A DNA stretch of 55,610 nt. Origin: a virus. Lineage: Duplodnaviria; Caudoviricetes. The stretch spans positions 1-55,610 of the IMG/VR virus record IMGVR_UViG_3300032069_000013, one strand, 5' to 3'. Shown here piece after piece: positions 1 to 55,610 of this stretch. Position numbers and translations under genes: made by a program. Each line of letters starts with the position of its first letter. The first letter of the stretch is position 1. The notes under the pieces are model-generated. The model was not told the origin of the DNA. It searched no databases and saw nothing but the letters and a program-made list of their open reading frames with translations.

Positions 1-293
1 ACCTGACAGATGCTGACCTGACACGTGCTAACCTGACAGATGCTGACCTGGCATGTACTAACCTGACAGATGCTGACCTGACACGTGCTAACCTGACAGA
101 TGCTGACCTACCATACGCTGACCTGATAGATGCTAATCTGACAGATGCTAACCTGACACGTGCTAACCTATCACACGCTGACCTGTCATGTGCTAACCTG
201 ACACGTGCTGACCTGACACGTGCTGACCTGTCATGTGCTAACCTGACACGTGCTAACCTGACAAATGCTAACCTGACAGATGTGCTACTTTAA
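1..293 (+). CDS. Pentapeptide-repeat protein, 3' part (continues from 55532-55610 across the end-start junction)
   Basis: Frame 3 reads [20 protein letters not shown]...LTDVLL* (A[DN]Lxx repeats, 15-nt units), TAA at 291-293; same 3' flank (taataaacaagacaNaggtgtcaat) as the paralog at 53300-53767. Confidence 0.85.
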
Positions 294-342
294 TAAACAA
301 GACAGAGGTGTCAATTTTACCTAATTTACCTAAGGAGATTTT

Positions 343-519
343 ATGTTTCAACTTAACACGAGGACGCTTGAGGCGGCGAAAGCGAAATTGGGCAATAGCA
401 ATGCTATTGGCAAACCTGAGACCCTGGGTGTTTTGTTCACGGGTGCCCATCTCAGAGATGCTAATCTCGTAGGTGCTGATCTCGAAAGTGCCTGTCTCAG
501 AGATGCTATCAGGGATTAA
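343..519 (+). CDS. Small 58-aa ORF ending in a few degenerate pentapeptide repeats
   Basis: AAGGAG RBS before ATG 343; manual translation MFQLNTRTLEAAKAKLG...GAHLRDANLVGADLESACLRDAIRD*. Confidence 0.5.
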   Translation: MFQLNTRTLEAAKAKLGNSNAIGKPETLGVLFTGAHLRDANLVGADLESACLRDAIRD

Positions 520-591
520 TCAAAATTCACAAGCCCGGTCTCAAATTCGGGTACCTGAAAATAAACCAATAACCTAAACAAGTGAGGAAAT

Positions 592-1629
592 ATGCTTCCT
601 GAAATTTTAAAAAAATTAAATCGTATATGTGTTAAAAACAGTAGTCTTCGTATACTAAATTACTACAAAGTAAAGAATGGAAAAGCAGAGTATACCGATT
701 TAGATAACTGGATTTTTACTAAATCAGATTATAAAGACGGAATATATTATAAATTCAAACCGGATCAAAAAGAACAGGCTATTTCTCCAGAAAGTGAAAT
801 GGAAGAATATCCCGTACTTACTCTGGAAGGAGAACCGAAAAAGGAATATGTTTTCAATATTCAAGAATTGAATGAAAATATCATTCTTTTTACTGCAAAA
901 GATGATACTCGTGATTGTCTTATGCAAGTATACATAAACAAAAAAAATGAGGCGGTTGCTACAAATGGATTTTACATATACATTCAAAAAATTTCTTGTA
1001 AAAAAGATTGCATAATTCCGGTATCATTTATACGATTGTGTAAAGTTTTTAATATCTCTGAAGTATACACAGTTGGAAAATGGATATACGGTATGCAAGA
1101 TGATATAGAAATCTATACTAAAATCACGGAAGAAATTTATCCAAATTATGAAGTTGCTATACCAAAACTTGAAAAATCTGAAATCACGGCGGAAGATTTT
1201 AGAAATTTTTCTTCAGCATTAATTGAGTGCAAAAATTACTGGAATGAAAAAACTAACATGATAATTTTCCATGATAACTGGCTGCTTGTTCGTAATGAGA
1301 AAAATAAACGAATGAAGATAAATCTGAATAAGAAAATATTTCCGACTCCGAGAGGATTTAATGGTAAATATTTTCTGGATATTATTTTAAAAACAGCGGA
1401 AGGTAATTTATATTACCATCCTGTAAGTAATCTTTCAATGGTGTATTTCAAATCTGAAAACTCATTAACCGGAATTATGCTATTAAGAATTGTTGAACCG
1501 TATGATCTAAAGGATTTTACTGAAATTTTTGTAACAGAGAAAAAGAAATCGGAAGAGAAAAATAAACCTGATTACAAGAAAATGTATTTTGAACTGCTGG
1601 CTAAATATAATAAAGAGGTCAAAAAATGA
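592..1629 (+). CDS. Divergent beta sliding clamp (DnaN)-like protein
   Basis: 345 aa; FTAKDDTRDCLMQVYI...VATNGFYIY resembles the clamp 'F-S-DETR-ILNGV...VATDGHRL' segment, and GFNGKYFLDII resembles 'FNxxYLLD'; GAGG RBS. Confidence 0.45.
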   Translation: MLPEILKKLNRICVKNSSLRILNYYKVKNGKAEYTDLDNWIFTKSDYKDGIYYKFKPDQKEQAISPESEMEEYPVLTLEGEPKKEYVFNIQELNENIILFTAKDDTRDCLMQVYINKKNEAVATNGFYIYIQKISCKKDCIIPVSFIRLCKVFNISEVYTVGKWIYGMQDDIEIYTKITEEIYPNYEVAIPKLEKSEITAEDFRNFSSALIECKNYWNEKTNMIIFHDNWLLVRNEKNKRMKINLNKKIFPTPRGFNGKYFLDIILKTAEGNLYYHPVSNLSMVYFKSENSLTGIMLLRIVEPYDLKDFTEIFVTEKKKSEEKNKPDYKKMYFELLAKYNKEVKK

Positions 1630-1835
1630 AGACTAAAAAAGAAATCCTTCGGGAACAGGGTTATCAACCTGTAATTGGAAGGCCGTCAGTAGGGGATACA
1701 ATGTTATCTCCTTTAACAATACCTGTTGAAATAAAAAAGGCTCTTGATATTATCAAGAAAAAATATAAAAAATCTTTGCCGGAAATGAGACGACAAATAC
1801 TTTTAGAATATTTACAAAAAGAAAATATGCTATAA
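1626..1835 (+). CDS. Ribbon-helix-helix (CopG/Arc-like) DNA-binding protein
   Basis: 69 aa, GRP motif then LTIPVEIKKALDIIKKKYKKSLPEMRRQILLEYL (beta-helix-helix pattern). Confidence 0.55.
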   Translation: MKTKKEILREQGYQPVIGRPSVGDTMLSPLTIPVEIKKALDIIKKKYKKSLPEMRRQILLEYLQKENML

Positions 1836-1982
1836 AAGTGCTATAACCGGCACCCCTGTATATATGCCTATTTTTTATCATGAAATTAAATGAATTTTTT
1901 TTATTATATAATAATATAAATAAAAGGAGTAAAAATAGGCATATATACAGGGGTGCCGGTTATAGCAAAAATATAGCAATTT
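1827..1982. repeat. Inverted-repeat element A (37-bp perfect arms 1839-1875 / 1931-1967, 55-bp AT-rich spacer)
   Basis: tgctataaccggcacccctgtatatatgcctattttt and its exact reverse complement; TGCTATA doublets at the outer ends. Confidence 0.95.
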
Positions 1983-2136
1983 ACCTTTATGTAAACTAAT
2001 TAATAAAAAAAGAAAAAATTTTAATTTATAATTTATTGTAATTAAAAGAGATACAAAAATTAATAAAAAAATATGAAAATTTTTTTATACAATAACAAAA
2101 AAATAATTTATATTTAATCATATCTAAGGAGAACAC

Positions 2137-3426
2137 ATGATTAAATTATATCCGTATCAAATATTGGTTTTAGACTGGCTCAGGAACAGAAAAGAGTGTG
2201 CTCTGTTTCTGGAACAGCGCCTGGGAAAAACCTATATTACAATAGCGGATATTCTGAATAAACCTATCTATGATAAAATATTAATCATTGCGCCGTATTC
2301 GGCTTGGCTCGCGTGGGAATATACTTTAAAAGAATTTAATCAATACTCAATACAATTCATAGAAGGTACTCGAAAACAACGTATAAATTCATTACATAAT
2401 TTACAAAAATGGAACATAACAAATTACCAGACCTCTATAAAATCAGAATTGCTCTCAGTAAAATGGAATTGTGTCGTATTGGATGAGTCTACATATATTA
2501 AAAATCCGAAAGCAAAAATGACTAAATATTTTTTAAGACTTGGAGACAATACAGAATACAAATATATTCTTTCCGGTACGCCGGGTCTTGAGAATCCGTT
2601 GGATTATTTTTGTCAATTGAGATTTCTCTCCAGAGAATGGCTCGGAAAAAATTATTGGGAATTTAGAAATAAATATTGTTTTCTTAATGGTTATAATTGG
2701 GTATTAACTAACTCCGGAAAAGAAATTTTAAGACAAACACTTCAAAATAATACCTATAATCTTAAACGTAAAGATGTAGGATTTAACTCTAATAAAATTT
2801 ATAAAATTATCACAATAGGCAAAACTAAAGAGTTTGAAAGAATAGAGAAAACATTATTAGAAAAATATTTACTTATGAGAGATGGTAAATTATTAGACTC
2901 TACTGTCTGGATTACTACTATGTTGATATGGTATCGACAACTGACAGGTGGATTTATTAAAAACAATATGATAGATAATTTAAAATCCGAAGAAATTTAC
3001 AAAATAATTAACGAAAACAAAGACAAAAAAATTATAATATGGGCAGTTCTTCTTCCAGAGATAAATTTTTTTTATGACAGAGGAATCGAAAAAATAGACG
3101 GTTCTGTTAAACCAGAAAAACGGATAGAAATAGCTGAAAGATTTAATAACGGAGGATTACAATATATAGTGTGCAATCCTGAAGCTACTAAATTTGGTAT
3201 TAATTTATCTGCTGCTGATATATCTATTTTTTATTCGATGAGTTTTTCATTGACTACACAACTGCAAGCTGAAGATCGCATGGTAAAACAAAATAAGGAA
3301 TCTATTATTTACAAATTGATAAGGAAAAATACCATAGATCAAGATATTTTAAATTGTCATAGTAGAAAATTAACTTTAAACCAGACAATGGAAATAATGA
3401 AAAAGAAATATGAATTTAAAAACTGA
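2137..3426 (+). CDS. SNF2-family (SF2) helicase
   Basis: LYPYQ, EQRLGKT, VVLDEST, LSGTP, FGINL, QAEDR motifs. Confidence 0.9.
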   Translation: MIKLYPYQILVLDWLRNRKECALFLEQRLGKTYITIADILNKPIYDKILIIAPYSAWLAWEYTLKEFNQYSIQFIEGTRKQRINSLHNLQKWNITNYQTSIKSELLSVKWNCVVLDESTYIKNPKAKMTKYFLRLGDNTEYKYILSGTPGLENPLDYFCQLRFLSREWLGKNYWEFRNKYCFLNGYNWVLTNSGKEILRQTLQNNTYNLKRKDVGFNSNKIYKIITIGKTKEFERIEKTLLEKYLLMRDGKLLDSTVWITTMLIWYRQLTGGFIKNNMIDNLKSEEIYKIINENKDKKIIIWAVLLPEINFFYDRGIEKIDGSVKPEKRIEIAERFNNGGLQYIVCNPEATKFGINLSAADISIFYSMSFSLTTQLQAEDRMVKQNKESIIYKLIRKNTIDQDILNCHSRKLTLNQTMEIMKKKYEFKN

Positions 3427-3461
3427 TATTTGAAAGACGACGCGCAGAAAGGAAAATAACA

Positions 3462-3689
3462 ATGTTTCCTCCACAAGCACCTTGGACTGGCCTTGGGCAA
3501 TTAGAAAGTGAGATTCGTGATGTTAAGTCAATTTTATCGCGCAAAGCAGATGATTGTGAAGTACGTTCGGCGGTGTCTCGTGTGGATAGTTTGGAACGTA
3601 CCATTGGGGAAGTTCGCTCCGATATTGACCGGATTAGCGCTTGGATGCAAAGAGTACAAGAAAATTTAAGAGCTGCAGCAGAAAATTAA
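3462..3689 (+). CDS. Hypothetical coiled-coil protein
   Basis: AAGGA RBS; 75 aa with heptad-like pattern. Confidence 0.6.
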   Translation: MFPPQAPWTGLGQLESEIRDVKSILSRKADDCEVRSAVSRVDSLERTIGEVRSDIDRISAWMQRVQENLRAAAEN

Positions 3690-3721
3690 GGAGTTGTCAA
3701 TTACATCCCAAAGAAAGAAAA

Positions 3722-4123
3722 ATGCAAATGGTTGAAACAATTTATAAAACTGTCACATTTGAAACAGAAACATGTTATAGGTGTGGAATACTTTTCGCAA
3801 TGCCTGCTGAAATTCGGCAACGCAAATTGCGTGAAGGCGGAGATTTCTACTGTCCAAATGGTCATGGCCAGCATTATGCAAAAACAACCGAACAACGGTT
3901 GCGTGAACAACTTGAACGAGAGCGCAATAAAACCATACGCGAACAGTCCGCAAGAGAGCAAATTCAGGCAGAAGTAAATGAGTTGCGCAAGAAAAATAAT
4001 AAAATCATTGGCAAATTATCTCGTGTTTATAAGCGCGTTCGAAATGGTGTGTGCCCGTGTTGCAATCGGCATTTTGACAATCTCGAAGGCCACATGAAAA
4101 CAAAACACGGTGCGAGGTTATAA
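3722..4123 (+). CDS. Zinc-binding coiled-coil protein with C-terminal C2H2 finger
   Basis: CYRC...CPNGH and CPCCNRHFDNLEGHMKTKH; start trimmed from 3641 to ATG 3722 to avoid the upstream overlap. Confidence 0.65.
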   Translation: MQMVETIYKTVTFETETCYRCGILFAMPAEIRQRKLREGGDFYCPNGHGQHYAKTTEQRLREQLERERNKTIREQSAREQIQAEVNELRKKNNKIIGKLSRVYKRVRNGVCPCCNRHFDNLEGHMKTKHGARL

Positions 4124-4300
4124 TGCCTATTCGCGCAGTACGGTAAACGTTAGCAGAAATAAATTTTTTTTCAATTTAGGAGGCGCACATGTTAATGTTC
4201 TGTACGTTGATATACAAATGTCATTAATTGACCTCGATCAGGCTGAATTGGTCGAAGTGTTCGTGCCAGCATTCGTTAAAACTATAGGAGCAGCCTCATT

Positions 4301-4762
4301 ATGATTTTATCATTTGACACGGGAAAAAATATAGGTTTGTGTGTTATGAAATGTAAAGCAATACATACATATAAATTTATTTTAAACAATCCCGAAGAAA
4401 TATTATCTAAAATAAATTTTCTCACAAACATTCAAGAATCTATAATTTATATAGAAGATTACATGATTTATAATTCTCCTAAGTCAATAATATCCGCTAT
4501 ATCGGGCGATCTGAAATTTGTTATAAAAACCGGAATTATACTAGAAAAATATTTTAAGGATTTGAAAGCTAAAAGAGTAATTATGGTTTCTCCTCGCTGG
4601 AAAGGAACTATGAATGATAAACAAGTAAAAGAACGGATAAAATATTGCATGAAAAAATATAAATTTAATTTAGAATTTGAAAAAAGGAAATTATCGTCTC
4701 ATGAATGGGATGCTATAGGAATGGCTTTAAATGGTTTAGGTCTTTTCAATTCAGGAAAATAA
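4301..4762 (+). CDS. RuvC-like Holliday junction resolvase
   Basis: ILSFDTGKNIG, IYIED, HEWDAIGMA acidic triad pattern. Confidence 0.7.
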   Translation: MILSFDTGKNIGLCVMKCKAIHTYKFILNNPEEILSKINFLTNIQESIIYIEDYMIYNSPKSIISAISGDLKFVIKTGIILEKYFKDLKAKRVIMVSPRWKGTMNDKQVKERIKYCMKKYKFNLEFEKRKLSSHEWDAIGMALNGLGLFNSGK

Positions 4763-4763
4763 A

Positions 4764-5270
4764 ATGATTGAATGTAAAAAATGCAATTTATATCAGTATC
4801 GCACTAAAATTGTACGTGGTAAAGGTACGTTAAATCCTGATTTTCTTTTGATGGGTGAAGCTCCGGGAAAAGACGAAGATTCAGAAGGTTTTCCTTTTGT
4901 CGGTATGGCAGGAAAATTATTAGATAAATTGTTACAAGACGCTCAGAAACAGACAGAAAAGAAATTTACCTTTTTTATTACGAATACTATATGGTGCAGA
5001 CCGACTGATTATTTATATGGAGAAAATCGTAGACCTGCTGAATTTGAGATTTATCAATGCAGACCGAACGTAATTTCCTTAGTTCAAAAAGTGAATCCGA
5101 AAAATATTATTCTCATAGGTAAAGTAGCAGAAGAATTTTATGGAAATTATTTTAAAATATATTCTACTATTCAACACCCGTCTTATATACTGAGAAAAGG
5201 AGGTTACGTTTCGCAGGTATATATGGATAATTTACAAAAGTTAGTGGAGATATTTAAAAATAAAAAATAA
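4764..5270 (+). CDS. Family 4 uracil-DNA glycosylase
   Basis: CKKC Fe-S ligands, GEAPGKDED..GFPFVG.AGKLL, TN..WCRP, HPSY. Confidence 0.9.
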   Translation: MIECKKCNLYQYRTKIVRGKGTLNPDFLLMGEAPGKDEDSEGFPFVGMAGKLLDKLLQDAQKQTEKKFTFFITNTIWCRPTDYLYGENRRPAEFEIYQCRPNVISLVQKVNPKNIILIGKVAEEFYGNYFKIYSTIQHPSYILRKGGYVSQVYMDNLQKLVEIFKNKK

Positions 5271-5295
5271 ATAACCTAATCGAAAGGAGTACAAA

Positions 5296-6057
5296 ATGTC
5301 CCTAATCCCGCTAAGAAAGTCTCTTCCAGAGGTTGATCTGCAAAAATATACTTTTCTATTTTATGGAGAGCGTAAAATAGGAAAAACAGCAGTCGCTTCA
5401 CAATTTCAAAATCCATTATTTGCTATGATGGAACCTGGTGGTAAAGCACTCTCTATTTATCAATCTCGTATTAAGGATTGGAAATCATTCATAAAATTGA
5501 CTGATGAGATCGAAAAAGACGAGAAATTCAAAACTATCGTTATTGATACCGGCGGAAGAGCTTATTCGTATTGTTATGATTATGTGCTGGAAGAAAAAGG
5601 CGTTTCCGATCCTTCGGAAGAAGGTTGGGGAGGTTGTTGGTCTGATATTGCTAAGGAATTTGAGACACAGAATGATAAAATATTTGAAACCGGAAAAGGC
5701 GTTTTGATTACCGCACATTCCGAAATAATAACTTTACAAAAGAAAGGCGGTATAAAAGAAACCAAAATTCGTGTCGATCTCGGAAAACAGGCGCGTCGAT
5801 ATTATGTAGGTGTAGTCAATACCGTTCTCTATTTTCATTATGATGTAAATGGTGATCGTATAATGACAATACGAGGATCAGAGGATATTGAAGCAGGTAC
5901 TCAGATTAAGAAAAGATTTCTTTATCCTGATGGAGAATATATCAAAGATATTCCTATGGGTAAAGATGAAGAAGAAGCATATAATAATCTTGTACTGGCG
6001 TACAATAACAAACTTCCTAGACCAAAAAAACCCGAACGTAAATTTTTTACTAAATAA
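5296..6057 (+). CDS. AAA_24 / Sak4-like P-loop ATPase (single-strand annealing)
   Basis: YGERKIGKT Walker A, TIVIDT Walker B, LITAH; followed by an SSB-like gene. Confidence 0.75.
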   Translation: MSLIPLRKSLPEVDLQKYTFLFYGERKIGKTAVASQFQNPLFAMMEPGGKALSIYQSRIKDWKSFIKLTDEIEKDEKFKTIVIDTGGRAYSYCYDYVLEEKGVSDPSEEGWGGCWSDIAKEFETQNDKIFETGKGVLITAHSEIITLQKKGGIKETKIRVDLGKQARRYYVGVVNTVLYFHYDVNGDRIMTIRGSEDIEAGTQIKKRFLYPDGEYIKDIPMGKDEEEAYNNLVLAYNNKLPRPKKPERKFFTK

Positions 6058-6092
6058 CTAATTTTTCAATCTTAATTAAAGGAGTGTTCTTT

Positions 6093-6839
6093 ATGAATCA
6101 AAAATTAAGTAGTGATTTTCTTCAAGCCCTTAAGATGACTGCGAAAGTAAACTTTCATGATTCGAAAAAAAGGTTTGAAGAGAACATGAAAAATCGCAGG
6201 ATTTTTCAAGACGGAAAGTATCCCGCAAAACTCATCGGATTGGAACCTGACGTTGTAAATGATAAGCCGATACTTCGGCCTAAGTGGAAATTTCTGGAAG
6301 GGGATAATGTAAACTTTTCGATATACGGGAACACATTCTGGTTACATAATGATGGCGGTATTGCGTGGTTTTTGAATTTTCTTTTTCAGATCGGTATGGA
6401 CGTTGATAATATCAAGAGTCTTGATAATGATACGATTCAGGATATTATCAAGGAAGTCGTTTCTCAGGAAATAGTCTGTCTGGTAAAGGTAGTAAATAAA
6501 CCGGATTCTGATTTTCCTGATGTAAAGATGATTGAAAAAATGGATGAATCAAATATTCAATCCGCTGCAGATAATTCGGAACCGGTATCGGAACAGGAAG
6601 AAGAGAAAAAGCAGGAAAAAGAAGATCCTTTTGAAAATATGTCTCTAAAGGGATTTCAAAATTTTTGCAAGACTCAGAAGATAAAACCTTCCGATACAAC
6701 AAAAATGATCGGAAAGAACTACGGTGATATTGACAATACGAAAAGTATTCTCAGTCAGTACACTTTCAATGGCAAGAAACTTTCTGATGAAGAAAAGCAA
6801 TTCCTGGAATTGCTCGAACTGGATTCATTTATTGAATAA
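6093..6839 (+). CDS. Putative ssDNA-binding protein (DUF669-like) with acidic linker
   Basis: DGKYPAKL N-terminal pattern, position after the Sak4-like ATPase; AAAGGAG RBS fits ATG 6093. Confidence 0.5.
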   Translation: MNQKLSSDFLQALKMTAKVNFHDSKKRFEENMKNRRIFQDGKYPAKLIGLEPDVVNDKPILRPKWKFLEGDNVNFSIYGNTFWLHNDGGIAWFLNFLFQIGMDVDNIKSLDNDTIQDIIKEVVSQEIVCLVKVVNKPDSDFPDVKMIEKMDESNIQSAADNSEPVSEQEEEKKQEKEDPFENMSLKGFQNFCKTQKIKPSDTTKMIGKNYGDIDNTKSILSQYTFNGKKLSDEEKQFLELLELDSFIE

Positions 6840-6857
6840 CTTTTAACCTGAAATGTA

Positions 6858-6889
6858 AAAAAATACGGGTGTAAAAGCCCGTATTTTTT
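6858..6889 (+). terminator. Intrinsic terminator (possibly bidirectional)
   Basis: aaaaaatacggg-tgtaaaag-cccgtatttttt hairpin with T tract. Confidence 0.75.
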
Positions 6890-6903
6890 GACTCTTAAAT
6901 TTT

Positions 6904-8613
6904 ATGAAATACTGCATTTTTGATATAGAAACTACCGGATTAAATCCTAACAGGAAAACGGAAATTTTTGCCTATGCTTTTTATTTTCCGGAGAAAAACA
7001 ATGTAGTCATAAAGCGAAAAGATGCGGACAGGGATTTTATTCCTTATTTACAAAGTATTTTTAATGATGTTTCTATTTGTAAAGTATGTCACAATTATAA
7101 ATTTGAATATTCATTCTTGAAAAGAATTATACATATACCGAAAAAAACGATATGGCACTGTACTTTATTGATGTCTCAATTACTGGAAAATACAAAACTA
7201 TCTCATTCTTTGGATTATGTTTTTACACAATTGACAGGATCACATCAATACAATACGATTGATGAAAGAGTATCTAAGTATAAAAAGGTAGGATATGATA
7301 AAATATCCGTACCATTATTCAATGAATATCAGACAGCGGATATAATTAGAACCGAAATACTTTTCAGCATTCTTTTTCCAGAGATAAAAAAAGATTCTAT
7401 CTATAAAGTTTACGAAATGGAAATAGAGTTTGCAAAGATAATAAGTGATATGGAAGATACCGGAATTAATCTAGATAGAAATAACACTCTGCTTTTAATA
7501 GAAGACATGAAAAACAGATTTAAAAAAGTTCAGCAGGATGTATATGCGGAAACCGGACAATTTATAAATTTACATTCAGGAAAACAGATTAAAGAATTAT
7601 TGACAAAAAAATATAAGTTTCCTGTTTTGCAGCAAACTGTTAAAGGAAATATGCAGTTGAACAAAGATGTACTTTTTGAATACAAAAGAATGTTTCCTAA
7701 TTTGAAAATACTTGATCTGATAATTCAATGGCGTTCTTATAAAAACGGTATATCAACTATACAATCATATCTTGATATTTTTAATTGTTATGGTCGAGTA
7801 AATCCTATTATTAATCCTAATCAGGCGCTTACCGGAAGGCAATCTGCTCAAGACCCGAATTTACAGAATGTACAGAAACCGGAAGCTCTGAAAAATCTGT
7901 ATCCGGTAAATGCACGTCAATGTTTTTGTTGTGATGAGAATGAGTATTTATTATTCGCTGATTATAAAGGAATCGAAATCCGTTTAATGACGGAAATCAC
8001 TGGAGAGAAAATATACAAGAAAATGATAGAAAATGAGTCCGGTGATCCTCACGATTATGCTGCAAAAATTTTACTTGGGGAACGTTATAACGGGGAAAAA
8101 ATTTTGCGGGATGCTTGTAAAAATGCTCAGTTTGCCATAGCGTATGCTGCCGGAAAAAAACGTGTGGAGAAAACAGTCAATTTAAAAGATATAGATTATT
8201 ATGGATTTAAAAAGAAACTCCCGAAGATAGGTTATTTTTCCAGGAATATTATGCATAAAGCTAAAAATGGTTATGTGGAGACTTCTTTCGGAAGAAGATT
8301 GTATTTACAGACAGGAATGGAATATATGATCGGAAACCACTTGATACAATCTACGGCAGCGGATATTTTGAAACATGCCATTATCAGGATAGACAAATAT
8401 ATAAAAGATTACTGGCAAGGAAAAATGAAAATGATTATTTCAATTCATGATGAGATAATATTTGGAATGAAAAAACGGATTTTTGATGAGCACGGAAATA
8501 TTATAATCAAAGATATTTCTTTACTTATGACTACTTTCGATGAGATAAAAATTCCATTAAAAATCGAATGGAAAAAAACAGAAACCACTTGGGATAAGGC
8601 AGTAAAAATATGA
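6904..8613 (+). CDS. Family A DNA polymerase with 3'-5' exonuclease domain
   Basis: DIETTGL, HNYKFE, TGRQSAQDPNLQN, DYKGIEIR, R..CKNAQFAIAY, IQSTAAD, IHDEI. Confidence 0.93.
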   Translation: MKYCIFDIETTGLNPNRKTEIFAYAFYFPEKNNVVIKRKDADRDFIPYLQSIFNDVSICKVCHNYKFEYSFLKRIIHIPKKTIWHCTLLMSQLLENTKLSHSLDYVFTQLTGSHQYNTIDERVSKYKKVGYDKISVPLFNEYQTADIIRTEILFSILFPEIKKDSIYKVYEMEIEFAKIISDMEDTGINLDRNNTLLLIEDMKNRFKKVQQDVYAETGQFINLHSGKQIKELLTKKYKFPVLQQTVKGNMQLNKDVLFEYKRMFPNLKILDLIIQWRSYKNGISTIQSYLDIFNCYGRVNPIINPNQALTGRQSAQDPNLQNVQKPEALKNLYPVNARQCFCCDENEYLLFADYKGIEIRLMTEITGEKIYKKMIENESGDPHDYAAKILLGERYNGEKILRDACKNAQFAIAYAAGKKRVEKTVNLKDIDYYGFKKKLPKIGYFSRNIMHKAKNGYVETSFGRRLYLQTGMEYMIGNHLIQSTAADILKHAIIRIDKYIKDYWQGKMKMIISIHDEIIFGMKKRIFDEHGNIIIKDISLLMTTFDEIKIPLKIEWKKTETTWDKAVKI

Positions 8614-8771
8614 AAAGATTGCGAAGAATTGACAGGAGAATTTTAATCAAATCAATTGTCGAAACTATGAATTTACCGAAGGGTAAAAAGACATACAATT
8701 ATTTTACTAAACACCAGCTTATTGAGCTCAATCTTAAAGTGAAAAATTATGCCAAAACTATTTCAGCATGA
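8610..8771 (+). CDS. Small hypothetical protein (53 aa)
   Basis: ATGA-coupled to the polymerase stop; manual translation MKRLRRIDRRILIKSIVETMNLPKGKK... Confidence 0.5.
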   Translation: MKRLRRIDRRILIKSIVETMNLPKGKKTYNYFTKHQLIELNLKVKNYAKTISA

Positions 8772-10881
8772 AAATTTGACAATCTTCAAACAACATGGTT
8801 TTGTTCCAGTAGGTGAATTATCGGATGGAAAACATGTTCATGGTAATTGTATTTTCTGTGGTAGTTATTCACAGAAACTAAAAACATTTAAAAATTCTTT
8901 CTATGTAAATGTTGATATAAAAGCCTGGGATTGTAAAATTTGTTCTCTGGAAGGAGGATACCAGACTTTTTTAAACGAATTATATAAATTCGGAATACAG
9001 AACTTTACAGAAGAAAGAGTAAAAGTCTTATCTGAAAACCGTCAAATACCAAAAAAAATATTGAGATCGCATGGCGTAGGTTATAATCCTGTAATAGACA
9101 AATATTATGTTCCCGTATTCAATCTGAGTCATCAAATTATCGATCTTAAGATATTTGATATAAAAGCAAAAGAAAAATTCAGATATGTTTCTTCCAGCGG
9201 TGCAAAAAAATCTTTGTATTTTGGGAAGAACGTGCCGGATTTACAAAAGAAAATTTATTATCTGGTAGAAGGCGAATGGGATCGAATGGTGTTCAAATCA
9301 GTTATTGATGAATTGAAAATAAAAGCTGAAGTTTTTGGACTGCCCGGAGCACTATCTATGTGCATGGGCTGGATAGATTATTTTAGGGAAAAGGATGTAA
9401 TTGTAATTCTGGATAATGATTTTGACAGAGAAGTCAATGGAAGGCTTATCGAAGGAGCCGGTAAAAAGGGATGTAAAAAAATTTACGGTTTACTGAACGG
9501 TAATTGTAAATCAATCAAATTTCTCCACTGGGAAGAAAGTGGTAAACTGGGAAATGGTTACGATATTCGTGATTTATATATTGACAACAAGAAAGATTCA
9601 AAAAAAATTATTGAGTTTATTAATAAACATTTGTATGACTATCCGCAGGGATTCGAGGAAAAAGAACTGGAAATAATCAGAAAAGAGAATAGCAAACTTC
9701 CGATTATTTACGCTGGAAAAGGATGTACCATAGGAAAAGTTTATGAGGTTTTTAATAAATATTTAAAAATGGAAAATAACGATTTGATTGACATAGTGAC
9801 CTCTACGATAATAGCAAACCGCATGCCGGGTTCGCCAGTATGGTTATTTCTGGTCGGCGCTTCAGGCAGTGGAAAGAGTGAAGTTTCGATGTCTTTGTCA
9901 GGCCTATCTTTTGTGGAGTCCATATCTTCGCTTTCTAACCATGTGTTAATATCAGGGATGAACTATCGAAATCACCATGACCCGTCTCTAATACCGAAAC
10001 TAAATGGACGTGTTCTCAATATAAAAGATTTTACAACGATTATAGGTATGGATAAGACCTCTCAATCAGGCATTGTTACAACGCTGAGGGACGCGTTTGA
10101 CGGGCATTGTGCAAAGCCCTTTGGTAACGGTCGTATGGTACGTTATGAGTCTAAATTCGGCATTATAGCGGGTGTTACGCAGGTTATAGACCATTTCTCG
10201 GAGAATTTGTCTTCTCTGGGAGAAAGATTTATCAGATATGAGATAAAAATCGAAAAAAGTATCGCTGGAGAACAGGCTGTTTTGCTTAAAGTCATGAATA
10301 ATCTTTTTGGAGAAATCAAGGAAAAAATGAAGCTGGAATTGAAGGAAATTATGTCCGAATTTCTCAATTATCCTTTTGTCCTGACCTTTTTTCCAGAGGA
10401 GGAAGCCCGTATAAAAGTGGCTACAATAGCACAATTGACCGGACTTCTCAGAGGTTCGGTATTACGTGATGGACGCACAGGAGATATAATTTACAAGCCG
10501 ATGATCGAAAGCCCTACACGACTGACCGAGCAATTTTTAAAACTATTTATTGCTTTACATGTGATACATGGAGAGAATACGACTAATCTGAAATACCTGG
10601 ATATTCTAAGAGACGTATCTTTGAGCACGATGTCCGCTAATTATCGGGATATTATTAACGTGATTATAAACGAAGAAAAAGATATTTCATTCGAGGATAT
10701 ACAGAAAAAAATCGGATTACCTTCTCCTACCGTAAGAAAAAATATGGATAATCTTGTCATACTCGGAGCACTTGACAAGATACAATTAGATAAAGTAAAT
10801 AATTTTGGCGCGAGATATAAATATAAATTATCGAATCGTTTGAGAATATTGAATCAGAAATCCGGAGTATTTACTAAATAA
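8749..10881 (+). CDS. Primase-helicase (Zn finger + TOPRIM + P-loop/AAA+ + winged helix)
   Basis: CIFC...CKIC, LVEGEWD, LDND, GYDIRD, GASGSGKS, LRDAFDG, C-terminal HTH-like segment. Confidence 0.85.
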   Translation: MPKLFQHENLTIFKQHGFVPVGELSDGKHVHGNCIFCGSYSQKLKTFKNSFYVNVDIKAWDCKICSLEGGYQTFLNELYKFGIQNFTEERVKVLSENRQIPKKILRSHGVGYNPVIDKYYVPVFNLSHQIIDLKIFDIKAKEKFRYVSSSGAKKSLYFGKNVPDLQKKIYYLVEGEWDRMVFKSVIDELKIKAEVFGLPGALSMCMGWIDYFREKDVIVILDNDFDREVNGRLIEGAGKKGCKKIYGLLNGNCKSIKFLHWEESGKLGNGYDIRDLYIDNKKDSKKIIEFINKHLYDYPQGFEEKELEIIRKENSKLPIIYAGKGCTIGKVYEVFNKYLKMENNDLIDIVTSTIIANRMPGSPVWLFLVGASGSGKSEVSMSLSGLSFVESISSLSNHVLISGMNYRNHHDPSLIPKLNGRVLNIKDFTTIIGMDKTSQSGIVTTLRDAFDGHCAKPFGNGRMVRYESKFGIIAGVTQVIDHFSENLSSLGERFIRYEIKIEKSIAGEQAVLLKVMNNLFGEIKEKMKLELKEIMSEFLNYPFVLTFFPEEEARIKVATIAQLTGLLRGSVLRDGRTGDIIYKPMIESPTRLTEQFLKLFIALHVIHGENTTNLKYLDILRDVSLSTMSANYRDIINVIINEEKDISFEDIQKKIGLPSPTVRKNMDNLVILGALDKIQLDKVNNFGARYKYKLSNRLRILNQKSGVFTK

Positions 10882-10913
10882 AATTTTCCTAATTTAAACT
10901 AAAGGAGTGTTTT

Positions 10914-11237
10914 ATGAGTGTCAAAGCATTAAAATCCCAGTTAAGAGAGAAGGTAAAAGGTATATCTAATAGTGCATTAGATATACTGGCAAATTGTCTG
11001 GATGGCAAAAAACCAGTTGGTTCGGGAATGATGGATAAATTGATTCGTATCGTTTCACAGGGTATAAAAGTGGAACACATGGATCAATTAAAAGACCAAA
11101 ATGACCGTTCTTTTGCTCTTCGTCTATTACCGTATCTTCCGAAAGACAATAATGCAAGGAAGAATTATATCATGTTGTCAAATCCTTCGTTAAAACCTTT
11201 ACTGGAAGATAAACCGAGAAAGGAAAAAACGGAATAA
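10914..11237 (+). CDS. Hypothetical protein directly upstream of AGC/NN array 1
   Basis: 107 aa, AAAGGAG RBS within the taaactaaaggag leader. Confidence 0.75.
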   Translation: MSVKALKSQLREKVKGISNSALDILANCLDGKKPVGSGMMDKLIRIVSQGIKVEHMDQLKDQNDRSFALRLLPYLPKDNNARKNYIMLSNPSLKPLLEDKPRKEKTE

Positions 11238-11238
11238 A

Positions 11239-11337
11239 AAACTAAATAAATATATTCACAGCAAAGCTGAGCACAGCGAAGCAAAGCTGAGCGTAGCAAA
11301 GCAAAGCATAGCAAAGCAATGTATCTTAAATCTTAAA
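11239..11337 (+). ncRNA. AGC/NN pentamer array 1 (12 AGC units, 11260-11317) with conserved flanks; candidate guide RNA
   Basis: ac-AGC-aa-AGC-tg-AGC-ac-AGC-ga-AGC-aa-AGC-tg-AGC-gt-AGC-aa-AGC-aa-AGC-at-AGC-aa-AGC; flanks aaactaaataaatatattc and aatgtatcttaaatcttaaa identical to array 2. The repeat is certain; the RNA status is inferred. Confidence 0.65.
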
Positions 11338-11353
11338 CTAAAGGAATAGTATT

Positions 11354-11923
11354 ATGAAAACTTCAAAGATAAATGTTACTTTACAAGGGATAGCGCCTAT
11401 ATTGTTCAATAGATTTGTGGATTACTCGAAAGAAGTCAGACCGCCGGAGCAGAAATTATATATAGATAGTCAAAATACGATTGTATTGCCGTCTCTGAAT
11501 ATAGATGCGTTTTTGTTCGGAGAGTTTCCTACCGGATGCGCGAAGACTTTCGAAGGTAAAAAGGGAAAGGATTATCTGAGGATAGGTCAAAGTCATGTTT
11601 TCGTGGAACCTGATTTGATTCCATTTACAGATGGGAAGAAGGAAATAAAATATAACGGGTTCGGTAAACAGTTGATGCTGCATGATTGGGGTTCTCCGAG
11701 AGTGAAGAATGGTTCTCTGAGCGTAAAACAGGAAAGGATTGTAAGACCTATGCTCAATCTGCCGTGGGAATTGACATTCTCTATTAATCTGATTGAGAAT
11801 AGTCTTATAAATTCAACCAAGCTGGAAAACTGGTTTACTCTGGGAGGAATCATGCTGGCTTTCGGATCATGGAGGCCGAAATATGGCAGATTTACAATAA
11901 AGAAATGGGAAGAAACTAAATAA
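11354..11923 (+). CDS. Stand-alone RAMP / Cas7-like protein (candidate effector of the AGC/NN arrays)
   Basis: 189 aa; N-terminal strand INVTLQGIAPILFN, IVLPSLNI, central RP..PWELTFSI strand, C-terminal glycine-rich loop GGIMLAFGSWRPKYGRF, all typical of the RAMP RRM fold. Confidence 0.7.
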   Translation: MKTSKINVTLQGIAPILFNRFVDYSKEVRPPEQKLYIDSQNTIVLPSLNIDAFLFGEFPTGCAKTFEGKKGKDYLRIGQSHVFVEPDLIPFTDGKKEIKYNGFGKQLMLHDWGSPRVKNGSLSVKQERIVRPMLNLPWELTFSINLIENSLINSTKLENWFTLGGIMLAFGSWRPKYGRFTIKKWEETK

Positions 11924-12021
11924 ATATATTCGCAGCGTAGCTTAGCCGAGCACAGCCGAGCAGAGCACAGCCAAGCGGAGCATAGCATAGCGAAGCAGAG
12001 CAATGTATCTTAAATCTTAAA
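11913..12021 (+). ncRNA. AGC/NN pentamer array 2 (14 AGC units, 11934-12001) with conserved flanks; candidate guide RNA
   Basis: gc-AGC-gt-AGC-tt-AGC-cg-AGC-ac-AGC-cg-AGC-ag-AGC-ac-AGC-ca-AGC-gg-AGC-at-AGC-at-AGC-ga-AGC-ag-AGC; same flanks as array 1. Confidence 0.65.
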
Positions 12022-12043
12022 TCTTAAACTAAAGGAGTAGCAT

Positions 12044-12718
12044 ATGCTAGAAGCAAAATTAGTCAAAATGTCTGCCCTCAAACTATGGGAAAACAACCCG
12101 CGAAGGAATGAAACCAACATAGAAAAGTTAACGCACATTTTAGCAGTGCATGGTCAACGATCACCGATAATCGTTGATTTGAAGACGAATGTCATTTACA
12201 AGGGAAATGCAACGTACAAAGCGATTACCCTGTTACATGACGGAGGAATAGAAAATTTCTTGACGGAAGAAGACAAGAAATTAATAAAAGGAAACGCTTT
12301 AATATCAACTTTTCATGCCGACGTCCGTAAGGGAATGATATGGGCTTCTTTCCAGAGTTTTCCGTCTGAAGCTGCCGCGATAGCGTATGGAATTTCCGAT
12401 AATGCAGCTTCGGAATGGTCTGAATGGGACAGGGATTTATTGACAAAAATGTTATCGGCGGAGCCAGTCGAGTACAAAACTTTATCCGGATTTACTGAAA
12501 AAGAACTGGATTTTTTCAAGGAAAAATTTAAAAAACAAACTACCGAACCGGACAATAAAGACCCGAAATATAAGGTCGTAATTTCGGTACCGGATGCTAT
12601 GACTTTTGAAAGTTTTGAGGAGATTTTTAATAAAGAGGTTTCTTCAGGGTTTGTTTTGAAGTTGGACTCGAAAGAATTTTTTGAGGTTTTTAATCGAGAA
12701 AAAAAGATGAAAAGTTGA
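12044..12718 (+). CDS. ParB/Srx N-terminal domain protein
   Basis: LKLWENNPRRN, HGQRSPIIVD..NVIYKGN, AYGISDN..SEWSEWD..LL. Confidence 0.75.
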   Translation: MLEAKLVKMSALKLWENNPRRNETNIEKLTHILAVHGQRSPIIVDLKTNVIYKGNATYKAITLLHDGGIENFLTEEDKKLIKGNALISTFHADVRKGMIWASFQSFPSEAAAIAYGISDNAASEWSEWDRDLLTKMLSAEPVEYKTLSGFTEKELDFFKEKFKKQTTEPDNKDPKYKVVISVPDAMTFESFEEIFNKEVSSGFVLKLDSKEFFEVFNREKKMKS

Positions 12719-12881
12719 CAAGATGTCACAAAAACCATTCTGTTTTTGGGGTAGTTTTTGATAAAAATTTTTATGATTTTTCGGTTTTAAGGGTTTTCTT
12801 GTCAAAAAGGAATTTTTAGTGTTGAATGAATGATTTTTTGTAACTAATTGAAAAGAAAAGAGATATGAGTTTACAAGAGAA

Positions 12882-13059
12882 AAATTGCTATATTTTTGCT
12901 ATAACCGGCACCCCTGTATATATGCCTATTTTTTTTTTCTTTCATGAAAGTATATGATTTTTTTTATCATATATTATATAATTAATGATAAGAAAAAGAA
13001 AAATAGTAAATGTATAGACCATATATACAGGGGTGCCGGGTATAGCACTTTTATAGCAT
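12882..13059. repeat. Inverted-repeat element B (28-bp arms 12897-12924 / 13020-13047, one mismatch), related to element A
   Basis: 12882-12933 is the exact reverse complement of 1931-1982; 13020-13059 is the reverse complement of 1827-1866 with one mismatch. Confidence 0.95.
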
Positions 13060-13132
13060 TTTTCAGCATTTTTTAAAAAAATGTAGTATATTTAGTGTAT
13101 AACAGTTTTATAGCATTTTAAGGAGATAAAAG

Positions 13133-13411
13133 ATGGAAAAGATTAAAATAAGAATTATCGGATGTACTGATAAAAACTGGTGGTATCATGATCGAATAGG
13201 AGAAACATTTTTTACGAGTGAAGTATCCGCACTGGGAAATTGCTTTGTAAATCCTTCAGGTTTCTGCGATCTTACAATCGGTATTGTTAAACATGGTGAT
13301 TATGAAGTTGTAAAGGAAGTTGAATATACCAGGAATACTTTCTTTATGTTTAAATTCCTTTACAACTTCATAATCACTATGTACAAAAATAAAAATCACG
13401 AGATGCAGTAA
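13133..13411 (+). CDS. Hypothetical protein (possibly frameshifted, extending to 13475)
   Basis: AAGGAG RBS; the KIKI..C....WWY.D.IG..F motif recurs in the +1 frame at 13386-13475. Confidence 0.6.
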   Translation: MEKIKIRIIGCTDKNWWYHDRIGETFFTSEVSALGNCFVNPSGFCDLTIGIVKHGDYEVVKEVEYTRNTFFMFKFLYNFIITMYKNKNHEMQ

Positions 13412-13468
13412 ACCTAATTATTGGTATGCCGATAAAATCGGAAAGGTTTTCGTTTATAAAGGAGGATC

Positions 13469-13771
13469 ATGCTGAAAAAATACGTGATTGAAATATTTGA
13501 GGGAAGACCTATAGGTATTTCATACAATGATATTACCGAGGTTTGTATCATCGGCGGAAAGTACCGTGTAAAGGAATTGATAGACCATATCCTGGAAGAT
13601 TATTTTCCGTCAATAGAAGAAGTCAATATTACGGAAAAGCAGATACAGAAAAATAAATTCCGGTATTACTTTACTATAAGCAAAAAAGATTTTTTCAGCA
13701 GTATCAAGGAATTGGAAAAAGCCGATTTTCCGGTCACGGAAGTTTACAATTTACAAGAGATAATGAGATAA
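13469..13771 (+). CDS. Hypothetical protein
   Basis: AAGGAGG RBS, 100 aa. Confidence 0.65.
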   Translation: MLKKYVIEIFEGRPIGISYNDITEVCIIGGKYRVKELIDHILEDYFPSIEEVNITEKQIQKNKFRYYFTISKKDFFSSIKELEKADFPVTEVYNLQEIMR

Positions 13772-13774
13772 TAT

Positions 13775-13915
13775 ATGTTGGACAACTTCTGGTATTGGTG
13801 CATGAATCCGAGAATATTGTTTCCATTAATGATAATTCTTGTGTTATTAATGCTGATATTCTTTTCGATACTATCATTCCTTATAGGCTTTTATTCTTGT
13901 ATGCCTATTAAATAG
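13775..13915 (+). CDS. Small membrane protein (46 aa)
   Basis: Manual translation MLDNFWYWCMNPRILFPLMIILVLLMLIFFSILSFLIGFYSCMPIK*; fills the intergenic gap. Confidence 0.5.
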   Translation: MLDNFWYWCMNPRILFPLMIILVLLMLIFFSILSFLIGFYSCMPIK

Positions 13916-13927
13916 GAGAGCTTTTAT

Positions 13928-14146
13928 ATGCATTTTTCTATTAGTAAAGTTTTTTTGAAAAGAGAAATAATTTTACACGGGTATGTTCTTGAACTGGCAG
14001 ATAAATATTGTCCGAGATGTTTTATAAAACCGATATATCGAGAAAAGAATTATCACAATCCTTTACACTTTTGCCGAGTATGCGGATTGGAATATATCAA
14101 AGGAATTGACGTAAACAAAATGTATAATCGGATAGGAGATAACTGA
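13928..14146 (+). CDS. Zn-ribbon protein
   Basis: CPRC...CRVC; AGGAG RBS. Confidence 0.6.
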   Translation: MHFSISKVFLKREIILHGYVLELADKYCPRCFIKPIYREKNYHNPLHFCRVCGLEYIKGIDVNKMYNRIGDN

Positions 14147-14149
14147 TTT

Positions 14150-14842
14150 GTGATCTTTTCTAAAAATTCTCTCTACGCTATGGACTTGACAATTAAAGAT
14201 CGGAATATACCGATTTTGAACAATGTGCTTTTTTGCAGAGACGGTACGGTTATCGGTCTTTGCAAAAATATGATAGCAGTTGTGGAGCCTCTTTCTCCAG
14301 AGATAAGAGATAAACTGCATTTAAAAAATACGTTTAACAAGGATGATATTTTCTTAAGCAGTGACAACGTAAAGAAGATCGTACAGTCTCTTCCGGTAGA
14401 TACGACTTTTAAAGGTTTGTTGGAGTTTTGCGATATTTTTCTTGACAAGAAGCAGGATAAGGTAATTGTCACTACGCATGATGGTACGCAGAGTACCATA
14501 AAAACCATGAATTATGTTAAAGAAGATTCGAGTTTTGTAAAGTCCATTCTGAAGGAAATTTTTGAGATACGTCAAGACCTGTGCGGAGAGTGCAGAATGA
14601 TTATAGGATTACAACGATATAGTAATTTATTAACGGTACTGAAAAAAATAATAAATGATAAAAATGATGAGATTCCGATTTGTCAAAACTGTTTTTCCAT
14701 GAATAAAAAAAGATATTTGAATTTGAAAAGTCAAATACTGAAGACCGGACAACAGGTAATCGGAATCGCCTGGATAAATGATAAGGATGTAGACGAGTAT
14801 TGGATTGAGAAAGGTTTAATAGAAAGGAGATTTGAAAAATAA
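14150..14842 (+). CDS. Hypothetical protein, weak beta-clamp-like N-terminus
   Basis: GTG start after AGGAG; KDRNIPILNNVLF resembles a DnaN segment. Confidence 0.55.
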   Translation: MIFSKNSLYAMDLTIKDRNIPILNNVLFCRDGTVIGLCKNMIAVVEPLSPEIRDKLHLKNTFNKDDIFLSSDNVKKIVQSLPVDTTFKGLLEFCDIFLDKKQDKVIVTTHDGTQSTIKTMNYVKEDSSFVKSILKEIFEIRQDLCGECRMIIGLQRYSNLLTVLKKIINDKNDEIPICQNCFSMNKKRYLNLKSQILKTGQQVIGIAWINDKDVDEYWIEKGLIERRFEK

Positions 14843-15011
14843 AATACCTGATATGGAATTTTATTTTGTGGTTTTGTATTAGTTTTTGGAACGTTCTTTT
14901 CGGATATATATTTAATATGAGTCCGATAGAAATAATTTTTATGTGCACGATTTGTTGTGCATTTTGCAGCATAGGAATGTTAATAGGTACCCTTTTCAGG
15001 AGGTTTGACAA

Positions 15012-15509
15012 ATGAAACTATTTGAAATTAACTCAGAACTCAGAAATATTGTAGATGAGGTGTCTTTGTATGCCGAAGAACATGACGGCGAGATACCGGA
15101 AAATCTTTCGAATAAATTAACAAGTATTCAGCAGGAAAAAGAGCAGAAAGTTTTATCTATCGGTCGCTGGTACAAAAATCTGAATGCCGAAGCCGAAGCG
15201 ATAAAAACAGAAGAAGATCGTCTCTATTCCCGAAGAAAATCATTGGAAAAACGAATCGAAGGAATAAAATATTTTCTTGAAACATACTTGACAGGAGAGG
15301 AAAAATATTCAGACGGGGCGGTTAAAATATCATTCAGGAAATCGGAACGCCTCAGTATGATTACAGAAGATATTCGTTGTATTCCTGATAAATATCTAAA
15401 ACCACAACTTCCGAAAATTGACAAAGCAGCCATAAAGGACGATATTAAATCCGGCAAACGATTTGATTTTGCAAAAATAGAATTTTGTAACAATATACAG
15501 ATAAAGTAA
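15012..15509 (+). CDS. Siphovirus Gp157-family protein
   Basis: MKLFEI, IKTEEDRL..RRKSLE.RIEGIK.FL, KISFRKSE, IPDKYL..PKIDK.AIK.DIK.G. Confidence 0.85.
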   Translation: MKLFEINSELRNIVDEVSLYAEEHDGEIPENLSNKLTSIQQEKEQKVLSIGRWYKNLNAEAEAIKTEEDRLYSRRKSLEKRIEGIKYFLETYLTGEEKYSDGAVKISFRKSERLSMITEDIRCIPDKYLKPQLPKIDKAAIKDDIKSGKRFDFAKIEFCNNIQIK

Positions 15510-15718
15510 TGAACAATCCTGAATACGGTTGTAAACAATTTGTAGCGGTAATTAAAAACAAATATGGTATTCACTACGGGTGATCCTAAATATTATTTAT
15601 TCAGTCCGGTAGATAATAATGGAATTAATACAGGCGTATCTCCGTTTCCGGTATTGAAAAGTAATTTACAAAACGATATTAAAAAAGCTTTAGCAAAAGG
15701 AAGGGGTAACGCAGGAAT

Positions 15719-16162
15719 ATGAAAATCGAAAAAATTGACATAGGAAAACTGAAAAGAAATCCCGACAATCCTCGGATAATCAAAGACGAGAATTTCAAGA
15801 AACTGGTGAACAGTATCAAGAAATTTCCGAAAATGCTTGAAATCAGACCGATAGTCATTGATGATAAAGGAATGATCCTGGGAGGAGATAAACGGTATCT
15901 GGCTTGCAAAGAACTGAAATTGAAACAAGTACCGGTTATCTGTGCATCGGCTCTTTCTCCAGCGGAGAAGGAAGAATTTATTGTCAAGGATAATTTATTT
16001 TCGGGTGAGTGGGATTGGACAAAACTTTCGGGATGGGATACTAAGAAATTGGCTGAATGGGGATTTGAGGAATGGATGTTTAATGAGGGTGAAAAGTCAC
16101 TTGCAGTCAATAAAGAGAAAGAAATAAAAAAATGTCCTAAATGTGGATATGTTTTGAAATGA
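15719..16162 (+). CDS. ParB-like nuclease domain protein
   Basis: LKRNPDNPRII..ENFKKLVNSI, RPIVID..MILGG..RYLAC, IVKDN..GEWD; C-terminal CPKCG. Confidence 0.85.
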   Translation: MKIEKIDIGKLKRNPDNPRIIKDENFKKLVNSIKKFPKMLEIRPIVIDDKGMILGGDKRYLACKELKLKQVPVICASALSPAEKEEFIVKDNLFSGEWDWTKLSGWDTKKLAEWGFEEWMFNEGEKSLAVNKEKEIKKCPKCGYVLK

Positions 16163-17067
16163 AACTAGAATTAAAAACCTGTGTATATTGTAAACAATCT
16201 TTGCCGATAAATTTCTTTAATCGAAATCGGCTTCCTGGATTACGGTGGGCTTGGTGTAAAGAATGTGAGAAAAAGTATAATTTTTACGAGAACAGAAAAG
16301 GAAAAGAATTTTCTCATATACTCAGTTTCTCTGGCGGAAAAGATTCTACTGCAATGCTTCTGCTCATGCTCGAAAAGAAAATGAGGATAGATGCAGTTGT
16401 TTATTTTGATTGCGGCTCTTTTGAGTTTCCTCAGATGGCCGAGCACATCGAACAGGTAGAAAAATATACGGGAATGGAAATAATTAAAATAAAACCGGAA
16501 CATGACTTTGGCTGGTTACTGAGTAATAATCCTAATCCTGGTTCAAAGAAACAGGAAAATGGTTGGCCGACATCCTTGATGCGTTGGTGTACTATGATGA
16601 AAATAAATGGTATCAGGCGTTATATGCGTTTATATAGGCCATATTACCTGTATATCGGATATACTGTGGACGAAGTTGAAAGAATAAATAAGGCAGCGGA
16701 TCATAGCCATAATTTAATATTCAGCCATAAACAGATAAATAAATATCCACTCTATGACTGGAATTTGTCTGAAAAAGATTGTTTAAATTACTGTTTTAAA
16801 AAGGGTTTTCATTGGAATGGATTGTATAAACATTTTAATAGAGTGAGTTGTTTCTGTTGTCCTTTACAAAGAAAAGAAGACCTAAAAAAGTTATATAAAT
16901 ACTATCCAGAATTATACAATCAAATTAAAGAATGGAATAAATTAACCTGGAATCATTTTAAGAATGATCCGGACATTTTTAATAAAATAGAATCGGAGAT
17001 CAGGTATGGCAAAGATTTCACGAGAAGTATATGTAGAAGCAAAAAATCAGAAACTACCATTAAGTAA
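16159..17067 (+). CDS. PAPS reductase-family (PP-loop) protein
   Basis: SFSGGKDSTAM, RWCT..KI, YIGYT.DE..R, YPL.DW, RVSCFCCP; start moved to ATG 16159 (ATGA overlap). Confidence 0.85.
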   Translation: MKLELKTCVYCKQSLPINFFNRNRLPGLRWAWCKECEKKYNFYENRKGKEFSHILSFSGGKDSTAMLLLMLEKKMRIDAVVYFDCGSFEFPQMAEHIEQVEKYTGMEIIKIKPEHDFGWLLSNNPNPGSKKQENGWPTSLMRWCTMMKINGIRRYMRLYRPYYLYIGYTVDEVERINKAADHSHNLIFSHKQINKYPLYDWNLSEKDCLNYCFKKGFHWNGLYKHFNRVSCFCCPLQRKEDLKKLYKYYPELYNQIKEWNKLTWNHFKNDPDIFNKIESEIRYGKDFTRSICRSKKSETTIK

Positions 17068-17176
17068 AGTAGCAGAAATGAATGGAGTTACCAGACAAGC
17101 GGTATTTCAGATGTTTAAAAAATATGAAAATGAGGATAAGCTAAAATTGATAAAAAAGTCTTCTAAAAAAGTATAG
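17006..17176 (+). CDS. Small HTH DNA-binding protein (56 aa)
   Basis: GGAG RBS; manual translation ...LPLSKVAEMNGVTRQAVFQMFKK... is a classic helix-turn-helix. Confidence 0.6.
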   Translation: MAKISREVYVEAKNQKLPLSKVAEMNGVTRQAVFQMFKKYENEDKLKLIKKSSKKV

Positions 17177-17236
17177 CAGTTTTATAGCATCGTCATTACA
17201 TACAAATTTACATATAGATGTTTATTTTATATGTAA

Positions 17237-17680
17237 ATGGACACAAATAATCCTCCTTTAAAAGACTCAAAGTTAAGCGAAGATACTTCGAAGAATAAAC
17301 TTACAGGAAAAGCACGTTCTCTTGCCAACCTAAAACCGCATAGAAAAGGCGAACCTACACCAAATCCTTATGGCAGACCTAAAGGCGTAACCTTCGAGGA
17401 AACCTTTCGCAGACACCTCGAATTAGTTCCCAAAGCCAGCGAATTAAAGAATTTACAAAAGATATTTCCTCAAATTAATCTTCAGGGATTGACTGCCCGT
17501 GACCTTATGTGCATACGCGCTATAACCAAAGGCATATCAGGAGATGACCGTTGTCTGGATATTATTATGAAGCGTCTCGAAGGGCTTCCGAAACAGTCCA
17601 TCAAAATCACTCAGGAAAATGCTAATAGACAATACTCTATCTCGAATGATTTTCTTCCAGAGGGAGAATCTAAAAAATGA
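17237..17680 (+). CDS. Terminase small subunit (DUF5681-like N-terminus)
   Basis: SLANLKP..KG...NPYGRPKG motif; immediately precedes the large subunit. Confidence 0.7.
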   Translation: MDTNNPPLKDSKLSEDTSKNKLTGKARSLANLKPHRKGEPTPNPYGRPKGVTFEETFRRHLELVPKASELKNLQKIFPQINLQGLTARDLMCIRAITKGISGDDRCLDIIMKRLEGLPKQSIKITQENANRQYSISNDFLPEGESKK

Positions 17681-18927
17681 TTTCCCTTATGGAATCGGAA
17701 ATAATACAACTCAATAAATATCTTAACCACAAACATAGAGCTCTTTTCCAGAGTAAAGACGAAATTCTTTTAGTCAGGGGAAGTACAGCAGCAGGTAAAT
17801 CATATTCGATAGCGGATAAACTTTTGTTAAACGCTGTCATACAACCGGAAAGAAAGATTCGTATTCTGGTTATGAGAAAAACATTACCTTCATTGCGTGC
17901 TTCCGTATTACCTATTCTGCAAGAAAGAGCCGAAAAGGTTTTCCATCTTGATTTTCACATAAACCGTTCTGTATGGACGGCTGATTGTGATAATCTCGAA
18001 TTTATTTTCTTATCTGTCAATACGCGCGAGGATTTTGAGAAGTTGAAGTCAATAACCAATATTGATTTTATATGGATAAACGAATTGCCTGGTATACGAC
18101 AAGATGATTTTGATGAAGCCATGCGAAGGATGCGTGGAGGCGAATCGTTTTATAATCAATGTATCGGAGATTTTAATCCTGTAGGTAAATTCTCATGGGT
18201 ATATCGGGAGTTTTATGAGAAGGATTCTTATAAACACAATGCTTTGAAATATACTATCGAAGATAATCACCCTGATTTTTTAAGACAGGAAAAGACTAAA
18301 AATCTTATTGCACGTCTTGACAAATTGAAAGAGACTAACCCGAACGCTTATAAAATTTACAGACTTGGAGAATGGGGCGATCTGAAAGGAATCATATTCA
18401 ACTGGCATGTAGAAGAACTTCCTGAAATTGGATTCGATGACATATTCTACGGACTTGACTTTGGTTATTCTATTGATCCGGCTGCTCTGGTAAAGATATA
18501 TCGAAGATCAGATAAGTTTTGGGTACAGGAACTTATTTATGAGACTGGTTTGACTAATCAGATGCTGGCAAAAAAGATGATTGATTTAGGAATAGGTGTA
18601 AATGATGATTGCTATGCCGATAGCGCCGAACCGAAAAGTATTGATGAATTAAACAGCGAACCGTTCAATTTGAATGTAAAGCCGTGCGATAAAGGGCCGG
18701 ATTCCGTACGCAAGATGATAGATACCTGCTTGGGAATTACCATTTATATCGTTGACGGAAGCGAAAATATAGTCAAAGAACATAATATGTATGTCTGGAA
18801 AGAAGACAAAGACGGACACAACTTGAACGAGCCTGTATCGGTTAATGACCATTTAATGAAAGCCATACAGTACGGAATCTGTACGCATTGTAAACGGATA
18901 CGCTTGCCTGGATTCGAGGTATTATGA
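17677..18927 (+). CDS. terL: Terminase large subunit (PBSX-like)
   Basis: GSTAAGKS, WINE, FNP, YRLGEW, GLDFGYS.DP, ADSAEPKSI, NDHLM.A..Y. Confidence 0.92.
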   Translation: MISLMESEIIQLNKYLNHKHRALFQSKDEILLVRGSTAAGKSYSIADKLLLNAVIQPERKIRILVMRKTLPSLRASVLPILQERAEKVFHLDFHINRSVWTADCDNLEFIFLSVNTREDFEKLKSITNIDFIWINELPGIRQDDFDEAMRRMRGGESFYNQCIGDFNPVGKFSWVYREFYEKDSYKHNALKYTIEDNHPDFLRQEKTKNLIARLDKLKETNPNAYKIYRLGEWGDLKGIIFNWHVEELPEIGFDDIFYGLDFGYSIDPAALVKIYRRSDKFWVQELIYETGLTNQMLAKKMIDLGIGVNDDCYADSAEPKSIDELNSEPFNLNVKPCDKGPDSVRKMIDTCLGITIYIVDGSENIVKEHNMYVWKEDKDGHNLNEPVSVNDHLMKAIQYGICTHCKRIRLPGFEVL

Positions 18928-21056
18928 GATTTACAGAAAAGATTTTTAATAGATTAGGTTACGAGAAGAAGGAACAAACTTCTGCTAAGATAGAAGAACT
19001 AAAACTGATTTACGAAAGAATGTACTATACAGTCGGTAACAATCTACTTGGATATTATAAACATTGGGTATACACCTGTGTAAATAAAATAGCGCGTCAG
19101 GTTTCATCCTATCCTTTTAAATTATATACGATGAAACGACAAGGAAAACATTTAAGAGGAGGCGTTCTAAAGTCTTTTGTAAAAGCAAACAAGGAACAAT
19201 TAAAATCAGCAGAAATTGACAAAGTAGAAATAGATAATCATCCTTTTCTCGATCTGATAAATGATCCTAATGATATTACTACCAGACGTGCTCTGATAGA
19301 ACATATCATGATTAATCTGGAATTGGACGGTTATACCGCTCTGTATTTACCGAAAGGAAATTTAAATCTTCCTTTCCAGTGCTGGTATCTGCCTTTGACA
19401 AATTCAGGAATCATAACTCCGATAGTAAAAAATAATACTATTGAGAGCTTCACTTATCAAGATGGGACTACCAGTTTGACAATACCTGCTGATGAAATTA
19501 TTTACATAAATTATCCGCATCCGAAGAATCCTTTCTACGGAATGTCGCCTATTCTTTCTCAAACGTATCCGTATGATATAGACGATTATCTCAGTAAACA
19601 TATTTATTCGATTTTTAAAAACGGAGCTACGTTCGGGAATCACTTTACAACAGATCAACAGCTAAAAGGTAAACAAGTAGATGATTTAAAAGAGTTGATA
19701 AACTCACAGTATCAGGGTGCATTAAACGCAGGTAAACCTATTTTTACGCATAGCGGATTGAAACTTGACAATACACCTTTAAAAAGTCCGTTAAGTGATC
19801 TGGCAATAGAGCAGATCACTACGTATGCGCGAGATAAGATCATAACCAGTTACGATATGCCTCCTGAAAAATTACTTCCTAAAAATATCAACAGGGCTAC
19901 AATGGAAGTAGTAGACTCCATGTTTATCACTGATTGCATACTTCCTAAAGTAAATTTCATAGAAGAATATATTCAACGATACATTCAAAAAACATACGAT
20001 ACTGCTTTGATTCTGGAAATAGTAGTACCGATACCGAAAGATAAACAATTTGATTTACAAGAGAGACAAATCAATCTCAGTACTGCGTATACAACGGTTA
20101 ATGAAGAAAGGGCAAAAGAAGGACGCGAACCGGTCGAATGGGGAGACGTGCCGCTAGTGCCTTTTAGTCTGGCTCCTTTAAGCGAGAAACAACAGACGGC
20201 CTCTTTTCCAGTGAGTGAAAAAAAATCTTTTCAAAGACCTAAAAAACGGATATGGAAGTTTAAGGATCATTCCAATACCATGAAGAAATTATTGCAATCT
20301 CCCTGGGAAAAGGCAATGAAACAGTATTTTGAACAAGAATATAATACTTTACAAAAGAAACTTAATTCTCATGGAAAAAGCATACAGGAGACTTTAAAAG
20401 GCTGGAATATCAATAAGAAAAGTAAATGGATCAAGGATAATATAAAGCAGCTTGATGATATAAATATCAGTCCTGTAGAGGAAGAGAAAAGACTAATAGA
20501 GATAGCACGAGGATTGTTTTATCATTGCTTTACAGAATACGGAAACGCTAAACTAAAATTATTCGGAATCAATGAGCCGTATGAAGTCAGTAATCCGAAA
20601 GCCGAGTCCTGGTTATCTTCGCGTTTACGTAAATTCAGTAAAGAGATTACCGGAGTGACTTTTGATGAAGTACAGTCGATTTTAAGAGAAGGTTTTAAAG
20701 AAGGTCAATCAATTTACGAAATAGGAAAAACTCTAAGAGAGAAATTCGAGTCTTATGATAAATACAGAGCCATGACCATAGCGCAGACGGAAGTAAATAG
20801 TGCATGCAGCTTTTCCGAGCTCGATGCTATGCAACAAAAAGGGCTTGACAGTAAGTTAATGAAGTTTTGGATAAATGAATATAATGCTCGTGATACGCAT
20901 ATACAAGCAGGAAAAGACTATAACGAAAACAATGCAATAACTCTGGATGAGGATTTTAATATAGGAGCGGATATTATGCAAGCTCCTGGAATGGGTACTT
21001 TACCGGAGGAGAATATTTCGTGCCGATGTAATTTGGCTTACGTGGAGATAACCTGA
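18924..21056 (+). CDS. Portal protein fused to a head morphogenesis (Mu gpF/SPP1 gp7-like) domain
   Basis: HK97-type portal motifs (WVYTCVNKIA, YGMSPI, TVNEERAKEG..PVEWGD) followed by RAMTIAQTEV, K.W...ARDTH, ENISCRC. Confidence 0.85.
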   Translation: MRFTEKIFNRLGYEKKEQTSAKIEELKLIYERMYYTVGNNLLGYYKHWVYTCVNKIARQVSSYPFKLYTMKRQGKHLRGGVLKSFVKANKEQLKSAEIDKVEIDNHPFLDLINDPNDITTRRALIEHIMINLELDGYTALYLPKGNLNLPFQCWYLPLTNSGIITPIVKNNTIESFTYQDGTTSLTIPADEIIYINYPHPKNPFYGMSPILSQTYPYDIDDYLSKHIYSIFKNGATFGNHFTTDQQLKGKQVDDLKELINSQYQGALNAGKPIFTHSGLKLDNTPLKSPLSDLAIEQITTYARDKIITSYDMPPEKLLPKNINRATMEVVDSMFITDCILPKVNFIEEYIQRYIQKTYDTALILEIVVPIPKDKQFDLQERQINLSTAYTTVNEERAKEGREPVEWGDVPLVPFSLAPLSEKQQTASFPVSEKKSFQRPKKRIWKFKDHSNTMKKLLQSPWEKAMKQYFEQEYNTLQKKLNSHGKSIQETLKGWNINKKSKWIKDNIKQLDDINISPVEEEKRLIEIARGLFYHCFTEYGNAKLKLFGINEPYEVSNPKAESWLSSRLRKFSKEITGVTFDEVQSILREGFKEGQSIYEIGKTLREKFESYDKYRAMTIAQTEVNSACSFSELDAMQQKGLDSKLMKFWINEYNARDTHIQAGKDYNENNAITLDEDFNIGADIMQAPGMGTLPEENISCRCNLAYVEIT

Positions 21057-21057
21057 T

Positions 21058-21396
21058 ATGAAAATAAAAGAAGGTGTCAAATTATCAGACCTGAGTCTTG
21101 AAATGTATCCGGCAGTATGCGAGACTAATAAAGTCTATGAGATGTTCGGATATGAATTGACAATTACAAGTACAGCAGACGGAATACACCAAGCGGACTC
21201 TTTACACCCTTTCGGATATGCTTTCGATTGTCGAATAAATGATATAAAAAAAGAGGATATACAGAGGGTTTTTAACACACTTATGTATAGATTATCAGTA
21301 TTAGGTTATCAGGTAATACTTGAGACAGATCATATTCACATAGAAGACGAAGAGACGAAAGATAAGATTTATGAGTACAGAAATAACAAAGCCTAA
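21058..21396 (+). CDS. Peptidase M15-like (zinc) endopeptidase, probable lysin
   Basis: ITS..DG.H...SLH..G.AFDCR and DHIHIE zinc-ligand pattern. Confidence 0.7.
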   Translation: MKIKEGVKLSDLSLEMYPAVCETNKVYEMFGYELTITSTADGIHQADSLHPFGYAFDCRINDIKKEDIQRVFNTLMYRLSVLGYQVILETDHIHIEDEETKDKIYEYRNNKA

Positions 21397-22579
21397 GCCG
21401 GAAGAGAATGAAACACAAGAGGAATTTATCGGTCGCTGTATACCGATAATGATTGACGAAGGAAAACCGGAAGATCAAGCGGCAGCGATATGTCATTCAT
21501 TATGGGAAAACAGAAATAAGACTACAGAGAAAGGTATGACAGAACAAACACTTATCTTCAGTAAATCAAAGTTTACAAAAGAAGAAGCAATTTCATGGGC
21601 AAAATCTCATGATTTTAAATATAATTCAGTCAGAGAAACTTCCGATTCATGGAGATTACGTCAACGTCCGCCAGAGGATTTTGACCAATCTACTTTCAGA
21701 ACTATAACTTTATCTGAAGGAATCAGTGCCGTAATAGGAAAATTAAAACAGGAGAAAGGCCTTAACAATATGAGCGAAAAATTCATTACTAAATTTTTAA
21801 CAGGCGAGATAAAAAGTCATAATGACGAAAAGATGATTATTGAGCATTTTATCTCGACAGAATCCGTTGACAGAAGTAAAGATATTATGCTGGCGGAGGG
21901 AATGACAATGGACGGTTGGCCTGTAGTACTTCAGGAACATGGTTATGGTACTATGGGTTATGAACCGATAGCGAAATGTTTAAGTCTGTCTGTAGGCACT
22001 AATGATAAAGGCATTAAGGGAATCATAGCAAAAACACAATATTACGACGGTTCCGGTTTGACTCCTCCCGATAATACGGGACAGCGCCTTTACGAAAAGG
22101 CAAGAGACGATTTTATGCCTTACTTTTCTATTCGTTTCCGTGATCTGGAAAGCGAACCGAAAGAGGATGGAGGTGTTTTTTATAAACGCTGGCTGCTTAT
22201 GGAATATTCTCAAGTCGGTATACCAGACAATATCGAAGCTGCCGTAAGAAAATCAATGACTGACAAAGATATACAAGAGAAAGGCCAGGACATAATTAAA
22301 TATGTCATTCGTAAAGAAGATATAAAAACAGAGTATATTTATAAACCGGAAGATTTTAAATCTTTGACGGAATCTCTCAATAAAATTATTGAGAAAGTGG
22401 ATGCCTTATCGGTGTCATTTGCTGAGTTAAAAAACCCGATTGAAAAATCTATCGACATACCGAAAGAGATTCCAAAGAATCTTACTATGTCTATGGAAGA
22501 TTTGAAACGATCCGTCAAAGAAGCAGTAACGCACGAATTTGCAAAAGAATTTAACAAAATGAAAGGAAAGGTTGTTTAA
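21371..22579 (+). CDS. Prohead protease (HK97-type) with N-terminal extensions
   Basis: ISTESVDRSKDI, PVVLQEH, FSIRF, LMEYSQVGIPDN; lies between portal and capsid. Confidence 0.8.
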   Translation: MSTEITKPKPEENETQEEFIGRCIPIMIDEGKPEDQAAAICHSLWENRNKTTEKGMTEQTLIFSKSKFTKEEAISWAKSHDFKYNSVRETSDSWRLRQRPPEDFDQSTFRTITLSEGISAVIGKLKQEKGLNNMSEKFITKFLTGEIKSHNDEKMIIEHFISTESVDRSKDIMLAEGMTMDGWPVVLQEHGYGTMGYEPIAKCLSLSVGTNDKGIKGIIAKTQYYDGSGLTPPDNTGQRLYEKARDDFMPYFSIRFRDLESEPKEDGGVFYKRWLLMEYSQVGIPDNIEAAVRKSMTDKDIQEKGQDIIKYVIRKEDIKTEYIYKPEDFKSLTESLNKIIEKVDALSVSFAELKNPIEKSIDIPKEIPKNLTMSMEDLKRSVKEAVTHEFAKEFNKMKGKVV

Positions 22580-22580
22580 T

Positions 22581-23927
22581 ATGCCGGACACTCAAACAAA
22601 ACCCGATCCTGTTACAATCACTCCTGAGATAATCAAGGGTATAGTAGCAGAAGCTATAAAGGACGCTCCTCTTCCTGTAATAGAGGAACTGAAGACGCAG
22701 GTCAATGAATTGAACCGGAAAACGGTATTTCCGTTTCTTGACGGCGCATGGGGAACCGGAGAAGCAGAATCCATGCAAGGTGGAAAAGGCTCTGTAATTG
22801 ACACAAGCTATTTCTCTAAGAGTTATCATAGAAAAATGGGAGTGCGTCAGGATGGAATTGCACTCGGTCAACAGCTTTGCAGAATGGGCGGTCCCTTTAA
22901 ACGCCTTTCTCCAGAGTTAGAGACTTTCGCAAAATTCATCAAAGTCTCTAAAGGAGATGTTTATAAAGCAATGTCTGCTGGTATTGATGTGAAGAAATAC
23001 AATGAAATTATAACCGAACATTTAAAACAGGCCGGAATGTCCGAGGGTATTCTTGCTGATGGTGGCGCTCTTGTTCCGATTGAGTTTTACACCAGTATTG
23101 TCGAGTTTGCAATTGCTCAGAGTAAAATACTCAGTCAAGTATGGCGTCTGCCCATGACTTCGAATATACTGCGTATTCCGAGACTTCAGCAGGCGGCAGG
23201 CGCATACTTCGGCGGAATAACTCTTTATACTCCTGGCGAGGGTGAAGAGAAACTTTCAACAAAACCGGCTCTGGAAAGATTGACATTCGAAGCAAAAAAA
23301 TTAATAGGTCTTGTGTACTTGACAGACGAACTTGTAGCGGATTCGTTTCTCAATATCATCAATTACTTGTTCGGACTTTTTACTCGTGCTTTTCAATATG
23401 AGATGGAACGCAGAGTAATTGCCGGACTCGGTACAGCCATAGGCGGGCCGTGTCTTGGTATTATAAATGATCCGGCTGTTAATGTGGTAGCGCGCGCTAC
23501 TGCAGGTACAATCACTTATCGGGACGTTATCAATCTCGATTCGGCTCTGGACGAAAACTTCAGCAATCTTACATGGCTTACTCGTAAAGCCACGCAGAAC
23601 TGGCTCATGAGTCTTGTTGACAACGCAAACAGACCTATTTTCCTTGCGGATTACAGTGTATTCGCAGGTCAACCGATTCACCCGCCAGCGCTAATTTCTT
23701 ATCCAGTTACCAGAACAAGGAATGTTCCGGTAATAGGAACTAAGGGTGATCTGATTCTTGGTGATTTGTCGTTTTATCTATTGACTATCAGACAAGACTT
23801 GACAATAGACCAGAGTAATGCTCCTCGGTTTATCTACGATGAGCAAACGCTTCGGTTTGTTATGAGATTTGACGGTGCACCTGTCGTTTCTATTGCATTT
23901 GCTCTATTAGGGGACGTTTCTTCGTAG
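22581..23927 (+). CDS. Major capsid protein (HK97 fold)
   Basis: DGGALVP.EF, GEGEE, S/T.ELV.DS, D.ANRPIF, ILGDLS.Y, R...RFDG. Confidence 0.9.
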   Translation: MPDTQTKPDPVTITPEIIKGIVAEAIKDAPLPVIEELKTQVNELNRKTVFPFLDGAWGTGEAESMQGGKGSVIDTSYFSKSYHRKMGVRQDGIALGQQLCRMGGPFKRLSPELETFAKFIKVSKGDVYKAMSAGIDVKKYNEIITEHLKQAGMSEGILADGGALVPIEFYTSIVEFAIAQSKILSQVWRLPMTSNILRIPRLQQAAGAYFGGITLYTPGEGEEKLSTKPALERLTFEAKKLIGLVYLTDELVADSFLNIINYLFGLFTRAFQYEMERRVIAGLGTAIGGPCLGIINDPAVNVVARATAGTITYRDVINLDSALDENFSNLTWLTRKATQNWLMSLVDNANRPIFLADYSVFAGQPIHPPALISYPVTRTRNVPVIGTKGDLILGDLSFYLLTIRQDLTIDQSNAPRFIYDEQTLRFVMRFDGAPVVSIAFALLGDVSS

Positions 23928-23947
23928 TACTCCTTTATGTTAGGATT

Positions 23948-23982
23948 GACAGTCCGGTTATGGACAGCCGGACTGTCTTTTT
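23948..23982 (+). terminator. Intrinsic terminator after the capsid gene
   Basis: gacagtccgg...ccggactgtc stem followed by ttttt. Confidence 0.8.
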
Positions 23983-23990
23983 AAAAACTT

Positions 23991-24641
23991 ATGTATCAGA
24001 TATTAAAAAACAATTGGAGATATGTATACATATGCGAGGATGAACCGAAAGAAAATCCTTTTGGTAGTGGTATATTTATTCCACTTGAAAATAGTATTGA
24101 TTATGCCTATATTTGGGATAACGAAAATAAAATAATTATTTGTTTTTGTGGTACTAAAAATGATGAAGCCTGGCTCAATGATTTTACTATACATGACTTT
24201 TATGAGGATTTTCCAAGTGTTCATGCAGGATTTTACAAGGGCTGGATGGAATTTGAGAAACCTATATTTGATTATCTGAAAAATAATGTCAATCCTGAAT
24301 TGACAATAGAATATAAAGGTTTTTCAAGAGGTAGTGCTCTTTGCACATTAGGAGCCTATTTTACTAAAAAAAAATTAAAAAGAAAAACAGAAAATTATAA
24401 TTTTGCGAGTCCGCGTGTAGGATTGTATTCTTTTGTATTAGCCTATTCTGATATGTTAATTCCAACTATACGAGTAGTCAATGGTTGGGATATGATTTGT
24501 GAAATGCCAACTACGTCTATGGGTTTTTATCATATAGGTACTGAAAGAATCTGGCTGGAACAACCTGTTTATCACAAGTATTTTTATAAAATCCGTGACC
24601 ATAAACCGAATAGTTATAATAAAGCTATAATAAATTTATGA
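23991..24641 (+). CDS. Lipase class 3-family alpha/beta hydrolase
   Basis: FCGT, VHAGFY, GFSRGSAL nucleophile elbow, FASPRVG, RVVN..D, DH. Confidence 0.8.
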   Translation: MYQILKNNWRYVYICEDEPKENPFGSGIFIPLENSIDYAYIWDNENKIIICFCGTKNDEAWLNDFTIHDFYEDFPSVHAGFYKGWMEFEKPIFDYLKNNVNPELTIEYKGFSRGSALCTLGAYFTKKKLKRKTENYNFASPRVGLYSFVLAYSDMLIPTIRVVNGWDMICEMPTTSMGFYHIGTERIWLEQPVYHKYFYKIRDHKPNSYNKAIINL

Positions 24642-25669
24642 ACTCTTTACTTTGTGAATATACTGAAGAAAGTATGTCAAAGAAATACGGCAGAATAACA
24701 TTACCTTTACATAAAGCTTTACAACTGGAAACTGAAGGGAAGGTAAAGATAATAAACAAAAACGATAATATTTTAAAAGTAATTTCAGATTACAATAAAA
24801 AAACTAATGATACTGTTTTAAAAAATAGAATAGACAGTAAAAAAAAAGTCGCCTGGGTACAGGATAATTCTAAAACAGGCGGAGCCGAAATCAGTAACGC
24901 ATATTTACGGGAACTAGGAAATCAATTAGGTTTTTACATAGAACTAATCACGCCTCAAAAATTTGATTATTCTTTTTTATTAACATGCGATATAGTCATT
25001 ATAAATAATTTTTATGAATTTGAAAACGAGCAGTATCAAAAAATATATAAAGTAATTTATGAATTGAGAAAACCATATATTAAATACGATCATGACCATA
25101 GAGAAGTAAAACGACCTCATTTATCAAGACAATTATTTACCTTATCGAAAAAAAACATATTTTTTTCTCCAGCGCATGAAAAACTTTTTTATTCTTCTCT
25201 TGGAGAACATATAAAACAACATTCTATAAGACTGCCTGTAGCTATTGATATTAATAAATACGTTAATAAAAATTTACAAAGAGAAAAAGATTCAGTTTTA
25301 GTGCCTTGTCTCAGAAAATGCTTAAATAATTTCAAATTTTACTACGAACAGAATAAAAATAAAAAATATACCGTTATTCTTGACGGAATTTCTAATATTT
25401 ACAGAGGAGAAAAAGAAATAAAATATCTGACACGGGTAAATCAAGACATGATGATAGATTTGTACAATGCACATGAAATAGTTTATCATTGTCCTGATAC
25501 TTTTTGGGCAGGCGAAAGGGTTATTTTTGAGTCTGTACTTTGCGGATGTCAATACATATCGAATGATAATGCCGGACATACTTCATGGAATTTTAATACT
25601 GATAGTATAAAAGTAATATTAAGTAAAGCAAACTATGATTTTTGGAAGGTGGTAGAAAAATGTCTGTAA
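24638..25669 (+). CDS. GT-B glycosyltransferase-like protein
   Basis: GGAEIS, FFSPAH, LYN.HE, AGERVIFESVLCGC. Confidence 0.7.
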   Translation: MNSLLCEYTEESMSKKYGRITLPLHKALQLETEGKVKIINKNDNILKVISDYNKKTNDTVLKNRIDSKKKVAWVQDNSKTGGAEISNAYLRELGNQLGFYIELITPQKFDYSFLLTCDIVIINNFYEFENEQYQKIYKVIYELRKPYIKYDHDHREVKRPHLSRQLFTLSKKNIFFSPAHEKLFYSSLGEHIKQHSIRLPVAIDINKYVNKNLQREKDSVLVPCLRKCLNNFKFYYEQNKNKKYTVILDGISNIYRGEKEIKYLTRVNQDMMIDLYNAHEIVYHCPDTFWAGERVIFESVLCGCQYISNDNAGHTSWNFNTDSIKVILSKANYDFWKVVEKCL

Positions 25670-25917
25670 ATCCTGAGATAATCGATGCGGTTACAGTAGC
25701 TATGAGCGGTGTGATTGTTCTTACTTCTACAATAGTAATTGACAGATACAGAACTAAAAAATCGAATGGTGATAGAAAATCTGAAAACGCCGGAAGAGAA
25801 AAAGGTTTGTGTGATGCACATATAAATTTACTCAGTACTATTACCGAAATGAAAACTGATATTCGATGGCTTGTTTCGGAGATAAAAACCAATGGTGGAA
25901 AAAATAAATTTCATTGA
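25660..25917 (+). CDS. Small single-TM protein (holin-like candidate)
   Basis: Hydrophobic N-terminus, EMKTDIRWLV coiled C-terminus. Confidence 0.4.
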   Translation: MSVNPEIIDAVTVAMSGVIVLTSTIVIDRYRTKKSNGDRKSENAGREKGLCDAHINLLSTITEMKTDIRWLVSEIKTNGGKNKFH

Positions 25918-26641
25918 ACTAGAAATATTAGACCCAATGCTTAAAGCTAGATGGGGAAAATTGCGCAGTCTCCCTGCTGTGACTGCTCATGTATTGATAA
26001 AGCAAAGAAAGGCCGTAAAAATAAAAACAGAGTCGGCAAAGACTAAAGAAAACTCTTTACAAAAAGAAAGTTTTACATATAACAATAATATTCCGGTGTT
26101 CATTCCCTGGGCTGATGATAAAAATATAGGAAAAAGTTACAACAAAATAATGAATATTATCGACGAGTGGGTGCTTTTTATAGACCATGACATTCTTTTA
26201 GTAAATCCTTTATGGCATACTATTTGTAAACGAGCTATTGATAAGGTAGGTAAAAATGCCGGATGGATTACATGTTTTACAAATAGAATATACTGTAAAG
26301 CTCAATTATATTCCGGTGCGGATAATGCAAGTGATGACATACGTTATCACAGAGACATTGCCAGAAGTATCTATATTAAAAACGAAAGAAAAATACTGGA
26401 TATTTCTAATAGAAAAGAACAATTATCCGGTTTTTTTATTTTGACAAATAAAGAAGCATGGAAAAAGGCAGGCGGATTCAAAAAAGAAGGATTTTTTACT
26501 GTAGACAATCAATACTCGACTGATTTAAAAAGGGCTGGCTATAAATTATATCTTATGGCCGATCTTTATGTATACCATTCATATTTCAGAGATTCTGTAA
26601 ATAACTCTTTTGAAAGGAGCGTTCGATGCGAGCGAGATTAA
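25892..26641 (+). CDS. GT-A (family 2-like) glycosyltransferase
   Basis: IGKSYN, WVLFIDHD, SGFFIL..KEAWKKAGGF, VDN, YVYH. Confidence 0.75.
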   Translation: MVEKINFIELEILDPMLKARWGKLRSLPAVTAHVLIKQRKAVKIKTESAKTKENSLQKESFTYNNNIPVFIPWADDKNIGKSYNKIMNIIDEWVLFIDHDILLVNPLWHTICKRAIDKVGKNAGWITCFTNRIYCKAQLYSGADNASDDIRYHRDIARSIYIKNERKILDISNRKEQLSGFFILTNKEAWKKAGGFKKEGFFTVDNQYSTDLKRAGYKLYLMADLYVYHSYFRDSVNNSFERSVRCERD

Positions 26642-26868
26642 AGGAAGATATGGAATTACTGGTTGGATCGGGTACGATAAGAAATAAAGAAAAAAGAACT
26701 GTTTTCTTTAATTCTTCTATATCAATTAAACTGGATAAGGGTACTATTTTTGACGTAGAGGAATATGTAAATAACAGTTATCATGTTATTATCAAGTTTA
26801 GTAAAGGCGTAACTTACTTATTTACAGTTACGAAAGATTTATTCACTGAGATTTCCGGCAAGGAATAA
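26626..26868 (+). CDS. Hypothetical protein
   Basis: AAGGAG RBS, 80 aa, in operon. Confidence 0.55.
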   Translation: MRARLKEDMELLVGSGTIRNKEKRTVFFNSSISIKLDKGTIFDVEEYVNNSYHVIIKFSKGVTYLFTVTKDLFTEISGKE

Positions 26869-27800
26869 TGAATACTAAAACTATAGTTTACTTTAAACAT
26901 GGTATCGGTAATCTGATAATGTTTACTCCGGCAATACAGGCTATTGCTAGTATGGATGAGTCAAAACAAGTGGATATTTGTCTTGACTCGGAATGGAATG
27001 ATTATCGTAGACCTGCTTTTGATGATTTTTTCAGTAAATGGAGTCTGATACAGAATATTGTAAACTATCCGAAAGATGACTTTACAAAAGAATATAAAAC
27101 CTGGTTTTATACCGGACATTCCGAACATTCAAAAGCTTTAGATATTTTCAAAGAAAGAAACAGATTGCAGATGATTGATCCTGATTGGTCTTCCGGTATA
27201 CATGAAATTTTCTATTATATGAATATGATAAGTAAATATGGTTATCATGGTTCTTTACCGGATCAGTATATTCCTATAACCGATAAAATCAATATAGATA
27301 AAAATGGAAAATATCTGATAGGAATATGTAATGGCACATATGCCGGAAACATGAAAACCGTTAAGCAGTGGTTTTATTTTAACGAACTCGTAAAGCTTCT
27401 TAAATACTATTACAATTGTCAAGTGGTAAAATTAGGTTATCGAGACGAACTAATGGAAGTAAACACTGATTTTGATTTTGTAAACAAACTCAGTTTAACT
27501 GAAACAGCTTACGTAATAAAACAACTTGATTTATTCATCACGAACGATACAGCCCTAATGCATGTAGGAGATGCTTTACAGACCAATATGATAGTTCTTT
27601 GGGGCGGTTCGATGTGTTCCAAAAACGGAGCCTTAAGCAAAAACGCTTACAATCTGAAATTAAATTTACCTTGTCAGCCGTGCCAACGTACCGGTATGTT
27701 TTATAATTGCAATGATCCGATATGTCTAAATAATCTTACAGTCGGTGATGTAATGGTTATTGTAAAGGACAAGTTGAAAAATGATAGAAGTATCTTTTGA
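26868..27800 (+). CDS. GT9 (heptosyltransferase-like) glycosyltransferase
   Basis: HGIGNLIM.TPAI, KQW..F..L, LSLTETA.VI, ITNDTALMHVGDAL, LPCQPC. Confidence 0.85.
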   Translation: MNTKTIVYFKHGIGNLIMFTPAIQAIASMDESKQVDICLDSEWNDYRRPAFDDFFSKWSLIQNIVNYPKDDFTKEYKTWFYTGHSEHSKALDIFKERNRLQMIDPDWSSGIHEIFYYMNMISKYGYHGSLPDQYIPITDKINIDKNGKYLIGICNGTYAGNMKTVKQWFYFNELVKLLKYYYNCQVVKLGYRDELMEVNTDFDFVNKLSLTETAYVIKQLDLFITNDTALMHVGDALQTNMIVLWGGSMCSKNGALSKNAYNLKLNLPCQPCQRTGMFYNCNDPICLNNLTVGDVMVIVKDKLKNDRSIF

Positions 27801-28539
27801 TGCTTTTTATAAAGAAGTTATTGATGTATTTAAAAATCCTCACCCGTGGGCACATATACGCTATGGTGACGGAGAAGGGATCGTATTAAGTTATCCCGAA
27901 TTTACTAGCAAGCAGAAAAGCGAATCTCGCTGGAAAAAATGGCTCGGAACGGTTCCTTCGGATATGTCTTTTCTTGCAGAGAAAATAAGAGAAAGTATAA
28001 GATACGCTGATATAGTCGGACTTCCCTGCAAAAGACATCAAAATGTAAATCAAGACTGGAGAAACGTAAAGAAATTCATAATATCCAATTATAAACTGCT
28101 TTCCAGCGATAGAAAGGTCTGCTGCATGGATTGGACTGTAGATTTACAACGTAATAATCTATACGATAATCTTTTGAATAATAAGAAAAAGATTTATTAT
28201 GTCTCTTCCAGGGATATGACTTCAATTTTTAAAAATAGATTCAAGATAAAAAATGTAATTGGATTTCATCTTTCTTTACAGCATAATCCAAAAATAGGAG
28301 AAAGTTTGACTGACATTCCTCATTATCCTGTTATGTATAATCAGATCATTAATTTTATCAATACACAAGATATTAAAAATCAGATATTTCTTATAGGAGC
28401 GGGAGGATTAGGAAAAATTTATTGCATGGAAGTGAAAAAGGCCGGGGGCATAGCTTTAGATATTGGTTCTTTGTTTGATGGCTGGAAAGGATATGTAACT
28501 CGATCATATCTAAAAGACGGGCATAATTACAAATTATGA
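27781..28539 (+). CDS. GT-D fold (DUF1792-like) glycosyltransferase
   Basis: IRYGDGEG, LIGAGGLGKIYC, GIALDIGSLFD. Confidence 0.75.
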   Translation: MIEVSFDAFYKEVIDVFKNPHPWAHIRYGDGEGIVLSYPEFTSKQKSESRWKKWLGTVPSDMSFLAEKIRESIRYADIVGLPCKRHQNVNQDWRNVKKFIISNYKLLSSDRKVCCMDWTVDLQRNNLYDNLLNNKKKIYYVSSRDMTSIFKNRFKIKNVIGFHLSLQHNPKIGESLTDIPHYPVMYNQIINFINTQDIKNQIFLIGAGGLGKIYCMEVKKAGGIALDIGSLFDGWKGYVTRSYLKDGHNYKL

Positions 28540-29291
28540 ATACGGTTGATATAAAAACAATCGAATATAAATTGATTGAAGTATTGAAAAATGAAAATCC
28601 TTTTTCTTTACTACGTCTTGGAGACGGAGAGTTTCAGATTCTTAAATATCCTAAATACATAAGTAAAGAAAATTTTTATGATAGATTTGAACGCTGGTTT
28701 GATATATCCGATATAAGTTATCAGGAACTTTTCAATATAAGAAATAGTTTGAACTCGTCTTATTTGCGAGCAAATATTCTCGGTATTCCTTCTCCGGCGG
28801 AACAACGAGGATATTCTAAATGGGTCAATTTCGATAAGTTGATGAATGAGTTTTCTTTACTTGAAGATAAAATCTATTTTGCTAACTATGATATTTGTAA
28901 ATTGAATTTTAAAAGGTTACTGTCTTATGTAAAGAAAATATTTATTATTACTTGTCATGATCTGAGAAAGCAGATAAAAAATACCTTTAATTTAAAAGAC
29001 GTATATTTACTGCAATGTCCACGAGAAAAATTTAATTATCATGACAAGAACTGGAAAAATAAAAATAATACGGTAAATCATTATCATGAGAAATTTACTA
29101 GTATAAATAAATCAATACAAGAAAATATTGAAAGAGGTTCTTTATATCTGGTAGGTGCCGGAGGTTTAGGAAAAATATATTGTAATACAATTAAGAATTG
29201 TCAAGGCATTGCTTTAGATATAGGTTCGGTATTCGATGCTTGGGCAGGTATAGATAGCAGACCGTATTTAAAAAGTATAGCGAAATTATAA
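28536..29291 (+). CDS. GT-D fold glycosyltransferase, paralog of the upstream gene
   Basis: LRLGDGEF, LVGAGGLGKIYC, GIALDIGSVFD. Confidence 0.75.
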   Translation: MNTVDIKTIEYKLIEVLKNENPFSLLRLGDGEFQILKYPKYISKENFYDRFERWFDISDISYQELFNIRNSLNSSYLRANILGIPSPAEQRGYSKWVNFDKLMNEFSLLEDKIYFANYDICKLNFKRLLSYVKKIFIITCHDLRKQIKNTFNLKDVYLLQCPREKFNYHDKNWKNKNNTVNHYHEKFTSINKSIQENIERGSLYLVGAGGLGKIYCNTIKNCQGIALDIGSVFDAWAGIDSRPYLKSIAKL

Positions 29292-29295
29292 CAAT

Positions 29296-30015
29296 ATGAC
29301 TCTGTATGTAAAAATAAATCTGATGTTACCGACTTATCATAGAGTAAAGAATGGTAAGTTAGTAGCTTTTATGGAATCTCTTTATAAGACAGTAAAGGAT
29401 CAATCTAAAATTTGTATTACCTTTCTTATAAATAAAGATGACAAGGAAACAGCGGAATATCTGGATACATTGACAATAGAAAAACAAGTCCTGATAAACG
29501 AGTCCATAGAAAAACCGCATTTAGGAAAATTTTACAACAGAATTTACAATGAAACAAAATTTAACCAGGATAGTACGATAGTTTCCATGCTCGGTGATGA
29601 TATGGAATTTAGAACGTCAGGATGGGAACAAAAAATAATAGACAAAATAAACGAGATACAGGGTATAGGTTTTATTTATTGCAACGACATGAATCAGGAA
29701 AAACGACTTCCGGTTAATCTATTTACAACAAGGAAATTTGTAAAATTAACAAAATACCCATTTATGTGTGAATGGTTCGCAGCGGATTATATAGATACGG
29801 TATGGAAATATGTAGGAGAATACCTGCATTGTGGATATTATCTAACCGATGTTATTATGAAGCATAATCATTATACCGTTACAATGGAAAAACGGGACGT
29901 CACTTCGATTCGTTTACATCAAGTAAAGTTTATAAGAAATAAAGGAAATCGCCTTGTAAAGAATTATGCAAACTGTATTATAAGAAATCTCATGAAAAAG
30001 GGAATGAGGCCATGA
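29296..30015 (+). CDS. GT-A glycosyltransferase-like protein
   Basis: LMLPT..R, MLGDDM.FRT.GW, Y.D, HNH. Confidence 0.65.
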   Translation: MTLYVKINLMLPTYHRVKNGKLVAFMESLYKTVKDQSKICITFLINKDDKETAEYLDTLTIEKQVLINESIEKPHLGKFYNRIYNETKFNQDSTIVSMLGDDMEFRTSGWEQKIIDKINEIQGIGFIYCNDMNQEKRLPVNLFTTRKFVKLTKYPFMCEWFAADYIDTVWKYVGEYLHCGYYLTDVIMKHNHYTVTMEKRDVTSIRLHQVKFIRNKGNRLVKNYANCIIRNLMKKGMRP

Positions 30016-30602
30016 TTAGATGGATAGGTTCAAAATATGGCGGATGGAATATTGATATAGATAAAATTCCTGAAAAAGGCACGATCATTTCTGCAGGATT
30101 AGGCAATGATTTTTCTTTTGAAGAGGAATTAATAAGACTAAAAGGTTGCTTTATTATCGGTATTGATCCGACAAACTTGACTTATAAGACAATGAATAAG
30201 AAAAAATTGAAAAATTTCTGGTTAATCAGAAACGCTTTATATGTCAATAATGGTATTATTTCTATGACAAAAGCCGATACTAACGGAGCTTCTATTTATG
30301 ACAATAAACCTAAAACGAAAGTTGCTTGTATAACTCTGGAAGAGTTGCTCAAAACATATAAAGACATATCGGTTTTAAAAATGAATATCGAAGGAGCAGA
30401 ATATAGTATAATAAATAATTTACATGAATTGAGTATATCACAGGTTTTAATCAGGTTTCATCACAGAAAACCTAATGTTCCTTTTGAATATTCTGATAGT
30501 GTAAACTGTATTAAAAAATTGAAATCTTTCGGATATAAAGCAAACTATATGTCATCTTATAAAGACCCTAAAATAGATTTTGAGGTACTCTTTATCTTAT
30601 GA
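30012..30602 (+). CDS. FkbM-family methyltransferase
   Basis: GSKYGGW, SAGLGNDFSFE, IDPT, LKMNIEGAEY. Confidence 0.8.
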   Translation: MIRWIGSKYGGWNIDIDKIPEKGTIISAGLGNDFSFEEELIRLKGCFIIGIDPTNLTYKTMNKKKLKNFWLIRNALYVNNGIISMTKADTNGASIYDNKPKTKVACITLEELLKTYKDISVLKMNIEGAEYSIINNLHELSISQVLIRFHHRKPNVPFEYSDSVNCIKKLKSFGYKANYMSSYKDPKIDFEVLFIL

Positions 30603-30853
30603 GTTTACGAGAAGTGGCAAAAGTAAGAACGATATGCGAAGTATTGCGTGAGATAAACGATTTACACCAGTTTAATACTTCTATGGATATACAAACAAGA
30701 AAATTATTAAACGAAGCTGAAGATATGGCAAAACGTATGAGTAAGAAACTTATCGAATATAATAAAAATGTATATGCCGGTTGGTGGAAGAAAAATCCGG
30801 ATTATGAAAAAGATTTACAAAAGAGATTAAATAAAAAGTATGTAGTAGGTTAA
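30599..30853 (+). CDS. Hypothetical protein
   Basis: 84 aa, ATGA-coupled. Confidence 0.6.
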   Translation: MSLREVAKVRTICEVLREINDLHQFNTSMDIQTRKLLNEAEDMAKRMSKKLIEYNKNVYAGWWKKNPDYEKDLQKRLNKKYVVG

Positions 30854-30854
30854 T

Positions 30855-32096
30855 ATGATAGTAAATTTCGGAAAAACTACTTCGAGTCACATGCCTATAT
30901 TAATGGAATTAATAAGTCAGTTCCATATAAAATCGGTTATTGAATTTGGGGCTGGTCTTTTTTCCAGTGAGTTGTTTGCTAAAAATTGTGAAAATATAAT
31001 TTCTTATGAGACGCATAAAGAATGGTACGAGTTTATAAAGAAACATCTTTCTGTATATGATAATTTTATTTTACATTATATAGAAACAGATTATTTAGTT
31101 CATCATACGGATCACATATTACCTAAATATGATCTTGCTTTTGTAGATACTCAGAATAAAATCAGAGTGCCATTAATTCAATCTGCTTCCGTATTTGCAG
31201 ATATTATAATATGTCACGATACACAAGTGCCTTTTCTGATTAATGAAACTGTAAACGGATTTTATAAAATTATTTTTACAAAAGCTCCTTATAAACACAA
31301 GAATAAAAGCAGACCTTACACAACGCTCTGGACAAAAAGAGAAGATGTCTATAATTATTTTCTTAATATAAAAGAGGAATCTTTGTATGACAAATATAAA
31401 TTTCCTTATGGAATTTTTTACGAGGAGGTAAAGATGGAAAAACGTATAATCAGTTTTGGTTTATGGGGAACTGATCCTAAATATTTAAAAGGCGCTGTGG
31501 AAAATGCGAAATTACAGCCTGAAATATATCCGGGATGGACGTGTCGTTTTTTTGTAGGTTCCGATGTTCCTTTACAGACAATAAAGGAATTGCGGGCTTT
31601 GAAAAGTGAAATAGTATTGACAAAAAAACCTGGAACATACAAAAAAGCGCGATACTGGAGAATCGGTATTGCTTTCGATAAAACCGTAGATCGCTTTATA
31701 ATCAGAGATTGCGATTCGCGTATTAACGCACGTGAAGCGGCAGCAGTACAGGAATGGATTAATTCTAAAAGACCTGTTCACATTATGCGAGATCATAAAA
31801 GACATACCGCTCCTATCATGGGTGGTATGTGGGGCGCTGTGAAAGGTTTTTTTCCAGAGTTAGAACAGAAATATGATTCATGGACAAGAAGAGTACTTGA
31901 CGGATGGATTCCGTTTCCGAGAATAGGAAAAAAGGACGGAGATCAGGCTTTTCTTGCTCAGGTAATCTGGCCTGTAGTAAAAGATAATCATATAGCGCAT
32001 GATGATCGAAAAACTAAAACCGGAAACGAATTGCCTTTTACTGTAAAGTTAACAGGAAAGGATTTTGTAGGTAAACAATATGATATTCAGGTTTGA
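30855..32096 (+). CDS. Methyltransferase-like domain fused to a GT-like domain
   Basis: VIEFGAG..S, DLAFVD, HDT; then ISFGLWG.DPKY..GA.EN, IRDCDSRI, MRDH..H..PIMGGMWG, DQAFL; internal GAGGAGG RBS before ATG 31434. Confidence 0.7.
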   Translation: MIVNFGKTTSSHMPILMELISQFHIKSVIEFGAGLFSSELFAKNCENIISYETHKEWYEFIKKHLSVYDNFILHYIETDYLVHHTDHILPKYDLAFVDTQNKIRVPLIQSASVFADIIICHDTQVPFLINETVNGFYKIIFTKAPYKHKNKSRPYTTLWTKREDVYNYFLNIKEESLYDKYKFPYGIFYEEVKMEKRIISFGLWGTDPKYLKGAVENAKLQPEIYPGWTCRFFVGSDVPLQTIKELRALKSEIVLTKKPGTYKKARYWRIGIAFDKTVDRFIIRDCDSRINAREAAAVQEWINSKRPVHIMRDHKRHTAPIMGGMWGAVKGFFPELEQKYDSWTRRVLDGWIPFPRIGKKDGDQAFLAQVIWPVVKDNHIAHDDRKTKTGNELPFTVKLTGKDFVGKQYDIQV

Positions 32097-32637
32097 TGAT
32101 ATTAGTGCCAATACCGATTTTAATAAACTAGGTCTTATGATTGACTTTATAAAACCTAAAATAAGTCAGTTATATCTAGGTATCTCTAATCTATGTCATA
32201 CTATCGTAGAAGAAACTGATAACAAGGAAAGAGTTTTTCCTTCATTCTTCAAGACGGCATGCAGTGAAAAAAATTATTATACCGTAAATAAAATGTTGTT
32301 ATCTGAAAAGCTGGCATTGTGGAGATACGCGGAAAAAATAATTTTTGTGAGTCATGGATTAGTGCATATAGATCATACCTTGTTAACAAGAGAACAACAG
32401 GAAATGAGTATTCTTGTGTCAAAATCTTTGATTCCGTCTAATTTTTTCATACCTCCATTCAATAAATTCAATCAGGATACCATATCTATCTGTAAAGAGA
32501 ATAATATTGTGCTACTTGGATTGAATGAAGTCTGGAAAAATGCAGATTTTAATAAATTTGATCCTGAAGTTGAATATTGGTATTGTCATTCCTGGCGCTG
32601 GAAAATTGAAGATTTTGCACAATGGTATATACTATGA
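32080..32637 (+). CDS. Polysaccharide deacetylase-like (DUF2334-like) protein
   Basis: FRFDD, SHGLVH, FIPPFN. Confidence 0.65.
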   Translation: MIFRFDDISANTDFNKLGLMIDFIKPKISQLYLGISNLCHTIVEETDNKERVFPSFFKTACSEKNYYTVNKMLLSEKLALWRYAEKIIFVSHGLVHIDHTLLTREQQEMSILVSKSLIPSNFFIPPFNKFNQDTISICKENNIVLLGLNEVWKNADFNKFDPEVEYWYCHSWRWKIEDFAQWYIL

Positions 32638-33221
32638 AAATAGCTATTCATCAACCTAACTTTTTTCCCTGGTATCCATTTTTTCAGAAAATGATGAGAT
32701 GCGATATTTTTGTTATACTTTCTAACTGTCAATTTGAAAAAAACAATTATCAGAATAGATTTAAGATGCAGGGAAGATACAGGCAATGGAATACTTTAAG
32801 TGTAGCAAATAAGATTGAGAATATTAAAGATAAGTTATATCTGAATCCGATGAATGATTTTGAATTGATAAAAAATAATTTACCTGATTATAAAGAAATC
32901 TTAGAACAATTTCAACATATAATAAATTCTGATAATAGTCAATTATTACTTTTTGTAAATTATTCTATTATTAAAAAGATAAAAGCATTATTAAAAATAG
33001 ATACGGAAATCGGATATGATTTTTTGACTAGTAAAACAGCTACCGAAAGATTGGTTGAACTTTGTAAATTTTATAAATGTGATACTTATTTATCGGGAAT
33101 TGGTGCGGTAAAATATATAAATATGGAAGTATTTAAATATCACGGAATAACCGTAGAATTTCAGGATATAAATGAAATAATCAGAAAACCTATATTAGAG
33201 GTTTTAAAATGTATAGAATAA
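32634..33221 (+). CDS. WbqC-family protein
   Basis: IAIHQPNFFPW..FF.KM..CD.FV, QFEKNNYQNR, TERLV.LC, YLSG.GA..Y. Confidence 0.85.
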   Translation: MKIAIHQPNFFPWYPFFQKMMRCDIFVILSNCQFEKNNYQNRFKMQGRYRQWNTLSVANKIENIKDKLYLNPMNDFELIKNNLPDYKEILEQFQHIINSDNSQLLLFVNYSIIKKIKALLKIDTEIGYDFLTSKTATERLVELCKFYKCDTYLSGIGAVKYINMEVFKYHGITVEFQDINEIIRKPILEVLKCIE

Positions 33222-33955
33222 TTTTAAGCGCAGATGAGAATAAAGATTATATTGAGATGCTGCCGTATGTTTATGCTGGATGGAAAAAGTTTTTTCCTGA
33301 GTTTGAGATTACTATTGCCCGCGTAATCAATACCGATAATTTGTATAATGTAAATAATACTAATATTTTTAATTTACTAAATATATCGTGTTCGGCTAAT
33401 CAGGCAAAATTAGCCAGATTCTATTTAGCTTCACAATATCCTGATGATATTTGTATGATACATGATATAGATTCTATTTGTTTACAAAGAGAATATTATT
33501 TCAGTAGATTGCAAAAAAGAAAAGAAAATAATTTACTTACTATGGGATATGACTTTTATAAAGAGACTAAAAATACTGGTAAATTTCCTATAGGATACAT
33601 GACTGCTGAAGGAAAGATATTCAATGAAATTTTTAATGTAGGAAATAAATCATGGCATGAGTGGATTCACTATATAGCAGATTTAAAGGGTATTTCTGTA
33701 AAGGAAAATATTAAAAATCCTTTTAAAATTTTTTCCGATGAGTCATTAATAAAATTTCTTTTAAAAAACTGGAAAGGAAAAATACAGAATTTACCTTTGG
33801 ATTATGTTTTAAAAGAAGATTGCATCTGCCGCTGGAGAGGAATCAATTTAAAAAAATTACAAGAAAATGGATATATAGAAGCTCATCATTTAATACCTTT
33901 CAGTAAATATAAAGAATATTTTAAAATCATTAAAACATATCTGGATATGATATGA
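33209..33955 (+). CDS. Glycosyltransferase-like protein
   Basis: AKLARF, HDIDS (DxD), FSDE; cluster context. Confidence 0.5.
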   Translation: MYRIILSADENKDYIEMLPYVYAGWKKFFPEFEITIARVINTDNLYNVNNTNIFNLLNISCSANQAKLARFYLASQYPDDICMIHDIDSICLQREYYFSRLQKRKENNLLTMGYDFYKETKNTGKFPIGYMTAEGKIFNEIFNVGNKSWHEWIHYIADLKGISVKENIKNPFKIFSDESLIKFLLKNWKGKIQNLPLDYVLKEDCICRWRGINLKKLQENGYIEAHHLIPFSKYKEYFKIIKTYLDMI

Positions 33956-34191
33956 GAACGCAAGTCCTGGACACTCGAATAAATGTAGAGTACTTAGATA
34001 ACTCAAACAGACAAAAATATACCGAAGGAATCAAAATTTTGAATAAAAATTTTAAACTGATACTGAATACGCCTGTAATAAGGCAGGATTTAAAACGGTG
34101 TTGGGAAACGAGTATATGGGTAACCTAAATTATCCTGTCTAAAAATAGGTTATAATAACGTTTAAAAAAATTATATAACTTGATAAACATT

Positions 34192-35043
34192 ATGAACATT
34201 TTAATAATGCAATCCGCTGGAAAACATAAGAAAAATTCTGATTTCAGGGAATGTCTCTCTTTCCAGAGAGGTCTTTCCTTTTGTGGTGTCAGAAGTGAGG
34301 TCTACGGTCCCGGATATAGATATTTTGGTAAAGTTAATTTTAATGACTACGATACAATTTTATATTTAGAAAATTACTGGAAAAATTACTGGTTTCCTGA
34401 TTTGAGCAGTCATAAAGGATTAAAATTATTCTGGTCAATAGATTCTCATATAGTTTACAGAAGGCATATAGATTTTGTGCGAAGAAATAATATAGACATT
34501 GTATTATGTTCTAATTTAAGAGATACATTAAAATGGGGAAAAAAATCTTTCTGGTTTCCTAATTGCTATGATAATACGTTGATAGATTTCTTTCCAGAGA
34601 TAAAGAAAAAATATGACATCGGTTTTTGTGGAAACTATGTAAATAGAACAAATTATATAAATGAACTGGAAAAGGATTTTAGAATAAAATTAGATATATT
34701 TGTAATAGGTAAATCAATGGTAAATGCCATTAACAGTTATAAAATTCATTGGAATAAATGTTACAGTTATGATCTTAATTATCGTATTTTTGAAACTCTT
34801 GGATGTAAAACATTTTTATTAACCAATGAAAACAGCGATCTTGAAAAATTATTTACCGTAGATAAAGATTTAATTACATACAAAGATTATGAAGATTGCA
34901 AAAAGAAGATAAAATATTATTTACAAAATGAAGCAGAACGGAACAGAATAGCATATAATGGATTTGAAATAGTAAGAAAAAACCATACCTATAAAAGTAG
35001 AGCGGAAAAATTGATCGAAATTATTAAAACAAATTCTAAATAA
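34192..35043 (+). CDS. CgeB / Glyco_trans_1_2-like glycosyltransferase
   Basis: YDIGFCGN, LNYRIFETLGC..FLLT, YYL.NE.ER..IA.NG...V..NHTY..RA. Confidence 0.8.
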   Translation: MNILIMQSAGKHKKNSDFRECLSFQRGLSFCGVRSEVYGPGYRYFGKVNFNDYDTILYLENYWKNYWFPDLSSHKGLKLFWSIDSHIVYRRHIDFVRRNNIDIVLCSNLRDTLKWGKKSFWFPNCYDNTLIDFFPEIKKKYDIGFCGNYVNRTNYINELEKDFRIKLDIFVIGKSMVNAINSYKIHWNKCYSYDLNYRIFETLGCKTFLLTNENSDLEKLFTVDKDLITYKDYEDCKKKIKYYLQNEAERNRIAYNGFEIVRKNHTYKSRAEKLIEIIKTNSK

Positions 35044-35060
35044 TATGAGAGGAGTTATTT

Positions 35061-35444
35061 ATGGGACTTACTTATGAAACTACATTGAGAAATTCTCAAT
35101 GTGACGCTTTTGTTGATTTACTTGACTTGGGTACAATGGAGTTTCACACCGCTGCCGATGCAGAAGTTGCGACTGTTACTTTTGGAAATCCCGCTTTTGG
35201 AAATGCGGGTGCGGTTACTCCCGGAGTAGCTACTGCAAATGCTATTACTAAAGATTCCGATGCTACTGGAAATGCTGCTGCCGTTACAAAAGTAAAGATA
35301 AAAAAAGCAGATACCACTTTGCTTTGTACGGGAACAGTAACAGTAACAGGCGGAGGTGGTGATGCTGAATTGACAAATACTACTATCGTAGCACATGCCG
35401 AAGTATCCATAACTTCAATGACTGTCACTTGTCCTGCTTCATAA
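35061..35444 (+). CDS. Small virion structural protein
   Basis: 127 aa, Thr/Ala/Gly-rich beta protein; GAGGAG RBS. Confidence 0.6.
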   Translation: MGLTYETTLRNSQCDAFVDLLDLGTMEFHTAADAEVATVTFGNPAFGNAGAVTPGVATANAITKDSDATGNAAAVTKVKIKKADTTLLCTGTVTVTGGGGDAELTNTTIVAHAEVSITSMTVTCPAS

Positions 35445-35457
35445 CAGAAAGGAAAAT

Positions 35458-35634
35458 ATGAATAAGATATTAAGATTTGCCGATAAGGATTCTTTGAGAA
35501 AATTTTTCAGAACTACCGAAATTCCTTTACCAAAACTTGAAATTAAGATCGAAGGAGAAGTGAAAAATCCTGGTGATGAAGGATGGAGAGGAATGAGTAA
35601 ACAAGAGCAAATTGAAAAGGGTTTTGTAAAATAG
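35458..35634 (+). CDS. Small hypothetical protein (58 aa)
   Basis: AAGGA RBS; manual translation MNKILRFADKDSLRKFF... Confidence 0.5.
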   Translation: MNKILRFADKDSLRKFFRTTEIPLPKLEIKIEGEVKNPGDEGWRGMSKQEQIEKGFVK

Positions 35635-35635
35635 T

Positions 35636-38434
35636 ATGGCCTATACAAACGGTATTTTCAGGCTTGATTATGTAAACGGTAGTAATGCCGCCAGAACTGC
35701 TTTAACTTCCGTTGCTGTTACAAATAATGGCGGTATTATCCGCTGCACTAAAGTAGGACATGGATTGGTTACAGGAGCGGTTGTAACGGCATCCATATTT
35801 ACTACTGTGGCATATAATACTACTCATATAATCAATCGAATCGACGATGACATATTTGAGTTATTTTCTTCCCGTGCTACGGGAACACTCGTGGTTAGCG
35901 GCACTCCGATTGCGGATGAGTATTTTAACGTAAGTACTCAAAAATTTACATTTAAGGCAAGCAGGACAGGCACCGGTGAAGTCACGATTTCCAGTGACAA
36001 TGTCCAACAAGCAAAAAACATATGTGCTGCAATAATGACGGACATACCGACAAAGGTTATTGCTTTTGTTGGTACAAGATCGCAACCATCTAATCAGTAT
36101 ACAGTAACGATAGACAATTTGGATGCTGGCACAGCAGGGAACTCGACCGTGCTTACCGAAGCGGCTACGGGAATTGCGGTTAGCGGATCAGGTACGCTGG
36201 CGGGTGGCGCTCAGGTAGCATATTCCGCAGATGACTCCGGCACTATTACTCCATTCGGCGGCAGTTCCTGGGCGGATGCGTGGCAGGATATCACCAGTGG
36301 AGCAACCGCAGCTCGCATCGCTCCGGGAGACGTAAATTGGGAAGCGAAATCGCCAGACCCGATAGGATGCGCGTCTGCTCAGTTTACGGATTTATCAAGA
36401 ACCGTAACTTTACAAGCATTGACCAGCTGTTCATTCGCAGATAATGGCAGTGGTGGAGTTAGGGTAACTAAAGCAAATCACAATATTTACAATACCGCTA
36501 TTGTAACGGTTACTCTTTCCACTGATTATAACGCTGATTGGGCGATCACTTGGATTGACGTGAATAATTTTGATTTGGTTGGGGCAACGTATGTTGCTGA
36601 TCGGTCGGGCACGGTCACACCGAAATTTACTTCAATAGTAGATAGATGCGAAACAGCTTGGACAGGTGCCAATGGTGGTGTAGTGGCTCGAACGGCAGTT
36701 GCTACAGACGGTAAAGAGGGTTCGTACTGCATGCAGATAACCGCGCCCGCGAGTCCGGCAACGACTACATTATATGCGTATTATGCAATCACATCCACTG
36801 ATTACTCAAAATATCAGAAGTTGACATTCTGGCTCAAAAATGAAGTCGCGCTCGCTGCGGGAAACTGGCGTATATGCTTGTGTTCAGACAACGCAGGAGC
36901 AACTCCGGTTGGCACCTTTGAAATACCGGCAATAGCATCACTAGGTAGATGGGTGGCTTTAACTATAGCCAGAACTAATGGAGGCAATTGTGGGAATGCA
37001 ATACAGTCAATTGCATTATATTCGTCCACTGTTGCGCCAACGGCAAGTAAGTATGTCCGCGTGGACTGTTTCAACTGTGCCACTACGGTTGGTCTCAATC
37101 AACAATCTTTAATCTCGAAATCCTCGCTGGCTAATGGAACGTATGCCAGTGAAATGTGGTTTGCTTTACAGGGTATAAGTGACAATACTTTGTATCTTGA
37201 TAACGATACCAATAATTTAGCTGGTGTCGGTAGAGGATATGCGGGAACGACTGAAATAGTACCAGCATATATAAGAGAAACGACAAAAACCGCTATGGCC
37301 GCAGCAACCTCAACTATAATTCAGGAGATTCAGGACAGCGGTACAGTGGCTGCCGGGAATATTGTTTTTCTCGGTGGGTTTAATACTAGCACATCTATTC
37401 AGGATGGAGAAACATTTTTTGACGGACAAAACGGATGGGGTTATGGTTTACAATTTAGCAACAAGTCCTTTTTGACTTTGTTCCATATTAATATGGTTAA
37501 ATATTATAATGGTTATTATATGATAACATCCGTTAATAGTAATATAACTTTTAACAGTGAAGTATCAAATAATACTATTAATAATTACGGCATAACACAA
37601 TTAACAAATTCTTACAGTTACTATATTAAAGCAACAGGAACGTCGGGTTATAATCCAGGAGTAAATTTTGGATCATATGTAGGAAATAATATCTTTGAAA
37701 GAATAGTGTCAAATAATAATATTTCTTCGGGATTACAATTTTCTGGAGCGACTGCTAATAATATTATTAAATATTTAATAGCAAGAAACAATTCATCACA
37801 AGGTGTGGACTTTAATTACGGTAGTAATAATTTTATATTAAAATATGATTCTCAGGGTAATGGAACAGGTTCTATACTTCCAGGATTTTATACGAATTAC
37901 ATCAACGATGCAACAATATCTGAAAGTACAAAGGTTATTGCTGGAACAATTTATAGAAATTACAGAATATTGCTAACTAAGATAGGCGGGGATGTAAATG
38001 ATAATAGAGTGTATACCGATGGGGGTTATGCCATTTCGCAAGCAACAATAAGACATACTGCATCGGGGCTTGCAGATCAATTCTTTGTCAACCTGACGCA
38101 TAGAACCTCGGTATATAAAGCCAGATTAAAAATCATGCCTGTCGTGTTTTGTAAAACGCCAAATAAGGCAATTACATGCAGTGTGTATATTAAAAAATCT
38201 CATGGCACGGATATAGAAGCATCTATATTCTGTCAAGGCGGACAAATTTTAGGCGTGGCTTCAGACGTTGAATCTACAGCAGTTGGTAATGATACCGATT
38301 GGGTTAAAAAATCAATTACATTTACTCCGACTGAAGTTGGAGGAGTTGAGATATATGGCCTCATCTGGTGGCTGGCTAATGCCGCAGATGAGAATGTCGT
38401 TTTTGACGATGCAGAGTGTACACAAGCAACATAA
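35636..38434 (+). CDS. Large virion fibre/spike-like protein with beta-helix region
   Basis: 932 aa, Thr/Gly/Ala-rich, Asn-ladder repeats (NN...G..F...NN), carbohydrate-binding-like C-terminus. Confidence 0.65.
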   Translation: MAYTNGIFRLDYVNGSNAARTALTSVAVTNNGGIIRCTKVGHGLVTGAVVTASIFTTVAYNTTHIINRIDDDIFELFSSRATGTLVVSGTPIADEYFNVSTQKFTFKASRTGTGEVTISSDNVQQAKNICAAIMTDIPTKVIAFVGTRSQPSNQYTVTIDNLDAGTAGNSTVLTEAATGIAVSGSGTLAGGAQVAYSADDSGTITPFGGSSWADAWQDITSGATAARIAPGDVNWEAKSPDPIGCASAQFTDLSRTVTLQALTSCSFADNGSGGVRVTKANHNIYNTAIVTVTLSTDYNADWAITWIDVNNFDLVGATYVADRSGTVTPKFTSIVDRCETAWTGANGGVVARTAVATDGKEGSYCMQITAPASPATTTLYAYYAITSTDYSKYQKLTFWLKNEVALAAGNWRICLCSDNAGATPVGTFEIPAIASLGRWVALTIARTNGGNCGNAIQSIALYSSTVAPTASKYVRVDCFNCATTVGLNQQSLISKSSLANGTYASEMWFALQGISDNTLYLDNDTNNLAGVGRGYAGTTEIVPAYIRETTKTAMAAATSTIIQEIQDSGTVAAGNIVFLGGFNTSTSIQDGETFFDGQNGWGYGLQFSNKSFLTLFHINMVKYYNGYYMITSVNSNITFNSEVSNNTINNYGITQLTNSYSYYIKATGTSGYNPGVNFGSYVGNNIFERIVSNNNISSGLQFSGATANNIIKYLIARNNSSQGVDFNYGSNNFILKYDSQGNGTGSILPGFYTNYINDATISESTKVIAGTIYRNYRILLTKIGGDVNDNRVYTDGGYAISQATIRHTASGLADQFFVNLTHRTSVYKARLKIMPVVFCKTPNKAITCSVYIKKSHGTDIEASIFCQGGQILGVASDVESTAVGNDTDWVKKSITFTPTEVGGVEIYGLIWWLANAADENVVFDDAECTQAT

Positions 38435-38443
38435 GGGAAAAAT

Positions 38444-38935
38444 ATGAATTTTAGTAGACTTATAACGAAGTATACCAGAAGTAAAGAAATCGAAGTTCAT
38501 GTAGGACTTGATGATGACAGTTCGATATTCTTGTCATTTAATCATGATCCTACTTTGCTGGAAGTGCGAAATGCAACAGCTTCCTATTGTGCGAACTATG
38601 CAGCGGATCATCAATACGACTCCACCGCAAAAGCAGAAATTGATCTGCTTGAACATAAGAAATTACTCAAGGATTTGATTGTTTATATCAAAGCCAGACC
38701 GTCCTTTACGCTCGCGCAATGGAACACGATGCTTGGTACGCGCCTGTGGTGGGAAGCTGCCATAGCAAGATATTTCGTTTATTCCCTTGCGATATTTCTG
38801 GCTCGGAATAAGGGGATATCGCTTGAGGATATGACCGAGGCAACGGTACTGAGACGCTTAAGGGATTGGATTGTCAATACGTCCATACAGGTAATTCAAA
38901 AAACAGTAACAGGGAATCCGAATAACGGGGATTAA
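38444..38935 (+). CDS. Hypothetical protein
   Basis: 163 aa in the structural operon. Confidence 0.65.
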   Translation: MNFSRLITKYTRSKEIEVHVGLDDDSSIFLSFNHDPTLLEVRNATASYCANYAADHQYDSTAKAEIDLLEHKKLLKDLIVYIKARPSFTLAQWNTMLGTRLWWEAAIARYFVYSLAIFLARNKGISLEDMTEATVLRRLRDWIVNTSIQVIQKTVTGNPNNGD

Positions 38936-40057
38936 ATGCCACTGCCAACCAGATCAGAATTACTTACTTTAGATTATTACTTTAGGGGTGAACCCTTTGT
39001 AATGATTCCGGCAGGTGCATCCGACGACCTGATGGGACTGGATTACTATTGGCGAGGAGAGCCGTTTTGTATTCCGTTGACGGCAGAAGGAACTTCAATT
39101 ACCGGAACCTGCAATACAGATTTACTCATGCTCACTACTGATATATCAGGAACTCAAACTATAAAAGCTATTTTAACTCCTAATTTGTTAATATTGACTA
39201 CCGATATATCGGGAACACAGACTATTAAAGCAATAGTCGATTTTGATTTATTAATATTATTAGCGGATATTCTCGGTAAGCAAACTATAACAGGCACCAG
39301 TAATTCCGATTTATTAATATTAACTACAGATATACATGGTACACAGACTATTGTGGGCGTTCTTTCTCCAGAGTTATTGATCTTTTTTACGTCAATCTCT
39401 GGAAAACAGATAATTACCGGAACTATCAATCCTGATTTATTAATATTTACAACTGATATAAATGGAAAGTTAGCAATTACAGGAATAAGCAATCTTGATC
39501 TTTTATTACTTACTACTGATACACATGGAAAACAAACTATTGTCGGAACTATTAATCCTGATCTTTTACCATTGACAACTAATATAAACGGAAAACAAAC
39601 GATTACCGGAATATCTGATATTGACTTATTGATTTTACGGATGTTTGCTACTGATGGTGTAGTACCTATATCGGGTATAATGGATATAGATATACTATTG
39701 CAAACAACCGATATTCTCGGTAAGCAAGCCATAACAGGTACCAGTAATCCTGATTTATTAGTTTTAACTACAGATATAAACGGTAAACAAATGATTAATG
39801 GAATTTCTAATATTGACTTATTAATCTTAAAAATGTTTGCTTCTAATTATTTAGTATTGATTACCGGAATTTGTGATATTGACTTATTGATGTTAAAAAC
39901 GGATGCTGACGGTGTTTTAAGAGCGTTTTATGATTATATTAATGTTGGTTCAGAATTAAGTAAAGAAACTAGAACAAATTCTTTATTGAATAAACAATCT
40001 CGTTTGAGATCGGCAATTATAAGACAACTTATTTTACAAGGAAAAATACATGGATGA
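38936..40057 (+). CDS. Repeat-rich structural protein (~13 x 21-aa repeats)
   Basis: TGTxNPDLLILTTDIxGKQTI repeats; duplicated LDYY(F/W)RGEPF at the N-terminus. Confidence 0.75.
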   Translation: MPLPTRSELLTLDYYFRGEPFVMIPAGASDDLMGLDYYWRGEPFCIPLTAEGTSITGTCNTDLLMLTTDISGTQTIKAILTPNLLILTTDISGTQTIKAIVDFDLLILLADILGKQTITGTSNSDLLILTTDIHGTQTIVGVLSPELLIFFTSISGKQIITGTINPDLLIFTTDINGKLAITGISNLDLLLLTTDTHGKQTIVGTINPDLLPLTTNINGKQTITGISDIDLLILRMFATDGVVPISGIMDIDILLQTTDILGKQAITGTSNPDLLVLTTDINGKQMINGISNIDLLILKMFASNYLVLITGICDIDLLMLKTDADGVLRAFYDYINVGSELSKETRTNSLLNKQSRLRSAIIRQLILQGKIHG

Positions 40058-40685
40058 TTCAAACGAATTTGTCGGTATAGATCAACCGCTGAAATTAATC
40101 ATTCCTACCGGAATAGATATTTCTTCTTATACCGATATTAGTGTAAAAATAAAAAATATTAATTCTACTGTAATTACAATATTTTCTCCTCCAGATGTGG
40201 AAATGGATAGCACGGATCATACAATAGTAAATGCTTATATTGATGGAGGTTTTCTCGAAGAAGGACGGTATATAGGACAAGTTTTTGTCTATTTTACCGA
40301 TCCTGTTAATCCGTATCCCGGTAGACCTTTTGTATTTACTGTCAGTGACGAACTCATTATAACTTTACTTGAGAGAGTTAAATCTGAAGCTTATATAGGA
40401 ATAACTCATAACAATCACGATTCTGCTATACAAACAATAGTGGATGGAATAATTTTATCGGCTATTGACTATATGGACGATGAGGATATTACACAGGAAA
40501 GTGAAATACCGGAAGGCATTATACATCGGCTATTAAAACAAGTAGCTTATGAATATAGACGTAGAAAGGATTCCGGTTTATCATCGGTAGTATATCCGGA
40601 CGGAAGTGTAAGTAAATTCTCGATAGATGAATGGTTGCCGGATGTTAAAGATGCTTTAAACAGACATAAGGTATACACGCTATGA
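40050..40685 (+). CDS. Head-tail connector (gp6-like C-terminus) with N-terminal beta domain
   Basis: LERVK..YIGIT...HDSAI, LKQVAYEYRRR..SGLSS....DGS, L.DVK.AL..HK. Confidence 0.65.
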   Translation: MDDSNEFVGIDQPLKLIIPTGIDISSYTDISVKIKNINSTVITIFSPPDVEMDSTDHTIVNAYIDGGFLEEGRYIGQVFVYFTDPVNPYPGRPFVFTVSDELIITLLERVKSEAYIGITHNNHDSAIQTIVDGIILSAIDYMDDEDITQESEIPEGIIHRLLKQVAYEYRRRKDSGLSSVVYPDGSVSKFSIDEWLPDVKDALNRHKVYTL

Positions 40686-40840
40686 GCGATTTATATTTAT
40701 TGACTTTAAAGACAGGTGGAATAAACTTCTATACCGAAGAGGAAGCCGAAGAATTGAAGGAAAATGATTTACTATTAATACCTGAAAATGACGGAAAGGC
40801 TTTGACACAACAAGATATTTTCGGAGAAGATTATGAGTAA
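40682..40840 (+). CDS. Small acidic hypothetical protein (52 aa)
   Basis: ATGA-coupled; manual translation MSDLYLLTLKTGGINFYTEEEAEELKEND... Confidence 0.45.
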   Translation: MSDLYLLTLKTGGINFYTEEEAEELKENDLLLIPENDGKALTQQDIFGEDYE

Positions 40841-41429
40841 TGTAGAAGAAACCAAGAAAAAACTTCTCGATCTGGTAAAGAAAATGATTCAAGCTACTAT
40901 AGATACTATAGATAAAGATATGCCCTTATGGAGCACATATATTTTACAAAATCATTTGACAGGAGGAACTTCATCAACCAGATTAAAGAAAGTTACCGGA
41001 AGATTATCCGGTTCAATGCGTCCTTTACCTACTAAATTAAAATCGGACGGAATTTACGGAGGTCTGGAATTTGGCACTAGGTATGCAGGTATACATATAG
41101 GCAGAATGGGAGACGTAACGACTATAAGATCGAACAGACCTGGAGGATATCTTGCTATACCTTTAGAAGCTGCAAAGACGACAACAGGAAGAACTCGCGC
41201 GGCTCCTCGTGATCCGATGTGGGGAAGTACTTTTATAGCCAAAGGTATTATTTTCGGATATAAAGGAGGAAAAGTAAAAACTGCCGGAAAGATTAGAGAT
41301 ATTGTACCTTTATTTAAACTGAAAAAATCCGTTCGGGTGCCTGTGCGCGTGGACGCTTTAAAATTAGTACAGTGGATAAAACCTAAACTGGAAAAGGATT
41401 TATCAGAGGCTATTTACAATGTCCATTAA
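40833..41429 (+). CDS. Neck / tail-completion protein
   Basis: TGRLSGS, TRYAGIH, YLAIPL motifs; position. Confidence 0.6.
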   Translation: MSNVEETKKKLLDLVKKMIQATIDTIDKDMPLWSTYILQNHLTGGTSSTRLKKVTGRLSGSMRPLPTKLKSDGIYGGLEFGTRYAGIHIGRMGDVTTIRSNRPGGYLAIPLEAAKTTTGRTRAAPRDPMWGSTFIAKGIIFGYKGGKVKTAGKIRDIVPLFKLKKSVRVPVRVDALKLVQWIKPKLEKDLSEAIYNVH

Positions 41430-41877
41430 ATCGGAAATCAGAGATATAGTTTACGTCATGCTTGAGAATATGGATTATTATAATTCTATTATTAATTATC
41501 CTTTTGACAATTCTGAGTTTGAAACATTGAAATTTCCGGCTTGTTTGTTTGAATTGACAGAGAATAATTGCGAAAATAGAAACAGAGTTTTGAATATTTC
41601 AATTACGCTTGATTTTGAACTATGGATAGAAATAACCGAAGCCTTAAAAGAGAATATTTATAAAAGTGCGGATGCGGTAGATTCCGCTTTATATACTGCT
41701 GTTATTTCCTCGGCAGGAGACAGAGTAAATGGTTTAGGAAAATACATACAAAAAATAGAAAGAGGAAATGTAGAATATCTGAGTCCCGATCATCAATTCA
41801 TAGTTATCAAAGTAAGCTATCCAATAAATTTTCTTACAAAATATACGGACTTGACTACAAATAATTTAACAACCTAA
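41419..41877 (+). CDS. Tail terminator-like protein
   Basis: 152 aa, FPA motif, directly before the tail tube gene. Confidence 0.5.
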   Translation: MSIKSEIRDIVYVMLENMDYYNSIINYPFDNSEFETLKFPACLFELTENNCENRNRVLNISITLDFELWIEITEALKENIYKSADAVDSALYTAVISSAGDRVNGLGKYIQKIERGNVEYLSPDHQFIVIKVSYPINFLTKYTDLTTNNLTT

Positions 41878-41889
41878 TAGGAGGTTTTT

Positions 41890-42687
41890 ATGAGTAATTA
41901 CTCACCGAACGTAAACAATTATCAAGTAGCGAAAGGAGTTTTATATTTTGATCGTTATGATGATAATGGAGACTTAACCGGAGAACTTGACCTGGGAAAC
42001 GATCCTTCTTTTGCTCTTTCTCCGAATATTGAAAACCTGGAACATTTCTCTTCCAGAGACGGAATCAAAAGGAAGGATAAGGTCGCAGTCATTCAAGCTT
42101 CAGTCAATGGTAAGTTTACCCTTGACGAAATAAACTATGACAATCTGGCTTTGATTTTCATGGGCGGTGATACATCTTATTTTACACAGACCGGAGCGAC
42201 TGTAACGAATGAAGCTATAACTGCCCATGTAGGAAAGCATGTAAAACTTCAGTATCGTAAATTAACGGACGGTACTGTAGTTATTACCGATTCTACCGGA
42301 ATGACTACTTATATAGAGGATACTGATTATTCAGTAGACTATACAACCGGCAGGATCAAGGCTATTGTCGGAGGGAATATTACCGAAGGAGAAGATTTAT
42401 TTGTCGATTATACCTATGAATCTTGTTCTTATCCGGTGGTCAATATTGCGGATAGTCCCGAAATTACCGGGTTGTTACGTTTCAAGGGTGACTGTACTCT
42501 TGGGTATGACTTTGAGATCGTGCTCTGGAAAATAAAACTCACGCCGACTGGTGATGTGAATTTCATTAGTGAAGGATGGAACCAGGTGGAATTTAACTTT
42601 GAAGGTCTTGATGATACGGCGAATCACCCGACAAGTCCCTGGGGACAGATTATCGACATTGAAGGTGACACTGTGGTGGTATCATAA
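41890..42687 (+). CDS. Major tail tube protein
   Basis: G.LYFD, DLGN, LEHFSSR.G...KD, TLDEIN..NLAL, L.PTGD..FIS..W. Confidence 0.75.
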   Translation: MSNYSPNVNNYQVAKGVLYFDRYDDNGDLTGELDLGNDPSFALSPNIENLEHFSSRDGIKRKDKVAVIQASVNGKFTLDEINYDNLALIFMGGDTSYFTQTGATVTNEAITAHVGKHVKLQYRKLTDGTVVITDSTGMTTYIEDTDYSVDYTTGRIKAIVGGNITEGEDLFVDYTYESCSYPVVNIADSPEITGLLRFKGDCTLGYDFEIVLWKIKLTPTGDVNFISEGWNQVEFNFEGLDDTANHPTSPWGQIIDIEGDTVVVS

Positions 42688-42689
42688 TT

Positions 42690-43043
42690 ATGAATCTAAC
42701 TGGCGAAAAGGTGGGAGAACTTTTAGTAAAGCCGTGGACTTGGGGCAAAGTAGAACAACTTGCTCCAAGTCTTTCCAGACTATATTCTAAATGTAAATCG
42801 AATAATGTCACTATAACCGACATACAAAGTGTATTATCCAGACCTGAATTTTTGATTGAAATAATGCCGGAAATTACCGAGATTATTTCTATTACTGTAA
42901 ATGAAACACAGGAAGTAGTAAAAGAAAAAGGATTGGACGAAATTCTTATTGTCGTATTGAAAATATTCGAGCAGAATATAGGGTACTTAAAAAACTTATC
43001 AAGCCCGATTCAAACGATACTGGAGAAATTGGTGATAGTTTGA
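42690..43043 (+). CDS. Tail assembly chaperone (G)
   Basis: Between tube and tape measure; in-frame A AAA AAC slippery site at 42989-42995. Confidence 0.75.
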   Translation: MNLTGEKVGELLVKPWTWGKVEQLAPSLSRLYSKCKSNNVTITDIQSVLSRPEFLIEIMPEITEIISITVNETQEVVKEKGLDEILIVVLKIFEQNIGYLKNLSSPIQTILEKLVIV

Positions 43044-43348
43044 TTCGGGCTATTGCTTTACTGATAGCTCAAGGACATTCTTATCATGATATTATATGGG
43101 AATACCCTATAGATTTATTTTATGATCTGTATGAACAGTGTTTGTTAATGGAGATACAAAGAAACAAACAACTAGCAATCACGTACAGATTAGCAAGGTT
43201 TGCCGATAATAAAGATTTTAAAGAATACGTGTCCGATAACAGAGTTTCTCTAAAACCAAAGAAAAAGAAATTGACAAAAGAAGAACATAAACAGAACGCA
43301 ATGAATTTAAAAAGGATGTTTGTACGGCTGCTGACCAAAAAGAAATAG
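42992..43348 (+). CDS. Tail assembly chaperone T segment (via -1 frameshift, G-T fusion)
   Basis: The -1 frame is open from 42992 through TTG 43040 to TAG 43348. Confidence 0.7.
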   Translation, partial: KLIKPDSNDTGEIGDSLIRAIALLIAQGHSYHDIIWEYPIDLFYDLYEQCLLMEIQRNKQLAITYRLARFADNKDFKEYVSDNRVSLKPKKKKLTKEEHKQNAMNLKRMFVRLLTKKK

Positions 43349-45825
43349 CAAAACTCATTCTCAGTATCGAAGCGCAACTCGGTACTTTCAAAGGTCAATT
43401 GAAAGAGGCGGGTGTTGATTTAGATACTTTAGGAAAAAAGGCGGGAGAAGCAAAACAGAAAATGAGTATCTTCGCGGATACTTATAAAGCTTTCCTTGCG
43501 GTACAAGCTACTATCGCAGTGGCTCAGAGATTGTATAATCGTATTGTCGGAGATTCGGTAGAACTTTACAAAGAACAAGTAAAGGCATTGTCTAATTTAC
43601 GCACGGTTCTCGGATATACCTCTACATCTTTATTGACACAATCTAAAATATTATCGGAACAAACAGCAATTGATGATGAAACAATTGTAACTATATATTC
43701 AGTAATCGGAGCATTTACTAAAGAGGAAAGTGTAATAAAAAGATTGACTCCGGCAATACTCGATTTTGCGAAAGCGCACAAGGATATGTCGCCGGAAACC
43801 GCTGCACAATTATTTACAAAAGCTGTATTTTCTTCTACCGATGCATTAAGCAGGTATGCTATAAAATTAGACGGTGCTGTCGGAAGCGAAGAACGCATTA
43901 ATGATGCTATTAAAAAGAGCACGGCTTTATGGGGAGGTTTGAGCCAAGCCTTTGCAAAAACCGACGTCGGAAGTTTACAAGGAATACAAATAAAAATTGA
44001 CAATATAAAAAAAACCATAGGACAGAAAATAATTCCGTATCAAGTAGAATGGAATGAGTTAATATTAAAAGCATATACATTTTTAAATAAAATTCTATCA
44101 TTAATGGATACTAAAGGATATTCTAAAGAAGAACAAAAACAATACAAACAAATATTTGATGTAATACCTAATATAGAAGATACTCAAAAACGTAAAGAGG
44201 CTTATTTAAAGGTATTATCCGATCTACAAAAAGAAGAAAAAGACATACAAAATAAACTAAAGATCACTACACAAATAGCTCCTTCCACTGGCGAACAATG
44301 GGCTACTAGATTAAAATCAGAAGAGAAGATTGAAAAAGATGTACTAGAAAACAGATTAAAAACTATTAAAGAATATCAAAACAAAATAAATGAAGAAGTA
44401 AAACCGAGAACTCCTGTGACTGTTCCTCCAGCGGGTGATCCTGAAAAAAAGAAACAGGAAATTCAAGTTAGGGATTTACGTTTATTTGAAGAAAAAATAA
44501 AATCTATTTTACTTGATATAGAAGAAGATTACAGAACCAACAGGAAAAATTTAGAACAGTATTATGATTCTCTTTTAGCAAGAACTAAGGATTTGTACGA
44601 AGGACAGATAAGAGCAGCGGAAGAGTATAAAAATAAACTAATCAAAGTAGGAGAAGATAAAGATAAAATAGAAAAGGCCGAAATGGACATAATGGTCAAG
44701 CAAGCCGAAATGAATAATAAGTTAAAAGAAATCAGAATAGAGAAAGCAAAAGCCATAGATAAAGAAACGGAAGCTATTAAAAAATTACAAGAAGCGGCGA
44801 TAGAAGATTTAAAAACAGAAAGAGAACGGGCTAATATTGAAGCATCTAAGATTAATCTTTCTCCTGAGAAAAAGGGTATAGACAAAGAACTTCAAGACAT
44901 AAAAAATAAATATGACAATAATATAAAAGTGTTTAATGATCTTCAATTGCTTTACGAGAAAGATAGCGAAGAATATAAAAAGGCTGAACAAAGTAAACTA
45001 ACAGCAACTCAATTATATTTAGCCGAAAAAGCAGAAATTGAGAAAAAATATTCCGATGAAGAAAAACAAAGAATCCAAGAAGCGTCTTTATATATAACCA
45101 AAACTCTTCTTTCTGCCTGGTCAACTTATTTTGACGTGCGTTTAAATAATTTAGAGAAGCAAAAAAATTCAGAAATCAATTATACAAAATCAACTATCAC
45201 CGATAAAGAAAAACAACAAAAAGCCATAGAACAGATAAATGCTAGATATGAAGCGGAAGCGCGAAAAATGGCAGAGAAGAAAAGAAAGATTGCTATTATC
45301 GAAGCCACCATTGATATGTTTGCTTCTGCTGTTGCCGCTTATAGGGCTTTTATGGGCATAGATATTATAGGCCCTGCATTAGGCGCTGCTGCTGCCGCTG
45401 CCGCGCTTGCTTTCGGAGCAATGAAGATCACTGCAATAGCTTCTGCCCAATATTTTGAAGGCGGTAAAGTATCCGGTCGCCAGGGACGGGACAAGGTAAA
45501 TGCAAAACTTACCGTTGGTGAATACGTACAAAGTAAACCGGCAGTAGATTATTATGGTGAAGGAGCAATGGAAGCGCTTAATAAAAGACTCATCCCTAAA
45601 AATCTTTTCAGAAATTATTCCGGTTTGCTGCCTTCTTTTCCAGGGAGATTTTTAAATTCAGGAGGCATGGTTTCTTCCAGAGATAAGGAAACTACTTTAC
45701 AGATAAATAATATTGTAGATTCAAACTTGATAGGACACTATATCAATTCTTCTGCCGGACAAGATGTAATTTTAAATGTGATTTCTAATAATCAGTATAC
45801 TATAAAAAGGAATCTTCAATTATGA
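43324..45825 (+). CDS. Tape measure protein
   Basis: >800 aa helical/coiled-coil, Ala-rich GPALGAAAAAAALAFG, GGKV.G..G.D.V.A.LT.GEYV; the frame is open upstream of TTG 43399 to ACG 43324 behind an AAAGGA RBS (start uncertain). Confidence 0.85.
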   Translation, partial: TAADQKEIAKLILSIEAQLGTFKGQLKEAGVDLDTLGKKAGEAKQKMSIFADTYKAFLAVQATIAVAQRLYNRIVGDSVELYKEQVKALSNLRTVLGYTSTSLLTQSKILSEQTAIDDETIVTIYSVIGAFTKEESVIKRLTPAILDFAKAHKDMSPETAAQLFTKAVFSSTDALSRYAIKLDGAVGSEERINDAIKKSTALWGGLSQAFAKTDVGSLQGIQIKIDNIKKTIGQKIIPYQVEWNELILKAYTFLNKILSLMDTKGYSKEEQKQYKQIFDVIPNIEDTQKRKEAYLKVLSDLQKEEKDIQNKLKITTQIAPSTGEQWATRLKSEEKIEKDVLENRLKTIKEYQNKINEEVKPRTPVTVPPAGDPEKKKQEIQVRDLRLFEEKIKSILLDIEEDYRTNRKNLEQYYDSLLARTKDLYEGQIRAAEEYKNKLIKVGEDKDKIEKAEMDIMVKQAEMNNKLKEIRIEKAKAIDKETEAIKKLQEAAIEDLKTERERANIEASKINLSPEKKGIDKELQDIKNKYDNNIKVFNDLQLLYEKDSEEYKKAEQSKLTATQLYLAEKAEIEKKYSDEEKQRIQEASLYITKTLLSAWSTYFDVRLNNLEKQKNSEINYTKSTITDKEKQQKAIEQINARYEAEARKMAEKKRKIAIIEATIDMFASAVAAYRAFMGIDIIGPALGAAAAAAALAFGAMKITAIASAQYFEGGKVSGRQGRDKVNAKLTVGEYVQSKPAVDYYGEGAMEALNKRLIPKNLFRNYSGLLPSFPGRFLNSGGMVSSRDKETTLQINNIVDSNLIGHYINSSAGQDVILNVISNNQYTIKRNLQL

Positions 45826-47624
45826 ATTACTTAGGATTCGATATTAATACTGAAACTACTCCTAAACCCTGGGGTTATCGTGAAAAAATCTGTTGGCAAG
45901 ATGCTTTACAAACTCTTGTTAAGGATACTGTTGACGGAAGTAAATACACAACTGGACATAAACATTTTAAATTATATTCCGATACTACTGGTGAATTGAC
46001 TGTGTATTGTAACTCATTAAAAGATACTACTTTTTATGGTAATATAGGAATTGGTTGTACACCGTCAGATTCATGGTTTACAGGAGTAAATTCCGTTCTT
46101 GAATTTTATGGTAGTTCTGAAATATCTTCCATTAGTAATTATGTTAATCACATAGATATTGCTTTAAATACTTTACAAACGAGTGCAGTAGAATGGAAAT
46201 ACAGAACTTCGTCTTTTGCTGCAAAATACAGTCAAATAGCCGGAGGACATGCTTTTTACAGTGCTATTTCTGGAACTACTGGAGATGTGATTTCTTTTTA
46301 TAATATATTATTAGTTCATTATACCGGTGTTACTGTTAATCTGGACAAAATTTCCGGTTATTTTTCTGTAAATGGTCAGACAACATCAAATTTATTTAAA
46401 ATAAATTTTACAACAGGAAGTGAATATATTCAGGCAAATGGTAAAGTAGGTATTAACTGTATACCTTCTCCCTGGAATGCCTCAGTTAACTCTGTCATGG
46501 AAATCTATGGAATAGATTGTAATGCAGCATTAACTCAAATGAATAGTGATTTACGTTTATCATGTGGAGCAGTACAAACAGGTACAGATGGATTAATAAG
46601 TTGGGTATACAAAAACACATCCAATGCTTATGCCACTTTATATTTACAATACCAGAATACTCATCAATTTTATGGTGTACCTAATGAAGATAACGGCACT
46701 GTATTGAATTGGACAAATAATAGAGTTTTTTATTTATCCGCCGGATTGGGAATAGCAACATTAACGGGAAGTGCTCCATATTTTGATATTATCAACACAA
46801 CACCATCCGATGCTGATGGAGGACGAGCATCAAGAATTTATGGAAGAGGTTATACTGTCGGCGGAGGTACTCCAGTATTACATGCATTGGGTTATCATGA
46901 GTTTTCATATAGTTTAACTGAGGTAGAAAGTCAAGCGGGCATGTGGAGGTTATATCTCAATGATGGAGATGATGGCAGTAATCCTTCTGTAAATATATTA
47001 AAGGCTTTATTGACGAGTATGAATTTTTATGTTGATACCTGGTTATCAAAAAGTGCACCAATATTTTACATTGAAAATACTTCACCGGGTAATGCTGACG
47101 GGGATCGTGCCTGTGTGATAAATGCGAGGGGAATGAGAACGGCAACCCTGGCAGAATTGGGGAAAATGACTTTTTCTCATTATGGAACAGGTACAGATTT
47201 TGCCGGAAAGTGGCAATTAAATCTACGTAATGCCGGATTAGATGATGTAAATATTATTACTGCATCAACAGCAGGAGGAGTAACTATTTATGACAATGTA
47301 GGGAATATAGGATTGATAATAGATGCTGATGCGGCATCGAGCAGTACAGGAAATGCTAGAATTACTTTTATAAATGATACTACACATTCAGGTGGTGTAA
47401 TGATGGCAAGAAGTGGATTAACTGCAACACTAGCAGATTCCTTAACTATTTATGCAGATGGTGTGCATGATATAAATATGAAAACCAATAATATATTACA
47501 ACAAAAAATTGCAGGAGATGGAAAAATTTATATGTATACTTTATCTGATTTAACTGCATCAGGTAATAAAGTTTATATGGTACAAGATACAGTAACAAAA
47601 GAAATAGGTTATTCCTCTACATAG
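45822..47624 (+). CDS. Tail fibre-like protein
   Basis: 600 aa; repeated GNIGIGCTPS / GKVGINCIPS segments typical of fibre repeats. Confidence 0.6.
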   Translation: MNYLGFDINTETTPKPWGYREKICWQDALQTLVKDTVDGSKYTTGHKHFKLYSDTTGELTVYCNSLKDTTFYGNIGIGCTPSDSWFTGVNSVLEFYGSSEISSISNYVNHIDIALNTLQTSAVEWKYRTSSFAAKYSQIAGGHAFYSAISGTTGDVISFYNILLVHYTGVTVNLDKISGYFSVNGQTTSNLFKINFTTGSEYIQANGKVGINCIPSPWNASVNSVMEIYGIDCNAALTQMNSDLRLSCGAVQTGTDGLISWVYKNTSNAYATLYLQYQNTHQFYGVPNEDNGTVLNWTNNRVFYLSAGLGIATLTGSAPYFDIINTTPSDADGGRASRIYGRGYTVGGGTPVLHALGYHEFSYSLTEVESQAGMWRLYLNDGDDGSNPSVNILKALLTSMNFYVDTWLSKSAPIFYIENTSPGNADGDRACVINARGMRTATLAELGKMTFSHYGTGTDFAGKWQLNLRNAGLDDVNIITASTAGGVTIYDNVGNIGLIIDADAASSSTGNARITFINDTTHSGGVMMARSGLTATLADSLTIYADGVHDINMKTNNILQQKIAGDGKIYMYTLSDLTASGNKVYMVQDTVTKEIGYSST

Positions 47625-47636
47625 AGAAAGGATTTT

Positions 47637-48092
47637 ATGAAAATATCTAGGGAACATTTCTTTCTTTTATTTACAAAGATGAAAATAAAATTCAATTCAG
47701 AAGAAAAAATAGGCGGAAAATGTGCTTATGGATTTGATAAAAACATTCAATTAATGTCAAGTGAGATAAAATCCATAGGAGTATTTGCAAAAGAAATAAA
47801 ATATACCGACTTTGAAAAAAAGTTAAAGGAATTAAATAATGCATATAAGGATGTGAAACGTGTAACGGATGAAGAAAAAGAAAAAGTAGAAAAAGAAATC
47901 GAAGAAAAAATCAAACCGTTAAAAGAAGAGTACAAAGCGGCAATAGAACAATTTGATAAATTCATAAAAGAGGAAATCGAAATTGAATTTTATAAAATAA
48001 AAATGTCGGATTTCAATGAATATTTAAAAGATGAAATTGATACTGGTAATAATTTTTTATTTTGGAAACCTTTATTGACAGAACAATTATAG
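47637..48092 (+). CDS. Hypothetical charged protein (possible fibre chaperone)
   Basis: 151 aa, K/E-rich, follows the fibre gene. Confidence 0.55.
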   Translation: MKISREHFFLLFTKMKIKFNSEEKIGGKCAYGFDKNIQLMSSEIKSIGVFAKEIKYTDFEKKLKELNNAYKDVKRVTDEEKEKVEKEIEEKIKPLKEEYKAAIEQFDKFIKEEIEIEFYKIKMSDFNEYLKDEIDTGNNFLFWKPLLTEQL

Positions 48093-48107
48093 AAATCAAA
48101 ATAATTT

Positions 48108-48767
48108 ATGGCTATATACGGCAGTAATTTTGACTACGGAGAATCTCCATATTATAAAGATGACGGCGGAATTATAAATGAAGATTCTCTTTTCGTGTTT
48201 TTTCCAAATTGGAGAGAACCGGTAAAATTGACATATCATTTTGATACAATTATATCCAATAGTCGATATGATTGTGAACAACGTAAATCTTTATTATCTC
48301 GACCTACTCGCAAACAATCTTTTTTATTGACAGAAGACATAGACGCTTCTAAAATATGGAATTATCTTTTAAGGATGCAAGCGAGTTCTTTGTATTGTCC
48401 TATTTACACGGAGTGTATTAAATTTTTAGATACGGGAAGTATCATAGGAAAGACCGAATTAAACTTCGAAGATATTACTTATTTTTATAATATAAAGAAT
48501 TATACAACCGCCATTTTACTTTACGATATAAGACAAATAGTATCAAATGAAATATTGTACATAGATTCGATTGTAATGAATAAAGTAAAATTTTTCAATG
48601 CTGTAGCAGGAGATCATTTATATCAAACGTCAAGAATTTACCCGTTATACAATTGTTATATTACCAATAAAAGCAGACGAGATGTAACAGATAAATTGAC
48701 CGAGATAGAATTAGAATTAACCGAGATTATGGAATTGACTTACATAGGAACTTACGGAGGTTCTTGA
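48108..48767 (+). CDS. Distal tail / baseplate-region protein
   Basis: FPNW..PV, T.I..S....EQR..L..RP.R. Confidence 0.55.
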   Translation: MAIYGSNFDYGESPYYKDDGGIINEDSLFVFFPNWREPVKLTYHFDTIISNSRYDCEQRKSLLSRPTRKQSFLLTEDIDASKIWNYLLRMQASSLYCPIYTECIKFLDTGSIIGKTELNFEDITYFYNIKNYTTAILLYDIRQIVSNEILYIDSIVMNKVKFFNAVAGDHLYQTSRIYPLYNCYITNKSRRDVTDKLTEIELELTEIMELTYIGTYGGS

Positions 48768-48768
48768 T

Positions 48769-49365
48769 TTGGAGCCTATTTTTTATCATAAACCGAATTG
48801 GTCACGAATACCGGATGTGAATTTTAATTTTTCACGTGAAGATACTATTTATCCCGGTACTGTAAGAACTTTATCACAAATAAATATTCCGGTACGTTCC
48901 TTTAAATACGGATATACTAATTTAAACAAAACAGACGAGTATGATATACTGAGTTTTTTTATTGATCGTAAAGGAAGACAGAAAAACTTTTGGCTGCCTA
49001 TATGGAAAAATACCTATGTCTGTATTTCTGATATTCTGATCGGGACATTGCAAATATTGATAAAGGAAAGTAACGCAAGGTATAATTACAATCAATATGA
49101 ATATGTTTTTATAGAAACAATTTACAATGAATTTTTTTATTATCAGATTAATAGTATAGAGTATGTGAACTCGACAACTGAGAAAATTAATTTGAATAAT
49201 ACGATTATTCAAACAGTCAATATAGAGAACATAAAATATTGTGGTAAATTATTATTAGTACGATTTGACACCGATGATCTCGAATTTACTTATCCTACTT
49301 CGAGAACAAACGAATTGACTTTACCTTTTATAGAATTAGTAAATGAATATTATGAGCACGAGTGA
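48769..49365 (+). CDS. Distal tail-like protein
   Basis: KPNW, FF..RKGR...FWLP.W, LVRFDTD. Confidence 0.55.
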   Translation: MEPIFYHKPNWSRIPDVNFNFSREDTIYPGTVRTLSQINIPVRSFKYGYTNLNKTDEYDILSFFIDRKGRQKNFWLPIWKNTYVCISDILIGTLQILIKESNARYNYNQYEYVFIETIYNEFFYYQINSIEYVNSTTEKINLNNTIIQTVNIENIKYCGKLLLVRFDTDDLEFTYPTSRTNELTLPFIELVNEYYEHE

Positions 49366-49453
49366 TAAACTTTACAGATCAATAGATTATGGCCAGACTT
49401 GGATAGAAGTTGCTTCCGATCAAAACTGGTATAGTCTAGCAATGTCAGGATAA
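49352..49453 (+). CDS. 33-aa ORF consisting of one Asp-box/BNR blade
   Basis: Manual translation MSTSDKLYRSIDYGQTWIEVASDQNWYSLAMSG*. Confidence 0.4.
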   Translation: MSTSDKLYRSIDYGQTWIEVASDQNWYSLAMSG

Positions 49454-49460
49454 TATTTAT

Positions 49461-50267
49461 ATGAGTATAAATAATAAATTATCAGAAATACAACAAATTG
49501 ACAGTCTGGAAATATATGACTTTATCACAGAGGTGTATACTTACAGATATACGAGTTATGACAAAGAAGTAATTATAGACAATAATACATATCTGCCCGT
49601 ATCCATAAAACGAAGCGGATTCAGGCGCGATTTAAACAGAGGAATTATAGAATGTACGATTACTGCTCCTATCTCTGTTTTATTCAATCAATTTATTACT
49701 TTATATCCTTTACTTTCAATAAAAGTAAAAATAAAAAAATATTTTATAGATGATTTTACAGAATACATCATGGTTTTTAATGGAATAATAAAAGGGATAA
49801 CTATCTCTGGAAAAGAACGTATCGCTTCGGCTAATTGTGTTTCAAGTATGGACGAATTAAATACTAAAGTGCCTTATATTTTTGTACAATCTTTTTGTAA
49901 CAACAGTCTATATGATTCTATTTGTAAACTAAATAAAAATAATTTTTCACAGTCTGTACAGATTATTCTTGATCCTGCCGATAAAACAAAAATTACATTA
50001 CTCGGGGTGATTTTAACAGATGATTATTATACTTTGGGAACTATGGAATATGAAAAAGAAAAACGTCTGATTATAGAACAAAAAGGAAGTATATGCAAGA
50101 TTCAAATTCCTTTTATAGATTTAACAGATAATTCTTTAGTCAAGATAATAAGAGGATGTGATAAAACTAAAGAAACTTGTTACAACACCTTTAAAAATAT
50201 AGATAATTTTTTGGGTATGCCTTACGTAAAAAGCGGACAAAATCCTGTAGATTTTGGAGTAACATGA
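49461..50267 (+). CDS. Baseplate hub protein (DUF2163/BR0599-like)
   Basis: YRYTSYD, C...LYD..C, GCDK...TC...F.N..NF.GMPY. Confidence 0.75.
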   Translation: MSINNKLSEIQQIDSLEIYDFITEVYTYRYTSYDKEVIIDNNTYLPVSIKRSGFRRDLNRGIIECTITAPISVLFNQFITLYPLLSIKVKIKKYFIDDFTEYIMVFNGIIKGITISGKERIASANCVSSMDELNTKVPYIFVQSFCNNSLYDSICKLNKNNFSQSVQIILDPADKTKITLLGVILTDDYYTLGTMEYEKEKRLIIEQKGSICKIQIPFIDLTDNSLVKIIRGCDKTKETCYNTFKNIDNFLGMPYVKSGQNPVDFGVT

Positions 50268-50752
50268 AAAAAGTTTTTGAAAATACTTTACTAAAAGAAA
50301 ATTTAAACAGAGAAATTAAGTCTTGGTTAGAGACTCCTTATTGTCACTGGGGAAACAAAAAAGGAATAGGGGCGGATTGTTCCCTTTTTATTTTAAAAAT
50401 TTTTCAGGATATTGGTATTATAAATGATTTTACCATACCTTATCGGGATAGAGTATGGAGCAAATACGGAACCGAGGAAGTTTTACTGCAAAAGATAGAG
50501 GAAATCAGAATAAAATATATAAAAATGAATTACTACCTTTTGCAGATTTTTGAAAAAACATTTTTCTTTGGAGACCTTTTGACATTCTCTTCCAGAGACA
50601 GACTGACGGATCACATGGCTATTTATATTGATAAAGGTGAAATTGTTGAATCAACCGAGTCTATGGGAGTACATGTTTTAAAGTTGGATAATCGTATATG
50701 TAAACTAAGCAATTATTATAGATTTTACGAAAGAATAAAAGTATGGGCGTAG
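50264..50752 (+). CDS. NlpC/P60 tail-associated peptidase
   Basis: SWL.TPY.H.G..KG.GADCS, GDLL.F, DHMAIY. Confidence 0.8.
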   Translation: MKKVFENTLLKENLNREIKSWLETPYCHWGNKKGIGADCSLFILKIFQDIGIINDFTIPYRDRVWSKYGTEEVLLQKIEEIRIKYIKMNYYLLQIFEKTFFFGDLLTFSSRDRLTDHMAIYIDKGEIVESTESMGVHVLKLDNRICKLSNYYRFYERIKVWA

Positions 50753-53118
50753 AAACTGCTATAGTTATTATAAGTTTGTTAGCATCTGCTGTCAGTTTGG
50801 TTATAGGAATAGTCGCTGCTCATAAAGCAGGCGATACACCGTTTTCCAGTGTAGAAAACGAACAAAAAAATCTTGTGGATATACGAAGAATAGAAATGAG
50901 TGAAGGTCTTTGCGTACCGATTATTTACGGCTCTTCTGAAATTGGAGGAAATATTATATGGTGGGATTATAGTCAATACGATCCTACGCATTATCAAGTT
51001 AAGGTATGGTTGACTTTAGCACAAGGTGTGTGTGTAAAATCTTACGGAAATGACTCTGCTAACAATTGGATAATGGTTGATGGAAAATATTTTAAATCAA
51101 GTAATATAGATTATATTTTAAGAACCGGTTTAAATAATACAAAATTGCCTCAGAAAGTAGCGTTTGAAAATGTTTTAGACTCTTTGCCGGATATAGGAAA
51201 ATATGCTTCAGGACTGAAAGAACTGGCGCATATTTTTATTTACAAATATATTCTTGAAGAATACGCAAAATATATACCTTTATTTACATTTAAGATTAAA
51301 AGAGTTTTAAACACTCCGATCATTAACCAAGAAATTTATAAAGCGGAATCTTTTTTAATATTTGATGCTGATATGTTAATTGAATATACTTTTAGTGATA
51401 TATATAATAATTTTGTCGTCAATGAATCTTTTGTAAAAGTGGCTATGGATAGAACCGGAAAATATAGATTATTGTCAAGTTCAGCGAAAACCCGTGGCGG
51501 TTTTGCTTTTACGGCTGGATATCTTTGGTTGTCTGTTGATTATGGAGTTACGTATACTAAAGTATATCCGGGAAAAGAAGCATGGACTTCTGTAGCTATA
51601 AGTAAATCCGGACATGTAATGTTAGCTACTATAAGTGAATCATACCCTAAATTATCCTTAGATTTTGGAACTACTTGGAATACATTAGTGACGCCTTTAG
51701 GGATTAATGCTCAATATAGTTGCTGTGCTATTGATGAGAACGGAAGTACTTTTTTAATAGGTGCTATGAATGGAGCTATAGCTATTACGCATCATTATGG
51801 AAGTGTTTGGTATCCTTCTGTTTTATCCGGTTACCAGTGGTGGGATTTGGCTTGTAGTGATGACGGTCAAGTAATGCTCGGAGCCGCTCTTGACAGAACT
51901 GATATAGCTAAATCTACCGATGGAGGAACAACTTGGGGGGTTTGTGGTACTTTTACAGAACCTTGCGGTATATGCATGGATTCTTATGGTGTACGATTTT
52001 ACGCTATAGATTATTCATTAAAAAGAGTTTATGCTTCTTATAATTCCGGTATATCGTGGGTAAGTATTTCTGATGATATAGAATGTTTATCATGTATCCG
52101 TTGTGATGACACAGGTAAATTAATTGTAGTAAGTCAACGAGCAGATAGTACCGTCGGTGTTTTAGGAAGAGGATATTTTACTAGTTCAGATTATGGAAAT
52201 ACATTGACAGAACGATTTATTCCGGGTGTAGATAATATTCCGACAACATGTTGTATATCCGGAAATGGTAATTATTTTATTATAGATAATGTTGATTTAG
52301 CTGTTCTTTTGTGGGTTGATGAACTCTGGCAGCAAAATTGTCAAATATCCCGAAATATTTTCTTGGGGCATAATCCTGTTGCTGTTATTTATGATCTTCT
52401 TATAAATCAATTAAAAAAATCTTCCAGTGACATAGATTTAATAAGTTTCAATAACGCTGCGAATGAAATGTACAACAAATTATACTCTGTAAATATGACT
52501 ATTAACCAGCCAAAAACCGTTAAGGAAATAGTAGATCAGATTCAGACAGTATATGATATTTATTTGATAAAAAATACGGAAGATAAATATGCGATTTTAT
52601 TTTTTAAGGATACCGATATTTCCAATTGTAAAGCAACTATTTATGATCCCGATATTATAGATTTAAATTTTACCCGTAAATCATGGGACGATACCTTTAA
52701 TTCTTTCACAGGTACATACAATCCTGCTTATGAGATAGATACTCAATACCCCGAAGGCGTGAATTTATACTCGCTAAATCAGCGATCTGTTACGGTAAAA
52801 AATGACGCTAATATTTTATTAACCGGAAATGTAAGATCGAAATCTATTGATCTGTCTATCATGGGTTATAAGCCGTCAGTAGAGAACAGACTGAAAGAGA
52901 TCATGGCGCGTGAGTCTTATCCTTTTTCTGTTGTAAGTGTTACCGTAGGTCTGAAATTTTCTTTTGTTGGTCTGGGAGACATTGTAAAAATAAGTAGCGT
53001 CGATTATTCAATAAATAATTATTTTCGTATCATTGATATTGACAATATGGAAATTGACAAAAACGAATTTAAAATGACACTTATGGAATTAAGAGAGGTT
53101 TTAACCGCTTCCTTGTAA
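50743..53118 (+). CDS. Tail tip / central fibre protein with inserted beta-propeller
   Basis: EG..VPIIYG...IGGNIIW N-terminus; Asp-boxes SVDYGVTY, SLDFGTTW, STDGGTTW, SSDYGNT; NPVAVIYDLL; LGDIV C-terminus. Confidence 0.75.
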   Translation: MGVETAIVIISLLASAVSLVIGIVAAHKAGDTPFSSVENEQKNLVDIRRIEMSEGLCVPIIYGSSEIGGNIIWWDYSQYDPTHYQVKVWLTLAQGVCVKSYGNDSANNWIMVDGKYFKSSNIDYILRTGLNNTKLPQKVAFENVLDSLPDIGKYASGLKELAHIFIYKYILEEYAKYIPLFTFKIKRVLNTPIINQEIYKAESFLIFDADMLIEYTFSDIYNNFVVNESFVKVAMDRTGKYRLLSSSAKTRGGFAFTAGYLWLSVDYGVTYTKVYPGKEAWTSVAISKSGHVMLATISESYPKLSLDFGTTWNTLVTPLGINAQYSCCAIDENGSTFLIGAMNGAIAITHHYGSVWYPSVLSGYQWWDLACSDDGQVMLGAALDRTDIAKSTDGGTTWGVCGTFTEPCGICMDSYGVRFYAIDYSLKRVYASYNSGISWVSISDDIECLSCIRCDDTGKLIVVSQRADSTVGVLGRGYFTSSDYGNTLTERFIPGVDNIPTTCCISGNGNYFIIDNVDLAVLLWVDELWQQNCQISRNIFLGHNPVAVIYDLLINQLKKSSSDIDLISFNNAANEMYNKLYSVNMTINQPKTVKEIVDQIQTVYDIYLIKNTEDKYAILFFKDTDISNCKATIYDPDIIDLNFTRKSWDDTFNSFTGTYNPAYEIDTQYPEGVNLYSLNQRSVTVKNDANILLTGNVRSKSIDLSIMGYKPSVENRLKEIMARESYPFSVVSVTVGLKFSFVGLGDIVKISSVDYSINNYFRIIDIDNMEIDKNEFKMTLMELREVLTASL

Positions 53119-53125
53119 CCTATTA

Positions 53126-53190
53126 TATCTTCAATAAAATCAATGACTTAGGTCATACACCTTTGTATCTTCAATAAAATCAATAACTTA
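53126..53190. repeat. 25-bp direct repeat x2 (period 40)
   Basis: tatcttcaataaaatcaat(g/a)actta at 53126-53150 and 53166-53190. Confidence 0.9.
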
Positions 53191-53209
53191 CGTAGTGTAC
53201 ATTTTTTAG

Positions 53210-53263
53210 TTTTTTTATCAAAAATGTGATCGTTTTTGATAAAAAAAATGTATATTATATAAT
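53210..53263 (+). promoter_or_regulatory. Sigma70-like early promoter overlapped by a 15-bp perfect inverted repeat
   Basis: tttttttatcaaaaa-tgtgatcg-tttttgataaaaaaa; TTGATA (53236-41), 16 nt, TATAAT (53258-63). Confidence 0.55.
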
Positions 53264-53299
53264 AAGAAAACAACATAAACCTAAACAGAGGAGTGAGTT

Positions 53300-53767
53300 A
53301 TGAAAATTACACAGTATCAGTTATTAAAATCAGGTGTTGACAAATGGAACACCTGGAGAAAAGAAAACCCCGGTGTTAAGATTGACCTGACAGATGCTGA
53401 CTTGACACGTGCTAACCTATCACACGCTGACCTGACAGATGCTGACCTGACACGTGCTAACCTACCATACGCTGACCTGACACGTGCTAACCTGACACGT
53501 GCTAACCTGATAGATGCTAACCTGGCATGTACTAACCTGACACGTGCTGACCTGACACGTGCTGACCTGTCATGTACTAACCTGACATATGCTAACCTGA
53601 TAGATGCTAATCTGACAGATGCTAACCTGACACGTGCTAACCTGACAGATGCTGACTTGACACGTGCTAATCTGACAGATGCTAACCTGACACGTGCTAA
53701 CCTATCACACGCTGACCTGACAGATGCTAACCTGTCACACGCTAACCTGACAGATGCGCTACTTTAA
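53300..53767 (+). CDS. Pentapeptide-repeat protein
   Basis: LLKSGVDKWNTWRKENP cap followed by ~25 A[DN]Lxx repeats. Confidence 0.9.
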   Translation: MKITQYQLLKSGVDKWNTWRKENPGVKIDLTDADLTRANLSHADLTDADLTRANLPYADLTRANLTRANLIDANLACTNLTRADLTRADLSCTNLTYANLIDANLTDANLTRANLTDADLTRANLTDANLTRANLSHADLTDANLSHANLTDALL

Positions 53768-53827
53768 TAAACAAGACATAGGTGTCAATACCATAGTTTT
53801 ACTTAAACTTAAACAGAGGAGTGAGTT

Positions 53828-54403
53828 ATGAAAATTACCCGAACCGATTGCAAAATTATCGTATCATCGTCTTATAACGCTGATCTGATTCCTCTCGCTC
53901 ATGCAGCCGGCGGAAAATGGAATAGAGATCACGCCGTGTGGGAATACGATATTAGGGCGGAACAGCAGGTTGCAGAGGCGTATCGTACTGCATACGGGTA
54001 CTGGGATGATGTGGTTGATACTGTGGTTTTGCGCTGCACATCTGATGCTGAGGCTACCATACGTACTGATAGCCTGAAATTAGGCGGCCGCCCGATTGCC
54101 AGAGCGTCAGGGCGCAATAGTGGTGCCAGGCTATGTGATGGTGTGATTATATTGAATGGTGGTTTCAGTAGTGGCGGTAGCGTGAAAAATTGGCAAACGG
54201 TATGCAAAGCAGGAACCAGTTTTCGTTTGCTGGATGTACCAAAACCGATGGCGGAAAAACTGGTTGCTGATCCTGACTGGTGCTCAGAAATAGAAATTGA
54301 GCCAACCGAAAAACCAGCGGAAATCAACCGCGACGCGCTAATCGAGGAGCGTACAAAATTAATGACTAGAATTACAGAAATTGACGCAATTCTGCATCAA
54401 TAA
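53828..54403 (+). CDS. Hypothetical early protein
   Basis: 191 aa; GGKWN....WEY motif; same leader and MKIT start as 53300. Confidence 0.75.
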   Translation: MKITRTDCKIIVSSSYNADLIPLAHAAGGKWNRDHAVWEYDIRAEQQVAEAYRTAYGYWDDVVDTVVLRCTSDAEATIRTDSLKLGGRPIARASGRNSGARLCDGVIILNGGFSSGGSVKNWQTVCKAGTSFRLLDVPKPMAEKLVADPDWCSEIEIEPTEKPAEINRDALIEERTKLMTRITEIDAILHQ

Positions 54404-54453
54404 TCGGAAGCCTATATTATTAATTTCTTAAACCTAAACTAAAGGAATGTTTT

Positions 54454-55416
54454 ATGACCCCCAAACAATTTTTAGAGCAAAAATCAACAAAATTAGAACG
54501 GTTGGCAGGAACTCGCGGAATAATTGAAAAACGCGAACGACTGCAAAAATTAATACGGTACCACGCCCAATATACTGGCAGGATGTACCCGATTAATTAT
54601 CATCTGGCAGAAAAAAAACGGGTAGAGGATAAATTGTATACAGAGTATTGCCGGACAAAAAAACTGGCAGCAATCAATGATCCGTTAACGTGGAGACGAG
54701 GAAAATACGGTGAGTTTATCATGGGAAAAGGGCTGCCGACATATGGCCGTTTTGAGCAATTGTATATTGATCGATACAACAAATTACTACAGGCCGAAAA
54801 AAGTATCCTCAACGATCTGCGAAAAAATGCAGATGAACACGGATGGATGGAACGGAGATCATGGGAAAAGGGCCGTGGTGAAGAACTTTCGATTGATCTG
54901 TATGGTGCGGATTTTGATAAAAATCTGTATGTTGTGCAGGTTAGGCAAGCCAGCCGTGCGCGCACTAGTTACTGGTTGGAGGTGCGTAAATCCTATTTTT
55001 TGATCGGCAGAAACGAAAACGGACTCGCATTTGCACATTGCATTAATGGAGCAGGAGTCCGGGCAGCAATCAGACAAGAAACAGAGGCCAAACCAGAAAC
55101 AGCGGTAAATGCTGCATTAAAATGGATATGGAGTACGGATAGATATACGGAGATTGTACGTCAGGGCGATATCGGATTATTACCCGTAAAATTAAAACCA
55201 GCAATAAAACCTATTGGTGCGCATGTGATAATGGTAGTAGATGCTCATCAATTGTGGAGTGGGGAAATCAGGAAAAATGGTAAATTATTTGCCAAAAATC
55301 CTTATCTCCATCATGTTAAAAAACAGCATCCAGACGTTAAATGCAATGGATGGTATCAGGTAATTGTCGGAAAGAGAGAACTGCCCTGGAGTTTTGCTCC
55401 AGCAACAAAAGACTAG
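54454..55416 (+). CDS. Hypothetical early protein with RQGD motif
   Basis: 320 aa; IVRQGDIGLLPV...H...LHH..QHP; taaacctaaactaaagga leader. Confidence 0.75.
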   Translation: MTPKQFLEQKSTKLERLAGTRGIIEKRERLQKLIRYHAQYTGRMYPINYHLAEKKRVEDKLYTEYCRTKKLAAINDPLTWRRGKYGEFIMGKGLPTYGRFEQLYIDRYNKLLQAEKSILNDLRKNADEHGWMERRSWEKGRGEELSIDLYGADFDKNLYVVQVRQASRARTSYWLEVRKSYFLIGRNENGLAFAHCINGAGVRAAIRQETEAKPETAVNAALKWIWSTDRYTEIVRQGDIGLLPVKLKPAIKPIGAHVIMVVDAHQLWSGEIRKNGKLFAKNPYLHHVKKQHPDVKCNGWYQVIVGKRELPWSFAPATKD

Positions 55417-55507
55417 TACAGAGAGAGGTATAAAAATTAATCTCATAGGCGCCGATCTCGTAGGTGCTATCAGGGATTAATCAAAATTCACAAGTCCGAA
55501 CAATTTT

Positions 55508-55610
55508 TAAACCTAAACAGAGGAGTGAGTTATGAAAATTACACAGTATCAGTTATTAAAATCAGGTGTTGACAAATGGAACACCTGGAGAAAAGAAAAC
55601 CCCGGTGTTA
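55508..55610 (+). repeat. 103-bp exact copy of 53276-53378 (leader + 5' end of the pentapeptide gene)
   Basis: taaacctaaacagaggagtgagttatgaaaattacacag...cccggtgtta is identical at both places. Confidence 0.9.
55532..55610 (+). CDS. Pentapeptide-repeat protein, 5' part (joins 1-293)
   Basis: MKITQYQLLKSGVDKWNTWRKENPGV, then ...gtt a|ac ctg... in frame across the junction. Confidence 0.8.
   Translation, partial: MKITQYQLLKSGVDKWNTWRKENPGV

Follow-up and report, generated by a model that had tools for sequence, protein, structure and literature searches.

VIPR (Viral Interference Programmable Repeat), a CRISPR-like system in which guide RNAs direct the silencing of DNA, entered the literature only in 2026 and draws interest both as a programmable DNA binder of very small size and as a potential forerunner of CRISPR. 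In the Escherichia phage SUSP1, the system is of type II and consists of the Vipr protein, the vrRNA, and vap1 (10.64898/2026.04.26.720920, 10.64898/2026.04.26.720927; PDB 36pp; GenBank KT454805.2). The residues R138, D177, W178, and R179 of SUSP1 Vipr are the contacts of G1, G2, and Y3 of the repeat unit (10.64898/2026.04.26.720927, section 5). Published VIPR arrays hold 9-16 units. The repeats are followed by an invariant 3' tail, which in the SUSP1 clade is structured and contains a pseudoknot, and the two variable bases (NN) of each unit specify a DNA target with one base skipped per unit, typically in a competing mobile element. Besides the GGY unit, the discovery paper lists the alternative repeats 'NNNGG, YNNNG and NNNNG' (10.64898/2026.04.26.720920, Methods 'VIPR type classification'), and the accessible part of a further report gives the non-canonical repeats 'GAC/NN, CAC/NN, WGT/NN, TGH/NN' in 21 clusters (10.64898/2026.10.21.760802). 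Vipr resembles the class 1 Cas7 family (Csm3, Cmr4, type VII Cas7, Cas7-11) in its RRM core, G-rich loop, and thumb, and it resembles the Cas7 backbones in placing one subunit on each fixed stretch of the guide with periodic base flipping. However, the period is 5 nt for Vipr and 6 for the Cas7 backbones. Since three guide bases are sequestered per unit, the pairing in VIPR is non-contiguous, unlike that in the Cas7 systems.

The window analysed here is a stretch of 55,610 nt. The source record is a virus, in which terminase, portal, capsid, and tail genes were found, and the locus of interest is situated in the early/replication module of this 55.6-kb tailed phage. As shown in Table 1, a candidate vap gene, a putative vrRNA, the vipr gene, and a second putative vrRNA follow one another. 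We consider, with a probability of approximately 0.88, that these four elements constitute a VIPR system, whose mechanism is assigned by homology to SUSP1. The arrays, the fold and homology of the protein, the pairing of gene and arrays, the conservation of the accessory gene, and the covariation between the fixed trinucleotide and a protein residue were all observed, and they are described below.

Table 1. Features of the locus, with positions in the window
Feature	Position	Strand	Basis or remark
Candidate vap (vipr-accessory) gene	10914..11237	+	107 aa, all-helical model, relatives at related loci
Putative vrRNA 1, conserved 5' flank (19-nt AT-rich box, then AC)	11239..11259	+	Copy at array 2
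Putative vrRNA 1, repeat tract, 12 x AGC-NN	11260..11319	+	Pattern count
Putative vrRNA 1, 3' tail, TGT(ATCTTAA)x2 then ACTAAAGGA	11320..11345	+	Common to array 2
vipr gene, predicted 189-aa RAMP (Cas7-like) protein	11354..11923	+	SUSP1 Vipr homology, predicted fold
Putative vrRNA 2, conserved 5' flank, overlapping the last codons and stop of vipr	11913..11933	+	Copy at array 1
Putative vrRNA 2, repeat tract, 14 x AGC-NN	11934..12003	+	Pattern count
Putative vrRNA 2, 3' tail, TGT(ATCTTAA)x3 then ACTAAAGGA	12004..12036	+	Common to array 1
ParB-like gene, 224 aa	12044..12718	+	Neighbour, probably outside the system; phrog_620 match

An earlier note on this DNA had described two perfect AGC arrays of 12 and 14 units, and the counts bear this out. 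AGC, in place of the canonical GGY, was intact in 26 of the 26 units of the two arrays on the + strand, with neither substitution nor indel. When the five-unit AGCNN pattern was searched in the window, 18 matches were obtained, all of them within arrays 1 and 2; the same pattern was matched 0 times in 100 dinucleotide-preserving shuffles. The variable dinucleotides (NN) were AA TG AC GA AA TG GT AA AA AT AA AA in array 1 and GT TT CG AC CG AG AC CA GG AT AT GA AG AA in array 2. They vary freely and differ between the arrays, as had been claimed, with an agreement of 7/24 aligned bases (counted on the alignment) that is about random. The 5' flank, AAACTAAATAAATATATTC, is identical over 19 nt at 11239-11257 and 11913-11931, and these are the only two places in the window where it occurs without mismatch, so the identical 19-nt flanks of the note are real. 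The 3' flank, put at 20 nt in the note, is indeed shared, but its length was only roughly right: 18 nt following the last unit are identical between the arrays, and the identity reaches about 26 nt if the extra ATCTTAA of array 2 is counted as an indel. An AGC unit is compatible with membership in VIPR, since the definition in the discovery paper extends to 'a related consensus' and YNNNG repeats are among those listed there; written as C-NN-AG, the unit of the window formally fits the class YNNNG. The window and the VIPR systems without GGY are alike in the pentamer period, in the Vipr-like neighbour, and in a fixed part that departs from GGY.

The two arrays bracket the 189-aa ORF, as the note had it, and by homology and modelled fold the product of this gene is a Vipr protein. 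The family profile, searched against the PDB with hmmsearch, retrieved 36pp_D, 'SUSP1 Vipr protein', with an E value of 9.8e-7 over profile positions 68-185, and hhalign against SUSP1 Vipr gave a probability of 95.8% (E 7.8e-9, 120 columns) at a protein identity of about 20%. The resemblance to VIPR that had been put forward is one to a system in print. The AlphaFold model of the protein (pLDDT 91.5, pTM 0.85) showed a beta-alpha-beta core and, at 108-134, a beta-hairpin region; the last strand follows a loop at 168-179. With this model, Foldseek returned 66 PDB matches at E <= 0.001, the top rows of which were all Cas7-type RAMPs (Cmr4, Csm3, type VII Cas7, Cas7-11; E 4e-6 to 5e-4, TM 0.5-0.65, sequence identity 9-14%), in agreement with the RAMP/Cas7 fold that had been expected. 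The family-invariant residues include R131-P132 in the thumb and G171, R174, G178, and F180 in the G-loop. In the alignment with SUSP1, R131 corresponds to R138, S172 to D177, W173 to W178, and R174 to R179, and the thumb and G-loop residues kept are R131-P132, G171, W173, R174, P175, G178, R179, and F180. The counterpart of SUSP1 H17 was ambiguous (N19 by eye, F21 by MAFFT), and this position was thus dropped as evidence. Neither Vipr nor the vap product matched a Pfam family at E <= 1.

With class 1 CRISPR-Cas (type III-like), the locus has the fold alone in common. The models of Cas1/2/3/5/6/7/8 gave no match at E <= 0.001 when PADLOC was applied to the 71 ORFs, and no CRISPR-like repeat was present among the 20 largest direct-repeat families of the window, in line with the note's statement that cas genes and a CRISPR array are absent. 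Unlike class 1 CRISPR, the window is thus devoid of a CRISPR array, Cas6, Cas5, a large subunit, and adaptation genes. No Rfam family reached its gathering score in the whole window. No tRNA gene was found in the window, and none was called in six related loci.

The pairing of gene and arrays extends beyond this phage. Of 81 related loci, in which 6 full-length proteins are duplicates and one contig is represented by both of its ends, 77 had, on the strand of vipr, [AG]G[CT]NN arrays no shorter than 6 units, and the homologs thereby passed the check for adjacent 5-nt-periodic arrays that had been proposed. Arrays on the opposite strand numbered only 4 over the 81 loci and were short (7-8 units). 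Across the family, 181 arrays of at least 8 units were counted, with a median of 14 units. In pairs of loci whose Vipr proteins are 97-99% identical, most arrays shared only 0.45-0.56 of the NN bases, whereas the fixed trinucleotides, or handles, of the same pairs were 0.83-1.0 identical. For the more distant subfamily P0036, no viral locus was found.

The vipr gene is not strictly the stand-alone gene of the earlier note, since a conserved 107-aa partner lies just upstream of it. By tblastn, relatives of the 107-aa protein were detected at 33 of the 81 related loci; in every case their genes are on the same strand as vipr and adjoin it on the upstream or the downstream side, at a distance of 86-468 nt. 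Its AlphaFold model (pLDDT 86) contained helices at 3-29, 37-70, 79-89, and 91-97. The protein was assigned to no Pfam, PHROG, or PADLOC family; its PDB comparison gave no sequence match better than E 0.06, no fold match was better than E 1.5, and the Atlas offered no lead. It is not similar to SUSP1 vap1 (hhalign probability 0.5%). We regard the ORF, on the basis of its recurrence beside vipr, as a candidate vap, that is, a conserved accessory gene that probably belongs to the locus. The ParB-like gene on the other side matched phrog_620 at 7e-20. It was considered as an accessory gene and ruled out, since its relatives occurred at 0 of the 81 related loci; judged by this distribution, it is probably not part of the system.

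The locus and the SUSP1 system are alike in several respects. Both have a RAMP of about 190 aa with a homologous thumb (RP) and G-loop (G-x-W-R-P-x-x-G-R-F), and in both vipr is flanked by intergenic pentamer arrays on its own strand, each consisting of a fixed trinucleotide and variable NN. The arrays detected hold 10-15 units in SUSP1 and 12 and 14 in the window. Both systems are phage-encoded, include a small adjacent accessory gene, and are without cas genes and without a self-target. The differences concern the handle, AGC in the window versus GGY, chiefly GGT, in SUSP1; the G1-reading residue, which is S172 in the window, D177 in SUSP1, and T in the GGC-type relatives; and the accessory proteins, 107 aa and helical in the window versus the unrelated 146-aa vap1. 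Moreover, the window has one guide on each side of vipr, whereas SUSP1 has one upstream and three downstream, and its tail is short, AT-rich, and without predicted structure, as opposed to the pseudoknot of the SUSP1 clade. Folding of the tails gave -1.0 kcal/mol (z +0.68) for vrRNA 1 and -0.7 kcal/mol (z +1.58) for vrRNA 2, neither of which is a stable fold.

If the locus operates as SUSP1 does, both intergenic tracts would be co-transcribed with vipr and yield RNAs about 100 nt long. Each pentamer would be bound by one Vipr protomer, and the protomers would build a helical filament, with the AGC bases flipped into protein pockets. The A would enter the equivalent of the SUSP1 G1 pocket, which in this protein is lined by S172; the G would be held between R131 of the thumb and W173 of the G-loop; and the C would occupy a pyrimidine pocket that includes R174. 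The exposed NN would then pair with double-stranded DNA, one target base being skipped per unit, so that the first guide would address 24 bases within about 36 bp, and the second 28 within about 42 bp. Through this binding, a gene in a rival phage, satellite, or prophage may be silenced. For vrRNA transcription, RNA binding, and DNA targeting, we rely on SUSP1 homology, and we likewise infer filament formation, the targeting of DNA rather than RNA, the skipping of 1 nt per unit, and the nature of the target.

The target searches bear on how much of this scheme may be transferred. Within the window, with 0-3 skipped bases, the best 1-nt-skip matches were 18/24 and 18/28, equal to those of the shuffles; the discovery paper likewise finds no self-targeting (10.64898/2026.04.26.720920). 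Exact 1-nt-skip patterns of 10 units gave 0 matches to viral contigs in five scans (guide 2 units 1-10, 5-14, and 3-12; guide 1 units 1-10 and 3-12), which miss imperfect targets. For one 16-unit guide of an AGC-type relative (L080, CP070825.1), 0 matches with at most 3 mismatches were obtained in its own genome (0/1) and in the genomes of the host phylum (0/401). When the relatives' 179 guides were compared with the window, 5 matches of at least 0.8 were found with the 1-nt skip versus 6, 6, and 5 with the 0-, 2-, and 3-nt controls, i.e., there was no 1-nt-skip excess.

The lack of a 1-nt-skip target in the five scans and, for the relative's guide, in the 401 genomes may be taken to mean that the ribonucleoprotein is of the VIPR type, but follows a rule or acts on a substrate unlike that of SUSP1 (another skip length, an RNA target, or a need for the 107-aa protein in target engagement), in which case the published 1-nt-skip DNA silencing would not be transferable. 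The unrelated accessory gene, the unstructured tail, and the low identity to SUSP1 Vipr are in keeping with this, and the discovery paper has seven types with differing vap genes, some with nucleases (10.64898/2026.04.26.720920). Nevertheless, the residues of thumb and G-loop that define the geometry in SUSP1 are conserved here, and the pentamer period and the unit numbers are within the published range. The failure of the target searches is expected, since exact scans miss imperfect targets and most competitors of an uncultured sediment phage are unsampled. We therefore consider such a departure from the SUSP1 rule quite unlikely.

It is far less probable still that the arrays act as DNA, namely as iteron- or parS-like sites of a replication/partition module that are bound by a ParB-like protein or a primase-helicase. 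The locus does lie in a replication module and adjoins the ParB-like gene. The sigma-70 scan found no site at the 5' flank of vrRNA 1, and the promoter/terminator scan found nothing adjoining the arrays. No RNA run containing the locus was listed; the sole run with the locus is a DNA run, which may be its source. The same findings also count against the VIPR assignment, as do the tails with no predicted structure, their partial overlap with a ribosome-binding context, and the target searches that found nothing. However, the ParB-like gene does not accompany the related loci, in which the arrays nearly always follow vipr with strict strand polarity. The NN turn over freely between near-identical loci, and free turnover does not fit a fixed binding site. 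Furthermore, the partner protein is a homolog of a RAMP that binds RNA, and the pentamer RNAs of that RAMP have been both sequenced and recovered by co-purification (10.64898/2026.04.26.720920, Results).

Returning to the VIPR assignment, the AGC handle would be a retuned form of the usual GGC handle of the family. The earlier note had considered an AGC constant to be a distinct variant; it does depart from GGY, but it is not unique, as 12 of 61 distinct family members have AGC handles. On the tree, about 9 origins of the AGC state were counted, of which at least 4 fall on well-supported branches; the AGC fraction in the 12 AGC-type members is 0.92-1.0. Judging from these sequences, AGC is a recurrent state in a mainly GGC-type family rather than a peculiarity of this phage. 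In SUSP1, silencing was abolished when GGY was perturbed (10.64898/2026.04.26.720920, Results), and the legend of fig. S12 lists a GGY>AGY construct; an A at the first handle base is thus not neutral in every Vipr. That the locus is decaying or inactive, a G-to-A drift in every handle having disabled loading, would agree with this SUSP1 result, but it is hardly credible given that all the units are AGC with no other decay, that the ORF is intact with its catalytically irrelevant but structurally key residues conserved, and that the 12 distinct AGC-type members are uniform and have matching changes at position 172.

The protein residues that vary with the handle were compared among the relatives. 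At position 172, the GGC-type proteins have T (37 of 38) and the AGC-type proteins N, A, or S (12/12). K or R is found at position 129 in 38/38 GGC types versus 3/12 AGC types, and position 19 is D in 38/38 versus 7/12. The closest relative of the window (L015; 68% identity, support 100/98) has GGC in 26/26 units and reads GTWRP where the window reads GSWRP. One exception was noted, a purely GGC-type locus with S at position 172 (L062). Four independent pairs were available on well-supported branches; at position 172 all of them changed the same way (4/4, p 0.125), and the covariation is underpowered once relatedness is counted. From these comparisons, the counterpart of SUSP1 D177 emerges as the likely switch that decides whether the handle begins with G or A.

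A tentative and rather doubtful extension is that one or two pocket residues make the fixed trinucleotide a 'lock' that can evolve, T172 plus K/R129 going with GGC and N/A/S172 without the basic residue going with AGC, and that phages have flipped it repeatedly, rendering their Vipr orthogonal to the guides of rivals. According to the abstract of the third VIPR preprint, stand-alone vrRNAs in satellites hijack the phage Vipr and send it to decoys. If the proposal were true, phages could evade such vrRNA piracy directly by switching the handle, and a natural pair of orthogonal, co-usable VIPR tools would exist, of which the window and its 68% identical relative would be the minimal pair. Even apart from this, the comparison of handle and residue in the 61 relatives suggests a route to orthogonal VIPR pairs.

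VIPR and its non-canonical repeats are already in print, and the window adds an AGC example. Knowledge of VIPR as a kind of system is unchanged by this locus, which is a clean natural example with AGC instead of GGY as the protein-held part of the guide. The accessible text of the VIPR papers makes no mention of AGC/NN, which their figures and supplements may show, of recurrent G-to-A switching within one family, or of the link of such switching with position 172.

A minor observation concerns the tails of the arrays. The last 11 nt of the vrRNA 1 tail, AAACTAAAGGA, are a ribosome-binding context, and part of the array 'tail' is merely that of the next gene. Copies of this context lie ahead of vap, the ParB-like gene, and the ORF at 54454 as well.

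The window carries two arrays of AGCNN pentamers on either side of a 189-aa ORF, vipr (see the table below). The fixed trinucleotide of each unit, here called the handle, was AGC without change in 26 of 26 units, and the variable dinucleotides (NN) of the two arrays agreed at 7 of 24 aligned positions, counted on a pairwise alignment. A five-unit AGCNN pattern matched 18 times in the window, never outside the two arrays, and not at all in 100 dinucleotide-preserving shuffles of it. Since their period is five, the arrays cannot be coding, and the minus-strand ORFs across them are by-products of the repeat. Upstream of each array stands a 19-nt box, AAACTAAATAAATATATTC, which has no other exact copy in the window; downstream comes TGT(ATCTTAA)n ACTAAAGGA, where n is 2 for array 1 and 3 for array 2. 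Each tail ends in an 11-nt motif, AAACTAAAGGA, with exact copies at 10896, 11335, 12026, and 54436, in each case 18 nt ahead of a start codon (vap, vipr, the ParB-like gene, and the ORF at 54454, respectively); with at most one mismatch, 8 matches were found in the window against 3.0 expected. Because this motif also precedes vap and one other gene, part of the common 3' flank is ribosome-binding context. No stable fold was predicted for either 3' tail, and the window scan revealed no sigma-70-like promoter or terminator adjoining the arrays. We infer that the arrays are co-transcribed with vap and vipr and then processed, or that the 19-nt box holds an unrecognised promoter.

Features of the VIPR locus in the window and the neighbouring ParB-like gene
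Feature	Position	Strand	Description
vap	10914-11237	+	107-aa ORF, candidate accessory gene, upstream of vrRNA 1 and vipr
array 1 (vrRNA 1)	11260-11319	+	12 x AGCNN
vipr	11354-11923	+	189-aa ORF
array 2 (vrRNA 2)	11934-12003	+	14 x AGCNN
ParB-like gene	12044-12718	+	downstream of vrRNA 2

The 189-aa protein had no match in Pfam and matched just one unnamed family in PHROGs (phrog_4652, 1.2e-10). A word-indexed search gave 38 relatives (33-68% identity), almost all of which are metagenomic proteins without a name, and an exhaustive profile search of cluster representatives gave 1200 at E <= 1e-3, 280 at E <= 1e-10, and 125 at E <= 1e-30. When a 34-member family profile was compared with the PDB, one significant chain was obtained, 36pp_D, "SUSP1 Vipr protein" (E 9.8e-7; profile 68-185 aligned with chain 80-190). 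SUSP1 is an Escherichia phage with an experimentally studied VIPR (Viral Interference Programmable Repeat) system. Its vipr gene lies at 28474-29061 on the minus strand of GenBank KT454805.2, whose title confirms it as the SUSP1 record. The same array detector found four GGY-NN arrays around this gene, one upstream and three downstream, in agreement with the published description. The hhalign comparison of the window family with SUSP1 Vipr gave a probability of 95.8% (E 7.8e-9); the two Vipr proteins are only about 20% identical. The earlier note had expected a RAMP/Cas7 fold, which was borne out by an AlphaFold2 model from the family alignment (pLDDT 91.5, pTM 0.85). With this model, Foldseek returned 66 PDB matches at E <= 0.001, the best being the Cas7-type RAMPs Cmr4, Csm3, type VII Cas7, and Cas7-11 (E 4e-6 and below, TM 0.5-0.65); no Vipr entry was among the matches listed from this PDB library, which extends to 8 April 2026. 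The ESM Atlas model (pTM 0.84) had viral hypothetical proteins as its nearest clusters, which is a lead only. Neither cas genes (PADLOC on 71 ORFs) nor a CRISPR array (among the 20 largest direct-repeat families listed) was found in the window.

Three preprints (10.64898/2026.04.26.720920, 10.64898/2026.04.26.720927, 10.64898/2026.10.15.759431) describe Vipr as a minimal RAMP encoded mostly by phages. In their account, the vrRNA of approximately 100 nt comprises 9-16 YNNGG repeats and an invariant tail, with one Vipr protomer per repeat, and the NN pairs engage double-stranded DNA, each unit skipping one target base. This binding silences transcription and in nature is directed at satellites and rival phages. 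The usual locus consists of vipr and one accessory gene, vap; all types are described as having GGY/NN "or a related consensus", and NNNGG, YNNNG, and NNNNG repeats are listed (10.64898/2026.04.26.720920). The window unit, written C-NN-AG, falls under the YNNNG class. The locus has the computationally testable defining features of VIPR, canonical GGY excepted, and the discovery paper allows a related consensus (10.64898/2026.04.26.720920); it is therefore classed as a further VIPR system. Beyond sequence, fold, and context, it would function as VIPR by homology with SUSP1. Guide targets were found neither in the window self-scan nor in exact 1-nt-skip scans of viral contigs, and the absence of self-targets from the window fits published VIPR behaviour.

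Relatives of the locus were compared in 81 loci (14 viral, 65 metagenomic, and 2 genomic, one of the latter prophage-like and located in the chromosome of an Aminicenantes MAG); 6 of them encode a duplicate of another full-length protein, and one contig is represented twice, from either end. Arrays were detected as runs of at least 6 pentamers starting [AG]G[CT]. As the earlier note had anticipated for homologs, such 5-nt-periodic arrays adjoin vipr, on the same strand, in 77 of the 81 loci; in the others (L028, L030, L035, and L070), the contig does not exceed 3.3 kb and vipr lies at or close to one of its ends. Only four opposite-strand arrays, of 7-8 units, were seen among the 81. The non-duplicate loci contained 181 arrays of at least 8 units (median 14, range 8-25), in which the handles (n = 2505) included GGC 1547, AGC 718, GGT 108, and AGT 62, and all 16 dinucleotides occurred as NN. 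The guide sequences turn over quickly. Between L022 and L025, whose Vipr proteins are 99% identical, one of four arrays was shared (NN identity 0.89); in the remaining arrays the NN identity was only 0.46-0.56, with a handle identity of 0.88-0.92. Four further close pairs displayed the same pattern of diverged NN and kept handles.

In SUSP1 Vipr, the GGY is flipped into the protein; G1 is read by H17 and D177, a G-loop residue hydrogen-bonding G1, G2 by R138 and W178, and Y3 by a pocket including R179 (10.64898/2026.04.26.720927). We compared the handles over 61 distinct full-length proteins, the window's included: 12 were of the AGC type (at least 92% of units starting with A), 38 of the GGC type (at most 12%), and nine mixed (16-42%), and two had no array on the contig. 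The column best separating AGC from GGC types was window position 172, which corresponds to SUSP1 D177 in the HMMER and hhalign alignments. GGC types carry T (37/38) or S (1/38, L062) there, and the 12 AGC types carry N (9), A (2), or S (1, the window). The second-best column, position 129, lies two residues ahead of the invariant thumb arginine R131 (SUSP1 R138) and is K/R in 38/38 GGC types versus 3/12 AGC types. Position 19 is D in 38/38 versus 7/12 (N 4 and H 1 in the rest); the equivalent of SUSP1 H17 is ambiguous, being N19 by eye and F21 by MAFFT.

The nine mixed loci (L003, L016, L026, L032, L036, L037, L052, L065, and L067) have AGC/AGT handles among GGC/GGT, and GGC handles are almost absent from AGC-type loci. 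Since position 172 is T (8) or S (1) in all nine, GGC-type proteins apparently accept some AGC units as a minority, a tolerance that seems one-sided. On a maximum-likelihood tree with the three trait columns left out, the AGC state needed 9 changes (bootstrap range 8-10), at least 4 of them being forced by well-supported branches. The window's sister, L015 (support 100/98), has GGC in 26/26 units and GTWRP versus GSWRP in the window. In the independent-pairs test for position 172, 4/4 pairs on supported branches went in the same direction (p 0.125). The association of handle and position 172 is thus consistent, but with only 4 such pairs it is not statistically secured. A recognisable G-loop was present in 97 of 148 cluster representatives listed, which are sequences without genomic context; the position-172 equivalent was T 62, N 14, A 11, S 8, C 1, and V 1. 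Of the 52 scorable sequences with T, 46 have K/R at thumb -2, and 10 of the 13 with N have a non-basic residue at that site.

VIPR and non-GGY repeats are already published: 21 clusters with GAC, CAC, WGT, and TGH fixed parts adjoin Vipr-like folds (10.64898/2026.10.21.760802), and GGY>AGY appears among SUSP1 mutants in the legend of fig. S12 (10.64898/2026.04.26.720920). In the searched text of three VIPR papers, no natural AGC or AGY handle came up, and their figures or supplements may show AGC/NN. We have seen in print neither recurrent switching between G and A inside a single family nor a link of such switching to the residue equivalent to D177, and the 107-aa accessory family was likewise not seen there.

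Relatives of vap occur in 33 of 81 loci, many contigs being too short to show it; in every case the relative shares the strand of vipr and is its immediate neighbour on one side or the other, at a distance of 86-468 nt. The product is helical (structure model pLDDT 86); it had no protein family, PDB relative, or fold match in Pfam, PHROGs, PADLOC, PDB, ESM Atlas, and Foldseek, and no relationship to SUSP1 vap1 in a profile comparison. The ParB-like gene was rejected as a VIPR component and set outside the system, because 0 of 81 loci carry a relative.

Some related loci differ in layout. In L046 (2572-2979) and L051 (2137-2487), vipr is preceded by a multi-guide array of four or five AGC-NN arrays in head-to-tail order, parted only by the short linker ACTTTTAAT and 3-9 further nt, with no long tails. 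In L081, a Spirochaetes MAG contig, a tRNA-like acceptor/T-arm minihelix (GGTTCGAnTCC, then a 3' acceptor strand) precedes each GGC-NN array (300-362 and 1335-1395); a similar one lies at about 420-446 of L073, and ARAGORN called no tRNA at these sites. By analogy with published ribozyme-interspersed arrays, RNase P or RNase Z could release the guide 5' end there. The cultured Burkholderia phage vB_E436 (L083, PQ789831.1) encodes a 27% identical Vipr homolog with a single array of 15 GG[CA]-NN pentamers directly upstream (1354-1428); a 451-aa gene follows the homolog immediately. This phage might serve as a laboratory model for a distant branch.

The window is the complete record of a 55,610-bp virus with 34% G+C, and 68 of 71 ORFs are on the + strand. 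PHROGs identified a helicase, a Sak4-like annealing protein, a DNA polymerase, a primase/helicase, and a Gam-like protein, as well as a ParB-like nuclease, a PAPS-reductase-like protein, the terminase, portal, and major head and tail proteins. Cultured phages are only remotely related, the closest with a portal identity of at most 26%, and the single sequencing run containing the window DNA is labelled sediment metagenome. At 53300-53767, a 15-nt tandem repeat (ACCTGACACATGCTA-like) encodes a pentapeptide-repeat protein of A[DN]LT[RDH] units. Since the last 103 nt (55508-55610) exactly repeat 53276-53378 and the start (1-282) lies inside a similar 15-nt-type repeat, a second paralogous pentapeptide-repeat gene seems to continue from the end of the record into its start, suggesting that the assembly is circular or terminally redundant. 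A palindrome of approximately 190 nt occurs twice (12875-13062 and 1817-1982; repeat families D7 and D14), with 60-nt arms in common at 86-88% identity; the copy at 12860-13075 folds as DNA at -50.4 kcal/mol (z -13.9). The copies bracket the replication module containing the VIPR locus and could be origins, terminators, or regulatory sites. In the region 15719-17067, another ORF with a ParB-like nuclease domain (147 aa) overlaps with the beginning of the PAPS-reductase-like ORF (phrog_424, 2.4e-45; PADLOC SspD, 2.2e-23), and the two may form a DNA-modification or anti-restriction pair.
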